Shown here: piece by piece, positions 1-64,000 of the stretch
Position numbering within the stretch: the stretch's first letter is position 1
Layout of the letters: each line of letters opens with the position of its first letter
Source: an uncultured Chromatiaceae bacterium
Lineage (GTDB): Bacteria; Pseudomonadota; Gammaproteobacteria; JAADHS01
DNA length: 64,000 nucleotides
Reading direction: 5' to 3'
NCBI GenBank assembly: GCA_964421045.1
Contig: CAYQVF010000005.1
Location: forward strand, 5,567 to 69,566
The notes under the pieces: generated by a model
Databases searched by the model: none
What the model was told of the DNA's origin: nothing
The model's input: only the letters and a program-made list of their open reading frames with translations
Position numbers and translations under genes: made by a program

Positions 1-90
1 CAACAAGGTTAAAAATAACGCACAATAACGCATTAGCGTCATCACTGGACTCTTAACTTGGGTCACCATCCCTCTCCTTTCAATGAACAT
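1..90 (-). CDS. pilQ: 5' end of type IV pilus secretin (partial, runs off window)
   Basis: Open frame MFIERRGMVTQVKSPVMTLMRYCALFLTLL with an RBS, directly downstream of pilP; call rests mainly on synteny. Confidence 0.6.
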   Translation of the reverse strand, partial: MFIERRGMVTQVKSPVMTLMRYCALFLTLL

Positions 91-195
91 AAAATATAGA
101 CTCCCTTATTTTAAGGATCAGTGCACCAACAACGTGCTCAGTTGGTGTATAAAAAAATAAATCAACTTTAAACCTGATATTGAATTAGGTTTAAT

Positions 196-738
196 TTAAT
201 TTTCCAATGTTAATGCTGCTGCGCGCTTCTGCCAGCCTCCGAGTCCATCAGGCAGTAATTCGGTCAGTGATAAACCTTCTTCCTTTAGCACTATTATTTT
301 TCCATGGTTCTGTCCCATGTAATTACCTTCTTGCACTCGATAGACCATGCCATCCGGAGCTTTTACGATGGCCCATCTACCCTCTTTTCGTGATAAAATT
401 CCAACCATGCGTAAAGTATCCAGAGGGAATTTTTCTAGTAATTCTTTTCGACGATTAAAGTTAGGTTGTGGTCCTTTCGATACTCGCTTCACTGACTCAT
501 GGCTTTGTGATGCATCAACCCATTTGGTGAATGGATCACGATACCGGTTGGCATTGTATTCATATAAGCCAAAGGGTTTGAATTGTGGTAAGGGTTCTAT
601 TCGGCCTTTTTGAGCGTTACGCGTCTCTTCTACATACATCGTGAGATCTGAAATGTCAGATACACTACACCCCATCAAAGCAAGTAAAACCAGGCTATAT
701 AAAGTTTTATGTATTTTGAAATTTATTATGCGCTGCAT
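196..738 (-). CDS. pilP: Type IV pilus assembly lipoprotein PilP
   Basis: Lipobox LMGC; RDPF, LEKFPLDTLRMVG and GNYMGQNHGKI motifs; start adjusted to MQRII. Confidence 0.93.
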   Translation of the reverse strand: MQRIINFKIHKTLYSLVLLALMGCSVSDISDLTMYVEETRNAQKGRIEPLPQFKPFGLYEYNANRYRDPFTKWVDASQSHESVKRVSKGPQPNFNRRKELLEKFPLDTLRMVGILSRKEGRWAIVKAPDGMVYRVQEGNYMGQNHGKIIVLKEEGLSLTELLPDGLGGWQKRAAALTLEN

Positions 739-754
739 TTCAACATCCTTGCCT

Positions 755-1368
755 TTATGAGTCTTCATCATCAGATTCATCCAAGTAACGAAAAGTTTTT
801 GCGGTTGCTTCCATAACTAATTTTTCAACACTCTTTTTATCTCCCTTGGCAGGCCGGATTGCAATTTCCTGCAATGTCACAATTCGAGGTAAGGCGGCAA
901 CGTCACTGATAAAATTGCCAAATTCATGATAATCTCCCAATACTCTAATTTTGATCGGCAGCTCGGCATAAAACTCAGCAGGAATTTCATCTTTAGGTTT
1001 AAAAAGTTGAAATTCCAGTCCATTAGCCAGTCCAGTCTGAGAAATATCGACTAATAATTCAGCAACCTCTGTTTTACTGGGAAGCTGTCTTAACATCGCG
1101 CCAAAAGAACGTTCCATTTCTTCCATTTGTTTGACGTACAAAGGTAAATTAACGGCTTTATTTTGCTTAAATGTAAATGTTTTTTTAAGTTCAATTTCTT
1201 TTTTTTCTATATTTTCCAGCTCTGTTAATTGCTTTTGGGTATCAAAAAAATACCCTGCAGACAACACGCCTACACAGACCACCACAATAACCAGTACTTT
1301 GAGAGAAAGCGGCCAACTACCAATATCATTGGGGTCAATGTCCGTAAAACTAATCGCAGATAAGTCCA

Positions 1369-1369
<1 letters not shown>
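755..1369 (-). CDS. pilO: Type IV pilus assembly protein PilO
   Basis: LRQLPSKTEVAELLVDISQTG and FYAELPI motifs; operon position. Confidence 0.95.
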
Positions 1370-3005
<1,636 letters not shown>

Positions 3006-3186
3006 TTATCATTCATCCTGAATTGAGATATAAACGATGTTTTCGCAAGACAAGACGTATGTTAATCATCCGCTTAAAACATCACCCTAATACACTTCTC
3101 TACGGGTTATCGGTAGAGGGAATAGAAACATTAGTGGCAATCATGAGCGACTATCCTGAAATGCCAAGCAAGTCATGTAAAAACCT

Positions 3187-5607
3187 ATGAAAAAATTTAA
3201 ACAATTAGTCAAAGTTGGCTTTAAGAGCCTGTTATTACTTTTATTTCTCGGAAGCTTGGCTGTCGCAGGTGTTTATTTTTACCTGGCTCCTGATCTACCT
3301 TCAACCGCAGCTTTAAAAGACGTTCGATTTCAGGTGCCATTGCGGATCTATACTGAAGAAGGGGTTTTATTAGGTGAATTCGGTGAAAAAAAGCGTCAAC
3401 CCGTTCGTTTTGAACACATCCCCGAACAAATGGTCAAGGCACTGATTTCATCTGAAGATAGCCGTTTTTTTGAACATCCCGGAGTGGATTATCAAGGATT
3501 AATGCGTGCTGCGTGGGTCTTGCTCACTACGGGTGAAAAAGCGCAAGGGGGCAGCACGATCACCATGCAAGTTGCAAGAAACTTTTTTTTGAGTCGAAAA
3601 AAAACTTACACACGAAAAATAACCGAAATATTACTGGCGTTAAAAATTGAACGCGAGCTCACAAAAAGCGAAATATTAGAGCTTTACTTAAATAAAATTT
3701 ACTTTGGCAATCGAGCTTATGGTGTCGCCTCAGCAGCACAGGTCTATTACGATAAAAAATTAGAAGCGCTCTCGCTGGCTGAAATCGCAATGATTGTTGG
3801 TCTGCCCAAGGCGCCGTCTACATTTAATCCGATCGCCAATGCTGAACGCGCACTCCTTCGTAGAAATTATGTTCTAGGTCGTATGCATATCTTGGCATAT
3901 ATTAATGATGAAACCTATGAACAAACTATTGCTGAGCCCGTTACGGCTAAACTTCATCGCCAGACTACAAAAATTGTAGCGCCTTACGTTGCTGAAATGG
4001 TTCGAAAGCATATGATTAAATTGTATGGCGACGATGCCTATAGCGCGGGATATAAAGTGATAACCACCATAAAAAAACCTTTACAGACAGCGGCTAACCA
4101 GGCATTGCAACAAGCCTTGTTTGATTATGATGAACGTCATGGTTATCGAGGACCAATCCGGCATTTGGACTGGGTAGGCAATGCTAGTCCGCAGGAGTGG
4201 CAAAAGTATTTAACCAAAGTAACGAGTATTGGCCCGCTTAAACCCGCTTTAGTGATCGCCATGGAAGAACACCGTGCACACTTATTTTTCAATGAAGAAA
4301 AAAGTGGGGTCATAAACTGGAGTAACATGAAATGGGCAAGAACCTACCTGAGTGACAATCGTCGCGGTCCGACGCCTAAAACCGCAAGCGATATCCTCAA
4401 AATTGGCGATATTGTGATGGTGACAGAAACGGCCAAAGGCGAATGGCGACTTGCCCAGGCTCCGACAGTCAGTGGCGCTCTCGTCTCTCTCTCGCCAGAG
4501 GATGGCGCTATTCGAGCATTAGTCGGTGGATTTTCATTTTATCAAAGTAAATATAATCGAGTCACACAGGCAAAACGCCAACCTGGCTCTAGTTTTAAGC
4601 CTTTCATTTATTCTGCTGCTTTGGAAAGTGGTTTTACGGCGGCCTCTCTTATTAATGATGCGCCTGTTGTTTTTGATGACCCGGGAATTGAAGCGGCATG
4701 GCGACCCGAAAATTATAGTGGTAAATTTTTTGGGCCAACACGACTTAGAGAAGCGCTTACCCGTTCCCGCAACCTGGTCTCAATCCGCTTGCTCCGCAGT
4801 GTGGGTGTAAAAACAGCATTAAGATATATTGAAAATTTTGGTTTCGACACCGCACAATTACCCCGCGATCTGTCACTTTCTCTTGGCAGCGGGGTGGTGA
4901 CGCCTCTGGAATTGGCAAGAGGTCATGCTACTTTTGCTAACGGTGGTTTTGCCATTCAGCCTTATTTTATAAAGAGAATTGAAGATGTTAAGGGTGAAGT
5001 TATTTTTGTAGCGAACCCGCCTGTTGTTTGCCCTCTATGTGAGACGCTCCCTACTTTACCCGTTAATCCGGATATTGATGATGAAATTCTGGATCCAGTC
5101 CCAGAAATTAATCTCGCACCGAGGACAATTTCTGCGCAAAATGCATACATTATTTATTCGATGATGAAAGATGTCGTGAGGCGAGGAACGGGCAGGCGCG
5201 CCTTAAAACTGGGTCGACAAGATATCGCTGGAAAAACGGGGACGACCAATGATCAACAAGACGCTTGGTTTGTTGGCTTTAATAGTAAGTTACTCGCTAT
5301 TAGTTGGGTCGGGTTTGATGCGCCGAAGCCTCTAGGAAATCGTGAAACAGGAGGTCGAGCCGCTCTGCCTATGTGGCTCTATTATATGGAAAAGGCACTC
5401 AATGGTGTTCCTGAATCCAGCCCTGAACAACCTCCGGACATCATCACTGTTCGCATCGATCGAAAAACTGGCTTGCGTGCGCACAGCAACACCCCTGACG
5501 CGATATTTGAAGTTTTTCGCGGTTCGTATATTCCCAAAAGAGGACTTAAAGCGGGTGACGCCCAACAAATAGACATTACGACACCCGATACCGAGCCTTT
5601 ATTTTAA
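3187..5607 (+). CDS. mrcA: Penicillin-binding protein 1A
   Basis: Transglycosylase EDSRF and GGSTITMQ; transpeptidase SSFK, SRN, KTG; divergent from pilM. Confidence 0.96.
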   Translation: MKKFKQLVKVGFKSLLLLLFLGSLAVAGVYFYLAPDLPSTAALKDVRFQVPLRIYTEEGVLLGEFGEKKRQPVRFEHIPEQMVKALISSEDSRFFEHPGVDYQGLMRAAWVLLTTGEKAQGGSTITMQVARNFFLSRKKTYTRKITEILLALKIERELTKSEILELYLNKIYFGNRAYGVASAAQVYYDKKLEALSLAEIAMIVGLPKAPSTFNPIANAERALLRRNYVLGRMHILAYINDETYEQTIAEPVTAKLHRQTTKIVAPYVAEMVRKHMIKLYGDDAYSAGYKVITTIKKPLQTAANQALQQALFDYDERHGYRGPIRHLDWVGNASPQEWQKYLTKVTSIGPLKPALVIAMEEHRAHLFFNEEKSGVINWSNMKWARTYLSDNRRGPTPKTASDILKIGDIVMVTETAKGEWRLAQAPTVSGALVSLSPEDGAIRALVGGFSFYQSKYNRVTQAKRQPGSSFKPFIYSAALESGFTAASLINDAPVVFDDPGIEAAWRPENYSGKFFGPTRLREALTRSRNLVSIRLLRSVGVKTALRYIENFGFDTAQLPRDLSLSLGSGVVTPLELARGHATFANGGFAIQPYFIKRIEDVKGEVIFVANPPVVCPLCETLPTLPVNPDIDDEILDPVPEINLAPRTISAQNAYIIYSMMKDVVRRGTGRRALKLGRQDIAGKTGTTNDQQDAWFVGFNSKLLAISWVGFDAPKPLGNRETGGRAALPMWLYYMEKALNGVPESSPEQPPDIITVRIDRKTGLRAHSNTPDAIFEVFRGSYIPKRGLKAGDAQQIDITTPDTEPLF

Positions 5608-5668
5608 AGCCGTTTTACTTATTATTTTCTCAGTGAGTTGTAAAGAGTGCAGTTACGGTTTCACTTGT

Positions 5669-5701
5669 CCTCTACATCGTGGATCAATGGCGTTTTTTAG
5701 G
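5669..5701. repeat. Isolated family-B MITE end
   Basis: ctctacatcgtggatcaatggcgttttttagg matches ctcttcatcgtggatcaactgcgttttttagg at 42353-42384. Confidence 0.6.
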
Positions 5702-5842
5702 TTTAAGATCGGGTTGTGTCCTAATTCATCAGAATTGAACTTCATTGTGTCTCGGTTCAATAAGCATATTGTCATTTTTTAAGGTTTTAATGTCTCTGGA
5801 GCCAAACAAAATAGCTCAAATTTTTTGCATAAGGAGCACAAT

Positions 5843-6685
5843 ATGATTAATGACAGCGCAAAACGTATATTTAAAAAGAGTCTGATAACACTGGCACTCC
5901 CTGCTACATTCACTGTGATGGCCGCTTGCGCCGGTGACGGTGTTGAAATAACGTCAATGAAAAAAGAAGGGTTTTCAGATAGTTCAGCGACGACAGAAGC
6001 GCCAATGGCCGCACACTCTTCTTCGCTAGATGGGTCTGCTCACCTTCTTAATACATCGAACGAAAGTAGCGAGACTAAATCAACAACAGGGTTTGAAGAG
6101 ACGGGAGTTGCATTGCATGAAAAAACCGAACGGGTTGTCGTCGAAGTCGCTAAATCAATGGAGGAAACAAAGATAAATAGCGCTACCGATTTTGACGCAT
6201 CGCCAGAAGTGACAGATTTTGTTCATCTCATCGAAAACAACAAAGAGGATAAGCAACCCGTTATAGAACGTGTTGAGACGAGCGTCAATATTGCAGTGAA
6301 CGAGGTTGAGGCTATAGCTTATCCTCAATATCGAGTGGTTAAGTTCAAATTTAACAGTGCTGAAATCAGTTCCTCTGATATGGATAAGTTGACCGAACAT
6401 GCCTTGTACCTAAGCCGCACTCCCAAGGCGATTTTGACGGTCAGTGGCCATGCGGATAGTCAGGGTGATAGCTTGTATAATCAAGTGCTAAGCGAGCAAC
6501 GAGCCCAACAGGTCGCTGATTTGTTGATTCAGATGGGTGTTCGTCCGGAACAAGTTAAAACTCAAGCTTTTGGTGATGACCAGCCTCTAGATAAGTTAAT
6601 GGCTTATAAAGATAATCGCCGAGTAGAACTGGCTTATGAAGAGCCTGCACTCCTATCCAGTCGTACAAAAAGCCGCACAAAGTAA
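5843..6685 (+). CDS. OmpA/Pal-family peptidoglycan-binding lipoprotein with long low-complexity linker
   Basis: Lipobox MAAC; C-terminal GHADSQG...YNQVLSEQRA...NRRVE; RBS AAGGAG before ATG 5843. Confidence 0.85.
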   Translation: MINDSAKRIFKKSLITLALPATFTVMAACAGDGVEITSMKKEGFSDSSATTEAPMAAHSSSLDGSAHLLNTSNESSETKSTTGFEETGVALHEKTERVVVEVAKSMEETKINSATDFDASPEVTDFVHLIENNKEDKQPVIERVETSVNIAVNEVEAIAYPQYRVVKFKFNSAEISSSDMDKLTEHALYLSRTPKAILTVSGHADSQGDSLYNQVLSEQRAQQVADLLIQMGVRPEQVKTQAFGDDQPLDKLMAYKDNRRVELAYEEPALLSSRTKSRTK

Positions 6686-6697
6686 TATGTAAAACGA

Positions 6698-6768
6698 GCC
6701 AGCAGGCGAAGGGTCACCGTATCTTTGAGGTGAGGTTCGTCTGCTGGCCAGCTCCAAAAGAGGGGAGC
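6698..6768. terminator. Long hairpin between convergent genes (terminator or REP-like)
   Basis: gccagcaggcgaa (6698-6710) / ttcgtctgctggc (6736-6748), plus a second gctcc/ggagc stem. Confidence 0.55.
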
Positions 6769-6770
6769 CG

Positions 6771-7061
6771 TTATACTGCTCCGCCGATCATGCGGGAAGA
6801 GGACATACCTTTATGTTGTCGTGAATTTTCACAGCTTTTTAGTATGGCGTATAGGCGGTCTTTCAGCTGTACTCGCCATCGTTTCAAGGGTTCAATGTCT
6901 TCTGATGAATTTATCGATTTTTCACATCCGCTGATTTTTTCATCTGTAGCGTGGTATTGATTGAATAGCCGAATAAATTCAGCATCACTGCTTTTGAGAT
7001 ATTCGATTTTTGTTTTAAACTCAGGAAAATCATTACTTAGGTGATGTCGTACGTTGTACAT
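6771..7061 (-). CDS. YdcH/DUF465 family protein
   Basis: HHLSNDFPEF...LFNQYH...LKRWRVQLKDRLY pattern; RBS GGAGG. Confidence 0.8.
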   Translation of the reverse strand: MYNVRHHLSNDFPEFKTKIEYLKSSDAEFIRLFNQYHATDEKISGCEKSINSSEDIEPLKRWRVQLKDRLYAILKSCENSRQHKGMSSSRMIGGAV

Positions 7062-7366
7062 CTTCAACCTCCGTTATGTCTAGTTTTTTAGTTTAAACCA
7101 GAAGCATCGCACGAGCCAGTGTCCGTCGTCAACCAGGAAGCCTGCTTAATTTTTATGGAGAAAGGCAAGGGTCGCCTTTATTATTGATGACCTCTGTAGG
7201 TTCTTTCTAATTTATTGTTAATTAAAGAATTTATAAAAAAGTTTTTTAGTGTCGATAAGGTAGGTTGGCATAAAACCAAGTACGTCAACATGGCGTCCTC
7301 CGTTTGGAGCACAACTCAAAAGGGAAAGTTGAATGCCAAATGACGAAATTATTTCGTGCCTGTTTT

Positions 7367-8371
7367 TTAGCTTGGAATTTCCGCTTTCTGTTCACGTCCC
7401 AGCAATTGAGAAACTGCATCTACCGGTTTGCGAGCACAATATAATACTTGGTAAACTTGCTCGATGATCGGCATATCAAGGCCATATTTACTCGCACAAC
7501 GATGTGCTTCAAGCGCGGCCTGATAGCCTTCAACCACTTGATCAATATGGGTTATGGCGGATTGTATTGTCTCTCCTCGTCCAAGCGCCAAGCCGAATCG
7601 ACGATTGCGTGACTGATCGTCAGTGCAGGTCATTAATAAATCACCAATGCCGGACAGCCCCATAAAAGTTTCTCTCGCACCGCCTAAAATAACGCCAAAG
7701 CGTGCCATTTCGGCGATCCCACGTGTGACTAATGCGGCACGGGCATTAGCACCAAAACCAAGCCCATCTGAAATGCCAGCTGCAATGGCAAATACATTTT
7801 TTAACGCACCGCCCACTTCTACACCAGTCATATCAGGGCTGGTATAAACCCGAAAATTTTCATTGTGAAAAAGTTGGGCGAAACTTTCTGCCGTAGTCTG
7901 ATCAGAGGCTGCAATAGTGACCGCTGTAGGCAGTCCTGCAGCCACTTCTGCAGCAAAAGTGGGGCCGGAAATCACACCATATGGAAATGGTTTGTCCATT
8001 TCTTCAAGAAATACAGTATGTAGCAATTTCCCCGAGCCACTCTCAAAACCTTTTGTTGCCCATACACAATGTGATATTGAGCAGCCAGTCGCAATAATAG
8101 CCTGCACTACCTCTCTAAAAGCATGACTAGGGACAGCAATCAAAATGCGGCTGGTTATGGCCAAGATTTGACTGATTGAGTGATTGAGTTGCAGTGTATC
8201 GGGAAACAACACGCCAGGTAAATAACGTTGATTGCAGCGTTGTTGAGCCATTTGCTCGACATGCTTGCTATGATGTCCCCATAGATGAACGTTATGCCCG
8301 TTTCTAGCTAACACCAGAGCAAGTGCTGTTCCCCATGAGCCTGCACCCAGTACGGCGATGGGACAGCTCAT
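7367..8371 (-). CDS. gpsA: Glycerol-3-phosphate dehydrogenase (NAD(P)+)
   Basis: GAGSWGTALA, SGPTFA, GGALKNV, TCTDDQSRN. Confidence 0.97.
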   Translation of the reverse strand: MSCPIAVLGAGSWGTALALVLARNGHNVHLWGHHSKHVEQMAQQRCNQRYLPGVLFPDTLQLNHSISQILAITSRILIAVPSHAFREVVQAIIATGCSISHCVWATKGFESGSGKLLHTVFLEEMDKPFPYGVISGPTFAAEVAAGLPTAVTIAASDQTTAESFAQLFHNENFRVYTSPDMTGVEVGGALKNVFAIAAGISDGLGFGANARAALVTRGIAEMARFGVILGGARETFMGLSGIGDLLMTCTDDQSRNRRFGLALGRGETIQSAITHIDQVVEGYQAALEAHRCASKYGLDMPIIEQVYQVLYCARKPVDAVSQLLGREQKAEIPS

Positions 8372-8464
8372 AATACAAGTATGGATTTGAGTAAGGAATG
8401 GGGCAATTGTAAGATACCAAAATTACATCAGATTCTGTTTTCGGAAAAACTGGCCAAATAGCTG

Positions 8465-8504
8465 GGTCGCAGTAGACTTAGTCTGTTTTCGGACAGCACT
8501 CCTA
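8465..8504. repeat. Family-C MITE end overlapping the secB stop codon
   Basis: ggtcgcagtagacttagtctgttttcggacagcactccta resembles 9616-9654 and the 33216-33312 element terminus. Confidence 0.6.
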
Positions 8505-8984
8505 GTGCGTCGTTGATTGCTCAGCTTGTTCGCCTGCCTGTATTTGTTGTTGATGTTGGGCATATATGGCATCAAAATTAACAGGGGCAAGCAAAAGCTG
8601 GGGAAAGCCCGCTTTTGCTATTAAATCAGAGATGGCTTCACGGGCATAAGGGAACAGTATATTGGGGCAATAGCTTCCTACCATCTGTCCTAATTCTTCG
8701 TCTGCAAAGCCTTCAATCGTGAAAATACCAGCTTGCTGAACTTCAATTAAATAAGCAGTTTTATCGTCTAATTTCGTTGTTACTGTCACCGTTGTGATGA
8801 CTTCGTGAACATGGTCGCCTATTTTTTTTGCGCTGTTTCCGAGCTGAATATTGACGTCCGGCTTCCATTCACCTTGGAATATTTGAGGAGAATTAGGTGT
8901 CTCAACAGAAACATCTCGGGTGTAAATTTTTTGAATCTGAAAACGAGACTGATTGCTTGCTGCTTGATCCGCTGTTTCAGACAT
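8502..8984 (-). CDS. secB: Protein export chaperone SecB
   Basis: IQKIYTRDVSVETPNSP; CPNILFPYARE; LAPVNFDA. Confidence 0.97.
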   Translation of the reverse strand: MSETADQAASNQSRFQIQKIYTRDVSVETPNSPQIFQGEWKPDVNIQLGNSAKKIGDHVHEVITTVTVTTKLDDKTAYLIEVQQAGIFTIEGFADEELGQMVGSYCPNILFPYAREAISDLIAKAGFPQLLLAPVNFDAIYAQHQQQIQAGEQAEQSTTH

Positions 8985-9039
8985 GTGATAACTCCTAAAT
9001 TTTAGAGAGGCAAAATAAAATAATGATGCGCAAAAAAGG

Positions 9040-9462
9040 TTATTTAATTAAAGGTAAATTAGCATTTTCCCACGCCATCATCCCTCCTGCTAATTTGTAA
9101 ATCTCTGCAAATCCCTGTTTTTGTAATACGCCCCCTGCGCGAGCAGAGTCTTGCCCCGAGCGACATACAAGTAAAACCGGATTACTTCGAGATTCAGACA
9201 GCTCTCCCAATCGTGATTCTAACAAACCAACCGGTATATTTTTAGCATTCAGAATATGGCCTGAGTTAAAAGTGGCCTCATCTCTCACATCAAGTACAAT
9301 CGCGTTATCCTGATTCATTAATCTGACCGCCTCATTAGGCGGGATGTCTTTAAATCCTAATAAACGTCCTCGAAATTCTGTCATGATCAAAGCAAAAAAG
9401 ATGAAGATAAATAGCGATGATAAGATCCAATGATCTACAAGAAAACCAAAAAAGTCACTCAT
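9040..9462 (-). CDS. Rhodanese-like membrane-anchored protein (YibN type)
   Basis: N-terminal TM, LDVR, GHI, CRSG, LAGGMMAW. Confidence 0.9.
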   Translation of the reverse strand: MSDFFGFLVDHWILSSLFIFIFFALIMTEFRGRLLGFKDIPPNEAVRLMNQDNAIVLDVRDEATFNSGHILNAKNIPVGLLESRLGELSESRSNPVLLVCRSGQDSARAGGVLQKQGFAEIYKLAGGMMAWENANLPLIK

Positions 9463-9615
9463 TCAACAAACCCTGTGATTACAACTAAAAAACAATGGCG
9501 TGCATTCACGCTTCCAATGTGCCACGGGCATAGTCTAACTCAAATGAGTTCGTTTTTTAGGATAATGGGTCTATTTTTAACGAAGAATGAGAGGAAAACT
9601 GAATCAGTGTGGCTT

Positions 9616-9654
9616 GGTCGCAGTAAATCAGTTTGTTCTCGAACAGTTTTCTAG
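9616..9654. repeat. Degenerate family-C MITE end
   Basis: ggtcgcagtaaatcagtttgttctcgaacagttttctag, similar to 8465-8504. Confidence 0.5.
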
Positions 9655-9732
9655 CGTAAACTGAAGCTCGCTACGAACAAGCAGTATAATTTGAAATTAT
9701 AAATCATTAAATGTAATAAAGTTAAAGGCCTT

Positions 9733-11280
9733 ATGAAAAAAACTCGACCTGTCATTTTATTAATTCTGGATGGTTGGGGTTATAGCGAAAACCGATACGG
9801 TAACGCAATTCTCGGTGCAAAAACACCCACCTGGGACAAGCTGTGGTCAAATTATCCCCATACTTTGATAAATTGTTCTGGCGCTGAAGTTGGATTGCCT
9901 AGCGATCAAATGGGCAATTCAGAAGTGGGCCACCTCAACCTGGGTGCTGGAAGAGTTATTTATCAAGAATATTCGCGTATTAACAAGGCACTTGAGGAAG
10001 GTTCTTTTTTTACAAATGACAGTCTGTGCCAAAGTATTGACCAAGCGGTAAGTCAAGACAAAGCCGTACATATACTTGGATTATTATCTCCAGGCGGGGT
10101 TCACAGTCACGAGCAGCAAATTCACGCTTTGGTTAAACTAGCGGCGGATCGAGGGGCAAAAAAACTCTATGTGCATGCTTTTTTAGATGGCAGAGACTGT
10201 GCCCCCAAAAGTGCGGCTCGCTCTCTTCAGCTCATGGAAACGGTATTTGAGCGTTTGGGGCAGGGTCAGTTCGCCTCTATTATTGGCCGGTATTACGCAA
10301 TGGATCGAGATCATCGTTGGCCAAGAATTCAGCTTGCTTATGATCTAATCACAGCAGGCATAAGCGACTATACTGCAACAACGGCGATAGCGGGTCTTGA
10401 TGCGGCCTATGAGCGAGGAGAAACGGACGAGTTTGTAAAAGCAACGCGGGTCACATCAAACAATGCTGAAACAATACGTGTTAATGATGGGGATACCGTA
10501 CTTTTTGCAAACTATCGATCAGATAGAGCCCGACAAATGACTCGCGCGTTTATTGAAAAAGAATTTACAGGTTTTACTCGTCAGGTCACACCTGAACTTT
10601 CATCATTTGTAAGTTTAACGGAATACCAGAAAGACTTTCGGTGCGTGGTTGCTTATCCGGCAACAAGTATTCGTAATGGCTTTGGAGAATATATTGCTAC
10701 AAAAGGCCTCAGACAATTGCGTATTGCTGAAACCGAAAAATATGCTCATGTCACCTTCTTTTTTAATGGCGGTGAAGAGGCGGCATATAAAGGAGAAGAT
10801 CGCATATTAGTCCCTTCACCTGATGTTGCCACCTATGACCTTGAACCCGAAATGAGTGCTCACGAGGTTACAGAGAAACTATGTACAGCGATCGCCAATA
10901 AAACCTACGATACGATTATTTGTAACTATGCGAACCCTGACATGGTGGGTCACACTGGTGATTATTCGGCCACTGTAAAAGCCATTGAGGTGATCGATCA
11001 ATGCTTGGGTATGGTACTTCAGAGCGTCATTGCGGTTGATGGCGCAATGCTGATCACCGCCGATCATGGCAACGCTGAACAATTATATGCTGATGAAAAC
11101 CGATCACCTCATACCGCTCATACGACCAACCTCGTTCCGTTGATTTATGTGGGACGTTCTGCCGAATTGGCAGCTCGCGGAACACTCGCAGATGTCGCAC
11201 CGACTTTGCTTGATTTGCTCGGGCTGGAGCAACCGGGCGAAATGAGTGGATGTTCACTGATTAAACCTCTCACCAAATAA
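9733..11280 (+). CDS. gpmI: 2,3-bisphosphoglycerate-independent phosphoglycerate mutase
   Basis: ILDGWG, QMGNSEVGH, DGRD, AETEKYAHVTFF, ADHGN. Confidence 0.97.
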   Translation: MKKTRPVILLILDGWGYSENRYGNAILGAKTPTWDKLWSNYPHTLINCSGAEVGLPSDQMGNSEVGHLNLGAGRVIYQEYSRINKALEEGSFFTNDSLCQSIDQAVSQDKAVHILGLLSPGGVHSHEQQIHALVKLAADRGAKKLYVHAFLDGRDCAPKSAARSLQLMETVFERLGQGQFASIIGRYYAMDRDHRWPRIQLAYDLITAGISDYTATTAIAGLDAAYERGETDEFVKATRVTSNNAETIRVNDGDTVLFANYRSDRARQMTRAFIEKEFTGFTRQVTPELSSFVSLTEYQKDFRCVVAYPATSIRNGFGEYIATKGLRQLRIAETEKYAHVTFFFNGGEEAAYKGEDRILVPSPDVATYDLEPEMSAHEVTEKLCTAIANKTYDTIICNYANPDMVGHTGDYSATVKAIEVIDQCLGMVLQSVIAVDGAMLITADHGNAEQLYADENRSPHTAHTTNLVPLIYVGRSAELAARGTLADVAPTLLDLLGLEQPGEMSGCSLIKPLTK

Positions 11281-11374
11281 AACTTGTATTTCAATGGCTA
11301 AACCACCTATGCTGCCAGGAGACTATTCCCGAATAGTCTCGGAGAAGACGGTAGGGTCACAGCAGGAGCAAAAA

Positions 11375-12712
11375 ATGGGAATATCAAAGCAAAGAAAATC
11401 AATCAAAAAAATTATTTATTATCTCGTAGTGGGGGTATTTTTAATAAACAGTCCAACTGTTCTCGCTGAGCGTACTGTCCCTAAATCGCCACTGCCACTT
11501 AATGAGCTGCGTGCATTTACCGAAGTTTTTGAAAAAATTAAAACGGATTACGTTGAACCCGTTGGTGATGCTTCGTTGCTTGAAGGTGCTATACGAGGCA
11601 TGCTTTCAGGATTGGACCCACATTCATCTTATTTAGATCCTGACGCATTCAAAGAGCTACAAGTTGGAACTTCTGGTGAGTTTGGTGGCCTTGGTATCGA
11701 GGTCGGGATGGAAGATGGCTTTATTAAAGTCATCGCGCCTATTGATGATACTCCTGCGCAAAAAGCAGGCATCAAATCAGGTGATTTGATTATTCGCATT
11801 AATGAAACTCCGGTAAAAGGGCTGACTTTGAACGAAGCGGTTAACCTTATGCGAGGAAAGCCGGGTAGCGAGGTGAATTTGACGGTTGTTCGAAAAGAGG
11901 CGGATAACAACCCGCTTACGTTCACTATTTCACGCGCCATCATTCAGGTTAAGGGTGTTAAATCAAGAATGCTCGAGCCAGGGTTTGCCTATATTAGAAT
12001 CACCCAATTTCAGAACCATACAGGTGAAAATGTTATTGATGCGCTCAGTAAGCTACAAAAAGAAAGTACCGATAACCTGAAAGGGCTAGTACTTGACCTG
12101 CGTAACAACCCGGGCGGCATACTAGGTGCTGCGGTTTCAGTCTCTGATGCTTTCCTTACAGAAGGCTTGATTGTGTATACCGAAGGCCGAGTGAAAGATT
12201 CTCAGCTTAGGTTTAAAGCGACGCAATCTGATTTGCTCAAAGGTGCTCCGCTCATCGTGCTTGTTAATGAAGGATCGGCATCGGCATCGGAAATCGTCGC
12301 CGGTGCTTTGCAAGACCATAAACGAGCGCTCATTATGGGAGAGCGGACTTTTGGTAAAGGATCAGTACAAACTATTTTACCGATGAATAATGGTTCTGCA
12401 CTGAAGCTGACCACTGCGCGTTACTACACCCCGGCAGGTCGATCTATTCAAGCTGAAGGCATCATACCGGATATCAAACTTGAAGATTTCAAGGTATCAA
12501 AAACCGAAAGAAATGGTTTGAGCATGTTAAAAGAGGCGGATTTGTCCAGGCATTTAGTGAAGCCTAAAAATAGCGATAATTCGACGGAGAAAACAAATGA
12601 AAAACCTTCGTTGGAAAAAAAGAAGCCAGAAATGGCCTCATTAACAGAAACAGATTATCAGCTTAGTGAAGCACTAAACTTATTAAAAGGGCTGGCTATC
12701 TTCGCACGTTAA
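11375..12712 (+). CDS. ctpA: Carboxy-terminal processing protease (S41)
   Basis: LDPHS, PDZ domain, DLRNNPGG, SASASEIVAGAL, TFGKGSVQ; RBS AGGAG before ATG 11375. Confidence 0.93.
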   Translation: MGISKQRKSIKKIIYYLVVGVFLINSPTVLAERTVPKSPLPLNELRAFTEVFEKIKTDYVEPVGDASLLEGAIRGMLSGLDPHSSYLDPDAFKELQVGTSGEFGGLGIEVGMEDGFIKVIAPIDDTPAQKAGIKSGDLIIRINETPVKGLTLNEAVNLMRGKPGSEVNLTVVRKEADNNPLTFTISRAIIQVKGVKSRMLEPGFAYIRITQFQNHTGENVIDALSKLQKESTDNLKGLVLDLRNNPGGILGAAVSVSDAFLTEGLIVYTEGRVKDSQLRFKATQSDLLKGAPLIVLVNEGSASASEIVAGALQDHKRALIMGERTFGKGSVQTILPMNNGSALKLTTARYYTPAGRSIQAEGIIPDIKLEDFKVSKTERNGLSMLKEADLSRHLVKPKNSDNSTEKTNEKPSLEKKKPEMASLTETDYQLSEALNLLKGLAIFAR

Positions 12713-12771
12713 TAGGCGAGCATCTTAGCTGAGAGTCGGTTTAGGAGCATGAGACTTTACAGGGCCTTTAC

Positions 12772-12788
12772 TTGGCGTAACTTGTGCA
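12772..12788 (+). promoter_or_regulatory. sigma-54 -24/-12 promoter, copy 1
   Basis: TTGGCGTAACTTGTGCA: GG 12774-75, 10 nt, GC 12786-87. Confidence 0.7.
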
Positions 12789-12798
12789 TTATTTGTAA

Positions 12799-12880
12799 AG
12801 TGTGACGTTTTTGTAATCTCTCAAAATCGTCATTTCTTCTTTACCCTCTCTTTTGGGGCGCGCCAGCGCCCTATTTTTTT
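12799..12880 (+). ncRNA. Candidate small regulatory RNA, copy 1
   Basis: Starts 12 nt after the -12 C; hairpin TGACG-T-TTTTG/CAAAA-T-CGTCA; C/U linker; terminator GGGCGC-GCCA-GCGCCC + T7; duplicated at 12974. Confidence 0.7.
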
Positions 12881-12947
12881 GCCTAAAAATCGGTGTACGT
12901 GTTTGAACCCGATAACCATGATTACTCTCGGTATTTAATAGTGTTTT

Positions 12948-12964
12948 TTGGCATGTACCATGCA
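12948..12964 (+). promoter_or_regulatory. sigma-54 -24/-12 promoter, copy 2
   Basis: TTGGCATGTACCATGCA: GG 12950-51, 10 nt, GC 12962-63. Confidence 0.7.
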
Positions 12965-12973
12965 TTATTGTAC

Positions 12974-13061
12974 AGTGTGACGTTTTTGTAATCTCTCGAA
13001 ATCGTCATTTCTTCTTTACCCTCCCTCTCTTTTCGGGGCGCGCCAGCGCCCCATTTTTTTT
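12974..13061 (+). ncRNA. Candidate small regulatory RNA, copy 2
   Basis: Near-identical to 12799-12880, with a longer linker and structure-compatible stem changes; terminator GGGGCGC-GCCA-GCGCCCC + T8. Confidence 0.7.
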
Positions 13062-13143
13062 CAAAAAATCTAATCTCAATAAACCAAATATCAGGTAATT
13101 GACTGAATTATAGTTAATTTTTTATGGTGGTGATGTTATTTCA

Positions 13144-13268
13144 CCTAAAAAACACGATTGATCCCGAGCGTATGCGGGAACAACGTTTACCTCCAAAAAG
13201 ATAATCACGATTTTCTACGCTACGTTATTTAAACCCCTATTTTGTGTTTTACATCGGCGTTTTTTAGG
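13144..13268. mobile_element. Family-B MITE-like element
   Basis: Terminal inverted repeats CCTAAAAAAC...GTTTTTTAGG. Confidence 0.55.
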
Positions 13269-13653
13269 CTTGATCGTAAGTATAGAGAGGGTTAAGTCAA
13301 AAAACGGAGCAAAAATGTTCAGGTTCAATGGGAGGCAAGGGTGCGTGTTTAAGGGGATAAAAGCACACAAAACAAGGGTGTAGAAAGAAAAGCGCTTGTC
13401 AAATAAATGACTGAACGCCAAAATATTGGCGATTACCCGGCAAAATTTTGTCACCCTGGTTGACTGTTACGTCCTTTCGCGACTAACAACAGGATATCGG
13501 TACCGACAAATAATTCTTTAGAAAATTTATACATTTTTTTATTTCCTGTATCTATCTCCATGGCATTATGAATTCACTCTCTGGCGTTAATGACCCTTCC
13601 AATAAGTCGTTCGATTATTAGCTGTATTGATAAGTTATGTTCTTATATTATAA

Positions 13654-13872
13654 ATACCTGTACATGGTTCAAGTGTTAACATGCAAAGCGTTAGCGTGCG
13701 CAGATACATCTTAGATTCGGTTTTTCTGATTGACGACGGCATGGATGCGCAAAAGACAACACCTCAAGAGTCGGGTATAAAGGCAGCGCAAGAGCCGTTG
13801 CAGAGTGAAAGCCGAAAATGAAGGTGTAAATATACGTAAAAAAGCCTGTAATATTAAGGCTAAATGGGTATA
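13654..13872. mobile_element. Family-A MITE-like element (degenerate)
   Basis: gttagcgtgcgcagatacatcttagattcggtttttctga core shared with 15881, 42235 and (inverted) 19625 and 34675; ends atgggtata. Confidence 0.7.
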
Positions 13873-13997
13873 TTGTGAGGGGGTGTTAAGGGTTTTACAA
13901 AAACCAGTATCTCGTCAATTCGGGATAAAATGGATGCCCTCGACCTGATCTGCCACATGTTATAAAATTTAGATCACTTCTTTAGAGGGGGGGAGGT

Positions 13998-14348
13998 ATG
14001 AGGCAAAAAGGATTAACATATACTTATATAGTCATCATTATTAATGCCTTAATGTGGATGTCACCTGTAGTAGCAGATCCCAATCTGAAAATTCTTTTTC
14101 CTGCAGATGGTGCGGTTTTCCAGGAAGGGGAGCCTATTCCTGTTAAATATGAAATCAAGCCTAACCCTGGTGGCGATCATTCTCACATTTATATTAATCA
14201 TAAGGAAGCAGGCATTTTGCGTCGCAAAAAGGCTACTTTTACTCTCAGCCCTTTGCCCGTCGGTAAGCATTCAATTTGTCTAAAGGTTGTCAATAAAGCG
14301 CATACCCCCATTGGTCAGGAAACCTGTATTAAAGTTACGCGATTGTAA
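13998..14348 (+). CDS. Secreted small beta-sandwich protein with His/Cys motifs (DUF4399-like)
   Basis: Signal peptide; DHSHIY, GKHSICLKVVNKAHTP...TCI; RBS GGAGG. Confidence 0.7.
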   Translation: MRQKGLTYTYIVIIINALMWMSPVVADPNLKILFPADGAVFQEGEPIPVKYEIKPNPGGDHSHIYINHKEAGILRRKKATFTLSPLPVGKHSICLKVVNKAHTPIGQETCIKVTRL

Positions 14349-14351
14349 ACG

Positions 14352-14765
14352 ATGCAATGGGAAAACCTCTTCTATGCGCTTACTCAGTTAGTCCATAACT
14401 TTGGTGCTCTAATGGTTGTTGGCGGCGCGTTGAGTGGATTCAAAATTCAGGTCGATAATCTGGACCTAAAGAGAAAGTTTGCCTGGTTGGTGCTGATTGG
14501 GTGGGGCGTACAAGCCTTTAGTGGTTTGTTATTTGGTGCGATCAGCCTCTATTTTTATGGCGAAACACCAGATTTACATTCAACGGCGCAGATCGCTTTA
14601 ATGATAAAATTGGTCTGCGTGGTATTAGCTATTTCTCTGGTGTTGTTTTATATAAAAAGTGCAGAAAATTGGAGCAGCAAGGGGCGTTATCGTGTTTGGT
14701 ATGGGTTAACGGGGTTGGGTGCAACGGCGTTAACGTCGGCTGCTTTTTTGCGATGGTTTTCGTAG
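14352..14765 (+). CDS. Four-TM membrane protein of unknown function
   Basis: Four hydrophobic segments; VHNFGA; tight coupling to neighbours. Confidence 0.75.
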   Translation: MQWENLFYALTQLVHNFGALMVVGGALSGFKIQVDNLDLKRKFAWLVLIGWGVQAFSGLLFGAISLYFYGETPDLHSTAQIALMIKLVCVVLAISLVLFYIKSAENWSSKGRYRVWYGLTGLGATALTSAAFLRWFS

Positions 14766-14768
14766 TTT

Positions 14769-15875
14769 ATGGGTAGAATAAAAATAAAAACCTTTGAGGA
14801 TAATGGTATACGTAGTTCGAACTACCTTCTAGTCACGCTTTTGTTATTGGGGCTAATTGGCGGCGCTGCTGCCGGTGAACACACGAATTTTCTTGGTATC
14901 AAATTGGTAGATATCCCCTCGGGTAGCTTTGAAATGGGGTCGTGTATGGTGACCGAGGGGATGCAAAAAGAAAACCGTAAACGTGTTTTTCTTGGTTTGC
15001 CTGTCGTGGGGCTTGGTTGCGGTATTTTGGATAAAAACGTAAATGACAATGAGACACCGCAGCGCACGGTAAAAATCCCGGGCTTTAAAATAGCGAACAC
15101 ACCGGTTACCGCTGCACAGTACAAAAAATACCTTAATGCGATTGGTGAGGTGGATAATAAAGACGATTGGGGGCTTTATACCGAAGAATTTAAACGGCTT
15201 AACTCTTTTGATGATAATGCACCCGTGGTACAGGTTTCATGGCACGAGGCACAGGACTTTATTCGCTGGCTGAATGAGAACAAGGCCAAAAACGACCCTT
15301 ACACGTATCGCATGCCTTCAGAGGCGGAGTGGGAGTATGCCTGCCGTGCCGGAGGTAAACAACGTTATTGTGGCAGCGATAATGTGTTTGACATTGGTTG
15401 GGTCAATCGTGAAGGAACAGAAAATCAGCGCGAAGTTGCTAGCAAAGCGCCTAATGCCTGGGGCGTATACGGTATGTCTGGCAGTATTTGGCAATGGGTG
15501 GAGGATGTCTATCACGATAATTACGTGGGTGCACCAACCGATGGCAGTGCATGGAATGCATTAAGTATGGATGACGATGAAATATTGCAGCGGGAAATCG
15601 AAGCGGTAGGTCAGTCTGCTCGCAAGGGAGAAATAAAGAAAGTCGAAGCGGCATTAACAATTGAGCGGTTGAGGTATGATGCGGGTATTAAAGATCGTCG
15701 TGGCGGACAACTCAAAAGCGAAACTCTCGCTGCACGTGTTTTGCGTGGTGGCTCTTGGCGTTTCAGCGAAAATTTTGCTCGCGCAACCTATCGTTTGGCC
15801 GGTGAGCCTGGTAATTGGTACTATGGAAACGGCTTTCGTGTTGCTGCATCTATACCGGTAGAAATTAAAAATTAA
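14769..15875 (+). CDS. FGE-sulfatase (SUMF1/EgtB/PvdO family) domain protein
   Basis: IPSGSFEMG, PVVQVSW, RMPSEAEWEYACRAG, RVLRGGSW, GFRV. Confidence 0.9.
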   Translation: MGRIKIKTFEDNGIRSSNYLLVTLLLLGLIGGAAAGEHTNFLGIKLVDIPSGSFEMGSCMVTEGMQKENRKRVFLGLPVVGLGCGILDKNVNDNETPQRTVKIPGFKIANTPVTAAQYKKYLNAIGEVDNKDDWGLYTEEFKRLNSFDDNAPVVQVSWHEAQDFIRWLNENKAKNDPYTYRMPSEAEWEYACRAGGKQRYCGSDNVFDIGWVNREGTENQREVASKAPNAWGVYGMSGSIWQWVEDVYHDNYVGAPTDGSAWNALSMDDDEILQREIEAVGQSARKGEIKKVEAALTIERLRYDAGIKDRRGGQLKSETLAARVLRGGSWRFSENFARATYRLAGEPGNWYYGNGFRVAASIPVEIKN

Positions 15876-15880
15876 GTATA

Positions 15881-16053
15881 TATACCCATGGTGTTTTAAT
15901 TTAGATGTTAGCGCGCGCAGATGCGCCTTAGATTCGGTTTTTCTGATTGAAGAAAAATAAAAAATTAGGCGCAGCTATGCGTGAAAGCGCCCGCGCCTAA
16001 TTTTTTATGCAACTATAGGGTTAATGCCGGGTTTTCAAATATGATGGAGATAT
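15881..16053. mobile_element. Family-A MITE-like element
   Basis: TATACCCATGGTGTTTTAATTTAGATGTTAGCG left end and shared core; degenerate right end. Confidence 0.75.
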
Positions 16054-16070
16054 CACAAAGGAGGTAAGCA

Positions 16071-16901
16071 TTGTTACCGTTAACACCGCTTCATTATTCC
16101 ATTAACAAGTTAGCTGTCGCACTTATATTTATCGCTTATGTGTTTACACCAACCGTGAGTGCTGAAGAATTCACCAATTTTTTAGGAATGAAATTTGTCG
16201 AGATCCCAGGTGGTAGTTTTAAAATGGGAGCGGCCTCGAAAACGTTTGACGTGAACCCCAATGAATTACCGCAACACACCGTCGAGGTCTCATCCTTTCA
16301 AATTATGTCGACGGAAGTAACCCTGGCGCAGTATAAACGCTACATTATCGAATCAAGTATGATCAATATTCTTAAGGACGAATTTATGAAAGCTAATGGG
16401 CATGACGATAATGCTCCGGTCGTATTCGTCTCATGGACAGATACCAGCTACTTCTTGCATTGGTTAAATCAAAACAAGCCGGATAGTGATAGGGGAGAGT
16501 ACATGTTGCCTACTGAGGCTGAATGGGAATACGCCTGTCGCGCTGGCGAAAATAATCTTTATTGTGGCAGAGGAACAGCGAGTGTCGTCGCCTGGTATTC
16601 ATCGAAAAGCCTTGCTTACCAACAACCCGTGGCGCAAAAAAAGGCAAATATATTTGGGTTATATGACATGAGTGGTAATGCACGCGAGTGGGTCAAGGAT
16701 TGTTATCATGCCAACTATGAAGCCGCGCCCACAGACGGTCGGGAATGGACTCATGATTGCCACGTTGGCAAGCGTGTTGTTCGCGGTGGTTCGTGGGACG
16801 AAGACCTAGAAGCTTCTCGCGCCACTGACCGTCTTATGGCGAGCGTTAACAACCGCACTTCGTCTGTTGGTTTTCGTGTGGTGCGAAAAGCGTTAAGGTA
16901 G
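16071..16901 (+). CDS. FGE-sulfatase domain protein, paralog 2
   Basis: IPGGSFKMG, LPTEAEWEYACRAG, GLYDMSGNAREW, RGGSW, GFRV; RBS GGAGG, TTG start. Confidence 0.9.
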   Translation: MLPLTPLHYSINKLAVALIFIAYVFTPTVSAEEFTNFLGMKFVEIPGGSFKMGAASKTFDVNPNELPQHTVEVSSFQIMSTEVTLAQYKRYIIESSMINILKDEFMKANGHDDNAPVVFVSWTDTSYFLHWLNQNKPDSDRGEYMLPTEAEWEYACRAGENNLYCGRGTASVVAWYSSKSLAYQQPVAQKKANIFGLYDMSGNAREWVKDCYHANYEAAPTDGREWTHDCHVGKRVVRGGSWDEDLEASRATDRLMASVNNRTSSVGFRVVRKALR

Positions 16902-16975
16902 TATACCTGCGGCGTTAAAATTTAGGTGATGCCCCACGCTACGAGCTGAATTGCCCCTATATCGCTCTAAATTTC
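16902..16975. repeat. Partial family-A element carrying a module shared with 44511-44536
   Basis: tatacctgcggcgttaaaatttaggtg left end; ccacgctacgagctgaattgc is the reverse complement of sequence at ~44516-44536. Confidence 0.6.
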
Positions 16976-17164
16976 TCCATCGCTTTTGCCAAAATTCGGT
17001 ATCAGCACTCAGTTGAAGTTAACTGCGGCACAATGGCTTTAAGTTCATTGAAAAATGAAATCAATTGCCTCTATGCTCCTTTTATTTTTACAATGTTACC
17101 ATGCGTGCTCGTTATGACCATTTTTTTTGCCGCTGGTGTTGCGTTAATCGGCCGACACGACTTA

Positions 17165-17372
17165 GGAATGAGACACAATAACTTATGCAAGTGGCGCACA
17201 AATTGGGTTTCTATTTGAACGTTCTGATTGCCTACAGGGATGTAGGCAGGATGCGGAAGCTTTGAGAAAAAACGCAGCTCTAGTGAGCTAAAGTGCGTAT
17301 TTTTTGATTGAAGAACGTTCAAAGGAGCCGAAGTTGTGATGCCAGATGCATAAGTTATTTTATTCTCATTCC
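17165..17372. mobile_element. MITE with long (~60 bp) inverted arms and TTA duplication (family D)
   Basis: GGAATGAGACACAATAACTTATGCA.../...TGCATAAGTTATTTTATTCTCATTCC, flanked by TTA at 17162-64 and 17373-75. Confidence 0.8.
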
Positions 17373-17487
17373 TTAGCAACAAAGGGTGACTTGTTATCGC
17401 TTGGCAGAGATAACTGATTTTTTTAGGTTTAAGACTAAAAATTATGCTTTTTTGAAGCTTTTTTATATATCAAACAATTCATAAAAA

Positions 17488-17829
17488 TTACTGTAGTAGT
17501 TGATCCATTTCATCTTCCAATTTTTGTATTTGGTTGATGATTTGAACAAATTTTGCTCCATAGTCAGTAAAATGGTATTCAACTCTTGGAGGGATTTCAG
17601 GGAAAGAATGTTTTTTTAAAATTCCAAACTTAACATTAATTTTTAAGCAATCATTTAATACCTTCGTGCTTAATCCCTCTACACTTCTGACCATTTCTCC
17701 CGGACGATTAATCTCATTGGAAATAAGATCCAAGACAGTGAGCGACCATTTGCATCGAAAAATAGATTCGATTAAGCCCCCCGTTTTTCCTGGAGAAATT
17801 TTTCTTGAAGGCTGAGTGCTTGAGTTCAT
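17488..17829 (-). CDS. HxlR-family winged-helix regulator
   Basis: CKWSL, GLSTKVL, FPEIPPRVEYHFTDYG. Confidence 0.9.
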   Translation of the reverse strand: MNSSTQPSRKISPGKTGGLIESIFRCKWSLTVLDLISNEINRPGEMVRSVEGLSTKVLNDCLKINVKFGILKKHSFPEIPPRVEYHFTDYGAKFVQIINQIQKLEDEMDQLLQ

Positions 17830-17842
17830 CACAATTACTACC

Positions 17843-17878
17843 AAAAAGTGCTTACCTTACAAAAAAGTGCATACTTTT
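17843..17878. promoter_or_regulatory. Putative HxlR-family operator (tandem repeat)
   Basis: aaaaagtgcttac and aaaaagtgcatac direct repeats between the divergent regulator and SDR genes. Confidence 0.55.
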
Positions 17879-17975
17879 CAGGCAAGCATCAACTATGTAC
17901 ATTATCGTTCCAAGGTGAAACATACAATGTTTTGATCTTAGAAACAATTCTAATTTATATATTTGGAGTCATGTA

Positions 17976-18743
17976 ATGTCAGAAAAAAATAATGAAATTG
18001 TGTATGTTGTTGGTGGTACTAGCGGAATAGGCATGGAAACAGCAAAACTTCTTTTAAAGAAAGGACTCAGCGTTTGTATTACTGGAAGAAATCCAGAACA
18101 CCTAGAAGTAGCCGAGCAACAACTTAAGCAGTTAGGTGATCTGGAAGTTTATCAAGCAAATTTATATCAAGTTGATGATGTCGAAGCATTGGCTCAAAAA
18201 ATTGATCAAGAAATACGACATGTAAAATATCTTGTGAATGCGGCCGGTTGTTTCACTCCTAAAACGTTTCTTGATCATAAATTAGAAGATTTCAACTGTT
18301 ACCATGATATCAATAAGGCTCTATTTTATATTACCCAAGCTATAGTTAAAAATATGCAGAAGAATGGTTCTGGTTCTATCGTTAATATTGGCTCTATGTG
18401 GGCTAAGCAAGCTATCAAGGCCACACCATCTTCAGCTTATTCCATGGCCAAAGCAGGTATACATGCATTAACTCAACATCTTGCAATGGAATTTGCAGAT
18501 GATAACATTCGAGTCAACGCCGTATCACCAGGGGTTGTACGTACTGCCGTGTATGAAAGCTTTATACCTAAAGATCAGATCGAAGCAACGCTAACTTCAT
18601 TTAATAGTCTTCACCCTATAGGACGCATTGGTGAACCTATTGATGTAGCAAACGTGATTGACTTTTTATTAACCGAAGAGAGTGCGTGGGTTACTGGAGC
18701 TATTTGGGATGTTGATGGAGGAATTATGGCAGGTAGAAATTAG
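17976..18743 (+). CDS. Short-chain dehydrogenase/reductase
   Basis: [26 protein letters not shown]. Confidence 0.93.
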
Positions 18744-18810
18744 TCTAATAGATTTGTAATCGCTCAGACCTGATTTGACAGTTACCCGTTTTTTTAGGGT
18801 GTCTGTTAGT

Positions 18811-19623
18811 TTAGATTTGAGTCAAATTTTTGATAAATTGAATTATTGGAAACCAGTATTCTTGCTCAAAGACATTATGTAAATTGTTGTGGTTTGCACC
18901 TTTAATCTTTACAAATTTCTTTTTTACTTTTGCCTTATCAAATATTTTTTTACCCATTGAGTAAGGAATGACGCTATCATCTGTTCCATGAATAACTAGG
19001 AGTGGGGAATCAATATTTTCAATTTTCGTAATATTATTAAATGAATCTCCGGCCAATGATGATATCGCCCATAACCCTCCTGCCTTTGCTTGCTCTTTTC
19101 CACTTGTCAGGGGGGTAACCAATATGACTCCACCTACTTTTTTGTTTTGAGCGGTATTGATAGCCACTGTGGTTCCTATCGAACGGCCAAAGATGATGAT
19201 ATTTTTTTTAGAGAAGCCCATGTGTTTGACTGCATATTGGAATATTGCTTGTCCATCTAGATATATTCCTTTCTCGCTGGGATCACCATCGCTCTTCCCG
19301 TATCCCCTATAACTTACACCTATCACATTTACACCAAGCTGACTAAATTTAAGCAAGCTTGGGATTCTGTGGTAAATATTCCCCGCATTGCCGTGAAAGT
19401 AAATTACAAGTCTATTTGATTCAGATGATGGCAAATAAAGAGAGGTGATTTTTACTTTGTCTTTTGTACTAATGGTTATCTCTTGAATTCCGTGAGGCAG
19501 TTCATCTGTTGGTATAACATTTACATTGTCAGGGTGAAACGAAAACTTATTTATAATTAGCTCACACCCAAGCACGGTAAGCCCAAGTAAGATTAAAATA
19601 GAGAATGTACCGATTATTTTCAT
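18811..19623 (-). CDS. Alpha/beta hydrolase (ABHD13/Bem46-like)
   Basis: FHGNAGN, YRGYGKS, GRSIG, IHGTDDSVIP, GANHNN. Confidence 0.9.
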   Translation of the reverse strand: MKIIGTFSILILLGLTVLGCELIINKFSFHPDNVNVIPTDELPHGIQEITISTKDKVKITSLYLPSSESNRLVIYFHGNAGNIYHRIPSLLKFSQLGVNVIGVSYRGYGKSDGDPSEKGIYLDGQAIFQYAVKHMGFSKKNIIIFGRSIGTTVAINTAQNKKVGGVILVTPLTSGKEQAKAGGLWAISSLAGDSFNNITKIENIDSPLLVIHGTDDSVIPYSMGKKIFDKAKVKKKFVKIKGANHNNLHNVFEQEYWFPIIQFIKNLTQI

Positions 19624-19624
19624 A

Positions 19625-19804
19625 TATACCCATAGTGTTTTAATTTAGGTGTTTTCACGCACATCTGTATCTCATCTTCGACTTTTTCTCAATCTAAAAA
19701 ACTCAACTTAGCTAGCTAGGCCTGCGTTTTTTCTCCATCGGAAAAACCGAATCTAAGGCACATCTGCACACGCTAACACCTAAATCTATAACATCATGGG
19801 TATA
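19625..19804. mobile_element. Family-A MITE-like element (complete)
   Basis: TATACCCATAGTGTTTTAATTTAGGTGTT...AACACCTAAATCTATAACATCATGGGTATA. Confidence 0.85.
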
Positions 19805-19838
19805 TTTTCGTACAAAGTTATTGTGTTCCATTCCAAAG

Positions 19839-20030
19839 TGATGTGGTTATATTAACTCGGACACTCAATTTCACATAAACTAACATTTAAAAATTGAGGA
19901 ATGAACAAACAAGTTAAAAAGAAATATAACAGAAAATTTAGAGAACGATCGGTCAATATGGTTATCAGCTTAGGCAAATCAGTCGCTCAAATTAGGTACA
20001 AATACGACAACTCTTTATTCATGAGTTAAT
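19839..20030 (+). pseudogene. IS3-family left end and decayed OrfA
   Basis: IRL-like TGATGTGGTTATATTAACTCGGACAC; MNKQVKKKYNRKFRERSVNMVISLGKSVAQI from 19901, then frameshift to LGTNTTTLYS*V. Confidence 0.7.
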
Positions 20031-20160
20031 CATCCAAGGCACTGGATAAAAACACAAATAACAAAGCTCTGTTTGATCAATACATTCACAATGGAGCTGA
20101 AATTCAAATAGTGGAAATTTTTACCGGGAAATCCCAGTTTTGAACTCCGAAACTTGGGTG

Positions 20161-20739
20161 TTAAATTCTTTTCGAAAAAGGAATAAAGGCCGCTACGCGG
20201 TGGCAGTACTTTTTATATTCGGGGTGAGCCAGCATCAGTCGCTGTTCTTCCAGTTTAGCGCCAATAATGAAATAGATCGCAACCACAGTATACAAATTAA
20301 TGGAATTGACGCTTTGTTCTGGCGTCGCGAACATGACCAGCATCATCGCTAAGTACATGGGGTGCCGAACATAACAATAAATTCCTTTTTCAATAAAGGG
20401 GTCGATGTTACCAGAATTGTTGCGTAGTCCCAAAAATATCCTCACGTCAATGGGCATCAGAGAGGCCAAAAATAGAGCAAGCCCCAGCAGTTGTATTACA
20501 CGTAACAGCCATGCGATAGGGGCATCAATGCGGTATAAATGCGTATCGGGAAGCGAATGGACAAAGGCGAGCCACAATGATGTGCTAAAAATGGCAAAGA
20601 TCACATAGCTGAACCGGTATTTTTGAGCGCTTAAGCCTACCTGATAAAGCAATTTTTTGCATCTGTTCTGCGCCAACAGACTATGAATTACAGCAAAAAC
20701 GATGCCTGATACCCATATAGATGTAACGGAAGTAAGCAT
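20161..20739 (-). CDS. Membrane methyltransferase, MddA/nurim/ICMT-like
   Basis: FAVIHSLLA and GIYCYVRHPMY motifs, EEQRL, several TMs; RBS AGGAG before MLTSV. Confidence 0.75.
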   Translation of the reverse strand: MLTSVTSIWVSGIVFAVIHSLLAQNRCKKLLYQVGLSAQKYRFSYVIFAIFSTSLWLAFVHSLPDTHLYRIDAPIAWLLRVIQLLGLALFLASLMPIDVRIFLGLRNNSGNIDPFIEKGIYCYVRHPMYLAMMLVMFATPEQSVNSINLYTVVAIYFIIGAKLEEQRLMLAHPEYKKYCHRVAAFIPFSKRI

Positions 20740-20954
20740 TCGGTGGCACTCCTGATGTTCAAAACGCTTTTTAGTTTCGCGATTCGTTTGTAATATTTCC
20801 GGATAGCTTCCTGTGAAAAGAATAGGTAATGAGCGTGAGCACGATTGCATGGATGGAGCTAGGGATTAGTTGGGAAAACAATCCGAGATAGCGCCAAAAG
20901 AGCCGAGCAAAGGCACTCAGGAGACAAAACCGAGGGCGCGGAATTTTTTCCAAA

Positions 20955-21005
20955 AAATAAATAGGACGCACACTCAATACCTAGACTTCAAACGCCATGG
21001 GTATA
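20955..21005. repeat. Family-A element end
   Basis: Reverse complement tatacccatggcgtttgaagtctaggtattgagtgtgcgtcctatttattt matches 55485 onward. Confidence 0.7.
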
Positions 21006-21018
21006 TTTTATATCAATA

Positions 21019-22224
21019 TTAACTTCCGCTTAGGCTGAGGTCACCCCCTTTTAGTAATACGTCCCAATAAAACTTAGGTAAAATATATTTTTTAAAATAG
21101 TACATACTGCGCCGTTCTCGACCTTGGTCAAAAGGGAAGGTTTCCTTTGGGCGAAGGTTATAATCAAATTCGGCGAGTACCAATTTTCCGTAACCTGTGA
21201 CCAGTGGACATGAGGCATAACCATCATATGCTGCTTTTCCAGTTTGCTCGTTCATCGTCGCAAGTAAATTGCTGGTTACAACGGGTGTTTGACTACGGAT
21301 CGCGGCGGCTGTTTTGGAGTTGGGGGTATTAGTGCAATCTCCTAGTCCGAAGATGTTTTTGTACTTTTTGTGTTGCAAGGTATGTAAATCAACATCGACC
21401 CAACCTGCTTCGTCGCTAATCGGGCTGGTTTTAATAAAGTCGGGAGCTGCCATGGGTGGCGTAACGTGAATGATATCGTAACGGATGATTTTTTCTTCGT
21501 TTCCTGCTGCAAAAATGGCTTCTTTTTTGTCGGGATGCAGGGCAATCAAGTTGGTTTGGTAGTTCATCTCCAAACCTTTTCTTTCGATGACACGATTGAG
21601 TTCATCTGCGTATTTTTTTACAGGAAAAATTCCTGGAGCCGCAGAACAAAAAATCATATTTGTTTTGTCGCGAACCTTGTTTTTTCTAAAGGCATCATCG
21701 GCAAGATAAAGTATTTTTTGTGCCGCTCCAGGGCATTTGAAAGGCGGTGGAGGTTGTGTGAAAATTGCAGTTCCCCCTTGAAATTCTTTAATGGCTTTCC
21801 AGGTTAGGGGGGCGATGTTGTAGTCGTAGTTACTGACGATTCCATTCTGACCCAATGATTCTTTTAATCCCGGTATTTTGTTCCAATTTATTTTAATTCC
21901 TGCGGCAACCACCAAGTAATCGTAGGTCACGATTTGACTGGAGTTCATAGTGAGTTGATTTTCTTCTGGCGCTATTTCTGACACGCTTTCCTTGATCCAT
22001 TTGACGCCACGTGGCACGACCTTTTTCATTGGCCGGGCTGTTTTTTCCGCCGAATAAATTCCTGCGCCCACAAAAGTCCAGCCGGGTTGATAATAATGTG
22101 TTTCAGCCGGTTCTATAATGGCAATATCCAGTTTTTCTGCTTCCTTTGCTAGGTGAGCTGCAACAGCAATACCTCCGGTTCCCCCGCCAATGATGACGAC
22201 TTTATGATGTTTTGAATCTTGCAT
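21019..22224 (-). CDS. sqr: Sulfide:quinone oxidoreductase (type II, eukaryote-like)
   Basis: GGGTGG, HYYQPGWT, KCPGAAQK, YDGYASCPLVTGYGK, LAEFDY. Confidence 0.92.
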   Translation of the reverse strand: MQDSKHHKVVIIGGGTGGIAVAAHLAKEAEKLDIAIIEPAETHYYQPGWTFVGAGIYSAEKTARPMKKVVPRGVKWIKESVSEIAPEENQLTMNSSQIVTYDYLVVAAGIKINWNKIPGLKESLGQNGIVSNYDYNIAPLTWKAIKEFQGGTAIFTQPPPPFKCPGAAQKILYLADDAFRKNKVRDKTNMIFCSAAPGIFPVKKYADELNRVIERKGLEMNYQTNLIALHPDKKEAIFAAGNEEKIIRYDIIHVTPPMAAPDFIKTSPISDEAGWVDVDLHTLQHKKYKNIFGLGDCTNTPNSKTAAAIRSQTPVVTSNLLATMNEQTGKAAYDGYASCPLVTGYGKLVLAEFDYNLRPKETFPFDQGRERRSMYYFKKYILPKFYWDVLLKGGDLSLSGS

Positions 22225-22285
22225 AATACCCTCTTCGTTAAAGAGCGTTACCCTGATCGTGTTTTCGGACAGCCTCTTAGTCCTT

Positions 22286-23023
22286 TTACATGGTCAGGGT
22301 ACGCCAGCCCATAAATATGCCCATTAAAACCAAAATAAAACTAAAGCTTTTTTGTAAATATTGCCCCGAAATTTTTTTCAATAAATAGGTACCTATCACG
22401 GTACCCATTGAAGCAACCAAAGCAAAAATAAACGTTTCAAATATTGGAATTTCAATTTGACCGAGGTAGCTGATGCCCCCTGCAAGGGCGTTCAGCGCGA
22501 TTAATACCAGGGAATGGGCAACGGCTACTGGAAAGTGGCTGATACCCAGATAAATCAACGCAGGTACGAGTAAAAACCCCCCTCCGACACCGAAGACTCC
22601 GGTTAAAATTCCGATTGCAAATCCGGTGAACGTTGCGGGCACAAAACGATAAAGACCAATACGATCAGCTAGCTTTATTTTACTGACCCACCATGTTACC
22701 GCAAAAATTAAAGCAGTAAATAGCCCCAGTTGTAGTTGTTCAGGAAGATATTGAGCTAATATCGAGCCTGAAACGCTACCTGCAATACCTGATAGCCCCA
22801 ATGTGATGACCAGTTTCCATTGTAAATGTCTCCATACTCGTTGATGAACTAAGGCGACACAAGAGACTAAGGTGACGATCCATAGGCTCATCCCTATGGC
22901 TTGTTTTACCGGCATGTCAGCAAAATAAATCAACGCCGGAACGGTGACCATTCCACCGCCAGCACCAAACATACCTAGTATGATTCCTATGCCAAGCGCG
23001 GTTGGCCAAAGAAGTAATGTCAC
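22286..23023 (-). CDS. TauE/SafE sulfite exporter family
   Basis: Duplicated GxFGxGGG...VPALIY motif, multiple TMs. Confidence 0.9.
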   Translation of the reverse strand: MTLLLWPTALGIGIILGMFGAGGGMVTVPALIYFADMPVKQAIGMSLWIVTLVSCVALVHQRVWRHLQWKLVITLGLSGIAGSVSGSILAQYLPEQLQLGLFTALIFAVTWWVSKIKLADRIGLYRFVPATFTGFAIGILTGVFGVGGGFLLVPALIYLGISHFPVAVAHSLVLIALNALAGGISYLGQIEIPIFETFIFALVASMGTVIGTYLLKKISGQYLQKSFSFILVLMGIFMGWRTLTM

Positions 23024-23038
23024 CTTGTTGTGCCTCGA

Positions 23039-23725
23039 TTAGGATAGTTCTTTTCCACAGGATTGGTTGCTCGGAACGGCTTCCATTATCAGTTTGGGAT
23101 TGGCTAAATTTAATGTTTGCATAAATTCGATAAACTGACTTCGAGTGAGCTGTAGTCTTGGGTTATGGCTTTTTTCTTCACCTATTGTCGAGGTGGTTCG
23201 GCCTTGATAATCGTGTCCTGGGTAAACGGTTGTATTCTCCGGTAAGGTAAATAGTTTGTTTTGAATTGAGTCGTAGAGCTGTCCGGCATTGCCTTGTTGG
23301 AAGTCAGTCCTACCGCAACCGCGAATAAACAGAGCGTCACCGGTAAAAATAGAGTGACCTATTTTAAAACTCAAACAACCCGGAGTATGCCCTGGTGTTT
23401 CAAGCACATGAATGGAAAGTTTACCCAGAGTTAATGTCTCACCCTCTTCTAATGCTAAATCGGCACATGCCACGCCATTTTTTTTGGCGACGCCTGTTTT
23501 ACACGCCGTTTTTTCACGTAAATGACCGCTTGCAGTGACATGGTCGGCATGAACATGGGTATCCAGCGTATATTTTAAATCCAGTTTCAGCTCAGAAAGC
23601 AAGCTCAGATCCCGGTCAATTTGAGTCAGTACCGGATCGATGAATACGGCTTCTTTACTCTCTGGATCTGCAACAAGATAGCTATAGGTCCAGGTGTCGT
23701 AATCAAACAATTGCCTTAAAATCAT
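23039..23725 (-). CDS. pdo: Persulfide dioxygenase (ETHE1-like MBL fold)
   Basis: RQLFD, THVHADH, TPGHT, GDALFIRGCGRTDFQ, YPGHDY, EEKSHNPRL. Confidence 0.92.
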   Translation of the reverse strand: MILRQLFDYDTWTYSYLVADPESKEAVFIDPVLTQIDRDLSLLSELKLDLKYTLDTHVHADHVTASGHLREKTACKTGVAKKNGVACADLALEEGETLTLGKLSIHVLETPGHTPGCLSFKIGHSIFTGDALFIRGCGRTDFQQGNAGQLYDSIQNKLFTLPENTTVYPGHDYQGRTTSTIGEEKSHNPRLQLTRSQFIEFMQTLNLANPKLIMEAVPSNQSCGKELS

Positions 23726-23785
23726 CAGGTTTGTCCTTGTGTTTTTGAGCTATTGTAAAGCGAATTTTCTCATTATGCGGGTAGC

Positions 23786-23802
23786 AGCATTATTTGCGCC
23801 AA
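23786..23802 (-). promoter_or_regulatory. sigma-54 -24/-12 promoter of the pdo-tauE-sqr operon
   Basis: Minus strand TTGGCGCAAATAATGCT (GG-N10-GC), ~60 nt upstream of the pdo ATG. Confidence 0.7.
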
Positions 23803-23900
23803 ATAAGCTGAATGGGTTAAAAATAACTCTATTCTTATGATTTATAAAAATAATTCTTTCTTGGGTTGGAATGGTTGTTATCCGCACGCTAGTCTGTATA

Positions 23901-23945
23901 TGCCATTTTTGACGGTATCTTTATAGGAGGCTGACAAAAATGACA
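23901..23945. promoter_or_regulatory. Putative enhancer sites for a sigma-54 activator
   Basis: TGCCA-TTTT-TGACG and TGACA-AAAA-TGACA, 31 bp apart, ~100-145 bp upstream of the -24 box. Confidence 0.5.
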
Positions 23946-24190
23946 TGTCATGATCGATTTGATTATTTTATTGTAAATGTTCCCGGTGCCCATTGATTGA
24001 AGTTTTTGTTTTTATCGGTTACACCTGAATTGTATAATAGTGATCGCTTGAGCGACGTTCACTTCAAGTACACTTTTTTTGTCACATGCTTAAATTTAAG
24101 TCCTTTCAATTCATCTGGGTCTAATGGTGTCGTGCCGTCAGGATATCCATTTTCAATCTCAGGTATGGACATCGATTTAATGTCTCTCAT

Positions 24191-24277
24191 CTTAGAATCC
24201 GCAGTTGGACGAGCTAAAGTGTGCGTTTGTGGTGGTGCAGGTCAAGGCGTTACAACGTAGAGATGCGTCGCCACAAA
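24191..24277. repeat. Partial copy of the 44439 element
   Basis: cttagaatccgcagttggacgag...tgcaggtcaaggcgttacaacgyagagatgc shared. Confidence 0.75.
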
Positions 24278-24465
24278 TTAATCAGGATAAAATGGCGGTG
24301 GTTTGATCTTAAAACCTGACTAGGAGAGGGTATGGAGGAGGTATGCAACATAGGAGACAAGGCCGGGAGGCGAAGCAAAGGAAGTGATTGCGCGTCTATC
24401 CCTAAGAATGATATAAAAGAACGCTTTTAGGCGGCGCACTAATAACATTTTTTCAGGGAAGGGTC

Positions 24466-25971
24466 ATGATGGATTTTATCGTAAAAAGTGGGTTACCAGA
24501 AAAGCAAAGATCGGCCTGTATCGTTGTTGGTATTTTCCAGTCCCGCAAACTGACGGCAGTTGCCGAGCGTATCGATGCGGCCTCAGAAGGTCATCTCAGC
24601 AATATTCTGCGTCGCGGTGATATGGAAGGAGCCATTGGCCAATCCCTACTACTTTATAATGTCCCTGGAACCTTGGCTGATCGAATTTTATTGCTTGGCT
24701 GTGGTAAAGAACGAGAACTCGACGACAACTCATACCGTAAAATAATCCAACAAACGGTGATGAGATTGAAAAATACAAGCGTAACAGAAGCGGTTTGTTA
24801 TCTCTCCGAGCTTAATATTAAAGGCCGGGATATGCACTGGAAGGTACGCCAAGCGGTTGAAGTTACTGCGGATATGACCTATCAATTCGATCAGCTCAAA
24901 AGTACTAAAACAAAAAACAAGCGATCCTTACGTAAATTCATACTCACCGTACCCTCGCGACGGGATTTGACCAAAGCAGAAAAAGCAACTCTGGAGGGGA
25001 GTGCCATTGCTGCAGGTGTTGATTTGGCCAAAACACTGGGTAATTTACCCGGTAATATCTGTACCCCCAGCTACTTGGCTGACCAGGCAAAAAGCATGGC
25101 AAAAAAAAACCGGGCAATGAAGGTCGAAATTTTAGAAGAAGCCGACATGAAAAAACTGGGCATGGGAGCCTTGCTCAGTGTTAGCCAGGGTAGCCGACAA
25201 GCGGCTAAACTCATCACATTAGACTACCGGGGCGGCGCTAAAACAGCCAAACCTATTGTTTTGGTAGGGAAAGGCATTACTTTTGACTCCGGTGGAATTT
25301 CGCTTAAACCGGGTGGAAAAATGGATGAAATGAAATATGACATGTGTGGTGCCGCCGCCGTTATGGGTGCCATGGCGGCGGTTTCCATGCTTAATTTACC
25401 CGTGAATGTGGTCGCGATTGTTCCGGCTTCCGAAAATTTACCCGATGGCTTGGCTTCTAAGCCCGGCGATATTGTGACTAGCATGTCAGGACAGACTATT
25501 GAAATATTAAATACTGATGCAGAAGGTCGGCTCGTCTTATGCGATGCACTGAGTTACGCTGAAAAATTTGATCCTGCCGTAGTGATTGATGTTGCCACCT
25601 TAACTGGTGCCGTGATTGTCGCCCTGGGACGGCATGCAAATGGTCTGCTGAGCAACCATCCGCCCCTGGTCAATGATTTAAACAGTGCCAGTAAAATCAC
25701 GGGAGATCGCGTTTGGGAACTGCCTTTATGGGACGAATATCAAGATCAACTAAAAAGTAATTTTGCGGATATGGCTAATATTGGTGGACGCGAAGGCGGT
25801 ACCATAACCGCAGCTTGTTTTTTGTCACGATTTACTAAAAAATATCATTGGGCTCACCTCGATATCGCTGGTACGGCCTGGAAATCGGGCGAAGCAAAAG
25901 GTGCGACGGGGCGACCGGTTTCGCTCTTGATGCAATATATTCTGGGTCGAGCCGGGAAAAAGAAAAGTTAA
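24466..25971 (+). CDS. pepA: Leucyl aminopeptidase
   Basis: GKGITFDSGG, MKYDM, NTDAEGRL, WAHLDIAG. Confidence 0.97.
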   Translation: MMDFIVKSGLPEKQRSACIVVGIFQSRKLTAVAERIDAASEGHLSNILRRGDMEGAIGQSLLLYNVPGTLADRILLLGCGKERELDDNSYRKIIQQTVMRLKNTSVTEAVCYLSELNIKGRDMHWKVRQAVEVTADMTYQFDQLKSTKTKNKRSLRKFILTVPSRRDLTKAEKATLEGSAIAAGVDLAKTLGNLPGNICTPSYLADQAKSMAKKNRAMKVEILEEADMKKLGMGALLSVSQGSRQAAKLITLDYRGGAKTAKPIVLVGKGITFDSGGISLKPGGKMDEMKYDMCGAAAVMGAMAAVSMLNLPVNVVAIVPASENLPDGLASKPGDIVTSMSGQTIEILNTDAEGRLVLCDALSYAEKFDPAVVIDVATLTGAVIVALGRHANGLLSNHPPLVNDLNSASKITGDRVWELPLWDEYQDQLKSNFADMANIGGREGGTITAACFLSRFTKKYHWAHLDIAGTAWKSGEAKGATGRPVSLLMQYILGRAGKKKS

Positions 25972-25981
25972 CAACACGATT

Positions 25982-26413
25982 ATGCAAGTCGATTTTTACT
26001 TATTAAATATTTCTGAAGCACGAGAGGGTGAGCACTTTGTTTGTCGTTTGACAGAAAAAGTTTTTCGCCAAAAACACTTTATTTATATCCATACCGATAA
26101 TCAAAGTGCAACGTCGCGATTAGATGATCTGCTCTGGACATTCAGCCCAGGCAGTTTTTTGCCACACGTTCTTGCTCACCACACGACAGAAGACGACAAG
26201 GTAAAAATAACCCTGGGCCACGCAGATATTCCGGCCACCGCCCATGACGTGTTAATTAACATGGCAACAAATGTTCCTTTAGCGCACACTCAATTTTCTC
26301 GTATTGCCGAAATTGTTTACAACACCGAGTCACACAAACAGCTCAGTAGAAAGCGCTACCGTTACTATCGAAAACAAAAATATGCGGTATCCTCACATGA
26401 AATGTCAATTTGA
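25982..26413 (+). CDS. holC: DNA polymerase III chi subunit
   Basis: VDFY, LDDLLWTF..SFLPH, RYRYYR; pepA-holC-valS synteny. Confidence 0.93.
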   Translation: MQVDFYLLNISEAREGEHFVCRLTEKVFRQKHFIYIHTDNQSATSRLDDLLWTFSPGSFLPHVLAHHTTEDDKVKITLGHADIPATAHDVLINMATNVPLAHTQFSRIAEIVYNTESHKQLSRKRYRYYRKQKYAVSSHEMSI

Positions 26414-26527
26414 CAAACAAAATTTATGAACAATCAAAGATACCGTAAACATCAAAAGAAAAAATAAAGGCCGTGTACAATAAGGCCTTAAACACTTTAC
26501 CGTTAAACTGAGCAAACCAAAATTAAT

Positions 26528-29383
26528 ATGGAAAAAACCTATAATCCATCTGAAATTGAATCAACCTGGTATCAAACCTGGGAAAAAAACCATTACTTCA
26601 AGCCCAGAGGAGGAGATGCACCTCCCTATTGCATTATGATTCCCCCTCCCAATGTGACGGGTAGTTTACATATGGGGCACGCTTTCCAAAACAGCATCGT
26701 CGATACGTTGATTCGCTTTCATCGCATGAAAGGTGAAAACACGCTATGGCAAGCCGGCAGCGACCACGCGGGCATTGCTACACAAATGGTTGTGGAACGA
26801 CAACTGGCCTCTGAAAACTTGACACGACACGACTTGGGTCGTGAAAAATTTGTTGAACGCACCTGGCAATGGAAAGAGGAATCTGGCGGCACTATCAATA
26901 ATCAGTTGCGGCGCATGGGCAGCTCTCTGGATTGGTCACGAGAACGTTTCACTCTGGATGATGGCTTATCAGAATCAGTACAGGACGTTTTTATCCAGCT
27001 CTACAACGAAGGGCTGATCTATCGCGGCAAACGGCTGGTTAACTGGGATCCTGTTTTACATACGGCCGTGTCAGACCTGGAAGTGATTTCAAAGGAAGAA
27101 AACGGTTCAATGTGGCATATGCGCTACCCATTAGCGGATGATGACGGTCATGTTATTGTTGCCACCACCCGCCCTGAAACGCTGCTTGGTGATGCCGCTG
27201 TAGCGGTACATCCTGATGACGAACGATATCGCCATCTGGTCGGAAAAATGCTGAGACTACCGCTTGCTGGTCGTAATATTCCCATCATTGCTGACGAGTA
27301 TGTTGACCCGGAGTTTGGCACAGGCTGTGTAAAAATAACACCGGCTCACGACAATAACGATTATCAGGTATGGCAACGGCACAATACCACACCTGCACTT
27401 CAAGCCTTGCCATTCCATGGTTTAATCAATATTTTCACTATTGATGCCAGCATCAAGCAGTCGCCTCAAGACGATGGACAACAACACAATGAACTGAACT
27501 CCTCCCCTCTGTTTACGGTCGAGCTCATCCCTAAATCCTATCAAGGTCTGGATCGTTTTGCTGCACGAAAAAAAATAGTGGCCGATTTAGAGCAAGCAGG
27601 CTTGCTTGAAAAAATTGAAAATCATCGCCTGATGGTGCCGCGTGGTGATCGCTCACATGCGGTGATTGAACCGCTACTAACGGATCAATGGTATGTTAAA
27701 GCAGGCCCGTTGGCCGAACCTGCAATTCAAGCCGTGGAATCAGGAAAAATTAAATTTGTTCCTGAAAATTGGTCTAATACCTATTATGAGTGGATGCGCA
27801 ATATTGAGGACTGGTGTATTAGCCGCCAAATCTGGTGGGGGCATCGTATTCCGGCCTGGTATGACGAGACTGGAAAAATTTATGTTGGCCGTAATGAGGC
27901 TGAAATTCGGACACAACATAATCTCGATCCTCAGGTTGTGCTGACTCAGGATCCTGATGTGCTTGATACCTGGTTTTCCTCTGCGCTGTGGCCATTTTCT
28001 ACATTAGGCTGGCCTGATAAAACAGATGAATTAACAACCTTCTACCCAACGAGTGTTTTAGTCACCGGCTTTGATATCATTTTTTTCTGGGTGGCGAGAA
28101 TGATTATGATGGGGCTTAAATTTACGGGAGAAATTCCGTTTAAAGAAATTTATATCCATGGTTTGGTGCGCGATGCCCAGGGACAAAAAATGTCCAAATC
28201 AAAGGGCAATGTTCTTGATCCCATCGACCTGATAGATGGGATCGACCTCGAAACGTTAATCAAAAAACGAGCTTCCGGTCTGATGCAACCCAAAATGGCA
28301 GAGCGCATCGAAAAAGAAACACGCCAGCAATTTCCAGACGGCATACCGGCATTTGGTACCGATGCATTGCGCTTTACCTTTGCCGCTCTGGCCTCGACCG
28401 GGCGAGATATTCGCTTTGATATGGGACGCATAGAAGGCTATCGAAATTTTTGCAACAAGCTGTGGAATGCGGCTCGTTATGTGTTAATGAACTGTGAAAA
28501 TGAAAACATTGACTTGACTCATCTTGAATATGGCCTGGCTGATCGCTGGATTATGTCCCGGCTACAAACCACAATCCACAATGTGAATCGTCATCTGGAC
28601 AGTTATCGATTTGATCTTGCCGCCAATGAACTCTATGAATTCACCTGGAACGAATATTGTGACTGGTATCTTGAATTAGTGAAACCAGCTCTGACTTCGA
28701 CAAACAGCTCGATGGCTATTCAAAATGGAGCCAGGTTGACTTTGGTCAGCGTACTTGAAACCGTTTTACGTTTGGCTCATCCGATCATTCCGTTTATCAC
28801 GGAAGACATCTGGCAGCGCGTAGCACCGCTGATAAAAATACAAGGCAAGACCATCATGATGCAAAACTACCCCATTGCAGATAACAACAAAGTAGACCAA
28901 GATGCCGTTGCTGACCTGGAATGGGTACAAACTTTCATCCTGGGCGTCAGAAAAATTCGGGGTGAAATGAATATCCCTCCGAACAAACCGCTTCCCGTGC
29001 TTTTAAGTCATGGGAGCGCCAATGACGAAACACGCCTTAACGCAAATACCCACCTTGTCACTGCGCTGGCAAAATTGGAATCCATTACCTGGCTCAACAA
29101 TGACGATGACGCACCGGAAGCGGCTACTTCGTTAGTCGGGGAAATGAAACTGCTCATTCCATTGGCGAATTTCATAGATAAAGACGCTGAAATCGCCCGA
29201 CTTGAAAAAGAAATTTCAAAAAGAAAAGCAGATTTAACAAAGATTGATAACAAACTCTCTAATGAACGTTTCGTAGCCAAGGCACCAGCCTCTGTGGTTG
29301 AAAAAGAAAAAACTCGCAGTATCACACTCCGTCAGGAAATTCATAATCTTAATGAACAGTTTCAACGTATAAGCGATTTGTAA
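26528..29383 (+). CDS. valS: Valine-tRNA ligase
   Basis: [25 protein letters not shown]-terminal coiled coil. Confidence 0.98.
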
Positions 29384-29611
29384 GCCACGCAAAAAAACCA
29401 CTCAATAACTGATATTTTGCTCTATACCCATAAAATATAGAATGGTGATGCTCTCCAGCCGCACTCAAGATTTCCTCAGAAAACGCCGCTAACTAACATA
29501 AGGGAATGCGTCCTCCTTTTTTTGATACTCGGAGGACATTTGTTCGGCCACAGGCATAGGCATGATTGATTTCACTGCCGCCTGACCTACCTATTTTAAG
29601 GGGGACAAGCC

Positions 29612-30094
29612 ATGAAACATTTAACACATACAACAATAGTGATGCTATTGAGCGTTTTCAGTATGAATGCCACTGCTGGAGGCATTACCAACATCCCGGC
29701 AAAGTCACTGATCAATCACGACGAGTCTGGTGCCAACACGACTTCAACTCGACTTGACCGTATTCTTAATACCATTGGTGGAAGCGTATCCCGTGCCGCC
29801 TTTACCCGTGCTGTTGTCAACCGAGAACCTATTGATACCGTCAAGACCATCAAAAACAATTTACGACATCTTTATTTTTTTACCGAACTCAAAGGTTTTA
29901 TGGGAGAGACGGTTTTTCATCGCTGGGAGTTTGATGGTGAAGTTATCGCAGAAGTAAAATTTCAAATCGGTGGTTCCAGATGGCGTGTCTGGTCAAATAC
30001 CAATATACTACCGAACTTACTTGGCGAATGGAAAGTTTCTGTCGTTGATATCACCGGGCGAATCATCCAGGAAGCTATGATCAATAGAGAGTAA
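29612..30094 (+). CDS. DUF2914-like secreted protein
   Basis: Signal peptide; RAAFTRAVVNREP, LYFFTEL, HRW, SRWRVWS, GEWKVSV. Confidence 0.8.
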   Translation: MKHLTHTTIVMLLSVFSMNATAGGITNIPAKSLINHDESGANTTSTRLDRILNTIGGSVSRAAFTRAVVNREPIDTVKTIKNNLRHLYFFTELKGFMGETVFHRWEFDGEVIAEVKFQIGGSRWRVWSNTNILPNLLGEWKVSVVDITGRIIQEAMINRE

Positions 30095-30130
30095 AAACTC
30101 TATTCTGTGGTGATTGAAACTGAGGGGTAA

Positions 30131-30200
30131 TATGAATTCAGGTATTTTTCACGCACATCTGCTTGCGCTTAACACCTGAACGCATAACGCCACGGATATA
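30131..30200. repeat. Internally deleted family-A element abutting the prfC stop
   Basis: tttcacgcacatctg and aacacctgaacgcataacgccacggatata match the 19625 and 42235 copies. Confidence 0.6.
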
Positions 30201-31787
30201 TCAAATCTCTCTGGTCGCCAAAAAAGTAATGTCGGGCCATCGTTCCTCGGTTAACTGTAAGTTGACTCGAGTCGGTGCAATATAAACAAGATGCCCCGTG
30301 CCATCAAGGGCAAGGTTGTCGGCCGCTTTCTTCTTGAATTCTTCAAGTATTTTTGTGTCCGGACAAACGACCCAGCGTGCGGTATTTACAGTAACCGCTT
30401 CAAACACGCAGTCCACTTTATATTCATCTTTCAATCTTTGCGCAACCACATCAAATTGTAAAACACCAACGGCACCGAGGATGAGATCATTATTACTCAT
30501 GGGTTTGAGTAATTGTGTTGCGCCTTCTTCACAAAGCTGTTGCAAGCCTTTTTGCAGTGCTTTCATTTTGAGCGGGTCTTTCAAGCGAGCACGGCGAAAT
30601 AATTCTGCAGCGAAGTTGGGAATACCTGTAAACTTTAGTTCTTCACCCAAAGTGAACGTATCGCCAATTTGAATCGTTCCATGGTTGTGGAAACCGATAA
30701 TATCACCGGGAAAAGCCTCTTCCGTATGTCCTCGATCAGCAGCCATAAAGGTAATGGCGTTAGAAATTTGCACATCGCGTCCAATGCGCACATGCCGTAG
30801 TTTCATTCCCTTGTTATAACGCCCTGAGCAGACGCGTAAAAAAGCAATACGATCTCGGTGTTGAGGATCCATGTTGGCTTGAATTTTAAATACAAAGCCG
30901 CTGAAATTTTCCTCGTCAGGAGCGATTTTACGTGTTTGTGTTGCGCGCGACAGCGGAGTCGGCGCCCAATCAGAAAAAGCATCGAGTAATTCGCCCACAC
31001 CAAAGTTATTAATTGCGGAGCCAAAAAACACCGGGCTGAGTTCTCCACGCAGATAAGCCTCCTGATTAAACTCGTGGCTCGCACCGCGTACCAATTCGAT
31101 TTCCTCTCTAAGCTCATCAGCTAAAGTTCCCCACAACTCATCAAGACGAGCATTGTCCAGGCCATTAATCACTTCACCGGCTTGAATTTTACCGCCATGC
31201 GTTGAGCTAAAGAGGTGAATGGAATCATTATAAAGATGGAAGACACCTTTGAAATTTTTCCCCATGCCTATTGGCCAGGTAATCGGCGCACATTGAATGT
31301 TCAAGACCGCTTCAACTTCGTCCAGTAAATCAATAGGGTCGCGGCCTTCTCGATCTAGTTTATTGATAAAAGTAATAATGGGGGTGTCCCGTAAGCGACA
31401 GACCTCCATCAATTTAATGGTTCTCTGCTCCACTCCTTTGGCGCTGTCAATCACCATCAAAGCGGAGTCTACTGCGGTTAATGTGCGATAGGTATCTTCA
31501 GAAAAATCCTCATGACCTGGCGTATCAAGCAAATTAATAATGCTGTTTTGATGAGGAAACTGCATCACCGAGGTTGTCACCGAGATGCCACGCTGCTTTT
31601 CCATTTCCATCCAGTCAGATGTGGCGTGGCGAGCTGCTTTGCGCCCTTTAACCGTCCCCGCTAACTGAATCGCCCCCCCAAACAACAGCAGTTTTTCAGT
31701 GAGCGTAGTTTTACCTGCATCGGGGTGGGAGATGATAGCAAACGTGCGTCGCCTCTTGATTTCATTAATAAAATTGCTATCCACCAT
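30201..31787 (-). CDS. prfC: Peptide chain release factor 3
   Basis: [34 protein letters not shown]. Confidence 0.98.
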
Positions 31788-31877
31788 ACCCTTAATGCCT
31801 TAGTTTGTACCCATTGTGAAAATTACCTTTTCGGGATTAAATTCCGAAAAGCTCGTTATTTTACTTGATCAAAAATC

Positions 31878-32468
31878 TTACGCACCGACAAATTCAAACA
31901 GCTTTGTAAAATCATGTTTGTCGGCGGTACGTAGTGCCGCAATATACTGATCGCGGCGCTCGTTCATTGCCTCTAATTTGTAGCCTCCTGCCCAATCAAT
32001 GGCAGGTGTATCCATGAGCTTGGTGAGTATTGCATCCGCCATTATGCGTGCATGGCGACCATTTCCATTTGGGAATGGGTGGATCAATACCAGCTTGTGA
32101 TGAAAGCGTGCTGCAAGCTCTATTGATGGATAGGTCTCATGCTCTATCCAGTAGCGTGCATCATCTAATAGCTGTCGCAACTGAACTGCGATCTGGATCG
32201 GATCGACACCGATGTTCTTTTTTTTACGGAATATGCCCGCCCACTTCCAGACTTGCCCAAATAACCGTTTATGCAAATCGCGCACAAACCGTTCACTTAA
32301 AATGTCTGTATGGCGTTGCTTTTTAAGCCACTGCATGCCTTCGACGATGTTTGCTTGCTCCAACTGATCAAGCTCGCCTCTGGTCGTAATATGCGCAAAG
32401 CGAAGCCCTTCCTTTTCATCGGGATCAAGGGGCGTTGCGCCATTTGGTTCATCTAACCCATTACTCAT
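31878..32468 (-). CDS. Mobile mystery protein B (Fic domain)
   Basis: GATPLDPDE N-terminus; Fic motif HPFPNGNGRHAR. Confidence 0.9.
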   Translation of the reverse strand: MSNGLDEPNGATPLDPDEKEGLRFAHITTRGELDQLEQANIVEGMQWLKKQRHTDILSERFVRDLHKRLFGQVWKWAGIFRKKKNIGVDPIQIAVQLRQLLDDARYWIEHETYPSIELAARFHHKLVLIHPFPNGNGRHARIMADAILTKLMDTPAIDWAGGYKLEAMNERRDQYIAALRTADKHDFTKLFEFVGA

Positions 32469-32932
32469 TCATCATTCCATAAATCAGAGGGCATTTTTTT
32501 GATGATCTCAGAGGCAAGACGATCAACTTCAAAGGTAAGCTGTTCGTCACTCAACGCTTGCGCTTCAAGCGCCATCTGTGTGGAGGCCGCTTTGATCCGT
32601 TCTTTTGCCTTTAAAACAGCGCGACCCTTGATCACACTTTCAATTTCTTTTTCAGGAATGATCGCATAAACAAAGCGACAATCCATAGCTTGTGCCATGC
32701 TTTGCATACTTTTGAGCGTGGCACTTCCTGTTAGCTCGGCAGATTCCGCTTGTGAAACCCGCCCTTTGGTTACGCCAAGGCGTTTTGCCAATTGCGAGCC
32801 TGACATGCCAAGCGCTTTACGAACTGTTTTAAGCCAACCTTCTGAAGAGGGCATTGCGTAGCCCCCAAACTGTTTTAAAGCTTGGTTCACCTTGTTTTGA
32901 TATTGCTTTAAAACTACCGTTTCAATGCCCAT
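32465..32932 (-). CDS. Mobile mystery protein A (XRE-type HTH)
   Basis: GWLKTVRKALGMS..QLA.RLG, CRFVYA, MALEAQ, LW end; overlaps the partner start. Confidence 0.9.
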   Translation of the reverse strand: MGIETVVLKQYQNKVNQALKQFGGYAMPSSEGWLKTVRKALGMSGSQLAKRLGVTKGRVSQAESAELTGSATLKSMQSMAQAMDCRFVYAIIPEKEIESVIKGRAVLKAKERIKAASTQMALEAQALSDEQLTFEVDRLASEIIKKMPSDLWNDE

Positions 32933-33141
32933 CGGATGACCTTCGTCTATAATTTAAAGCATTATTGGTTTAGATAAAACTATACTATAGATAGTTACAA
33001 GTCAATATAAAGCTAAACAATAAATGCAGTTAAGTTTAGTTATATGTTGATTTGTCTCTTTCTTGCTTTCGGGCGCAATTTACCCGAAAGCGCGATTTTT
33101 TCGTCCATTACAGTACAGGGTGCTGAACTCATTTCCTGAGC

Positions 33142-33420
33142 TCAATGCTTGCCTGTTCCCTTAATGCGCTCAAAATACGTAGTTTCCGTTGTTAGCTCTT
33201 CGGCATAGTCCGTTAGGAGGTTGTCCGAGAATAGCAAAATCGTGCTTTTAAAATCCTTATTTATCAATCAAAATTTCATATTTATGAACATGTGAGTTCT
33301 TGGACAAGCTCCTAGGGACGAATAACACCCGTTATAATTTTATTCTAAGGCTTTTCTGGCATCTTCCAAATTATCGCCAAAGTGAGCGAGCACATCGCCT
33401 GCGTGTAGTGGTCGAGTCAT
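33142..33420 (-). pseudogene. ardA: ArdA-like antirestriction gene remnant
   Basis: GDVLAHFGDNLEDARKALE*NYNGCYSSL|TDYAEELTTET reads in frame once the MITE and one TA are removed. Confidence 0.65.
33216..33312. mobile_element. 97-bp family-C MITE with TA duplication
   Basis: TIR GGAGGTTGTCCGAGAA / TTCTTGGACAAGCTCC, flanked by TA; removal restores the reading frame. Confidence 0.85.
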
Positions 33421-33594
33421 TCCTTACTATTCAAATAAAAATAGGACTATTTGTGATGCGAATAGCCTAGCTAATCGCATCAATGTAGTGTATTGCTTTA
33501 GTTGAAGTTGGAGAGCGCCAATTTCAACTAAAGCAATATAGGATGTGGTGAGGCATTTTCCGTTTCGATTAGGCATAACAAGGAAAAACTGAGA

Positions 33595-34161
33595 GTGAAA
33601 CGATGTGATTGGGCAAATTCTAATCCCCTGGAAGCTGAGCACCATGATAAAGAATGGGGCGTTCCGGTTCATGATGATCGATTGCTTTTTGAAATGCTTA
33701 TTTTGGAAAGCGCTCAATCGGGACTCAGTTGGGCTACAATTCTTCAAAAAAGAAAAGGTTATTTAAATGCATTTGATAATTTTGATGCGCGTAAGGTTGC
33801 GAAATATACGGATAAAAAAATAGAGCAGTTACTTCAAAATAAAGAAATTGTCAGACATAAGCTAAAAATCACAGCAACTATAGTGAACGCTAGAAAGGTT
33901 TTGGATATACAGAATGAATATGGGAGTTTTGATGCGTACATTTGGTCGTTTGTCGATGGTAAGCCCATTAAAAACTCATGGCGTAAGTTATCAGATGTAC
34001 CAACAAGTACACCTATTTCAGAAGTGATGAGCAAGGCGCTAAAGAAAAAGGGGTTTAAGTTCGTTGGGCCAACGACTTGCTACGCTTATATGCAGGCCGT
34101 CGGAATGGTCAATGATCATCTGCTCTCATGTTTTCGATATCCTGAAATAGACTCGCTGTGA
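33595..34161 (+). CDS. tag: DNA-3-methyladenine glycosylase I
   Basis: RCDW, HDKEWG, LESAQSGLSW, FKFVGPT, NDHLLSC. Confidence 0.93.
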   Translation: MKRCDWANSNPLEAEHHDKEWGVPVHDDRLLFEMLILESAQSGLSWATILQKRKGYLNAFDNFDARKVAKYTDKKIEQLLQNKEIVRHKLKITATIVNARKVLDIQNEYGSFDAYIWSFVDGKPIKNSWRKLSDVPTSTPISEVMSKALKKKGFKFVGPTTCYAYMQAVGMVNDHLLSCFRYPEIDSL

Positions 34162-34289
34162 CATCATGAAAAATTGACGAGGGGATATAAGCACCCCGCC
34201 ATTTACTTTTACATTTCGAGTGATCGTGCTTGTGCTGAGTGAGTGCAAGCATTTGCAGGGTTTAGGTAAAGTGGAGGGGGTAGCGACTT

Positions 34290-34556
34290 ATGACAAAAAA
34301 TAGAAAACTGACAGACTTAAAGAACATTGGAAAAAAAATTTCGGGGCGTCTAAATGAAGCAGGTATTTTTTCTGAGGAAGCGTTGCGCTTTTATGGTGCT
34401 GCTGAGGCACATATCATGATTAAAAAAAATCACCCAAATGAAACCTTACCCGTTTGCTACTATCTGTATTCATTTGAAGGGGCATTATGCGATAAGCATT
34501 GGAATGACATTGGAGAAGAGAAAAAGAAAAAACTTAAAAATGATGTTGGGGTTTAA
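34290..34556 (+). CDS. TfoX C-terminal domain protein
   Basis: LTDLKNIGK...LNEAGI...LYSFEGAL...HW. Confidence 0.8.
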   Translation: MTKNRKLTDLKNIGKKISGRLNEAGIFSEEALRFYGAAEAHIMIKKNHPNETLPVCYYLYSFEGALCDKHWNDIGEEKKKKLKNDVGV

Positions 34557-34572
34557 CGGAAGAGGTTAGGAG

Positions 34573-34595
34573 AGGAGGTTGTCCGAGAATAGCAA
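34573..34595. repeat. Family-C left end, identical to 33215-33237
   Basis: aggaggttgtccgagaatagcaa, 23-bp direct repeat. Confidence 0.75.
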
Positions 34596-34674
34596 TCATA
34601 GCGAGAGCAAGCTATTTTGTATCTACAAGGGGCATAATGTCTAGATCTTAAGGTCTTCACCATGAAGGCCTATA

Positions 34675-34764
34675 TATACCCATGGACGGTATATATTTCG
34701 GAAAAACCGAATCTAAGGCGCGTCTGCACGTGCTAACACCTAAATCTATAATGCCATGGGTATA
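34675..34764. mobile_element. Short family-A element
   Basis: TATACCCATGG...ggaaaaaccgaatctaaggc...aacacctaaatctataatgccatGGGTATA. Confidence 0.8.
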
Positions 34765-34805
34765 CAAGGCAAAAACATAGCCATCAGGGGGGGGGTCGTA
34801 TGCGG

Positions 34806-36227
34806 TTAAATATGAATAGTGCGTTTATCTACAGCCAGTGCGGCTTCGTGAAAGGCTTCAGATAAGGTTGGGTGGGCGTGAATGGTGCGTGCCAAGTCTT
34901 CAGCGCTGGCCTGAAACTCCATAGCGATAACGGCTTCAGCAATCATTTCAGAGGCGTTGGCACCGATAATATGAGCGCCCAGTAATTCGTCCGTTTCAGC
35001 GTGTGCTAATAACTTGACCATGCCCTCGGTATCCCCAGCGGCATAGGCGCGACCGTTCGCTTTAAACGGAAAGGAGCCGCTTTTAAATGGAATACCCAAT
35101 TCGGTGAGCTGTTGCGAGGTTTTGCCGACCCAGGCAATTTCGGGATGAGTATAAATAACCCAGGGTATTGTATTGTAGTTCACATGACCGGATTGCCCCG
35201 CAATACGTTCGGCGACCGCGACACCTTCTTCAGAGGCTTTGTGCGCGAGCATGGGACCACGCACTACATCGCCGATCGCGTAGATGTTGGCTAAATTACT
35301 TTGGCCGTTGTCATCGATGTTGATAAAGCCGCGTTCGTCTAGCGCCAGACCCACTTCTTCGGCGTTGAGTCCCGAGGTGTTGGGTATGCGACCTGTTGTG
35401 ACCAAAACTTTATGAGCTTTGATTTCTTTTGTTTTTCCTGATTGGTTGTAACTTATAGTGACGGTTTTTTTGGCCACTTTACTTGAAAGCGGTTGTGCGC
35501 CTAGCTCGATATTAAGCCCTTGGGCAGAAAAATATTTTAATGCTTCTGCTGCGATTTGGGGTTCCACATTGGGGAAAAACTGGTCACGGCGAATCAATAC
35601 GGTGACCTTGCTACCTAGCCGCTGCCAAACACTGCCTAGTTCCAGGCCGATGACCCCCCCTCCAATGATAACCAGTTGTTTAGGGACTTCTTTAAACTCA
35701 AGTGCTCCGGTAGAGTCAACTATAAGCTCATGGTCAACAGGAGCGAATTCGACATCACGTGGCTTGGAGCCGGTGGCGATAATAATATGATTAGCCGTGA
35801 GTGTGGTTTCTGGCATTGTGTTATCCGGGCGGATGACGTCCACTTTTTGAGACCCTGATAAACGCCCTGTGCCATGAAAAAATTCGATTTTATGTTTGAT
35901 AAAGAGCGCAGAGACCCCGCCTGTTAAGGTGCTAACAATCTCGTCTTTACGTTTGAGCATGGTCTTGATGTTTATGCTGGCTTTGCCAATGGTAATGCCA
36001 TGAGCGGTGAGTCCGGAAGCGAGTTCATGATATTTTTGTGATGAGCTCAGTAATGCCTTGGAAGGGATGCAGCCCACATTGAGACAGGTGCCGCCTGGGG
36101 ACGCTTTTCCTGATTTATTAACCCATTGATCAATGACGGCTGTTTTCAGGCCGAGTTGTGCACAACGAATCGCCGCGACATAGCCCCCCGGCCCTGCACC
36201 GATAACAATGACATCAAACTGTTTCAT
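34806..36227 (-). CDS. lpdA: Dihydrolipoamide dehydrogenase (E3)
   Basis: GGTCLNVGCIPSK, GGGVIG, HAHPTLSE; follows sucB. Confidence 0.96.
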   Translation of the reverse strand: MKQFDVIVIGAGPGGYVAAIRCAQLGLKTAVIDQWVNKSGKASPGGTCLNVGCIPSKALLSSSQKYHELASGLTAHGITIGKASINIKTMLKRKDEIVSTLTGGVSALFIKHKIEFFHGTGRLSGSQKVDVIRPDNTMPETTLTANHIIIATGSKPRDVEFAPVDHELIVDSTGALEFKEVPKQLVIIGGGVIGLELGSVWQRLGSKVTVLIRRDQFFPNVEPQIAAEALKYFSAQGLNIELGAQPLSSKVAKKTVTISYNQSGKTKEIKAHKVLVTTGRIPNTSGLNAEEVGLALDERGFINIDDNGQSNLANIYAIGDVVRGPMLAHKASEEGVAVAERIAGQSGHVNYNTIPWVIYTHPEIAWVGKTSQQLTELGIPFKSGSFPFKANGRAYAAGDTEGMVKLLAHAETDELLGAHIIGANASEMIAEAVIAMEFQASAEDLARTIHAHPTLSEAFHEAALAVDKRTIHI

Positions 36228-36236
36228 CTTACGCTC

Positions 36237-37436
36237 CTAGATTTGCAATAACAGGCGAGCCGGGTCTTCTAACATCTCTTTTACAGTAATGAGAAAGTGT
36301 ACCGCCTCCTTACCATCGACAATGCGATGATCATAAGACAGGGCGATATACATCATGGGTCTGGCCACAATATCCCCCTTTTCAACAATGGGACGGATTT
36401 GCGTCTTGTGCATACCAAGAATACCACTTTGTGGTGGATTAAGAATGGGTGTAGACAGTAAAGAACCAAAAACCCCACCATTACTGATCGTAAAGGTGCC
36501 CCCCGTTAAATCATCAATAGAGAGTTTACCTTCTCGAGCTTTTATCGCGTAATCTGTAATTTGATGTTCCAGCTCGGCAAAGGACAGGGCATCGGCATTT
36601 CTGACGACGGGAACGACTAAGCCTCGAGGGGAACTTACCGCGATGCTGATATCAAAATAGCCATGGTAAACAATATCATTGGCGTCTATGGATGCATTGA
36701 CTACGGGGAATTTTTTAAGGCCTTCGACGACCGCTTTAGTGAAAAAGGACATGAATCCCAGTTTTATACCGTATTCTTTTTCAAATTTATCCTTATAACG
36801 ACTCCGCATATCCATGACGGGCTGCATGTTGACTTCATTAAAAGTAGTCAGCATGGCCGCCGTATTTTGTGCCTCTTTCAATCTTTCAGCAATACGGGTA
36901 CGCAGGCGTGTCATCGGTACTCGACGTTCTTCTCGAGAGGCGCCCAGCTGTGTGGGTGCGCCGGGTTGTACCGGCGGCTGTGCTGTAGACGGAGTTTTAT
37001 TGTGGCTTAATACATCAGCTTTGGTGATGCGTCCATCTTTGCCCGTGCCGACAATATGTTCGGGGTTGATACCCTGCTCGTTAACCCGTTTACGCACAGC
37101 TGGACTTAATTTAGCATGGGTTGATGATTCCGCAGACGCACCAGTTGCAGTGTGTTCGACGGGCACGGTGGGTCTTGTCGCTTGCAGGCTGGCCTTGGCT
37201 TCGCTGTCTATGACGGCAAGCACTTCTTCACTGCTCACTGAAGCGCCATTGGCTTTTTTTATTTCAGTTAAAACGCCATCTTCCGGGGCGACGATCTCTA
37301 GCACAACCTTGTCTGTTTCCAACTCTACAAGGATCTCATCTCTGAGAACAAATTCACCACTTTGTTTATGCCAGTTAATCAGCGTTCCCTCCGTAATAGA
37401 CTCAGACAAAACGGGGACTTTGACCTCGATCAACAT
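36237..37436 (-). CDS. sucB: 2-oxoglutarate dehydrogenase E2
   Basis: Lipoyl ETDKV; AMLTTFNEV; YDHRIVDG. Confidence 0.97.
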
Positions 37437-37457
37437 TGTTGTTCTCCCTTTACAATA

Positions 37458-40295
37458 TTATTTTGAATTTATCGACAGTGCCTCTTCAATCAAATGGCGT
37501 TGTTGCATGATATGTTTTTTCAGGTAACCCACTGCAGGTGCAGCCGCCGCCGTGCGTCCTGCATAGCGTAGTTGTTGACCGATCTTGAGTTTATCTCTTA
37601 TATGGTCTTGAATGAAGCCCCATGCGCCCTGGTTTTGTGGTTCTTCCTGGCACCAGACAATGTCCTGAGCATTACAATATTGGGTCATGATGTCCTTTAA
37701 TTCAATATCTGGAAATGGATATAATTGTTCGATTCTGACGATAGCGGTATTTAAAACTCCTTGTTTGTTCTGTTCCTGGAGTAAGTCAAAATAGACTTTA
37801 CCACTACAAAAAATTACTTTTTCGACTTCTGAAGGCGCGGTAACGTGGGTATCATCAATGATCAGTTGAAATGGGTGTGAGACCAGATCGTCCAGTGTCG
37901 AGGTTGAGTCTCGATGCCTTAATAAACTCTTGGGTGTCATGACGATCAAGGGTCTTCGATAGGGTCGTAACATCTGCCGGCGAATAAGATGAAACATTTG
38001 GCTTGGTAAGCTGGGTACGAGAACTTGAATATTGTCTTCAGCACAGAGTTGCAGGTATCTTTCCAGTCTTGCTGATGAGTGTTCTGGGCCTTGGCCATCG
38101 AAACCATGCGGCAGATACATCACCAGACTGCTCAGACGATTCCATTTAGAGTGACCAGAGGAAATAAACTGATCAATAACCACTTGAGCGCCATTGGCAA
38201 AGTCGCCAAATTGAGCTTCCCATATAGTGAGGCATTTAGGGGCTGTCGCACTAAAACCATACTCAAAGCCCAGTACGGCCTCCTCAGAGAGCAGTGAATC
38301 AATGACGGTAAAGCTCGGTTTGCCGTCATTAACATAGCGTAGCGGGACATAGGCTGCCCCTGTTTTTTGATCATGGAGTACCGCATGACGATGAAAAAAA
38401 GTGCCTCTACCGCTGTCCTGGCCCGATAAACGCACAGAATAACCTTCTCTAAGCAGAGTGGCATAGGCCAGCGTTTCAGCAAAGCCCCAGTCTATCCTGG
38501 CCTCTCCGCTTGCCATATTTAGTCGCTCTTCCATAATTCGAGCGACCCTGGGGTGTAGAACGAAACCCTCAGGAAGTAAGTTCAGTTGTTTTGCCAAAGT
38601 CGATATAACTTGTTGTGATGTTTGTGTATTAACAGCGTAGCGCCAGTGGGTTTCAGCATAGGGTGTCCAGTCGGTCATTACGGCACGTGCTGTTGCATTG
38701 ATGTTGGGTGCGGCGGTTTTACCGTGGTCTAGCAGTGCTCGATATTGTTGTTGCATATGAGTAATGTCATCTTGTGTAACGACACCTTCTTTAACCAGAT
38801 GTTGAGCGTAGATATCGGGTACGGTTGCATGTTGTTTTATGATTGAATACATCATGGGTTGCGTTGCTGATGGTTCATCTGCTTCACTGTGGCCGTGCCT
38901 GCGATAACAGAATAGATCGATGACAACATCTCTGCCAAATTCATTGCGAAAGTCAAAAGCAAGCTGTGCTGCAAAAAGCACGGCTTCCGGGTTGTCGCCA
39001 TTGACGTGTAGTACCGGGGCTTGAACCATCCGGGCAACTTCAGTGCAATACGGAGTAGAGCGGGCATCCAGATGATTGCTGGTGGTAAAGCCGATTTGAT
39101 TATTAATGATAATATGCAAGGCGCCACCAATGGTAAATCCGCGTGCTTGAGACATGTTGAAGGTTTCCATGACTACGCCCTGACCCGCAAAAGCAGCATC
39201 GCCATGAATTAATATGGGCATGACTTCGGTACGTTTTTTATCCTCTCTTCGGTGTTGTCGGGCGCGTACAGAACCGGCGACGACAGGGCAGATGATCTCA
39301 AGATGCGATGGGTTAAAGGAGAGAGCAAGATGGAGATCTCCGCCGTCTGTTTTAATGTTTGAAGAAAAACCTTGATGGTATTTGACATCACCTGAGCCTT
39401 CATTGGTACTGGGGTCGAAGTGTCCTTCGAATTCTTGGAACAGCGTAGCAGGAGATTTACCCAGTATATTGATTAACACGTTTAAACGACCGCGGTGTGC
39501 CATGCCCATTACCACTTCTTTAGTCCCGTTTTTTCCTGCTGATTGAAGGAGGTGGTCGAGCAGAGGAATCAGGCTTTCACCGCCTTCCAGGGAAAAACGC
39601 TTTTGCCCAACATATTTGGTATGCAGGTATTTTTCGAGGCCCGACGCGGCAATAACACGAGATAAAATGCTGCGTTGTTGAGCTGGGTCGGGTCTCAATT
39701 TGGCGCGCGACGACTCAAGGCGTTGCTGGATCCAGCGCTTTTGGGTGGTGCTGGAAATATGCATATACTCAGCACCAAGGTGGCCGCAATAGGTCTCTCT
39801 CAAGTGATGTATGATATCTCGCAGAGTGGCTTGTTCGACACCAGCAAGTGAGCCCGTATTAAATACCGTATCCATATCATTTTCGCTCAAGCCGTGAGAT
39901 GCCGGGATCAAGTCAGGCAAAGGTGGCGATTTTTTGAGTGAAAGAGGGTCGGTTTTTGCTTCTTGGTGGCCGCGAAACCGATAAGCATTGATAAGTTGTA
40001 ACACGGCGACTTGTTTACTCTCGATAGATTCGATGACCTGGTTATAGTCTTGATGTGTTAAAGAACGAGGCCGGTGGCCTTGAAAAACAAATTCATTACG
40101 GATAAGGGCATGATCAACGTCGGTAATGGGTGGGTCATTTGGTTTTTTGAACGTGTCAAAATAACTACGCCAGTTTTCATCTATGTCATTGGGGTTTGTT
40201 AAATAGTTGGCATACAGCTCTTCAATGAATGCAGCATTACCCGCAAATAAATAGCTATTGTCCAAAAAGTCTTGCATTCCTTTTTTGTTCTTCAC
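37458..40295 (-). CDS. sucA: 2-oxoglutarate dehydrogenase E1
   Basis: KRFSLEGGE, GMAHRGRLN, HGDAAFAGQG, WEAQFGDF. Confidence 0.98.
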   Translation of the reverse strand: MKNKKGMQDFLDNSYLFAGNAAFIEELYANYLTNPNDIDENWRSYFDTFKKPNDPPITDVDHALIRNEFVFQGHRPRSLTHQDYNQVIESIESKQVAVLQLINAYRFRGHQEAKTDPLSLKKSPPLPDLIPASHGLSENDMDTVFNTGSLAGVEQATLRDIIHHLRETYCGHLGAEYMHISSTTQKRWIQQRLESSRAKLRPDPAQQRSILSRVIAASGLEKYLHTKYVGQKRFSLEGGESLIPLLDHLLQSAGKNGTKEVVMGMAHRGRLNVLINILGKSPATLFQEFEGHFDPSTNEGSGDVKYHQGFSSNIKTDGGDLHLALSFNPSHLEIICPVVAGSVRARQHRREDKKRTEVMPILIHGDAAFAGQGVVMETFNMSQARGFTIGGALHIIINNQIGFTTSNHLDARSTPYCTEVARMVQAPVLHVNGDNPEAVLFAAQLAFDFRNEFGRDVVIDLFCYRRHGHSEADEPSATQPMMYSIIKQHATVPDIYAQHLVKEGVVTQDDITHMQQQYRALLDHGKTAAPNINATARAVMTDWTPYAETHWRYAVNTQTSQQVISTLAKQLNLLPEGFVLHPRVARIMEERLNMASGEARIDWGFAETLAYATLLREGYSVRLSGQDSGRGTFFHRHAVLHDQKTGAAYVPLRYVNDGKPSFTVIDSLLSEEAVLGFEYGFSATAPKCLTIWEAQFGDFANGAQVVIDQFISSGHSKWNRLSSLVMYLPHGFDGQGPEHSSARLERYLQLCAEDNIQVLVPSLPSQMFHLIRRQMLRPYRRPLIVMTPKSLLRHRDSTSTLDDLVSHPFQLIIDDTHVTAPSEVEKVIFCSGKVYFDLLQEQNKQGVLNTAIVRIEQLYPFPDIELKDIMTQYCNAQDIVWCQEEPQNQGAWGFIQDHIRDKLKIGQQLRYAGRTAAAAPAVGYLKKHIMQQRHLIEEALSINSK

Positions 40296-40310
40296 TGTAA
40301 CGACCCTGTT

Positions 40311-42086
40311 TTATAAAGAAGACCAAATTGTGTCAAAATCCCCTGATTCTTCAAAGTTATTTTTGTCTTGTTCTTTGTTGAGAGAGGTTGTTGTATATTG
40401 AAATTGTTTAAACCATTTGTTGGATTGTATGAGCCTTGAAAGCTGAATGAGTGTTTCACCTTTGTTTTGATGTAATAATACCGTATTTCCTGTATGAAAA
40501 AATGAAGACGTCATGATGGTTTCAGGCCGGTTTATCGCCTTTATCGTGGGTAGTATTAAAGCATAGCTGAAGTCTTCTGTTTGTTTGCTTTCCTGTTTTA
40601 ATTTAATTCGTACCGCTTCTGCTGTTGGTGTTAACACTTCTGCGCCCATAATAACAATAGCGTCCTCTTTTTTCATCCAACGAATGATGCATAGTGTGTA
40701 ATTTTGTGGTTGGTCTGGGGATTCAACAACACAGAGCAAATCATCGACATTTAATGGCACATGTTCTTTTTGCTCCCAGAGTAAGCAGTACCCTCCCGCG
40801 CTTTCATCTATTTTTTTGAGCAGATAGCGGTACTCTGGCGTGCCTATTGTGTCTGGTGAGTCTGGGCTCAAGTCATCGTTTATTGTTGCTGTAGCTTGTA
40901 CACGTTGGCCAAAGTCCCACAGGGTGTTTTTTTGACCATGGAGAGGGTCAGGTGTTGTTTCTTTTGCTGAAAAAACAGCAGGACGTTGCCAGTTGTTATT
41001 TTCATTTGAAAGATTAGAGATATAACGATGTATCGAGGATAATCCTATAGAGACTTCAACTGAACTTGATTTTTTGTGTCGGGGGAATTGGCGTTTTGAT
41101 AATAGCTCCCAGGAGAGCAGCAAGCGTTTTAATGTCGTTTTCGACAGGGCTCGGGTTGCTTCTTCTTGCTCTCCAACGTGTAAATGACCGGCTTGGTCGG
41201 TAGAAAGCAATGACGACTCCCTTATTCTTTTTGTTAGTAATGAGGTGTCTAATATTAAACACGGTTCATTTTCAAGGTCAAGCTGACTATGGAAGCGAGG
41301 TGGGTGATCTTTGTTGGGGTTGACAGCGAACAGACCGGAGGCTTGTGTGTCTGTATGTGATTCACTGAGCTTGCAAAAAGGAGCCCAGTATTTAAGTGAA
41401 TGTTGAATGTTCAGAGTGTCTTCCTGCGAGAGTTGATAAGGGTTGGCCAGTGCAAGAAGGAGTGTCTGTAGATAGATATTGTCTATCGTTTTTGTTTTGT
41501 CTTTGCGAAGATGGCGTGTAGTGACTACGTCAGTATTTAGATTATGAGTACGCGCGAAAGAATACAGTGTGTGTAATTCCAGCCATAACAGAGGCGGTGC
41601 GGAAGTATATACCAGATATTCATTAGTTAAAGTTTGGTGCATATGAAGCAAGGTATGGTAGATCGACGGTAATAGTAGAGACTTGCTGGTAAATAAGCCG
41701 CCATGATTGTGGATGAGGTCGATGATGATTTTATAGCCCGTCGTTAATTCTGTTAATATTTCTCTGGCAAGGTGTGCAACTTTAATATTCTTCATGGAAA
41801 GTGTTGCCGAAACGTGGGTGTATTTTCCTTGTAAGGACGCGATGATCTCTTCTATGGCGGGGGTTATTTTTTGCAGAAAATAAAATCGTTCTTGATTTGG
41901 AATAATGGTGCTGTTGGTTTCGCGCAAGGCATGGTAAATATGCCGGCTCAGTTCCCCTATGTGCGCACGTGGCAGGTTGTTGTACCATTCATCAACATGC
42001 TTGGCCTGAGTGTTAAAACGAGAGGTTTTAACTGGCTTTTTTTGTTCCGGTACATTGAGCATTAATGGCTTTCCAGTTGTGGCCAC
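40311..42086 (-). CDS. Conserved hypothetical cytoplasmic protein (helical N-part, beta-rich C-part)
   Basis: Long ORF; LLLALANPYQL, RQFPRH, DESAGGYCL; GTG start with GGAGG. Confidence 0.65.
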   Translation of the reverse strand: MATTGKPLMLNVPEQKKPVKTSRFNTQAKHVDEWYNNLPRAHIGELSRHIYHALRETNSTIIPNQERFYFLQKITPAIEEIIASLQGKYTHVSATLSMKNIKVAHLAREILTELTTGYKIIIDLIHNHGGLFTSKSLLLPSIYHTLLHMHQTLTNEYLVYTSAPPLLWLELHTLYSFARTHNLNTDVVTTRHLRKDKTKTIDNIYLQTLLLALANPYQLSQEDTLNIQHSLKYWAPFCKLSESHTDTQASGLFAVNPNKDHPPRFHSQLDLENEPCLILDTSLLTKRIRESSLLSTDQAGHLHVGEQEEATRALSKTTLKRLLLSWELLSKRQFPRHKKSSSVEVSIGLSSIHRYISNLSNENNNWQRPAVFSAKETTPDPLHGQKNTLWDFGQRVQATATINDDLSPDSPDTIGTPEYRYLLKKIDESAGGYCLLWEQKEHVPLNVDDLLCVVESPDQPQNYTLCIIRWMKKEDAIVIMGAEVLTPTAEAVRIKLKQESKQTEDFSYALILPTIKAINRPETIMTSSFFHTGNTVLLHQNKGETLIQLSRLIQSNKWFKQFQYTTTSLNKEQDKNNFEESGDFDTIWSSL

Positions 42087-42234
42087 TATAAACCTCCGCT
42101 GTTTTGACTCTCTGGTTTCTGATAAAATGATGTCTTTGATAAAGGATATAATCGACCAATAAGCTATTTTGTTTAAGAAAATATAAAATTTTAGCAAACA
42201 TTCAAGCCCAGTGCCGATCGCACCGATATGTTTC

Positions 42235-42477
42235 TATACTTATAGTGTATGAGTTTAGGTGTTAGCGCGTGCAAATGTGCCTTGGATTCGGTTTTTCCGA
42301 CTGGCGACTGCGTAGATGTAGGAGATGGCATCCAAGGAGCCGGGTATAAATACTCTTCATCGTGGATCAACTGCGTTTTTTAGGAGAAAGGTAACGCAGA
42401 AGCAGTTTATCGAGAAAAAGCCGAAGATGAATGCAGGTGGACGTGAAAATGCCTTAATTCATAACGCCATGGGTTTA
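42235..42477. mobile_element. Family-A element with nested family-B end
   Basis: Collinear with 13654-13872 except for a ~39 bp insert at ~42350-42388. Confidence 0.8.
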
Positions 42478-42521
42478 TAGTCGTTTTATGAAATTATTGA
42501 ACAACTGGGAGTGATAATAGA

Positions 42522-44225
42522 TTGTTAAATACGGCTTCCACTTTTCGTTTAGAGCAATCATTGTGTATTGGTTTTATAGCTAATCGCCACTCCTCAAGTA
42601 AAATAATCAGTGGTATGCTGGTTAAGTCGGGGCATCATATCGATACTTTTTTGGGTCTCCAGGAGGCTCTGCCTCAAGTGACCACGGGGAAGTATGACCT
42701 TATATTGATTATGGTCGAAAAGGGGGCAGAGGCTAAACAGTGTGAAGAGTTGATTAGCTTTGTTCGTCAGCAAAAAACTCCTGAAATATATAGCATACCT
42801 TTAGTCGTTATTACCGAATTTGATAGTGCGACGACCCTCGAAAATTTGTTTCTGGCGGGGGCAAGTGATGTCATTGTTTTGCCCATTAGTGAAGCAGAAT
42901 TACACAATAAACTGCATCAGGTTATTTTTTTGGTTCCGGAATCTATTTTTGAAGGTCGTCGAAGTGAGAAAGAGCGATTAAAAACTGAGGATGTAAGCGA
43001 GTCGGGCAAGTTAACTAAGAAAAATGCAAAGCCATCAAGGAGGGTGGGCTGGTATATTGTTGTTTTCTTAGGGCTGGTTCTTGGGTTGATGGCGATTATC
43101 AATATGGGTAATCGCACGCAGGCACCAGAGCGAAAAGACCATACTGTTCAAGAAACGGCGGCTAAAAAAGAAGTTAAAGAGGTTGTCAGTCAGCCAGAAA
43201 TCGTCATCAAACCTGCCGTTGAACAACCAAAAGAAGTACGTAAGACGGCCATTTTAATCTCAACAGTACGTCCTGAGCTCGGTAGTCTGATTCAAAATAT
43301 GGACTTTTTTGGGCGAGTAGTGGGTGAAAAGCAATGGGCAGTTCGCTCAAAGATTTCCGGAAAAATAGCCCGTGTTTTTGTTGATGTTGGAGAGCGAGTT
43401 TCTAAAAATCAGGTGATTGCCGTTCTGGAAAGCAAGAAGGCGGTGGCCGAGTTAAAAAATGTCCAAATTAGTTTGGGCAAAGCAAAGGCCTTCTTACAGC
43501 TTGCGACGGATAAATATGAGACAACGCTTGAGCGTTACCGTCAAGGACAAGGTAACAAGCCGCGTCTGCGTGAGGCTGAAGTGTCTCAAAATAATGCAAA
43601 AACGGAGCAAAAGATGGCCGAGAAAGCCTACAAAAATGCCCGTATAGCATTGGAAAGTACAAGAATTACTGCGAAATTTGACGGAGTTATATCCTCGGTA
43701 TTTTTTGAAAAAAACCAGGTGGTAAATAAGGACGATATTTTGTTTGACCTGGAAGCGTTGTCAAAAAAAAGGGTGGAATTCTTTTTAGAAGCAAAACAAA
43801 AGCCTGATATTGCTGTAAATAATAGTGTGACCGTATTTACTGATAGGGATGAAAGCGCGTCCCTATCCTGGGGTGAGAAAATTGTGGCAGTTGAACCGGT
43901 AGTGAATGCATTAGGCGTCACCTCAGCATGGCGAGTTCAATTGACACTGACAAACGATCGTTTGCGTTATGGTCAGCAAGTGCATATCAACTTACCCATT
44001 ATTGAAAAAAAAGCGGTTGTTAAAGTTCATATAAACAGTGTAATCAATAAAAAAACCCAACCGTTCATACCCATAAACAATAAGGGTGTGGTTAAATATC
44101 AACCTGTTAAACTAGGTTTGCAGGTGGGGGACTATGTGGAAATAAAGCAAGGGTTAGTGCTTGATGATGAAATCATTGTATCTCCAGAGTTGCTTGACGA
44201 AGGGGTGTCAGTGAAAACCCATTGA
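42522..44225 (+). CDS. Degenerate receiver domain + TM + periplasmic membrane-fusion (adaptor) protein
   Basis: YDLILI/IPLVVIT/AGASD receiver pattern; TM; VRSKISGKIARVFVDVGERV and ITAKFDGVI lipoyl halves; VKLG...VEIKQGL...D. Confidence 0.8.
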   Translation: MLNTASTFRLEQSLCIGFIANRHSSSKIISGMLVKSGHHIDTFLGLQEALPQVTTGKYDLILIMVEKGAEAKQCEELISFVRQQKTPEIYSIPLVVITEFDSATTLENLFLAGASDVIVLPISEAELHNKLHQVIFLVPESIFEGRRSEKERLKTEDVSESGKLTKKNAKPSRRVGWYIVVFLGLVLGLMAIINMGNRTQAPERKDHTVQETAAKKEVKEVVSQPEIVIKPAVEQPKEVRKTAILISTVRPELGSLIQNMDFFGRVVGEKQWAVRSKISGKIARVFVDVGERVSKNQVIAVLESKKAVAELKNVQISLGKAKAFLQLATDKYETTLERYRQGQGNKPRLREAEVSQNNAKTEQKMAEKAYKNARIALESTRITAKFDGVISSVFFEKNQVVNKDDILFDLEALSKKRVEFFLEAKQKPDIAVNNSVTVFTDRDESASLSWGEKIVAVEPVVNALGVTSAWRVQLTLTNDRLRYGQQVHINLPIIEKKAVVKVHINSVINKKTQPFIPINNKGVVKYQPVKLGLQVGDYVEIKQGLVLDDEIIVSPELLDEGVSVKTH

Positions 44226-44438
44226 GCCTAAAGTTTTACACTGAATCAGCCGAAAACAAATTGAAATCGCATATAAAATTGATGCATGCTCTGACCAGGT
44301 GAACTTGTAATGAGGCGTTATTAGCGTAGCGACCTACTGCATGGGTGCTTAAGTGAGCGCATGAAATCGTCTGCTAATTGCATGGATGGCTATTGGATTC
44401 GCTCGTCTTTGCTGTTTGGTTGGATATGCTTGATTAAA

Positions 44439-44628
44439 CTTAGAATCCGCAGTTGGACGAGTTGAGGTGTTGCAGGTCAAGGCGTTACAACGCAGAGATG
44501 CAGCATTACAAAGGTGCAATTCAGCTCGTAGCGTGGCTCACCCCATGGGTGAAAAAATAAAGCAACGGTGGCAGCTTACATTACAGTTAGTTACATCTTA
44601 ATTGCGAGCGGTCAACTACGGATCTAGG
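44439..44628. mobile_element. Family-B MITE with 5-bp TTAAA duplication
   Basis: CTTAGAATCCGCAGTTG...CAACTACGGATCTAGG, flanked by TTAAA at 44434-38 and 44629-33. Confidence 0.75.
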
Positions 44629-44657
44629 TTAAATAACAAGGGAGTTGTTTATAAGCT

Positions 44658-45527
44658 ATGATTCAAGCACGTGCTTTACGTCTGGTAGACGGCGTTTCAG
44701 ATTTAATTGCTTTACCCGAAGTCAGTCTCAAGGTTAATGAGTTAGTTGATGATCCTACCTCGTCGGCCGCCGATATGGCTCAAGTCATTAGCCTGGATGC
44801 GGCCATAACAGCAAAATTGCTGAAAGTTGCTAACAGTTCTTTTTATCGCTTTCCATCAAAAATTGATACGGTATCCAGAGCGGTGACGATCATTGGAACG
44901 AGAGAGCTTAGATTTTTGGTTTTAGCCAGTTCCGCTGTGCGTTCATTTGACAAAATAAATAATAAAAACATTGATATTGCTTCGTTTTGGCGCCACAGTG
45001 TTTATACTGCGGTTGTTGCGCGACTGCTCGCGACTAAATGCAATATATTACATAAAGAGCGACTTTTTGTCTGTGGCTTGCTTCACGATGTGGGTCGGCT
45101 AGTCATGTCGCATCGTATCCCTGATCTTGTGCAAGTGATGCAGTATCGAGCAGAGACGGCCAATATTCCAAGATATAAGGCTGAGCAGAGTGTCTATGAA
45201 ATCGATCATGCTCTCGTTGGCGCCGAGTTACTCAAATCATGGGGCTTGCCGGAAAGTTTGCAAGAAGCGATTAAGCATCACCACGAACCTGAAAAAGCAA
45301 CGGATTTTATGCTAGAAACTTCAATCGTGCATATTGCCAACAGTCTTGGCAAGTTGGGAGAATTGGGTGGTACCGACTTAAGTCAGTGTCCGATGATTTC
45401 GCCTGTTGCATGGGAGGTGACGAAGTTATCGCCAGAGGTTGTAGAATCTGTTTTGCAGGAGGCACGAGCACAATTTTTGGAAGCGCTATTGTTATTTTTG
45501 CCCGGCGTTGCTGTAGCAGCGAATTGA
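44658..45527 (+). CDS. HDOD domain protein
   Basis: LPEV, LLKVANSSFY, FWRHS, GLLHDVG, DHALVGA, WGLP, HHEP. Confidence 0.92.
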   Translation: MIQARALRLVDGVSDLIALPEVSLKVNELVDDPTSSAADMAQVISLDAAITAKLLKVANSSFYRFPSKIDTVSRAVTIIGTRELRFLVLASSAVRSFDKINNKNIDIASFWRHSVYTAVVARLLATKCNILHKERLFVCGLLHDVGRLVMSHRIPDLVQVMQYRAETANIPRYKAEQSVYEIDHALVGAELLKSWGLPESLQEAIKHHHEPEKATDFMLETSIVHIANSLGKLGELGGTDLSQCPMISPVAWEVTKLSPEVVESVLQEARAQFLEALLLFLPGVAVAAN

Positions 45528-45539
45528 TATTGGAGAAAA

Positions 45540-45968
45540 ATGGTGGCAATACAGTTAGATCAGGCCAGGCTCACTAATTTAAGGTGGTTGATTCGCCAGG
45601 AAGGATCGGTAACGCAACTGGCGGCAAAGCTCACTATTTCACCCATTTATATTTTTAATGTATTGGATGGTCAATTTACTATTGGTGATGCGCTTGCCCG
45701 AAAAATAGAAGGCATTTATGGCTATTCACGAGGTTGGATGGACGGCAGTAATGATATTAAAATCAGCGCCGAAGCAGTGGTTCCTGTTCTAACGCTTGAC
45801 CAGGCAAGGCAGCCTGCACAAAATGAAGGTGGCAATGAATTGCTCTCAGATTTCATGAGCACTTTCGAGGATGCCGCTGTTGAAAATGGGCTAAATTTAA
45901 CGCCAGAGCAAAAAGAAAAATACTTGTTGGATACCGAGAAAAGTGTTTCTGACAAAAAGCAAAAATAA
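45540..45968 (+). CDS. CI-repressor-like HTH protein lacking the S24 domain
   Basis: RLTNLRWLI...IGDALARKIE...GWMD. Confidence 0.7.
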   Translation: MVAIQLDQARLTNLRWLIRQEGSVTQLAAKLTISPIYIFNVLDGQFTIGDALARKIEGIYGYSRGWMDGSNDIKISAEAVVPVLTLDQARQPAQNEGGNELLSDFMSTFEDAAVENGLNLTPEQKEKYLLDTEKSVSDKKQK

Positions 45969-45969
45969 T

Positions 45970-46194
45970 ATGAATGAAGTTAGGTTCAGATTAAATATTG
46001 CTGCACATGAATATGAAGCATACTATGCTGGTAGAGTAAAAAATGTAGTGGTCACCATGCCAAATGGAAGTCATTTACAGTTCCCCGCGTCTAATCTAAG
46101 AGCTTATTCTCGCCATGATGGTGTGCATGGCGAATTTGTTCTGCGGTTTGATGACAGCAATAAACTCATTGATTTGTTGCGGTTAGCGGATTGA
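45970..46194 (+). CDS. DUF2835 family protein
   Basis: YYAGRVKNVVV...LQFPASNLR...GVHGEF...NK. Confidence 0.8.
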   Translation: MNEVRFRLNIAAHEYEAYYAGRVKNVVVTMPNGSHLQFPASNLRAYSRHDGVHGEFVLRFDDSNKLIDLLRLAD

Positions 46195-46236
46195 GCTTTC
46201 TCCCTGGTACATTGTCAAAATAGCTTTGACGGTGTA

Positions 46237-47331
46237 TTAGAGGCTCAGCATGTTTTTAACAATTTGTTTGGCGCCATCGAAGGTGTCAGGTTCACAAAAT
46301 ACAGGGTATTTTTGCGTTGTTAATGCAGAAAATTCTGTTTGAAAGTGCCCCTGGAAGAGTTGTTCGCGAGTGATTTTTTGGCATAAACCGTTTATTTCTA
46401 ACCAAGAGACTAAAAATGACTCTTCTGGCCAATCGCCACGTTTTACATACAGCACCGGTTTTTTATTGCAGGCCGCTTCAGTGAAAATACCATACCCTGG
46501 TTTGGTGATCACACAATCCACCGAACACAGCAAATCAATATAGCTATAAGAAAATTGATCTATAGCGATCAAATCCTCACGTTTGCATTCTGTTGTGTCT
46601 GGCACCAGCCATATTTGCCCTGGGTAACTTGGCCATTGATCAAAAGGAAGGTTGGTTTTGACTCCGCCAAGCGCAACTAGAGTTAACTGGGTATCTGTTA
46701 CATTCATCTCTTTTAGTAAATGGTCTTTAACTGACTGACCTCGTTGAGCAATGGGGTGAACCTGTATTGAGTTTTCAAGCCAGTTCATTGGCATGCCAGG
46801 TGTTATTTTGTAAAAACGGTCAGCGGCATTGTAACTGTTTTGTATTTGTTGATAAATGTCGTCTGCAGTTGAGTTGTTTTTACAGTAAGAATAAAAAATA
46901 TCAGCCCAGTTTAGAGAGCACATTGCAATACAGGGGTAAGTGCTATTTTGAGTGGCAAGCAAGGGTAAATAAGCAATATTTGAAATCAATAAGTCGGGGG
47001 ATAAGGCGTCAAAAAAGAGCTTACAGGCGTGTTTCTGTTTCTCCCAATGTTGGTGTAAGTATTGGTACTGGATCATGCTTTTTTTAGCGAGAACATCAAG
47101 GCTTGAAGCCATCATCATGCCAAAGTCCCATGATCGCTCTATATGCCGACAGCCGGGTAGTCGTTGTTTGATGATGGAGGGTGAAATCCCAGAAACAACG
47201 GTAATTTTAGCATGAGGAATCAAGCGCAGCAGTTCCTTTATAACCGGTATCGTTTGGGCTAAATGACCCAGGCCATGTGCAGAAACAGTAAATACAAAAT
47301 GGGGTTTGTTCGAGTTCATATATCTGTCCAA
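46237..47331 (-). CDS. GT-B fold glycosyltransferase-like protein
   Basis: SAHGLGH, ITKPGYG, RGDWPEE. Confidence 0.8.
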   Translation of the reverse strand: MDRYMNSNKPHFVFTVSAHGLGHLAQTIPVIKELLRLIPHAKITVVSGISPSIIKQRLPGCRHIERSWDFGMMMASSLDVLAKKSMIQYQYLHQHWEKQKHACKLFFDALSPDLLISNIAYLPLLATQNSTYPCIAMCSLNWADIFYSYCKNNSTADDIYQQIQNSYNAADRFYKITPGMPMNWLENSIQVHPIAQRGQSVKDHLLKEMNVTDTQLTLVALGGVKTNLPFDQWPSYPGQIWLVPDTTECKREDLIAIDQFSYSYIDLLCSVDCVITKPGYGIFTEAACNKKPVLYVKRGDWPEESFLVSWLEINGLCQKITREQLFQGHFQTEFSALTTQKYPVFCEPDTFDGAKQIVKNMLSL

Positions 47332-47458
47332 TGTGTGACGAAGATCACACTGAGAGCCTGATTGAAATATAAGATTAATGTACCATTTTTTGTGTTTTTA
47401 TACTCATCTGGGCTAGCCCTGCGTACACTTATCCAGTAAAATAGAGGCTGTATTTTGA

Positions 47459-47929
47459 GTGGAGAATGCTATGCCAATAAATGAAAGTGGGGTTCCAGAA
47501 CGCCGCATGCGTTCTGTTACAATGATTCAAAAGCTGGTTGAAGTCCGCAGCGATATGTTAAGTCTCTATAATGAATTAGCCGAAAGAAAACCCTACCATG
47601 ATGTTGGAGAAGATTTTCCCGAGGTATTGGCTGATTTTTGTGCATCATTAATTGATTACACTGCTAATGCCCATTTTCAGCTATATCGGTATTTTGCAGA
47701 AAAGAAAGAAAGGCGGCAGCGTATTATCGATGTAGCGGATAAAATTTATCCGCGTATCGTTGATATTACACAGAGTATTCTAGATTTTAATGATAAATAT
47801 GATAGTGATCAACAACGACAAAATTTATACGACCTTGAAAAAGACTTGTCTATTTTGGGTGAAGCTTTAGCCGAACGTATTGAGCTGGAAGATAACCTTA
47901 TTGATGTCTTGAGCAGTTCTGGAAAATAA
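47459..47929 (+). CDS. rsd: Rsd/AlgQ family anti-sigma-70 factor
   Basis: FCASLIDY..AHF.LY, FNDKY, LGEALAERIELED.LI. Confidence 0.88.
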   Translation: MENAMPINESGVPERRMRSVTMIQKLVEVRSDMLSLYNELAERKPYHDVGEDFPEVLADFCASLIDYTANAHFQLYRYFAEKKERRQRIIDVADKIYPRIVDITQSILDFNDKYDSDQQRQNLYDLEKDLSILGEALAERIELEDNLIDVLSSSGK

Positions 47930-47935
47930 GCTTGT

Positions 47936-50041
47936 GTGAAAGAACTGACGTATGAACAACTTTATCATCAATGTGACCTCAGTCAGCTTAATGTCAGCTC
48001 AACGGACGAGCTGAATACCTTTGATGATATTCTGGGACAGGCCAGGGCGCTGCAAGCTATTCAGTTTGGTATTGGCATGCCTCATGACGGCTATAATATC
48101 TTTGCTCTGGGTTCTCAGGGTGTGGGTAAAAAGGCGCTAATTTCTCGCATTCTTGGTCGTGAAAGAAAATCGGTGGCATTTCGTACACTGCGAGACTGGT
48201 GCTATGTACATAATTTTTCTGCCCCTCATCGGCCCTTAAAACTTTCTTTCCCTTGTGGCCAAGCCCATGCTTTTAAGGCGACTTTCGGCGCTGCAATGAA
48301 AGCATTGGATGCTGCGATTCCGGTTTTAATTAATGAAGCTGGCTATAATGTGCAGGTGAATTCTTTTTTTCAAAAGTTGAGACAGAAGCATGAAAATTCG
48401 CCAGAGGTCAGTCACTATCTTGGTGCAGTAGTAAACGATGTATTAAACAATATCGAAGGCTTTGCTAAAGATCATGATCCAAGTAAAAATGGGTATGAGC
48501 CATGTTACTTAAAAAATCGCTACCGAGTTAATGTGATAGTTGAACATGAGGCGCAGTCAGAATTACCGGTTATTTATGAAGACCATCCATCCTATCATAA
48601 TTTGATTGGTTTTTTTGAGCAGACCTCGGTGATGGGAACGGTTTCTACCGATTTTACTTTGATTCGACCTGGTGCGTTACATCAAGCTAACGGCGGTTAC
48701 CTGGTTCTTGATGCGTTAAAATTATTGCAATTTCCGCATGCTTGGGCGGCGTTAAAGCAGGCTTTACGAAGTAAGGAAATTCGTATTGAGTCGTTAGATA
48801 AAGTGCGTAATTTAAGCTGTAATGCTTCTATTGACCCGGAAGTGATCCCATTAGACATAAAGATAATATTAATGGGAGAGCGCTCTGTATATTACTCAAT
48901 TTATGAAACAGATAGCGATGTTGCTGAACTATTCAAAGTGATAGCAGATTATAACGATACTTTGGCATGGACTGCGGAGAATGAAAAGAATTATATTCAG
49001 TTGATCGTCCGGCTTATAAAGGACAATAAGCTGCTTCCTTTTTCTATGGCGGCGGTGGGTCGAATCGTCGAAGCAAGTGCGCGGTGTGCCGGTTCCAGTC
49101 GCAAACTCTCTGTCCATATGGGCGTGATTCAGGATCTATTATTCGAAGCGAATTATTGGGCTCAACAAAATAAAAACAAAATTGTCGATAAAAAAAACGT
49201 GACTGAGGCTTTAGATCAGCAGACCTTTCGTGGTGACCGGGCAAAAATGGAATATCAAGATGAAATGCTTTATCACGATATTTTAATCGACGTCTGTGGT
49301 GAGCGTGTGGGGACCCTGAATGCACTGACCATTGTAGAAAATGGCGGTACTGGTTTTGGTGTACCTTGTCGTATTACCGGTGTGACTCGCTTAGGCGAGG
49401 GAGAAATTATCAATATTGAACGTGAAATTGATATGAGTGGTGCTATCCATTCCAAAGGTGTTGCTATATTGAGTGCATTCATCGGTTCCCGGTTTGGGCA
49501 GCAACAATGGTTGTCTTTTTCTGCCAGCTTGGTTTTTGAGCAGCTATACAATGAAATAGATGGCGATAGTGCATCTTTGGCTGAACTTTGTGTCTTATTT
49601 TCCTCTTTAGCCTTGACGCCCTTTAAACAAAGTATTGCGATAACCGGATCAGTAAATCAGCATGGTGAGGTACAAGTTATTGGCGGAGTCAATCAAAAAA
49701 TTGAAGGTTTTTTTGATTTATGTCAAGAACGAGGATTGACAGGTGAGCAAGGCGTTATTATTCCTTGTGCCAATGTGGCAGATCTTATGCTGCATGATCA
49801 CCTGGTTGAAGCTGTGAAAGCCAATCAGTTTCATATTTATCCGGTGCGCTGTGTTGACGATGCTCTGGAAATATTGAGTGGCTTAGTTAGTGTTGCGATG
49901 AACGAAAATGGCGAATATGTACCCGAGACCCTTCATTATTTGATTCATCAGCGTTTGAAAAAATATTCCGAATATCGGCATGAACATGGTATAGCAGGGA
50001 AACAAAGTGACGCAGATGAATCGGATCCGCTTTATCCCTGA
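47936..50041 (+). CDS. Lon-like AAA protease (S16)
   Basis: LGQARA, PGALHQANGGYL, DGDSAS (Ser), GGVNQKIEGFF (Lys). Confidence 0.9.
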   Translation: MKELTYEQLYHQCDLSQLNVSSTDELNTFDDILGQARALQAIQFGIGMPHDGYNIFALGSQGVGKKALISRILGRERKSVAFRTLRDWCYVHNFSAPHRPLKLSFPCGQAHAFKATFGAAMKALDAAIPVLINEAGYNVQVNSFFQKLRQKHENSPEVSHYLGAVVNDVLNNIEGFAKDHDPSKNGYEPCYLKNRYRVNVIVEHEAQSELPVIYEDHPSYHNLIGFFEQTSVMGTVSTDFTLIRPGALHQANGGYLVLDALKLLQFPHAWAALKQALRSKEIRIESLDKVRNLSCNASIDPEVIPLDIKIILMGERSVYYSIYETDSDVAELFKVIADYNDTLAWTAENEKNYIQLIVRLIKDNKLLPFSMAAVGRIVEASARCAGSSRKLSVHMGVIQDLLFEANYWAQQNKNKIVDKKNVTEALDQQTFRGDRAKMEYQDEMLYHDILIDVCGERVGTLNALTIVENGGTGFGVPCRITGVTRLGEGEIINIEREIDMSGAIHSKGVAILSAFIGSRFGQQQWLSFSASLVFEQLYNEIDGDSASLAELCVLFSSLALTPFKQSIAITGSVNQHGEVQVIGGVNQKIEGFFDLCQERGLTGEQGVIIPCANVADLMLHDHLVEAVKANQFHIYPVRCVDDALEILSGLVSVAMNENGEYVPETLHYLIHQRLKKYSEYRHEHGIAGKQSDADESDPLYP

Positions 50042-50053
50042 CAGGTATACAGG

Positions 50054-52264
50054 ATGGTTACAACAGTACAAAAAATACCCGATTTTTTAGAAAATAAAAC
50101 TATAAACTGTGAAAATTGGTTCGATACCTTTGAGGTTGAATATTCACAAGAAGAGTTAGCCGCGCTTCGCCATGCCTATCATTTAGCAGAGAAATTTTGT
50201 TCCGGTATCAGTTCGATAACGGGAGAACCTGCCTTTCATTATGCTTTGGCAGTGACTGCCATTCTGATTAAAATAAAATTAGATTACCAAACTTTGATCG
50301 CCGCCCTTCTTTATGAAACCGGGATACATACTGAGCTCAGCATGAATGACATTCGACAAGGCTGTGGCGAAGATATTGCCAGGTTAGTTGAGGGCGTTGA
50401 AAAAATGGATGCGATTCATTTTATACAGATGGAGCCGCAGGAGTCGTTTAACGATGCCGCTCACGCAGAGATGTTGCGTAAAATGTTATTGGCTATGGTT
50501 GAAGATGTGCGCGTTGTTCTCGTGAAACTGGCTGACCGTGTGCAGTGTATGCGTACCTTGCCTTCAACCTCCGTACCGTATCAAGATCTAGTGGCCAGAG
50601 AGACTTTGGACTTGTTTGCGCCATTAGCAAATCGTTTGGGTATTTGGCAAATGAAATGGGAGCTGGAAGATTTGGCGTTCCGCTATATTAACCCTGATTT
50701 GTATAAAAAAATTGCTCGTCTGTTAAATGAAAAACGAATTGATAGAGAAAAATATATAGGAAAATTTACGACAACACTGGATAGCGAACTTAAAAACCTG
50801 GGTCTCGAAGCCAGCGTAACAGGGCGTCCCAAACACATTTATAGTATTTATAAAAAAATGACGCGTAAGGAAGTGGGCTATAGTCAAATTTATGATGTCA
50901 GGGCGGCTCGAGTTATGGTTAAAGAGCTCAAAGACTGTTACGCCGTTTTAGGTGTTGTACATAGTTTATGGCAATATATTCCAGGTGAATTTGATGACTA
51001 CATTGCGACGCCAAAAGATAATGATTATCGATCTCTACATACGGCTGTGATTGGTCCGTTCGGGAAAACAGTTGAGGTGCAAATTCGTACCTATGATATG
51101 CATCAACACTCTGAATATGGTGTCGCAGCACACTGGCAATATAAAGAAGGAGGGCCAAGAGAAGGGCGTTTTGAAGAAAAAATAGCTTGGCTAAGACATC
51201 TGCTGGAATGGAAAGATGAAGTTAACGATTTAAGTGATTTTGTTGAAAAAGTAAAAACCGATGTTTTTACAGACCGAGTCTATGTGTTTACGCCAAACGG
51301 TGATGTTATTGATTTGCCTAGTGGTTCGACGCCTCTGGATTTTGCCTATTATATCCATAGTGAGGTGGGTCATCGGTGTCGGGGCGCTAAAGTGAACGGT
51401 CGTATGGTGCCCTTGACTTATACCTTAAAAAATGGCGAAAAGGCAGAAATTCTTACCGTAAAGCACGGCGAACCGAGTCGAGATTGGTTAAATAAGCATT
51501 CAGGCTATTTGACTTCGGCAAAAGCACGATCAAAAGTGAGTCACTGGTTTAAGCAACAAAACATTGAAAAAATAGTATCCTCTGGACGGGATGCCATAGA
51601 AAAAGAAATGGATCGACTGGGGTTAAGTTCATTGAGTCTTGAGCGACTCAGTAAAGCAATGGATCTGCGTCCTGATGCGCTGTATGCCGCTGTAGGCCGG
51701 AATGACATTCGCTTGGGGCGGGTGACTCAGGTAGCAGAAAAATTATTAGGTCGCAGTGGAAAAAAACAACAAGCTTTGCTCATACCTCAACGAGGAAGCG
51801 CAAAAATACAAGAAAAAACGGATATTCAAATTTGTGGTGTAGGTCATCTGTTAACCCGAATATCGCGATGTTGTAAGCCCGTTCCTGGCGATGAAATCAT
51901 TGGGTATATCACCCGAGGAAGAGGTGTCGCCATACATCGAACGGATTGCATTCATGTGTTACGTTATCATTCTACTTCACCGGAGCGACTGATTGAGGTA
52001 CGTTGGGGTCAAGGAAATGAAAAAACCTACCCAGTTGGTATTGCCGTGACGGCCTATGATCGATCCGGGTTATTACGGGACATCTCTTCGGTACTGGCCA
52101 ATGAAGGCATCAATGTTTTGTCTGTAGAAACACACTCCATTGCTAAATCACATATGGCACAAATGAATTTAATTTTAGAGGTCAGCGATTTGGAAAAATT
52201 AAGTCGTATTTTAGAAAAAATAACGCAATTACCAAATGTGGTCGGTGCAAGGCGAAAAAGATAA
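50054..52264 (+). CDS. relA: (p)ppGpp synthetase I
   Basis: Degenerate HD (ALLYET), GRPKHIYSI, YRSLHT, EVQIRT, TGS and ACT domains. Confidence 0.95.
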   Translation: MVTTVQKIPDFLENKTINCENWFDTFEVEYSQEELAALRHAYHLAEKFCSGISSITGEPAFHYALAVTAILIKIKLDYQTLIAALLYETGIHTELSMNDIRQGCGEDIARLVEGVEKMDAIHFIQMEPQESFNDAAHAEMLRKMLLAMVEDVRVVLVKLADRVQCMRTLPSTSVPYQDLVARETLDLFAPLANRLGIWQMKWELEDLAFRYINPDLYKKIARLLNEKRIDREKYIGKFTTTLDSELKNLGLEASVTGRPKHIYSIYKKMTRKEVGYSQIYDVRAARVMVKELKDCYAVLGVVHSLWQYIPGEFDDYIATPKDNDYRSLHTAVIGPFGKTVEVQIRTYDMHQHSEYGVAAHWQYKEGGPREGRFEEKIAWLRHLLEWKDEVNDLSDFVEKVKTDVFTDRVYVFTPNGDVIDLPSGSTPLDFAYYIHSEVGHRCRGAKVNGRMVPLTYTLKNGEKAEILTVKHGEPSRDWLNKHSGYLTSAKARSKVSHWFKQQNIEKIVSSGRDAIEKEMDRLGLSSLSLERLSKAMDLRPDALYAAVGRNDIRLGRVTQVAEKLLGRSGKKQQALLIPQRGSAKIQEKTDIQICGVGHLLTRISRCCKPVPGDEIIGYITRGRGVAIHRTDCIHVLRYHSTSPERLIEVRWGQGNEKTYPVGIAVTAYDRSGLLRDISSVLANEGINVLSVETHSIAKSHMAQMNLILEVSDLEKLSRILEKITQLPNVVGARRKR

Positions 52265-52899
52265 TGTCAATTTTTGATCTGAATTGTAAAAAATGTGCTC
52301 GGTTGTCTGGATTTTTGGAAAACTTAAGGCAAGATTATCCAGATTACCATAATTTACCGGTTGCTCCTTTTGGGGTAAAGCAGCCTCAATTACTCGTTGT
52401 GGGTTTGGCGCCGGGTATGCATGGTGCCAATGCGACAGGGCGGCCGTTCACCGGGGATCATGCTGGTATTTTGTTGTATGAGACGTTGTATCAATATAGC
52501 TTCAGCATCGCGCCCGTGTCTGTTTCAAAAATGGATGGCTTGAAATTAATCCAGTGCTGTATTACTAATGCGGTTAAGTGTTTACCGCCGGAAAATAAAC
52601 CCTCCACGTCGGAGATTAACGAGTGTAATCAATTTTTACGTCATGAGATTACATCGATAAAAAAGGAGGCGGTGATTCTTGCGTTGGGCACGATTGCTCA
52701 TAAGGCAGTACTGCGTGCTTTTGATTACAAACAAAGTAAATACAAGTTTTCTCATGGCGCTCAATATCAGTTGGACAATAACTTTATTTTGCTCGACTCT
52801 TACCATTGTAGCCGCTATAACACGCAAACGAAGCGTTTGACCACTGATATGTTTCAGCAAATATTTCAGCAAGCGCGAATAATTATTGATGCATTTTGA
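52264..52899 (+). CDS. Uracil-DNA glycosylase family 5 (UdgB-like)
   Basis: CKKCARL, GLAPGMHGANATGRPFTGD, SYHCSRYNTQT. Confidence 0.9.
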   Translation: MSIFDLNCKKCARLSGFLENLRQDYPDYHNLPVAPFGVKQPQLLVVGLAPGMHGANATGRPFTGDHAGILLYETLYQYSFSIAPVSVSKMDGLKLIQCCITNAVKCLPPENKPSTSEINECNQFLRHEITSIKKEAVILALGTIAHKAVLRAFDYKQSKYKFSHGAQYQLDNNFILLDSYHCSRYNTQTKRLTTDMFQQIFQQARIIIDAF

Positions 52900-54712
52900 T
52901 AGTGCCGCTTTTCTTGGTCAATTGACTACTCGCCCCGGCATCTATCAAATGCAAGGTGCGAAGGGCGATGTTTTATATGTAGGGAAAGCAAAAAATCTAA
53001 AAAAAAGGGTGGAAAGTTATTTTTCGGGTCAGCCTTTGCCGACTAAAACCATGATGATGGTGAAGCAAATAGTTAATATAGATGTGATTGTTACTCATAC
53101 CGAAAGTGAGGCATTATTGCTTGAAAATAATCTGATCAAGGAATATAAACCAAAATATAATATCTTGCTAAGAGATGATAAAAGTTTTCCTTACTTATTT
53201 CTATCAACAGAACACGCGTTCCCACGCTTAAGTTTTCATCGTGGTGCAAAAAGAAAAAAAGGCCGCTATTTTGGCCCTTACCCGAGTGCGGGAGCAGTCA
53301 GAGACAGTTTACAGCTTTTGCAAAAAGTATTTCCTGTGCGTCAGTGCGAAGATAGTTTTTATCAAAATCGTTCTCGACCTTGTCTTCAATATCAAATAAA
53401 ACGGTGCGCTGCACCTTGTGTTGATTTAATTAGCCAGGAAGCTTACCAGGCGGATGTTAATCATACGATTCTATTTTTAGAGGGGAAAAGTCAGCAGCTG
53501 ATAGAGCAGCTTATTAAGACCATGAATAGTGCGGCAGAAGCATTGCACTATGAAGTAGCGGCCCGTTATCGCGATCAAATAGCGCAGTTGCGCCGGGTGT
53601 CTGAAAAGCAATATGTTTCTGGAAGTGGTGGGGATATTGACGTGGTTGCCTGCGTTTCAGAAGGTGGGATGGTCTGTGTACAGGTCTTTTTTATTCGTAG
53701 TGGACGTAATCTGGGCAGTAAGACTTTTTTTCCAAAGCAGGCCAAAAATGCGACTGCCGGGGATGTGCTTGCCGCTTTTTTGCCCCAATATTACCTAGGC
53801 AAATCCCCGCCCTCAGAAATCATTATTAACTGTGCCTTGGCTGATGAAGTGCTTTTGTCCGATGTGCTTGGTGAGCAGGCGGGGTATAAAGTCATCGTGA
53901 AGTCCAGAGTGCGCAGTGAGCGTGCTCGTTGGCTGACTATGGCAGCAGACAATGCCAGAGAATCAATTGTAATGCAGCTGACTAATCGTGCTGGAAGTCA
54001 AAAGCGACTTGAGGCACTGCAAGAGGTATTAAAGCTCGACGAATTGCCACAACGATTAGAATGTTTTGATGTCAGTCATACTCAAGGAGAGGGGACGGTG
54101 GCCTCGTGTGTGGTTTTTGAAATGGGAGAGCCCTATAAAAGTGATTATCGCCGCTTTAATATCAAAAATATTACTCTAGGAGATGATTACGCGGCGATGC
54201 GTCAAGCTTTAAAAAGACGTTATCAACGGCTTAAAGAAGAATCTGCCAAGCTGCCTGATATTTTGTTTATTGATGGCGGCAAAGGGCAGTTTAACATTGC
54301 AAAAGCGGTTCTTGAGGAAGTGCAGTTGAATGGGGTGATGTTAATCGGCGTGTCAAAAGGAGAAGGGCGAAAACCTGGCCTGGAAACATTACATATTGAG
54401 GGGTTTGAGGGTGGGGTAAAGTTGCCGGCTGATTCACCTGCCTTGCATCTTGTGCAGCAGGTACGTGATGAAGCGCATCGTTTTGCGATTACGGGTCATC
54501 GCCAGCGCCGTGCTAAAATACGGACGACCTCTACCCTGGAAGGTGTTCCTGGATTAGGTCCTAAAAGAAGAAGAGTCTTATTGAGCCATTTTGGCGGTCT
54601 CCAAGAGGTTATGCGTGCTGGAATCGATGATCTCGCGGGTGTGCCGGGTATCAGTCGTCAATTGGCACAAAAAATATATGATTTTTTCCACGTAGAGAGG
54701 AATGGTTCGTAG
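52886..54712 (+). CDS. uvrC: Excinuclease ABC subunit C
   Basis: GIY-YIG (PGIY..YVGKAK), ECFDVSH, IDGGKGQ, RDEAHRFAI, HhH. Confidence 0.97.
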   Translation: MMHFDSAAFLGQLTTRPGIYQMQGAKGDVLYVGKAKNLKKRVESYFSGQPLPTKTMMMVKQIVNIDVIVTHTESEALLLENNLIKEYKPKYNILLRDDKSFPYLFLSTEHAFPRLSFHRGAKRKKGRYFGPYPSAGAVRDSLQLLQKVFPVRQCEDSFYQNRSRPCLQYQIKRCAAPCVDLISQEAYQADVNHTILFLEGKSQQLIEQLIKTMNSAAEALHYEVAARYRDQIAQLRRVSEKQYVSGSGGDIDVVACVSEGGMVCVQVFFIRSGRNLGSKTFFPKQAKNATAGDVLAAFLPQYYLGKSPPSEIIINCALADEVLLSDVLGEQAGYKVIVKSRVRSERARWLTMAADNARESIVMQLTNRAGSQKRLEALQEVLKLDELPQRLECFDVSHTQGEGTVASCVVFEMGEPYKSDYRRFNIKNITLGDDYAAMRQALKRRYQRLKEESAKLPDILFIDGGKGQFNIAKAVLEEVQLNGVMLIGVSKGEGRKPGLETLHIEGFEGGVKLPADSPALHLVQQVRDEAHRFAITGHRQRRAKIRTTSTLEGVPGLGPKRRRVLLSHFGGLQEVMRAGIDDLAGVPGISRQLAQKIYDFFHVERNGS

Positions 54713-55283
54713 CATGTTTACTTTGCCAACAATGTTAACGTTTGCAAGAATTGGGTTGATTCCTGTTTTTATTGTCGTTTTTTTTCTGCCTTACGAATGG
54801 TCACATATTGCAACTGCATTAATCTTTGGTTTAGCCTCAATTACGGACTGGGTTGATGGTTATCTCGCCCGAAAATGGAACCAAACCTCCGCATTTGGCG
54901 CTTTTTTAGATCCCGTTGCAGATAAACTAATGGTGGCTGTTATCCTAGTTCTATTGGTTCAAGCGAACCCAACGCCCCTGTTGGCCATCCCTGCTGCGGT
55001 GATTATTTGTCGAGAAATTGCGGTCTCCGCATTGCGGGAATGGATGGCTGAAATAGGCGAAAGAACTCAGGTGTCAGTTTCGACAATGGGAAAATACAAA
55101 ACAACTTTTCAAATGATTGCTTTGTTCATGCTTTTATATAGTCAGGATATTTTAGGCTTGCCTACGAAGGCATTAGGGTTAATCATGCTGTATATTGCTG
55201 CGGCACTCACCTTATGGTCGATGATTGTCTATATTCGTGCAGCATGGCCAATTTTACTAGCAAACAATGAGACTAAAGGCTGA
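54702..55283 (+). CDS. pgsA: CDP-diacylglycerol-glycerol-3-phosphate 3-phosphatidyltransferase
   Basis: TDWVDGYLARK...GAFLDPVADK. Confidence 0.96.
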   Translation: MVRSMFTLPTMLTFARIGLIPVFIVVFFLPYEWSHIATALIFGLASITDWVDGYLARKWNQTSAFGAFLDPVADKLMVAVILVLLVQANPTPLLAIPAAVIICREIAVSALREWMAEIGERTQVSVSTMGKYKTTFQMIALFMLLYSQDILGLPTKALGLIMLYIAAALTLWSMIVYIRAAWPILLANNETKG

Positions 55284-55350
55284 AAATTGTGTGATTACAT
55301 TGGCAACTGACTGATTATAAACAAAGTTCATTCTATTGTCATGTTTGCTC

Positions 55351-55378
55351 TTGACAGATTTTTGTTTGCGATTAGAAT
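55351..55378 (+). promoter_or_regulatory. sigma-70 promoter of the tRNA operon
   Basis: TTGACA-16 nt-TAGAAT, 21 nt before tRNA-Gly. Confidence 0.8.
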
Positions 55379-55399
55379 ACCTACTTCTTGAGAAGTAGC

Positions 55400-55475
<76 letters not shown>

Positions 55476-55484
55476 ATTCTCAAA

Positions 55485-55614
55485 TATGCCTGTGGCGTTT
55501 GAGATTTAGGTGTTAGTGTGAATCCTATTTATTTCATGGTAAGGTGAAATGACGAGGTGTAGTCTGCCATTGAAGAGGGCGTGCAATTAAATCTAAATCT
55601 CAGGCATGGGTATA
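55485..55614. mobile_element. Family-A element in the tRNA spacer
   Basis: tatgcctgtggcgtttgagatttaggtgtt...aatctaaatctcaggcatGGGTATA. Confidence 0.75.
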
Positions 55615-55636
55615 GGTTAGTAAACTGGTGGTACTG

Positions 55637-55710
55637 GGCTGGGTGGCAGAGTGGCTATGCAGCGGCCTGCAAAGCCGTGGACGCCGGTTCGATTCCGGCC
55701 CCAGCCTCCA
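55637..55710 (+). tRNA. tRNA-Cys(GCA)
   Basis: GGCTGGG...CTGCAAA...GGTTCGATTCC...CCAGCCTCCA. Confidence 0.97.
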
Positions 55711-55823
55711 ATCACTCGTAGCGTCACCTCGTGTAATTTATCGATCATTGTCTATTGTTTAGGGTTCTTTCTCACGGATAGAAACAAGCAAGAGGGTCTA
55801 TTTTAACAGCCATCACCTGCTAT

Positions 55824-55910
55824 GCCCGGGTGGCGAAATTGGTAGACGCAAGGGACTTAAAATCCCTCGGAGGAAACTCCGTGCCGGTTCGATTCCGGCC
55901 CCGGGCACCA
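55824..55910 (+). tRNA. tRNA-Leu(TAA)
   Basis: GCCCGGG...CTTAAAA, long variable arm, CCGGGCACCA. Confidence 0.97.
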
Positions 55911-55971
55911 TATTTTTTACAGCGCTATTTGCCTTGACGTTCTCTTTCACCGTGTGAGTCTGTGTCGTTCT

Positions 55972-56382
55972 TTAATAACCCGCTTTGATGTGATCTATTG
56001 TGATTTGTAAAAATGTACGCCACTGTTGTTCCATGGCGGGTGTGAATTCAGGATCAAGTTCGGCAAAGACCGTCATTAAGCTGTCAAGCCAATAGATATA
56101 TAAGTGTGGAGAAATATCTAGATTATGCCGGGTGTGGCTGCTGCGTATTTTATTGATCGCTTGTTTGGCGACGACATTATCTTCGGGAAAGAGTAGAGAT
56201 AAAGCAAGAGATTGTTCTAGCAGATTGTATTGTTTTTTTAAGTTTGTATTGGCAAATTTAGCAGAAATTTCTGGTGAGCTGGCCATGAGAATCTCATAAA
56301 ACCGGGGTAAAAATTCTGATTTGGCAACAACACGACCGAAGCTTTGCTTCAGTACGTGAGGGTCGGTACCGGCTGCAGTCAT
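55972..56382 (-). CDS. Single-domain globin
   Basis: QSFGR..F..RFYE...KFANT..KQ, proximal His (SSH), LY..W. Confidence 0.8.
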   Translation of the reverse strand: MTAAGTDPHVLKQSFGRVVAKSEFLPRFYEILMASSPEISAKFANTNLKKQYNLLEQSLALSLLFPEDNVVAKQAINKIRSSHTRHNLDISPHLYIYWLDSLMTVFAELDPEFTPAMEQQWRTFLQITIDHIKAGY

Positions 56383-56494
56383 GTTATAGATCCCTTTAAG
56401 TTATTGCTATTGGTATGAGTATAGCGACGTCTGTGTTTTAAATTAAAGGACGGTACAGAGATTAAGCCTTAAAAAATGCCATCGAACCTTAATT

Positions 56495-57352
56495 TCAGGT
56501 GTTTATTTTGGCTTCGTAGCTGGACAGCGTATTTTCAAGTAGTGTTGCCACTGTCATGGGTCCCACTCCGCCAGGTACGGGCGTGATCCAACCCGCTCGA
56601 TTCGCCGCGACGGCAAAATCAAGGTCCCCCGTGATTTTGCCGTCGTTACGCCTGTTGATTCCAATATCAATGACAGTGGCGCCGAGTTTAATCCATTTGC
56701 TGTTGACAATGTCGGGTTTGCCTACGGCAACCACAAGAATGTCTGCTTGCGTGACGTGTTTTTCAAGGTTTTCAGTGAAGCGATGGCAGGTCGTGACGGT
56801 GGCTCCAGCTAATAATAGTTCCAGTAACATCGGACGACCCACATGGTTCGATGCACCAACAATCACTGCATAAGCGCCTTTTATTCTTGTTTCAGTGTGG
56901 TGGAGTAAGGTCATCACGCCCGCAGGCGTACATGAGCGTAAAGTAGGTAATCGTACGGCTAAACGGCCAATGTTATAAGGGTGGAAGCCGTCTACATCTT
57001 TTTCTGGATGGATAGATTCTATGATTGTTTCAGTATCAATGTGTGGAGGCAAGGGCAATTGCACGAGAATGCCGTCGATGGTTTCGTCTTCGTTTAATTG
57101 TTCAATCAGCGTGATGAGTTCTTTTTGAGAAATGTCTGGAGAGAGGTCTATGGCTTTTGACGCTATTCCCGCAGTGGCGCAGGCTTTGCGTTTATTGGTG
57201 ACATAAATTTCTGACGCCGGGTCGCTGCCAACCAGGAGCACCGCGAGTCCAGGTGCGCGTCTTCCTGCTGCTATATGTTCGTTAACGCGCGATTGGATCG
57301 TTTCACGTATTCCGAGAGCAATGGTTTTTCCGTCTATAATACGTGCTGTCAT
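56495..57352 (-). CDS. folD: Methylenetetrahydrofolate dehydrogenase/cyclohydrolase
   Basis: [28 protein letters not shown]. Confidence 0.97.
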
Positions 57353-57565
57353 GCCGAAGTCGAATCGCTAGGAATGAAAAGAAAGCGCGTATTGTAACGA
57401 TTTCTTGCAAGCGATGCCAAAGTAGTTCGAAAAAGACCTTTGAGCTTAGAGTTGTAATAATAAACTTAGCGGCGTTTGGTGCAGCGAAGAGGGTATACGA
57501 TCACGTGGAGAAATTGCGTAAATAATGTTAAAATTCAACGTAATTTTGTATTGAGGAGCTGGTTT

Positions 57566-58969
57566 GTGTCGGGAAAAACGCTTTATGATAAGCTATGGGA
57601 AGCGCACGTTGTTCGAGAGAATGAAGAGGATGCTTGCCTTGTATATATAGATCGCCATTTAATTCATGAAGTGACTTCTCCTCAAGCTTTTGAAGGATTA
57701 CGTCTGGCCGGGCGCAAGCCCCGGCGGGTTGCGGCGAATCTGGCTATGCCTGACCACAATATACCCACAACAAATCGTTGTCAGGGCATAATCGATCCCG
57801 TTGCCCGATTGCAAGTTGAGACGCTGGATAAAAACTGTGAAGCTTTTGCGATTGAAGAATTTCGTACCGATGACCCGCGTCAAGGTATTGTGCATGTCGT
57901 TGGGCCGGAGCAGGGTGCAACTTTGCCGGGTATGACCGTAGTCTGTGGTGATTCTCACACCTCTACCCATGGCGCTTTAGGTGCCTTAGCACATGGTATT
58001 GGGACTTCTGAAGTGGAGCACGTGTTGGCAACGCAGTGCTTGATTCAGAAAAAATCTAAAAATATGCGCATAGAAGTTAACGGTAAACTGGGTGTGGGCG
58101 TGTCAGCTAAGGATGTTGTTTTGGCGATCATTGGTGAGATAGGCACCGCTGGTGGTACGGGTTATGCTATTGAGTTTGCCGGTGAAGTGATCCGTGAGCT
58201 CTCGATAGAAGGTCGCATGACCGTTTGCAATATGACAATTGAGGCCGGTGCTCGTGCGGGTATGGTCGCTGTCGATGATAAAACGATAGAGTATGTCAAG
58301 GGTCGGCCTTTTGCACCCTCTGCGGCGGTATGGCAGCGGGCTGTTGAGGCTTGGCGTGATTTACATAGTGATGATGACGCCCGGTTTGATAAAGTGGTGC
58401 AGATTGATGGGAGCGCTATTCAGCCTCAAGTGACATGGGGAACTTCGCCAGAAATGGTTCTATCTGTGGCGGATGTCGTCCCCGATCCTCAAAAGGAACG
58501 TGATCCTGTCAAGCGGGGTGGTATAGAAAGAGCCTTGGCTTATATGGGGTTGACAGCCGGCACCGCGATGACGGACATTGCTATCGATGCGGTTTTTATT
58601 GGCTCCTGTACGAATTCCCGTATTGAAGATTTACGTCAAGCAGCAGCGGTGATTCGAGGGCGTACCATTGCGTCTCGCGTAAAGCAGGCTTTGGTGGTTC
58701 CCGGCTCAGGTTTGGTCAAACAACAAGCTGAAGCGGAAGGTTTACATGATATTTTTACTACGGCTGGTTTTTCATGGCGTGAACCGGGTTGTTCGATGTG
58801 TCTGGCGATGAATGCCGATCGTTTGCAGCCACAGGAACGCTGTGCCTCGACTTCAAATCGAAACTTTGAAGGCCGTCAAGGTCCAGGAGGGCGAACACAC
58901 CTTGTTAGTCCGGCAATGGCCGCTGCGGCTGCGATAGCTGGTCATTTTGTTGATGTGAGCGTAGGGTAA
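57566..58969 (+). CDS. leuC: 3-isopropylmalate dehydratase large subunit
   Basis: [38 protein letters not shown]; GTG start with GAGGAG. Confidence 0.97.
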
Positions 58970-59050
58970 AAGAGCCGGGTGTTTGAGGTTTTTCGCTACG
59001 GGTTAGTTCATGTGACAAAAACACACAACGACCCATTTTTTTGATCCTAA

Positions 59051-59232
59051 GGGTCTGTAAAGAAATAATTTAGCATTCTGCGCCGGGTAGCATTTTGTCT
59101 CTAAAGCGCTCAAAGGTGCACATTCCAAGGGCACTTCTTTCAGGGTAAATGCTCGTTGTATGTCATCCTTTGAGTAACACGGGCGACGGAATGATAGGCC
59201 AGCAGAATGTTAAGTTATTTATTCACAAGGCC
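59051..59232. mobile_element. MITE with ~31-bp TIRs and TAA duplication
   Basis: gggtctgtaaagaaataatttagcattctgc / gcagaatgttaagttatttattcacaaggcc, flanked by TAA. Confidence 0.7.
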
Positions 59233-59254
59233 TAACTACTAATAAGGGAGTATC

Positions 59255-59833
59255 ATGCGCAAGCCTATTTTATTACTATCGGGGTTTCTTCTTTTAACGC
59301 TCTTGATTGCTGCTTGTAGTAATTCGGAGATTCGCAAAGATTCTCCAGCATCGACATTGCTGGGTAATGACGCCTACTTGAAAGTCAATATCTGGTATGA
59401 ACATCCCCTGAAAATTCTCTCAACCAACTACCATAAAGGCGTTATGTTAAAAATAGGAGATAAATTTAAAATTATCGATGTCAGTGGTAAAAAAATAATT
59501 TTCAGTGATGAAAATGGCATCGAGTACGCCATTATTTACAACCGAGGACATACTCTGGTTAGCATGGCTGATCTGTTTTCTCGTACTTTTGGTAAAGTCA
59601 GTGTGCTGGAGCCGGGAGGCGCTTTTTCAAAGTTTTCCGAAATGGAGCAGCAAAATATTCGTCAAGGTAAGGTCGCCAAAGGGATGAGTAAAAATGCCGT
59701 TGTCATGGCTTTCGGTTACCCGCCCGAACATCGTACTTCGACCAGAAAAGCGGATGTCTGGACGTATTGGCGAAATAGATTTGTTACAAACAGTGTCACC
59801 TTTGAAGACGATAAAGTGGTTTCCTTTCGCTGA
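59255..59833 (+). CDS. Lipoprotein of unknown function with BamE/SmpA-like C-terminal motif
   Basis: Lipobox IAAC; GMSKNAVVMAFGYPP...WTYW...VTFEDDKV. Confidence 0.75.
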   Translation: MRKPILLLSGFLLLTLLIAACSNSEIRKDSPASTLLGNDAYLKVNIWYEHPLKILSTNYHKGVMLKIGDKFKIIDVSGKKIIFSDENGIEYAIIYNRGHTLVSMADLFSRTFGKVSVLEPGGAFSKFSEMEQQNIRQGKVAKGMSKNAVVMAFGYPPEHRTSTRKADVWTYWRNRFVTNSVTFEDDKVVSFR

Positions 59834-60088
59834 ACGAGGAACATAAAGGTGGCGCATATTCACGTGCAAGTAAGTTATAAATTATCAACGAGCATGCTAT
59901 GAAAAACAATACAATCTGGCCCCCTTGAGATAGGCATGGCACGCTGTATTTCCCTTTTTCTGTGTTGAAAAAGGCTAGAAAACACGGCCTTGTGAGCGAT
60001 TTTCAAGTTATTTGAGTGAGACCTAGATATTGTAAATACGAGCATTTTCAATATCTAGATGGGAATGTAATATTTTTAGGTGTGATAT

Positions 60089-60739
60089 ATGGACGCTTTT
60101 GTAGAAACAACAGGCATTGTGATGCCATTAGACCGGCATAATGTTGATACTGACGCCATTATTCCAAAGCAATTTTTAAAATCGATCAAACGAACCGGAT
60201 TTGGTGCGAATTTATTTGATGAATGGCGTTATTTAGATCATGGTGAGCCGAGTAAAGACAATAGTCAGCGTCCACTGAATAAAAACTTTATATTGAATCA
60301 GGCACGTTACCAGGGTGCAACGGTGTTATTGGTGCGTAGCAATTTTGGCTGTGGGTCGTCACGTGAGCATGCGCCATGGGCTTTGCTGGACTATGGTTTT
60401 AAAGTTATTGTTGGCTCAAGTTTTGCAGATATTTTTTATAATAACTGTTTTAAGAATGGGATTTTACCCATTGTATTAAATGAATCGCAGATCGATGACT
60501 TGTTTAAACAAGTCATCGAAAAAGAGGCTTATTCGTTAACGGTAAATCTTGAACGACGTGTTATTACCGCCCCAGGCGGGGCTAATATACCTTTTGAGAT
60601 TGAAAAATTCAGGCAGCATTGTTTACTCAATGGATTGGATGATATTGCTCTAACCATAGAGCATATTTCGGCTATTGAAGCTTACGAGCAGCGTCGCCGA
60701 AAAGAAACACCTTGGTTGTTTGCGGGTGACAAGGGATGA
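60089..60739 (+). CDS. leuD: 3-isopropylmalate dehydratase small subunit
   Basis: [30 protein letters not shown]. Confidence 0.97.
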
Positions 60740-60742
60740 AGT

Positions 60743-61831
60743 ATGACCAATAAAATAGCAGTTTTGCCAGGGGATGGCATCGGTCCCGAAATTGTCAGTG
60801 AAGCGGTCAAAGTACTGAATTGTTTACAATCAGAATTTGGTTTGGCTGTCGAAATGGAGAACGGACTGATAGGGGGGGGGGCTTATGATGAAGTAGGTCA
60901 CCCTTTTCCTGACGCAACACGTGATTTAGCACGCGCTGCTGATGCGGTGCTGCTGGGGGCGGTTGGTGGTGTGAAATGGGAGTCTCTTGATATCTCTATA
61001 CGCCCGGAAAAAGGGTTATTGGCCATACGCTCGGACCTGGGATTGTTTGCGAATTTACGCCCCGCATTATTGTATCCACAGTTGGCTAGCGCTTCGACAT
61101 TAAAGCCTGAAGTTGTTGCTGGATTGGATATCATGATTGTGCGAGAGCTGACTGGTGGTATTTATTTTGGACAACCCCGTGGGGTACGGACGTTGGATAA
61201 TGGTGAACGTCAGGGTTATAACACGCTCATTTATAAAGAATCAGAAATAAGTCGTATTGGTAAGGTAGCTTTTGATATCGCCCAAAAAAGAGGGAGAAAA
61301 GTTTGTTCTGTTGATAAAGCAAATGTTCTAGAGTGTACTGAATTATGGCGTGAGGTGATGATCGATGTCTCTAAAAATTATAGGGATATAAAATTGAGCC
61401 ATATGTATGTTGATAATGCGGCTATGCAGTTAGTGCGAGCCCCTAAACAGTTTGATGTGGTGGTGACGAGTAACTTGTTTGGTGATATCCTCTCTGATTG
61501 TGCTGCTATGTTGACAGGCTCCATTGGTATGTTGCCATCCGCTTCTTTAAATGAGTCTGGTAAGGGGATGTATGAACCTATTCATGGATCGGCTCCCGAT
61601 ATTGCAGGCAAAGGTTTGGCGAATCCGCTAGCAACACTGCTCTCTGTTGCTATGTTGTTACGTTATACCTTGAATGAAATGCCGTTGGCCGATCAGCTTG
61701 AGCAAGCTGTGAATCAAGTGCTGGATGAAGGGTTGCGAACACCCGATATCTATACTGATGGCATGAATAAAGTAGGAACAGCTCAAATGGGTGATGCGGT
61801 TGTGGATGCATTAAGAGAGGCTGCAAAATAA
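60743..61831 (+). CDS. leuB: 3-isopropylmalate dehydrogenase
   Basis: [35 protein letters not shown]. Confidence 0.97.
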
Positions 61832-62856
61832 TGAGTACATTGTATGATGTTGCGGTTGTTGGGGCAACGGGTGCGGTAGGGGAGACGATGTTGTCTATCC
61901 TCGCTGAGCGTAAGTTTCCTGTAAACAATATCTATCCATTAGCGAGCAGTCGATCTGCAGGTAAGCGTGTTCAATTCAAAAATAAAAATTTGATTGTAAA
62001 GGATTTGGCCGAGTTTGATTTTTCCCAGACGCAGATCGCATTATTTTCTGCTGGGGGATCCGTTTCCGCTGAATATGCGCCTAAAGCGGCGGCAGCGGGT
62101 TCGGTCGTGATTGATAATACTTCGCATTTTCGTTATGACGATGATGTTCCGTTGATTGTACCCGAGGTCAACCCCCATGCTTTAATGGGATATAAGGCAC
62201 GTAACATTATTGCGAATCCCAATTGTTCCACTATACAAATGGTGGTGGCATTAAAACCAATACATGATATTGCGACCATTGAACGCATCAATGTGTGTAC
62301 TTATCAAGCGGTGTCAGGAACAGGTAAGGAAGCGATCGAAGAATTAGCAGGGCAAACGGCCGCTTTATTGAATGCAAAAGAAATTGAAACCCAAGTTTAC
62401 CCCAAGCAAATTGCATTTAATGCTTTGCCTCAAATCGATGTCTTTATGGAAAATGGTTATACCAGAGAAGAGATGAAAATGGTGTGGGAGACACAAAAAA
62501 TATTTGAAGATAAAAATATCAAGGTCAATCCGACCGCCGTGCGCATCCCCGTATTTTATGGTCATTCAGAAGCATTACATATTGAAACTAAAGAAAAAAT
62601 TACGGCGGAAGCCGCCCGAGCCGCGTTATTAAAAGCGCCAGGGGTGGTGGTTATAGATGAGCGGAAACTAGGGGCTTACCCGACAGCAGTAACTGAGTGT
62701 GCGGGTAAAGATCCGGTGTTTGTTGGTAGAATCAGAAACGATGTTTCACTTTCAAAGGGTTTAGATTTGTGGGTAGTCGCCGATAACGTACGCAAAGGGG
62801 CCGCATTAAATAGCGTCCAAATCGCAGAGTTATTGATTAAAGACGGCTTGGCTTAA
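61831..62856 (+). CDS. asd: Aspartate-semialdehyde dehydrogenase
   Basis: GATGAVG, IANPNCST, YQAVSG, DNVRKGAALN. Confidence 0.97.
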   Translation: MSTLYDVAVVGATGAVGETMLSILAERKFPVNNIYPLASSRSAGKRVQFKNKNLIVKDLAEFDFSQTQIALFSAGGSVSAEYAPKAAAAGSVVIDNTSHFRYDDDVPLIVPEVNPHALMGYKARNIIANPNCSTIQMVVALKPIHDIATIERINVCTYQAVSGTGKEAIEELAGQTAALLNAKEIETQVYPKQIAFNALPQIDVFMENGYTREEMKMVWETQKIFEDKNIKVNPTAVRIPVFYGHSEALHIETKEKITAEAARAALLKAPGVVVIDERKLGAYPTAVTECAGKDPVFVGRIRNDVSLSKGLDLWVVADNVRKGAALNSVQIAELLIKDGLA

Positions 62857-63029
62857 ATGCTCGACACTTTAAATCTTTGCGCTAAAGAACTGGTTCTGTT
62901 ATATTTTTTGTGGTCTGAATAAAAAACAATGCGACAATGCTGCAGTATATTGGATAGAAGACACAGGTATTGGCCTGGGTTGTTCGTTGAAAATGCAGTC
63001 ATGTTGACTCAGGGAGGTGGAAAATAAGC

Positions 63030-64000
63030 GTGCGAGTTCTAAAATCCCTTATAGTAGGAATAGGCTTATTCGTTTTCGGTGTGGCGCAGGTCTATGGCTT
63101 AGGGTTAGGTGATATTGAGCTTAACTCCAACTTGAATCAGCCTCTTAAGGCTAAAATTGAGTTGTTTGTCGTTGACCCTGATGAATTGAAACAGCTTGAA
63201 GTGAAGTTGGCCGATAAAACGGCTTATGAAACTTCCGGTGTTGAGCATGTTCATCTGCTAAATGATCTGATTTTTACAGTGGTCGCAGTCGATGGTGATA
63301 AAGTCGTGATTGAAGTCACGACTGAGGCACCGGTACGTGAACCGTTCTTGGATTTTATTGTTGAGGCGAATTGGGCCGCAGGGCGCTTGCTGAGAGAGTA
63401 TACTCTGCTTCTGGATCCTCCAATCTATGCGCAGGAGCACACGGCTCCCATTGTTGCGGCACAAACAATACAACTGTCTTCAGTAAAATCAGAAACGGCT
63501 TCCGCTGCGGCTTCGGAGCCTGAATCTGCAACAAACTCATCTACAGCAACGCAATCCTCTGACCAATTCACCGGGAATGAATATGGGCCTGTTAAAAATA
63601 ATGAAAATTTGTGGAGTATTGCGGAAAGAATTCGCACGGAGGGTTCCACTACTGAGCAAGCCATGATGGGTTTGTTTAAAGCGAATCCGGACGCTTTTGC
63701 TGATAACAACATCAATAATTTACAAGCAGGCTATGTTTTACGTGTTCCGGATGCATCTGTAATTCAAGAATTAAGCCATTCGAAAGCGGCGAAGCAGGCT
63801 CGGCAGCATTATAATGACTGGTTGACACAACGACGTCTTGCTGCGGTAGCAAGCAATCAATTACCTGGTAATGGTGCCGGTTTGGCAGCGCGAGCTGAAA
63901 CCAGCGATGCCCAGCTTTCTTCAGTGGGTTCAGATGCACAGCTTCGTCTTGTTAGCCCTGAAGAAGGTCAGGACGGATTGTCTGGAACGGGTAGTGGCGG
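63030..64000 (+). CDS. fimV: FimV/HubP polar landmark protein (partial; absent from the ORF track because it has no stop in the window)
   Basis: GLGLGDIELNSNLNQPL, EPFLDF..W..GRLLREYTLLLDPP, LysM-like YGPV..ENLWSIA..NPDAF..NINNL.AG. Confidence 0.92.
   Translation, partial: MRVLKSLIVGIGLFVFGVAQVYGLGLGDIELNSNLNQPLKAKIELFVVDPDELKQLEVKLADKTAYETSGVEHVHLLNDLIFTVVAVDGDKVVIEVTTEAPVREPFLDFIVEANWAAGRLLREYTLLLDPPIYAQEHTAPIVAAQTIQLSSVKSETASAAASEPESATNSSTATQSSDQFTGNEYGPVKNNENLWSIAERIRTEGSTTEQAMMGLFKANPDAFADNNINNLQAGYVLRVPDASVIQELSHSKAAKQARQHYNDWLTQRRLAAVASNQLPGNGAGLAARAETSDAQLSSVGSDAQLRLVSPEEGQDGLSGTGSG

What the first reader, a model, noticed from the sequence alone, without database searches (positions are those of the whole stretch)
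12772..13061. Tandem pair of sigma-54-driven candidate small RNAs of unrecognised family
Seen: two direct-repeat units ~175 bp apart. Each has TTGGC-N9-GCA with exact GG-N10-GC spacing. The promoter spacers differ between copies, but the -24 and -12 bases are kept. Near-identity resumes at the predicted +1 (AGTGTGACG, 12799 and 12974) and stops at the terminator T-run. Each unit folds as a 5' hairpin (loop UAAUCUCU), a C/U-rich single-stranded linker and a GC stem plus U7-8. Stem differences are structure-compatible (U-A vs U-G in the hairpin; G-U vs G-C at the terminator base). Established: this layout fits Hfq-type base-pairing sRNAs; sigma-54 control with multiple copies is known for Vibrio Qrr, and tandem duplication for Pseudomonas PrrF1/2. 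Inference: I do not recognise this sequence as any of those, so it may be a new sibling-sRNA system.
Basis: partly seen in the sequence, partly recalled or inferred. Interest (0 to 1): 0.85.

Follow-up and report, generated by a model that had tools for sequence, protein, structure and literature searches.

The report
Sigma-54-driven sibling small RNA genes
Two neighbouring genes for short regulatory RNAs, each read from a sigma-54 promoter and carrying a pyrimidine-rich stretch suited to block ribosome-binding sites, belong to an unannotated RNA family found in several little-studied gammaproteobacterial lineages.

Summary
Window 12772-12880 and 12948-13061 (+) are two tandem units. Each has a TTGGC-N8-TGCA box (GG-N10-GC). 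About 11 nt after it begins an 82 or 88 nt RNA with a 5' hairpin, a 20-26 nt C/U-rich unpaired linker and an intrinsic terminator.

No Rfam 15 family matches. The genome has rpoN, hfq and nine enhancer-binding proteins. It also holds a third, divergent paralog on contig C120.

A covariance model built without the promoter finds relatives in 5 of 5 genomes of the window's order and in 10 of 12 genomes of a second order. It also finds them in three further families. All 21 accepted hits carry GG/GC boxes at the same distance.

On the model-fitted alignment, 14 of 17 stem pairs show compensatory changes. Between two species of the genus the RNAs are about 99% identical and the flanks 84-85%.

Best reading: sigma-54-dependent, probably Hfq-assisted, anti-Shine-Dalgarno base-pairing sRNAs. 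The activator, the targets and expression itself remain unshown. This is a new family of a known kind.

The parts
12772..12788 (+). Sigma-54-type promoter of sRNA copy 1 (TTGGCgtaacttgTGCA; GG 12774-5, GC 12786-7)
   Evidence: Sequence. Pattern statistics. The GG and GC boxes are kept in all 21 aligned family members while the spacer varies.
12799..12880 (+). sRNA copy 1, about 82 nt. 5' hairpin 12802-12833, unpaired C/U-rich linker (seed) 12834-12853, terminator hairpin 12854-12873, U-tail 12874-12880.
   Evidence: Fold -26.5 kcal/mol, z -6.35. Terminator scan. R1 match at 104.2 bits. 81 of 82 positions identical to the sister species.
12881..12947 (+). Spacer between the two units. Poorly conserved.
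   Evidence: 83.8% identity to the sister species, against about 99% for the RNAs. A related strain in run X7 shows many differences here.
12948..12964 (+). Sigma-54-type promoter of sRNA copy 2 (TTGGCatgtaccaTGCA; GG 12950-1, GC 12962-3)
   Evidence: The genome-wide scan scores it 6 of 7 non-GG/GC consensus positions.
12974..13061 (+). sRNA copy 2, about 88 nt. 5' hairpin 12977-13008, C/U-rich linker 13009-13034 (5 nt longer than in copy 1, CCCUCCCUCUCU), terminator 13035-13052, U-tail to 13061.
   Evidence: Fold -27.6 kcal/mol, z -6.08. Terminator scan. R1 match at 106.2 bits. 87 of 88 positions identical to the sister species.
11294..12712 (+). ctpA (S41 C-terminal processing protease with PDZ domain). 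This is the conserved upstream neighbour within the window's order.
   Evidence: Pfam Peptidase_S41 and PDZ. The same neighbourhood occurs in G002. In G004 the sequence just before the promoter looks like a ctpA 3' end by eye.
13284..13296 (+). AGAGAGGGTTAAG, complementary to the linker of copy 1. A lead only: a possible pairing site.
   Evidence: 13-nt inverted repeat, 92% complementary (I3). AGAGAGGGTT is kept inside a conserved block in the sister species. The 9-mer occurs 12 times in the genome on both strands. Duplex energy -17.8 kcal/mol.
13998..14348 (+). 116-aa ORF with no known family and a hydrophobic N-terminus that looks like a signal peptide by eye. Its RBS is AGAGGGGGGGAGG. A candidate target only.
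   Evidence: Best-scoring ORF-start site (offset 0 in the crude gene call) in a crude genome-wide duplex screen, -26.2 kcal/mol. -26.0 in G000 and -24.9 for the G001 ortholog. No Pfam match.

Best explanation
The two units are independent genes for sibling small RNAs. Each is transcribed by RNA polymerase with sigma-54 after activation by an enhancer-binding protein, and each ends at its own intrinsic terminator.

The RNA has three parts. A 5' hairpin probably protects the 5' end. The unpaired pyrimidine-rich linker has an invariant core in the order, CAUUUCUUCUUUACCCUC, and a family-wide core, CCUCCC. The terminator hairpin carries a U-tail, the usual Hfq handle.

The linker resembles the anti-Shine-Dalgarno end of 16S rRNA (recalled). 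I infer that it pairs with purine-rich ribosome-binding sites of target mRNAs, blocks translation initiation and, as a rule, lowers their stability.

The RNAs belong to an unannotated family of sigma-54-dependent sRNAs present in several gammaproteobacterial orders. The tandem duplication is specific to the window's genus. A third, more divergent paralog lies on contig C120.

Shown here: promoter, structure and terminator anatomy; their conservation and covariation; and the presence of rpoN, hfq and enhancer-binding proteins. Inferred: transcription, Hfq dependence, anti-SD action, targets and activator.

For the activator, NtrC is the only GAFTGA-bearing ortholog found in all eight carrier genomes I inspected. 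A GlrR-like protein is the alternative.
For: Anatomy and fold statistics.

Sigma-54 machinery: rpoN is present in 1 copy, hfq in 1 copy, and there are 9 full enhancer-binding proteins. The genome has other good sigma-54 promoters, for example before glnA.

Promoter-blind test:
- Model R1 was built from the RNA only. It hits 4 of 5 genomes of the order. R2 adds the fifth.
- R1 hits 10 of 12 genomes of a second order. There, 10 of 11 hits have TGGCA[CT]-N5-NTGC with GG 19-25 nt before the match start, mostly 24, and 1 is a chance coding hit.
- In a class sample of 151 genomes, R2 adds G143, G071 and G088 with the same box. That is 3 of 9 new loci inspected; the other 6 lack it.
- In the 21 accepted sequences GG, GC and the preceding T are invariant, while the 5-nt spacer varies freely.

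Covariation on the CM-fitted alignment A3 (16 distinct sequences): 99.2% of cells are paired, 14 of 17 pairs change on both sides, and 0 of 500 shuffles reach this. Slid controls pair at 33-54%. RNAalifold finds 11 of 14 pairs compensatory.

Purifying selection: G000 versus G001 identity is 98.8% for sRNA1 and 98.9% for sRNA2, against 85.2% and 83.8% for the flanking intergenic DNA and 51-74% downstream. A related strain in run X7 has 27 listed differences in 12633-12784 and none listed in 12785-12884.

Stand-alone gene: in the second order the downstream genes converge on the RNA (arfB, cysS) and phoB is divergent.

Activator:
- NtrC orthologs (69-72% identical) are present in all of G035, G143, G088, G150, G022, G098 and G047, besides G000.
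- The NtrX-like protein lacks GAFTGA.
- GlrR-like orthologs are present in 8 of 8 high-scoring carrier families, but in only about 32 of 150 sampled genomes.
Against: No transcript evidence. No RNA run holds the locus, so +1, length and expression are predictions.

No shared upstream activator site was found:
- E. coli-type NtrC, GlrR, NifA and LuxO patterns give nothing consistent in 20 upstream regions.
- A palindrome and k-mer screen found none.
- The organism's own glnA sigma-54 promoter also lacks a canonical NtrC site within 330 nt, so this absence says little.

The first T of the canonical TTGC -12 element is T in only 1 of 21 sequences.

No target stands out:
- The crude duplex screen is dominated by G-rich runs.
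- The exact complement of the invariant seed has no near-perfect match beyond control counts in 4 genomes.
- The complement of the second order's seed occurs only inside genes.

The covariation counts were made on an alignment fitted to the model, and the sequences are related. Both inflate the figures.

The NtrC argument assumes a single conserved activator. It also leans on four weaker family members that were found only with a model containing the promoter.
Confidence: 0.75

Rival explanations
1. The RNAs are real sigma-54 transcripts, but they do not pair with mRNAs. Instead they act by titrating a protein or the ribosome. For example, as a pyrimidine-rich decoy for a single-strand RNA-binding protein such as ribosomal protein S1, or as a sponge for another RNA.
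For: The most conserved element is a short generic CCUCCC motif rather than a long specific seed. No specific target emerged. Multiple copies would suit titration.
Against: There is one exposed motif per RNA, or two in the C120 type, unlike the many repeated motifs of known decoys such as CsrB/RsmZ or CrcZ (recalled). The 18-22 nt invariance of the linker within the order exceeds what a short protein-binding motif needs. The terminator with a U-tail fits Hfq-type base-pairing RNAs.
Confidence: 0.1
2. The sigma-54 promoters drive downstream protein genes, and the 'sRNAs' are 5' leaders with an attenuator terminator. This would be cis-regulation of the DJ-1/PfpI gene in the sister genera or of the 13998 operon here.
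For: In G002, G003 and the metagenome locus L018 a DJ-1/PfpI gene follows on the same strand within a few hundred nt. In the window, genes on the same strand start at 13998.
Against: In all 10 members of the second order, and in G071 and G088, the next gene converges on the RNA, so there is nothing to attenuate. In the window two complete units sit in tandem, and 940 nt of poorly conserved DNA follow. The terminators are strong, with 7-8 GC-rich pairs and U7-8. No alternative anti-terminator fold appears in the MFE or centroid structures.
Confidence: 0.04
3. There are no genes here. The units are duplicated terminator and intergenic sequence behind ctpA, and they look like sigma-54 promoters by chance.
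For: TTGGC-N8-TGCW occurs 4 more times in the window. The -12 element deviates from TTGC.
Against: The box is kept at fixed distance in 21 of 21 relatives found without using it, across at least five families and in unrelated genomic contexts. The RNA body is under much stronger constraint than its flanks. Both stems covary.
Confidence: 0.03

Closest known systems
Qrr1-5 of Vibrio (Rfam Qrr)
   Same: Several sibling copies per genome, each with its own sigma-54 promoter and terminator. Short (about 100 nt) sRNAs that repress targets at the ribosome-binding site. The LuxO-P plus sigma-54 and RBS-targeting facts come from passages of the review PMC13501541 and the listed abstract of 10.1101/2021.07.01.450815; that Qrr RNAs are Hfq-type is recalled.
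   Different: No sequence or structure match to the Rfam model at E up to 10. No LuxO: all 9 enhancer-binding proteins score far below the NCBIfam LuxO cut-off, best 359.8 bits against 800. No consistent LuxO-type site upstream. Two stem-loops rather than four (the latter recalled). The copies are tandem rather than dispersed.
NrsZ of Pseudomonas aeruginosa
   Same: A sigma-54 (RpoN)-dependent sRNA induced by NtrB/NtrC under nitrogen limitation (abstract of PMC4253122 in the listing; passage of PMC9731577). If NtrC is the activator here, the regulatory logic is the same.
   Different: No Rfam match. NrsZ lies downstream of ntrBC, whereas these RNAs lie on contigs other than ntrC (C5 and C120 against C1). 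NrsZ is longer and is processed (title and abstract only).
GlmY/GlmZ of Enterobacteriaceae with GlrK/GlrR
   Same: Homologous sRNA pairs. glmY transcription from a sigma-54 promoter activated by GlrR is recalled. The GlmY/GlmZ/RapZ circuit appears in the listed abstract of PMC7073468. The genome has a GlrR-like protein. Two genes upstream of it have sizes like glrK and glrL, but their names were not tested. Its orthologs co-occur with the high-scoring family members.
   Different: No Rfam GlmY/GlmZ match. TGTC-N10-GACA sites are absent upstream in the window's order; the near-matches in the second order look like direct repeats serving phoB. GlmY acts as a protein decoy and GlmZ activates glmS (listing), neither by an anti-SD seed. 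The GlrR-like protein scores 576.7 bits against a cut-off of 763.
PrrF1/PrrF2 of Pseudomonas
   Different: PrrF is Fur-repressed and sigma-70-dependent (recalled). No Rfam match here.
AniS of Neisseria (best sub-threshold Rfam resemblance covering the whole RNA)
   Same: A short RNA with a 5' hairpin, a CU-rich stretch (CCUCU) and a terminator. cmscan aligns the full length of both copies.
   Different: 20.2 and 19.7 bits against a gathering score of 50, E = 0.58 and 0.74. This is resemblance of layout only.

Membership tests
Sigma-54-dependent gene | -24 GG and -12 GC elements exactly 10 nt apart, with TGGCA/TGC context | tested here: met
   Both units. Invariant T-GGC and TGC in 21 of 21 relatives.
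Sigma-54-dependent gene | rpoN and at least one GAFTGA-bearing enhancer-binding protein in the genome | tested here: met
   rpoN on C13. 9 enhancer-binding proteins, of which 8 carry GAFTGA or GSFTGA.
Sigma-54-dependent gene | Upstream activator sequence for a defined enhancer-binding protein | tested here: inconclusive
   No shared site found. TTGACGC/GCGTCAA is enriched about 8-fold within 300 nt of family members (14 in 13.8 kb against 6 in 48.6 kb), but it is absent near the window's copies.
Sigma-54-dependent gene | Transcription start about 12 nt after GC and dependence on RpoN | not testable with these tools
   No RNA run holds the locus.
Hfq-type trans-acting base-pairing sRNA | Stand-alone gene with its own promoter and a Rho-independent terminator bearing a U-tail of 6 or more | tested here: met
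   Convergent neighbours in the second order.
Hfq-type trans-acting base-pairing sRNA | Conserved single-stranded seed | tested here: met
   The linker is unpaired in the MFE and centroid folds. It is invariant over 22 or more nt in the order. The CCUCCC core is kept family-wide.
Hfq-type trans-acting base-pairing sRNA | Hfq binding and demonstrable mRNA targets | not testable with these tools
   The hfq gene is present. Target predictions are inconclusive.
Qrr (Rfam) | Match to the covariance model, and LuxO as activator | tested here: not met
   No match at E up to 10. No protein reaches the LuxO cut-off.
GlmY/GlmZ, NrsZ, PrrF (Rfam) | Match to the covariance model | tested here: not met
   None listed at the gathering score or at E up to 10 in 12650-13250. 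None in 20 related loci.

The most novel reading that the evidence does not exclude
These RNAs are members of a widespread, so far unannotated sigma-54-dependent sRNA family. The family would be the non-coding arm of one conserved enhancer-binding-protein regulon (NtrC, or the GlrK/GlrR-like system) in deep-branching, largely uncultured Gammaproteobacteria, among them organisms from hydrothermal-vent metagenomes. Its anti-Shine-Dalgarno-like seed would dampen translation of a set of strong-RBS mRNAs when that signal is on, and gene dosage would be tuned by sibling duplication.
Probability: 0.35. Interest if true: 0.7.

Novelty: new member of a known kind. Interest (0 to 1): 0.55.

Why it matters
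Only a handful of sigma-54-dependent small RNAs are characterised: Qrr, GlmY/Z, CrcZ/Y, NrsZ, NfiS and GlnZ as a 3'UTR product (partly recalled). All of them come from cultured model bacteria.

This finding gives a well-supported new family with three features:
- a clean promoter signature;
- strong covariation;
- a spread over at least five family-level lineages. Seven more candidates come from a promoter-containing model.

Most of these lineages are known only as metagenome-assembled genomes. The three record titles seen are all MAGs, and the DNA holders of the window's locus include hydrothermal-vent metagenomes.

The family could be added to Rfam, which would improve annotation of such genomes. 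It also offers a simple test bed, promoter plus candidate activator in a heterologous host, to learn which signal these organisms route through sigma-54 into post-transcriptional control.

It is not a new kind of mechanism.

Tried and rejected
Expression. The look-up of sequencing runs listed no RNA holder. This is no evidence either way. Read laying on X6, X3, X7 and X9 were contigs only, so no starts or ends could be read.

Targets.
- A BLAST of the linker against the genome gave only matches of 13 nt or less, and my printout overflowed.
- The duplexfold screen over 16,072 candidate starts of 2,698 crude ORFs gave no coherent set.
- The complement of the invariant seed with up to 3 mismatches in G000-G003 gave counts like the reversed-pattern control. 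One candidate lies before an ORF that looks like htpX by eye, with 3 mismatches.
- GTGGGAGGTT in five genomes of the second order: the 9 non-self matches all look intragenic, and counts are like the control.

Activator.
- Pattern scans and a palindrome and k-mer screen found no common site.
- TGTTACA-N4-TGTGACA repeats in the second order look like Pho boxes for the divergent phoB. I read them so from the 11-bp direct-repeat form (recalled), not from a test.
- The TTGACGC enrichment has no extended motif around it.
- The enhancer-binding protein without a receiver domain (C4) is rejected as a common activator. Orthologs occur in only 10 of 150 sampled genomes, and there are none in G035 or G143.
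- PrsR is likewise absent from G143.

Family hits rejected:
- L017, a chance 21-mer.
- G026/L013, a 23-nt match, not inspected.
- G073 and G144, with no promoter or terminator. G144 is an unpublished genome.
- L035, a coding hit.
- L042-L047, and L059 and L060.
- G075, which is the fliE promoter next to an enhancer-binding protein gene.
- G057 (two hits) and G137, unconvincing.
- The remaining R3 rows are either terminator-only (G036, G090, second G115 hit) or repeat loci already set aside (G044, G054, G069). None was re-inspected.
- The two weak phylum-sample hits, G176 and G274, were not inspected.

Literature. Searches found no description of this family. No search by sequence is possible in the paper library.

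Taxon names of G handles could not be obtained. The only names come from three record titles.

The count of GlrR-like orthologs includes the unpublished genomes G043 and G144.
Full report
**What is there**

Downstream of gpmI (9733-11280) and ctpA (11294-12712; Pfam) lie two direct-repeat units on the + strand.

Unit 1:
- Box TTGGCgtaacttgTGCA at 12772-12788.
- RNA predicted from about 12799 to 12880.

Unit 2:
- Box TTGGCatgtaccaTGCA at 12948-12964.
- RNA predicted from about 12974 to 13061.

In both units GG and GC are separated by exactly 10 nt, and the 8-nt stretch between TTGGC and TGCA differs between the copies. The repeat finder gives a 59-nt repeat at 95% identity (spacing 175) and a 38-nt repeat at 87% over the terminators.

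Each RNA folds into three parts: a 5' hairpin (loop UAAUCUCU), an unpaired C/U-rich linker of 20 or 26 nt, and a GC-rich terminator followed by U7-8. The z-scores are -6.35 and -6.08, and 0 of 200 shuffles fold as well. The terminator scan picks up both hairpins.

The differences between the copies inside the stems keep pairing (U-A to U-G, G-U to G-C). The pattern TTGGC-N8-TGCW occurs 6 times in the window against 1.64 expected. One small correction: identity between the copies already resumes at the -12 element.

**It is not a mobile or dispersed repeat, and not a known RNA family**

BLAST of unit 1 against the whole 3.24-Mb, 146-contig assembly finds only the two tandem copies.

Rfam 15 gives only three tRNAs in the window at gathering scores. 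With permissive settings on 12650-13250 it gives only sub-threshold noise: snoR74, TarB, AniS, mmgR and skipping-rope, all far below their cut-offs. There is no Qrr, PrrF, GlmY/Z or NrsZ. Twenty related loci from other genomes also have no Rfam match at the RNA.

**The machinery is present**

The genome encodes one rpoN, one hfq and nine full-length enhancer-binding proteins. A simple genome scan finds other good sigma-54 promoters in intergenic DNA. One is TGGCAC-N5-TTGCT, 128 nt before a gene whose product carries the FDGSS motif that I recall as typical of type I glutamine synthetases. That gene is followed by a 416-aa ORF in the place where ntrB usually lies (not identified) and then ntrC.

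**Relatives, and an independent test of the promoter**

The organism belongs to an order that holds only five species genomes in the collection. Three record titles call relatives an uncultured Chromatiaceae, Gammaproteobacteria or Proteobacteria MAG. The DNA holders listed include hydrothermal-vent metagenomes.

Within the window's order:
- DNA search and exact-pattern scans found the tandem pair in the sister species G001.
- Single copies occur in G002, G003 and one metagenome contig, L018.
- In G002, G003 and L018 the box reads TTGGCAT/C-N5-CTGCA, closer to the sigma-54 consensus. The RNA starts at the equivalent place.

I then built a covariance model from the RNA alone, without the promoter (R1).
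- It hits 4 of 5 genomes of the order.
- It also finds a third locus in the window's own genome, C120:477-560. That locus has a perfect TGGCACgcacaTTGCT placed 11 nt before it and the same hairpin-linker-terminator layout, with C/U-rich runs in both loop and linker.
- In a sample of 151 genomes spread over the class it gave one further believable hit, G035.
- In G035's order it hits 10 of 12 genomes. Of the 11 hits, 10 carry TGGCA[CT]-N5-NTGC with GG 19-25 nt (mostly 24) before the match start. One is a chance hit inside a gene.

A second model from these 18 sequences (R2) gave two results.
- It found the fifth genome of the window's order. In G004 the RNA follows sequence that by eye resembles a ctpA 3' end. 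It also found a second paralog in G002.
- In the class sample it found three more families with the box (G143, G071, G088). Six other new loci lack it and were set aside.

Aligned on the box, all 21 accepted sequences have T-GGC-A and TGC invariant at fixed spacing, while the five spacer positions vary freely. The models did not contain the promoter, so this is independent evidence that the box is functional.

A third model that includes the promoter (R3) lists 21 of 151 class genomes at E up to 0.01.
- By inspection, seven further families have a believable hairpin-linker-terminator RNA behind the box: G115, G047, G150, G151, G121, G098 and G022.
- One hit (G075) is simply the fliE promoter.
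- Three hits are unconvincing.
- I treat the seven only as candidates, because this model finds sigma-54 promoters by construction.
- In a species-weighted sample of the phylum, R3 fires in only 2 of 150 other genomes at E up to 0.001, both weakly.

**Structure and selection**

On the model-fitted alignment of 18 sequences (16 distinct):
- 99.2% of cells pair.
- 14 of 17 pairs show changes on both sides.
- No shuffle of 500 reaches any of the five measures.
- Sliding the 3' partners drops pairing to 33-54%.

RNAalifold finds 11 of 14 pairs with compensatory changes. These figures lean towards the model structure and come from related sequences. Even so, the terminator change GGGGCGC/GCGCCCC to GGGGUGC/GCACCCC and the hairpin change GACG/CGUC to GUCAC/GUGAC are plain in the raw sequences.

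The unpaired linker is the most conserved part. UCGUCAUUUCUUCUUUACCCUC is invariant in all seven sequences of the order. A CCUCCC core is kept across the families.

Between the two species of the genus, identities are:
- the RNAs, 98.8% and 98.9%;
- the DNA before unit 1, 85.2%;
- the spacer, 83.8%;
- the DNA downstream, 51-74%.

A related strain seen as contigs in run X7 shows the same footprint. It has 27 listed differences between 12633 and 12784 and none listed between 12785 and 12884. Two of its 29 differences in that contig are not shown and could lie there. A contig of run X6 joins a TGGCATAGCTTATGCA box to a near-copy of the RNA in yet another organism.

**Context**

Within the order the RNA follows ctpA, or ctpA-yibQ, and in three members it precedes a DJ-1/PfpI gene. 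In the second order it lies divergent from phoB and convergent with arfB or cysS. In other families the neighbours differ again: pmbA and a ZupT-like transporter. The RNA is thus a stand-alone gene, not a leader.

In the window the pair is followed by about 940 nt without a convincing ORF.

**How it most likely works**

The layout is that of trans-acting, Hfq-assisted base-pairing sRNAs: own promoter, protective 5' hairpin, exposed conserved seed, and terminator with a U-tail.

The seed is pyrimidine-rich and contains the anti-Shine-Dalgarno core CCUCC. The complement of the invariant part reads GAGGG-N10-AUG, which looks like a ribosome-binding site with its start codon. I therefore infer translational repression by occlusion of purine-rich ribosome-binding sites.

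I could not name targets. Two leads remain.
- The RBS AGAGGGGGGGAGG of the first downstream ORF (13998-14348). Predicted duplexes are -26.0 kcal/mol here and -24.9 for the G001 ortholog.
- A conserved AGAGAGGGTT site at 13284.

**Which activator**

NCBIfam names NtrC and two PEP-CTERM-box regulators above cut-off. The other enhancer-binding proteins, named from sub-threshold best matches and neighbouring genes, are:
- a GlrR-like protein, preceded by two genes whose sizes resemble glrK and glrL (names not tested);
- an NtrX-like protein;
- a FleQ/FleR-like pair;
- a PilR-like protein;
- one protein without a receiver domain.

No common upstream site was found. The 7-mer TTGACGC/GCGTCAA is about 8-fold enriched within 300 nt of family members, but it is missing near the window's copies.

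By the test that the activator must be present wherever the RNA is:
- The receiver-less protein and PrsR drop out.
- The NtrX-like protein lacks GAFTGA.
- NtrC is the only GAFTGA-bearing ortholog present in all eight carrier genomes inspected. These include the 2.0-Mb single-contig genome G150, which has only four enhancer-binding proteins.
- The GlrR-like protein is present in all eight high-scoring carrier families, but in only about 32 of 150 sampled genomes. It is absent from the four weaker candidates. That count includes the unpublished genomes G043 and G144.

I put NtrC at roughly 35%, the GlrR-like protein at 25%, and the rest on others or on different activators in different lineages.

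**Comparison and novelty**

In working principle this is closest to the Qrr RNAs of Vibrio, which are sibling copies with sigma-54 promoters that repress at the RBS (passages of PMC13501541). In possible input it is closest to NrsZ of Pseudomonas (PMC4253122 abstract in the listing; PMC9731577 passage). The tandem arrangement recalls PrrF1/2 (recalled).

It is a member of none of these families. The Rfam models do not match, there is no LuxO, and it is not linked to ntrBC.

It is a new family of a known kind. Three literature searches found no description, but they cannot search by sequence, and supplements were closed.

**Verdict**

The units are real, conserved, structured sRNA genes with a sigma-54 promoter: about 85% likely to be expressed sRNAs, and about 60% likely to work by the anti-SD mechanism. 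Interest is moderate. This is a robust, annotatable new family in poorly studied bacteria, and it uses a familiar mechanism.

Noticed in passing
G000 contig C120:448-560 (+), outside the window (locus L025): A third, divergent paralog of the sRNA. It has a perfect TGGCACgcacaTTGCT box and C/U-rich runs both in the hairpin loop (CCCUCUCCCUCCCC) and in the linker. A similar second paralog exists in G002 (L058), behind TGGTACgattcATGCA.
   Followed up: partly
window 13062-13997: About 940 nt without a convincing ORF follow the sRNA pair. Identity to the sister species falls to 51-74%, and a related strain (run X7) diverges completely after 13152. Inside this stretch a block around 13270-13340 with AGAGAGGGTT, complementary to the sRNA linker, is kept in both species.
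   Followed up: partly
window 13998-16901: Two small ORFs without a Pfam family (116 and 137 aa). The first has a hydrophobic N-terminus that looks like a signal peptide by eye and a very G-rich RBS. Two FGE-sulfatase (SUMF1-like) domain proteins follow.
   Followed up: no
window 12918-12930 and L025 about 517-529: The 13-mer CATGATTACTCTC occurs in the spacer just upstream of promoter 2 and also inside the C120 paralog's RNA. The spacer may be a remnant of an older copy.
   Followed up: no
loci L026, L030-L038 (second order): The sRNA gene lies divergent from phoB. The shared intergenic region carries conserved TGTTACA-N4-TGTGACA direct repeats that look like Pho boxes.
   Followed up: partly
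window 55400-55907: Three tRNA genes in a row (Rfam tRNA at 69.9, 64.0 and 60.2 bits).
   Followed up: no
G000 contig C1:28731 (+), outside the window: A sigma-54 promoter, TGGCACactagTTGCT, lies 128 nt before glnA. No E. coli-type NtrC site is found in the 330 nt upstream, which are coding. The local NtrC site may therefore differ from the textbook one.
   Followed up: partly
G069 contig C2:300189-300261 and 302154-302226 (loci L043, L047): Two identical CU-rich terminator-proximal elements lie 2 kb apart, directly behind coding sequence and without a sigma-54 box. They are possibly 3'UTR-derived RNAs of duplicated genes.
   Followed up: no
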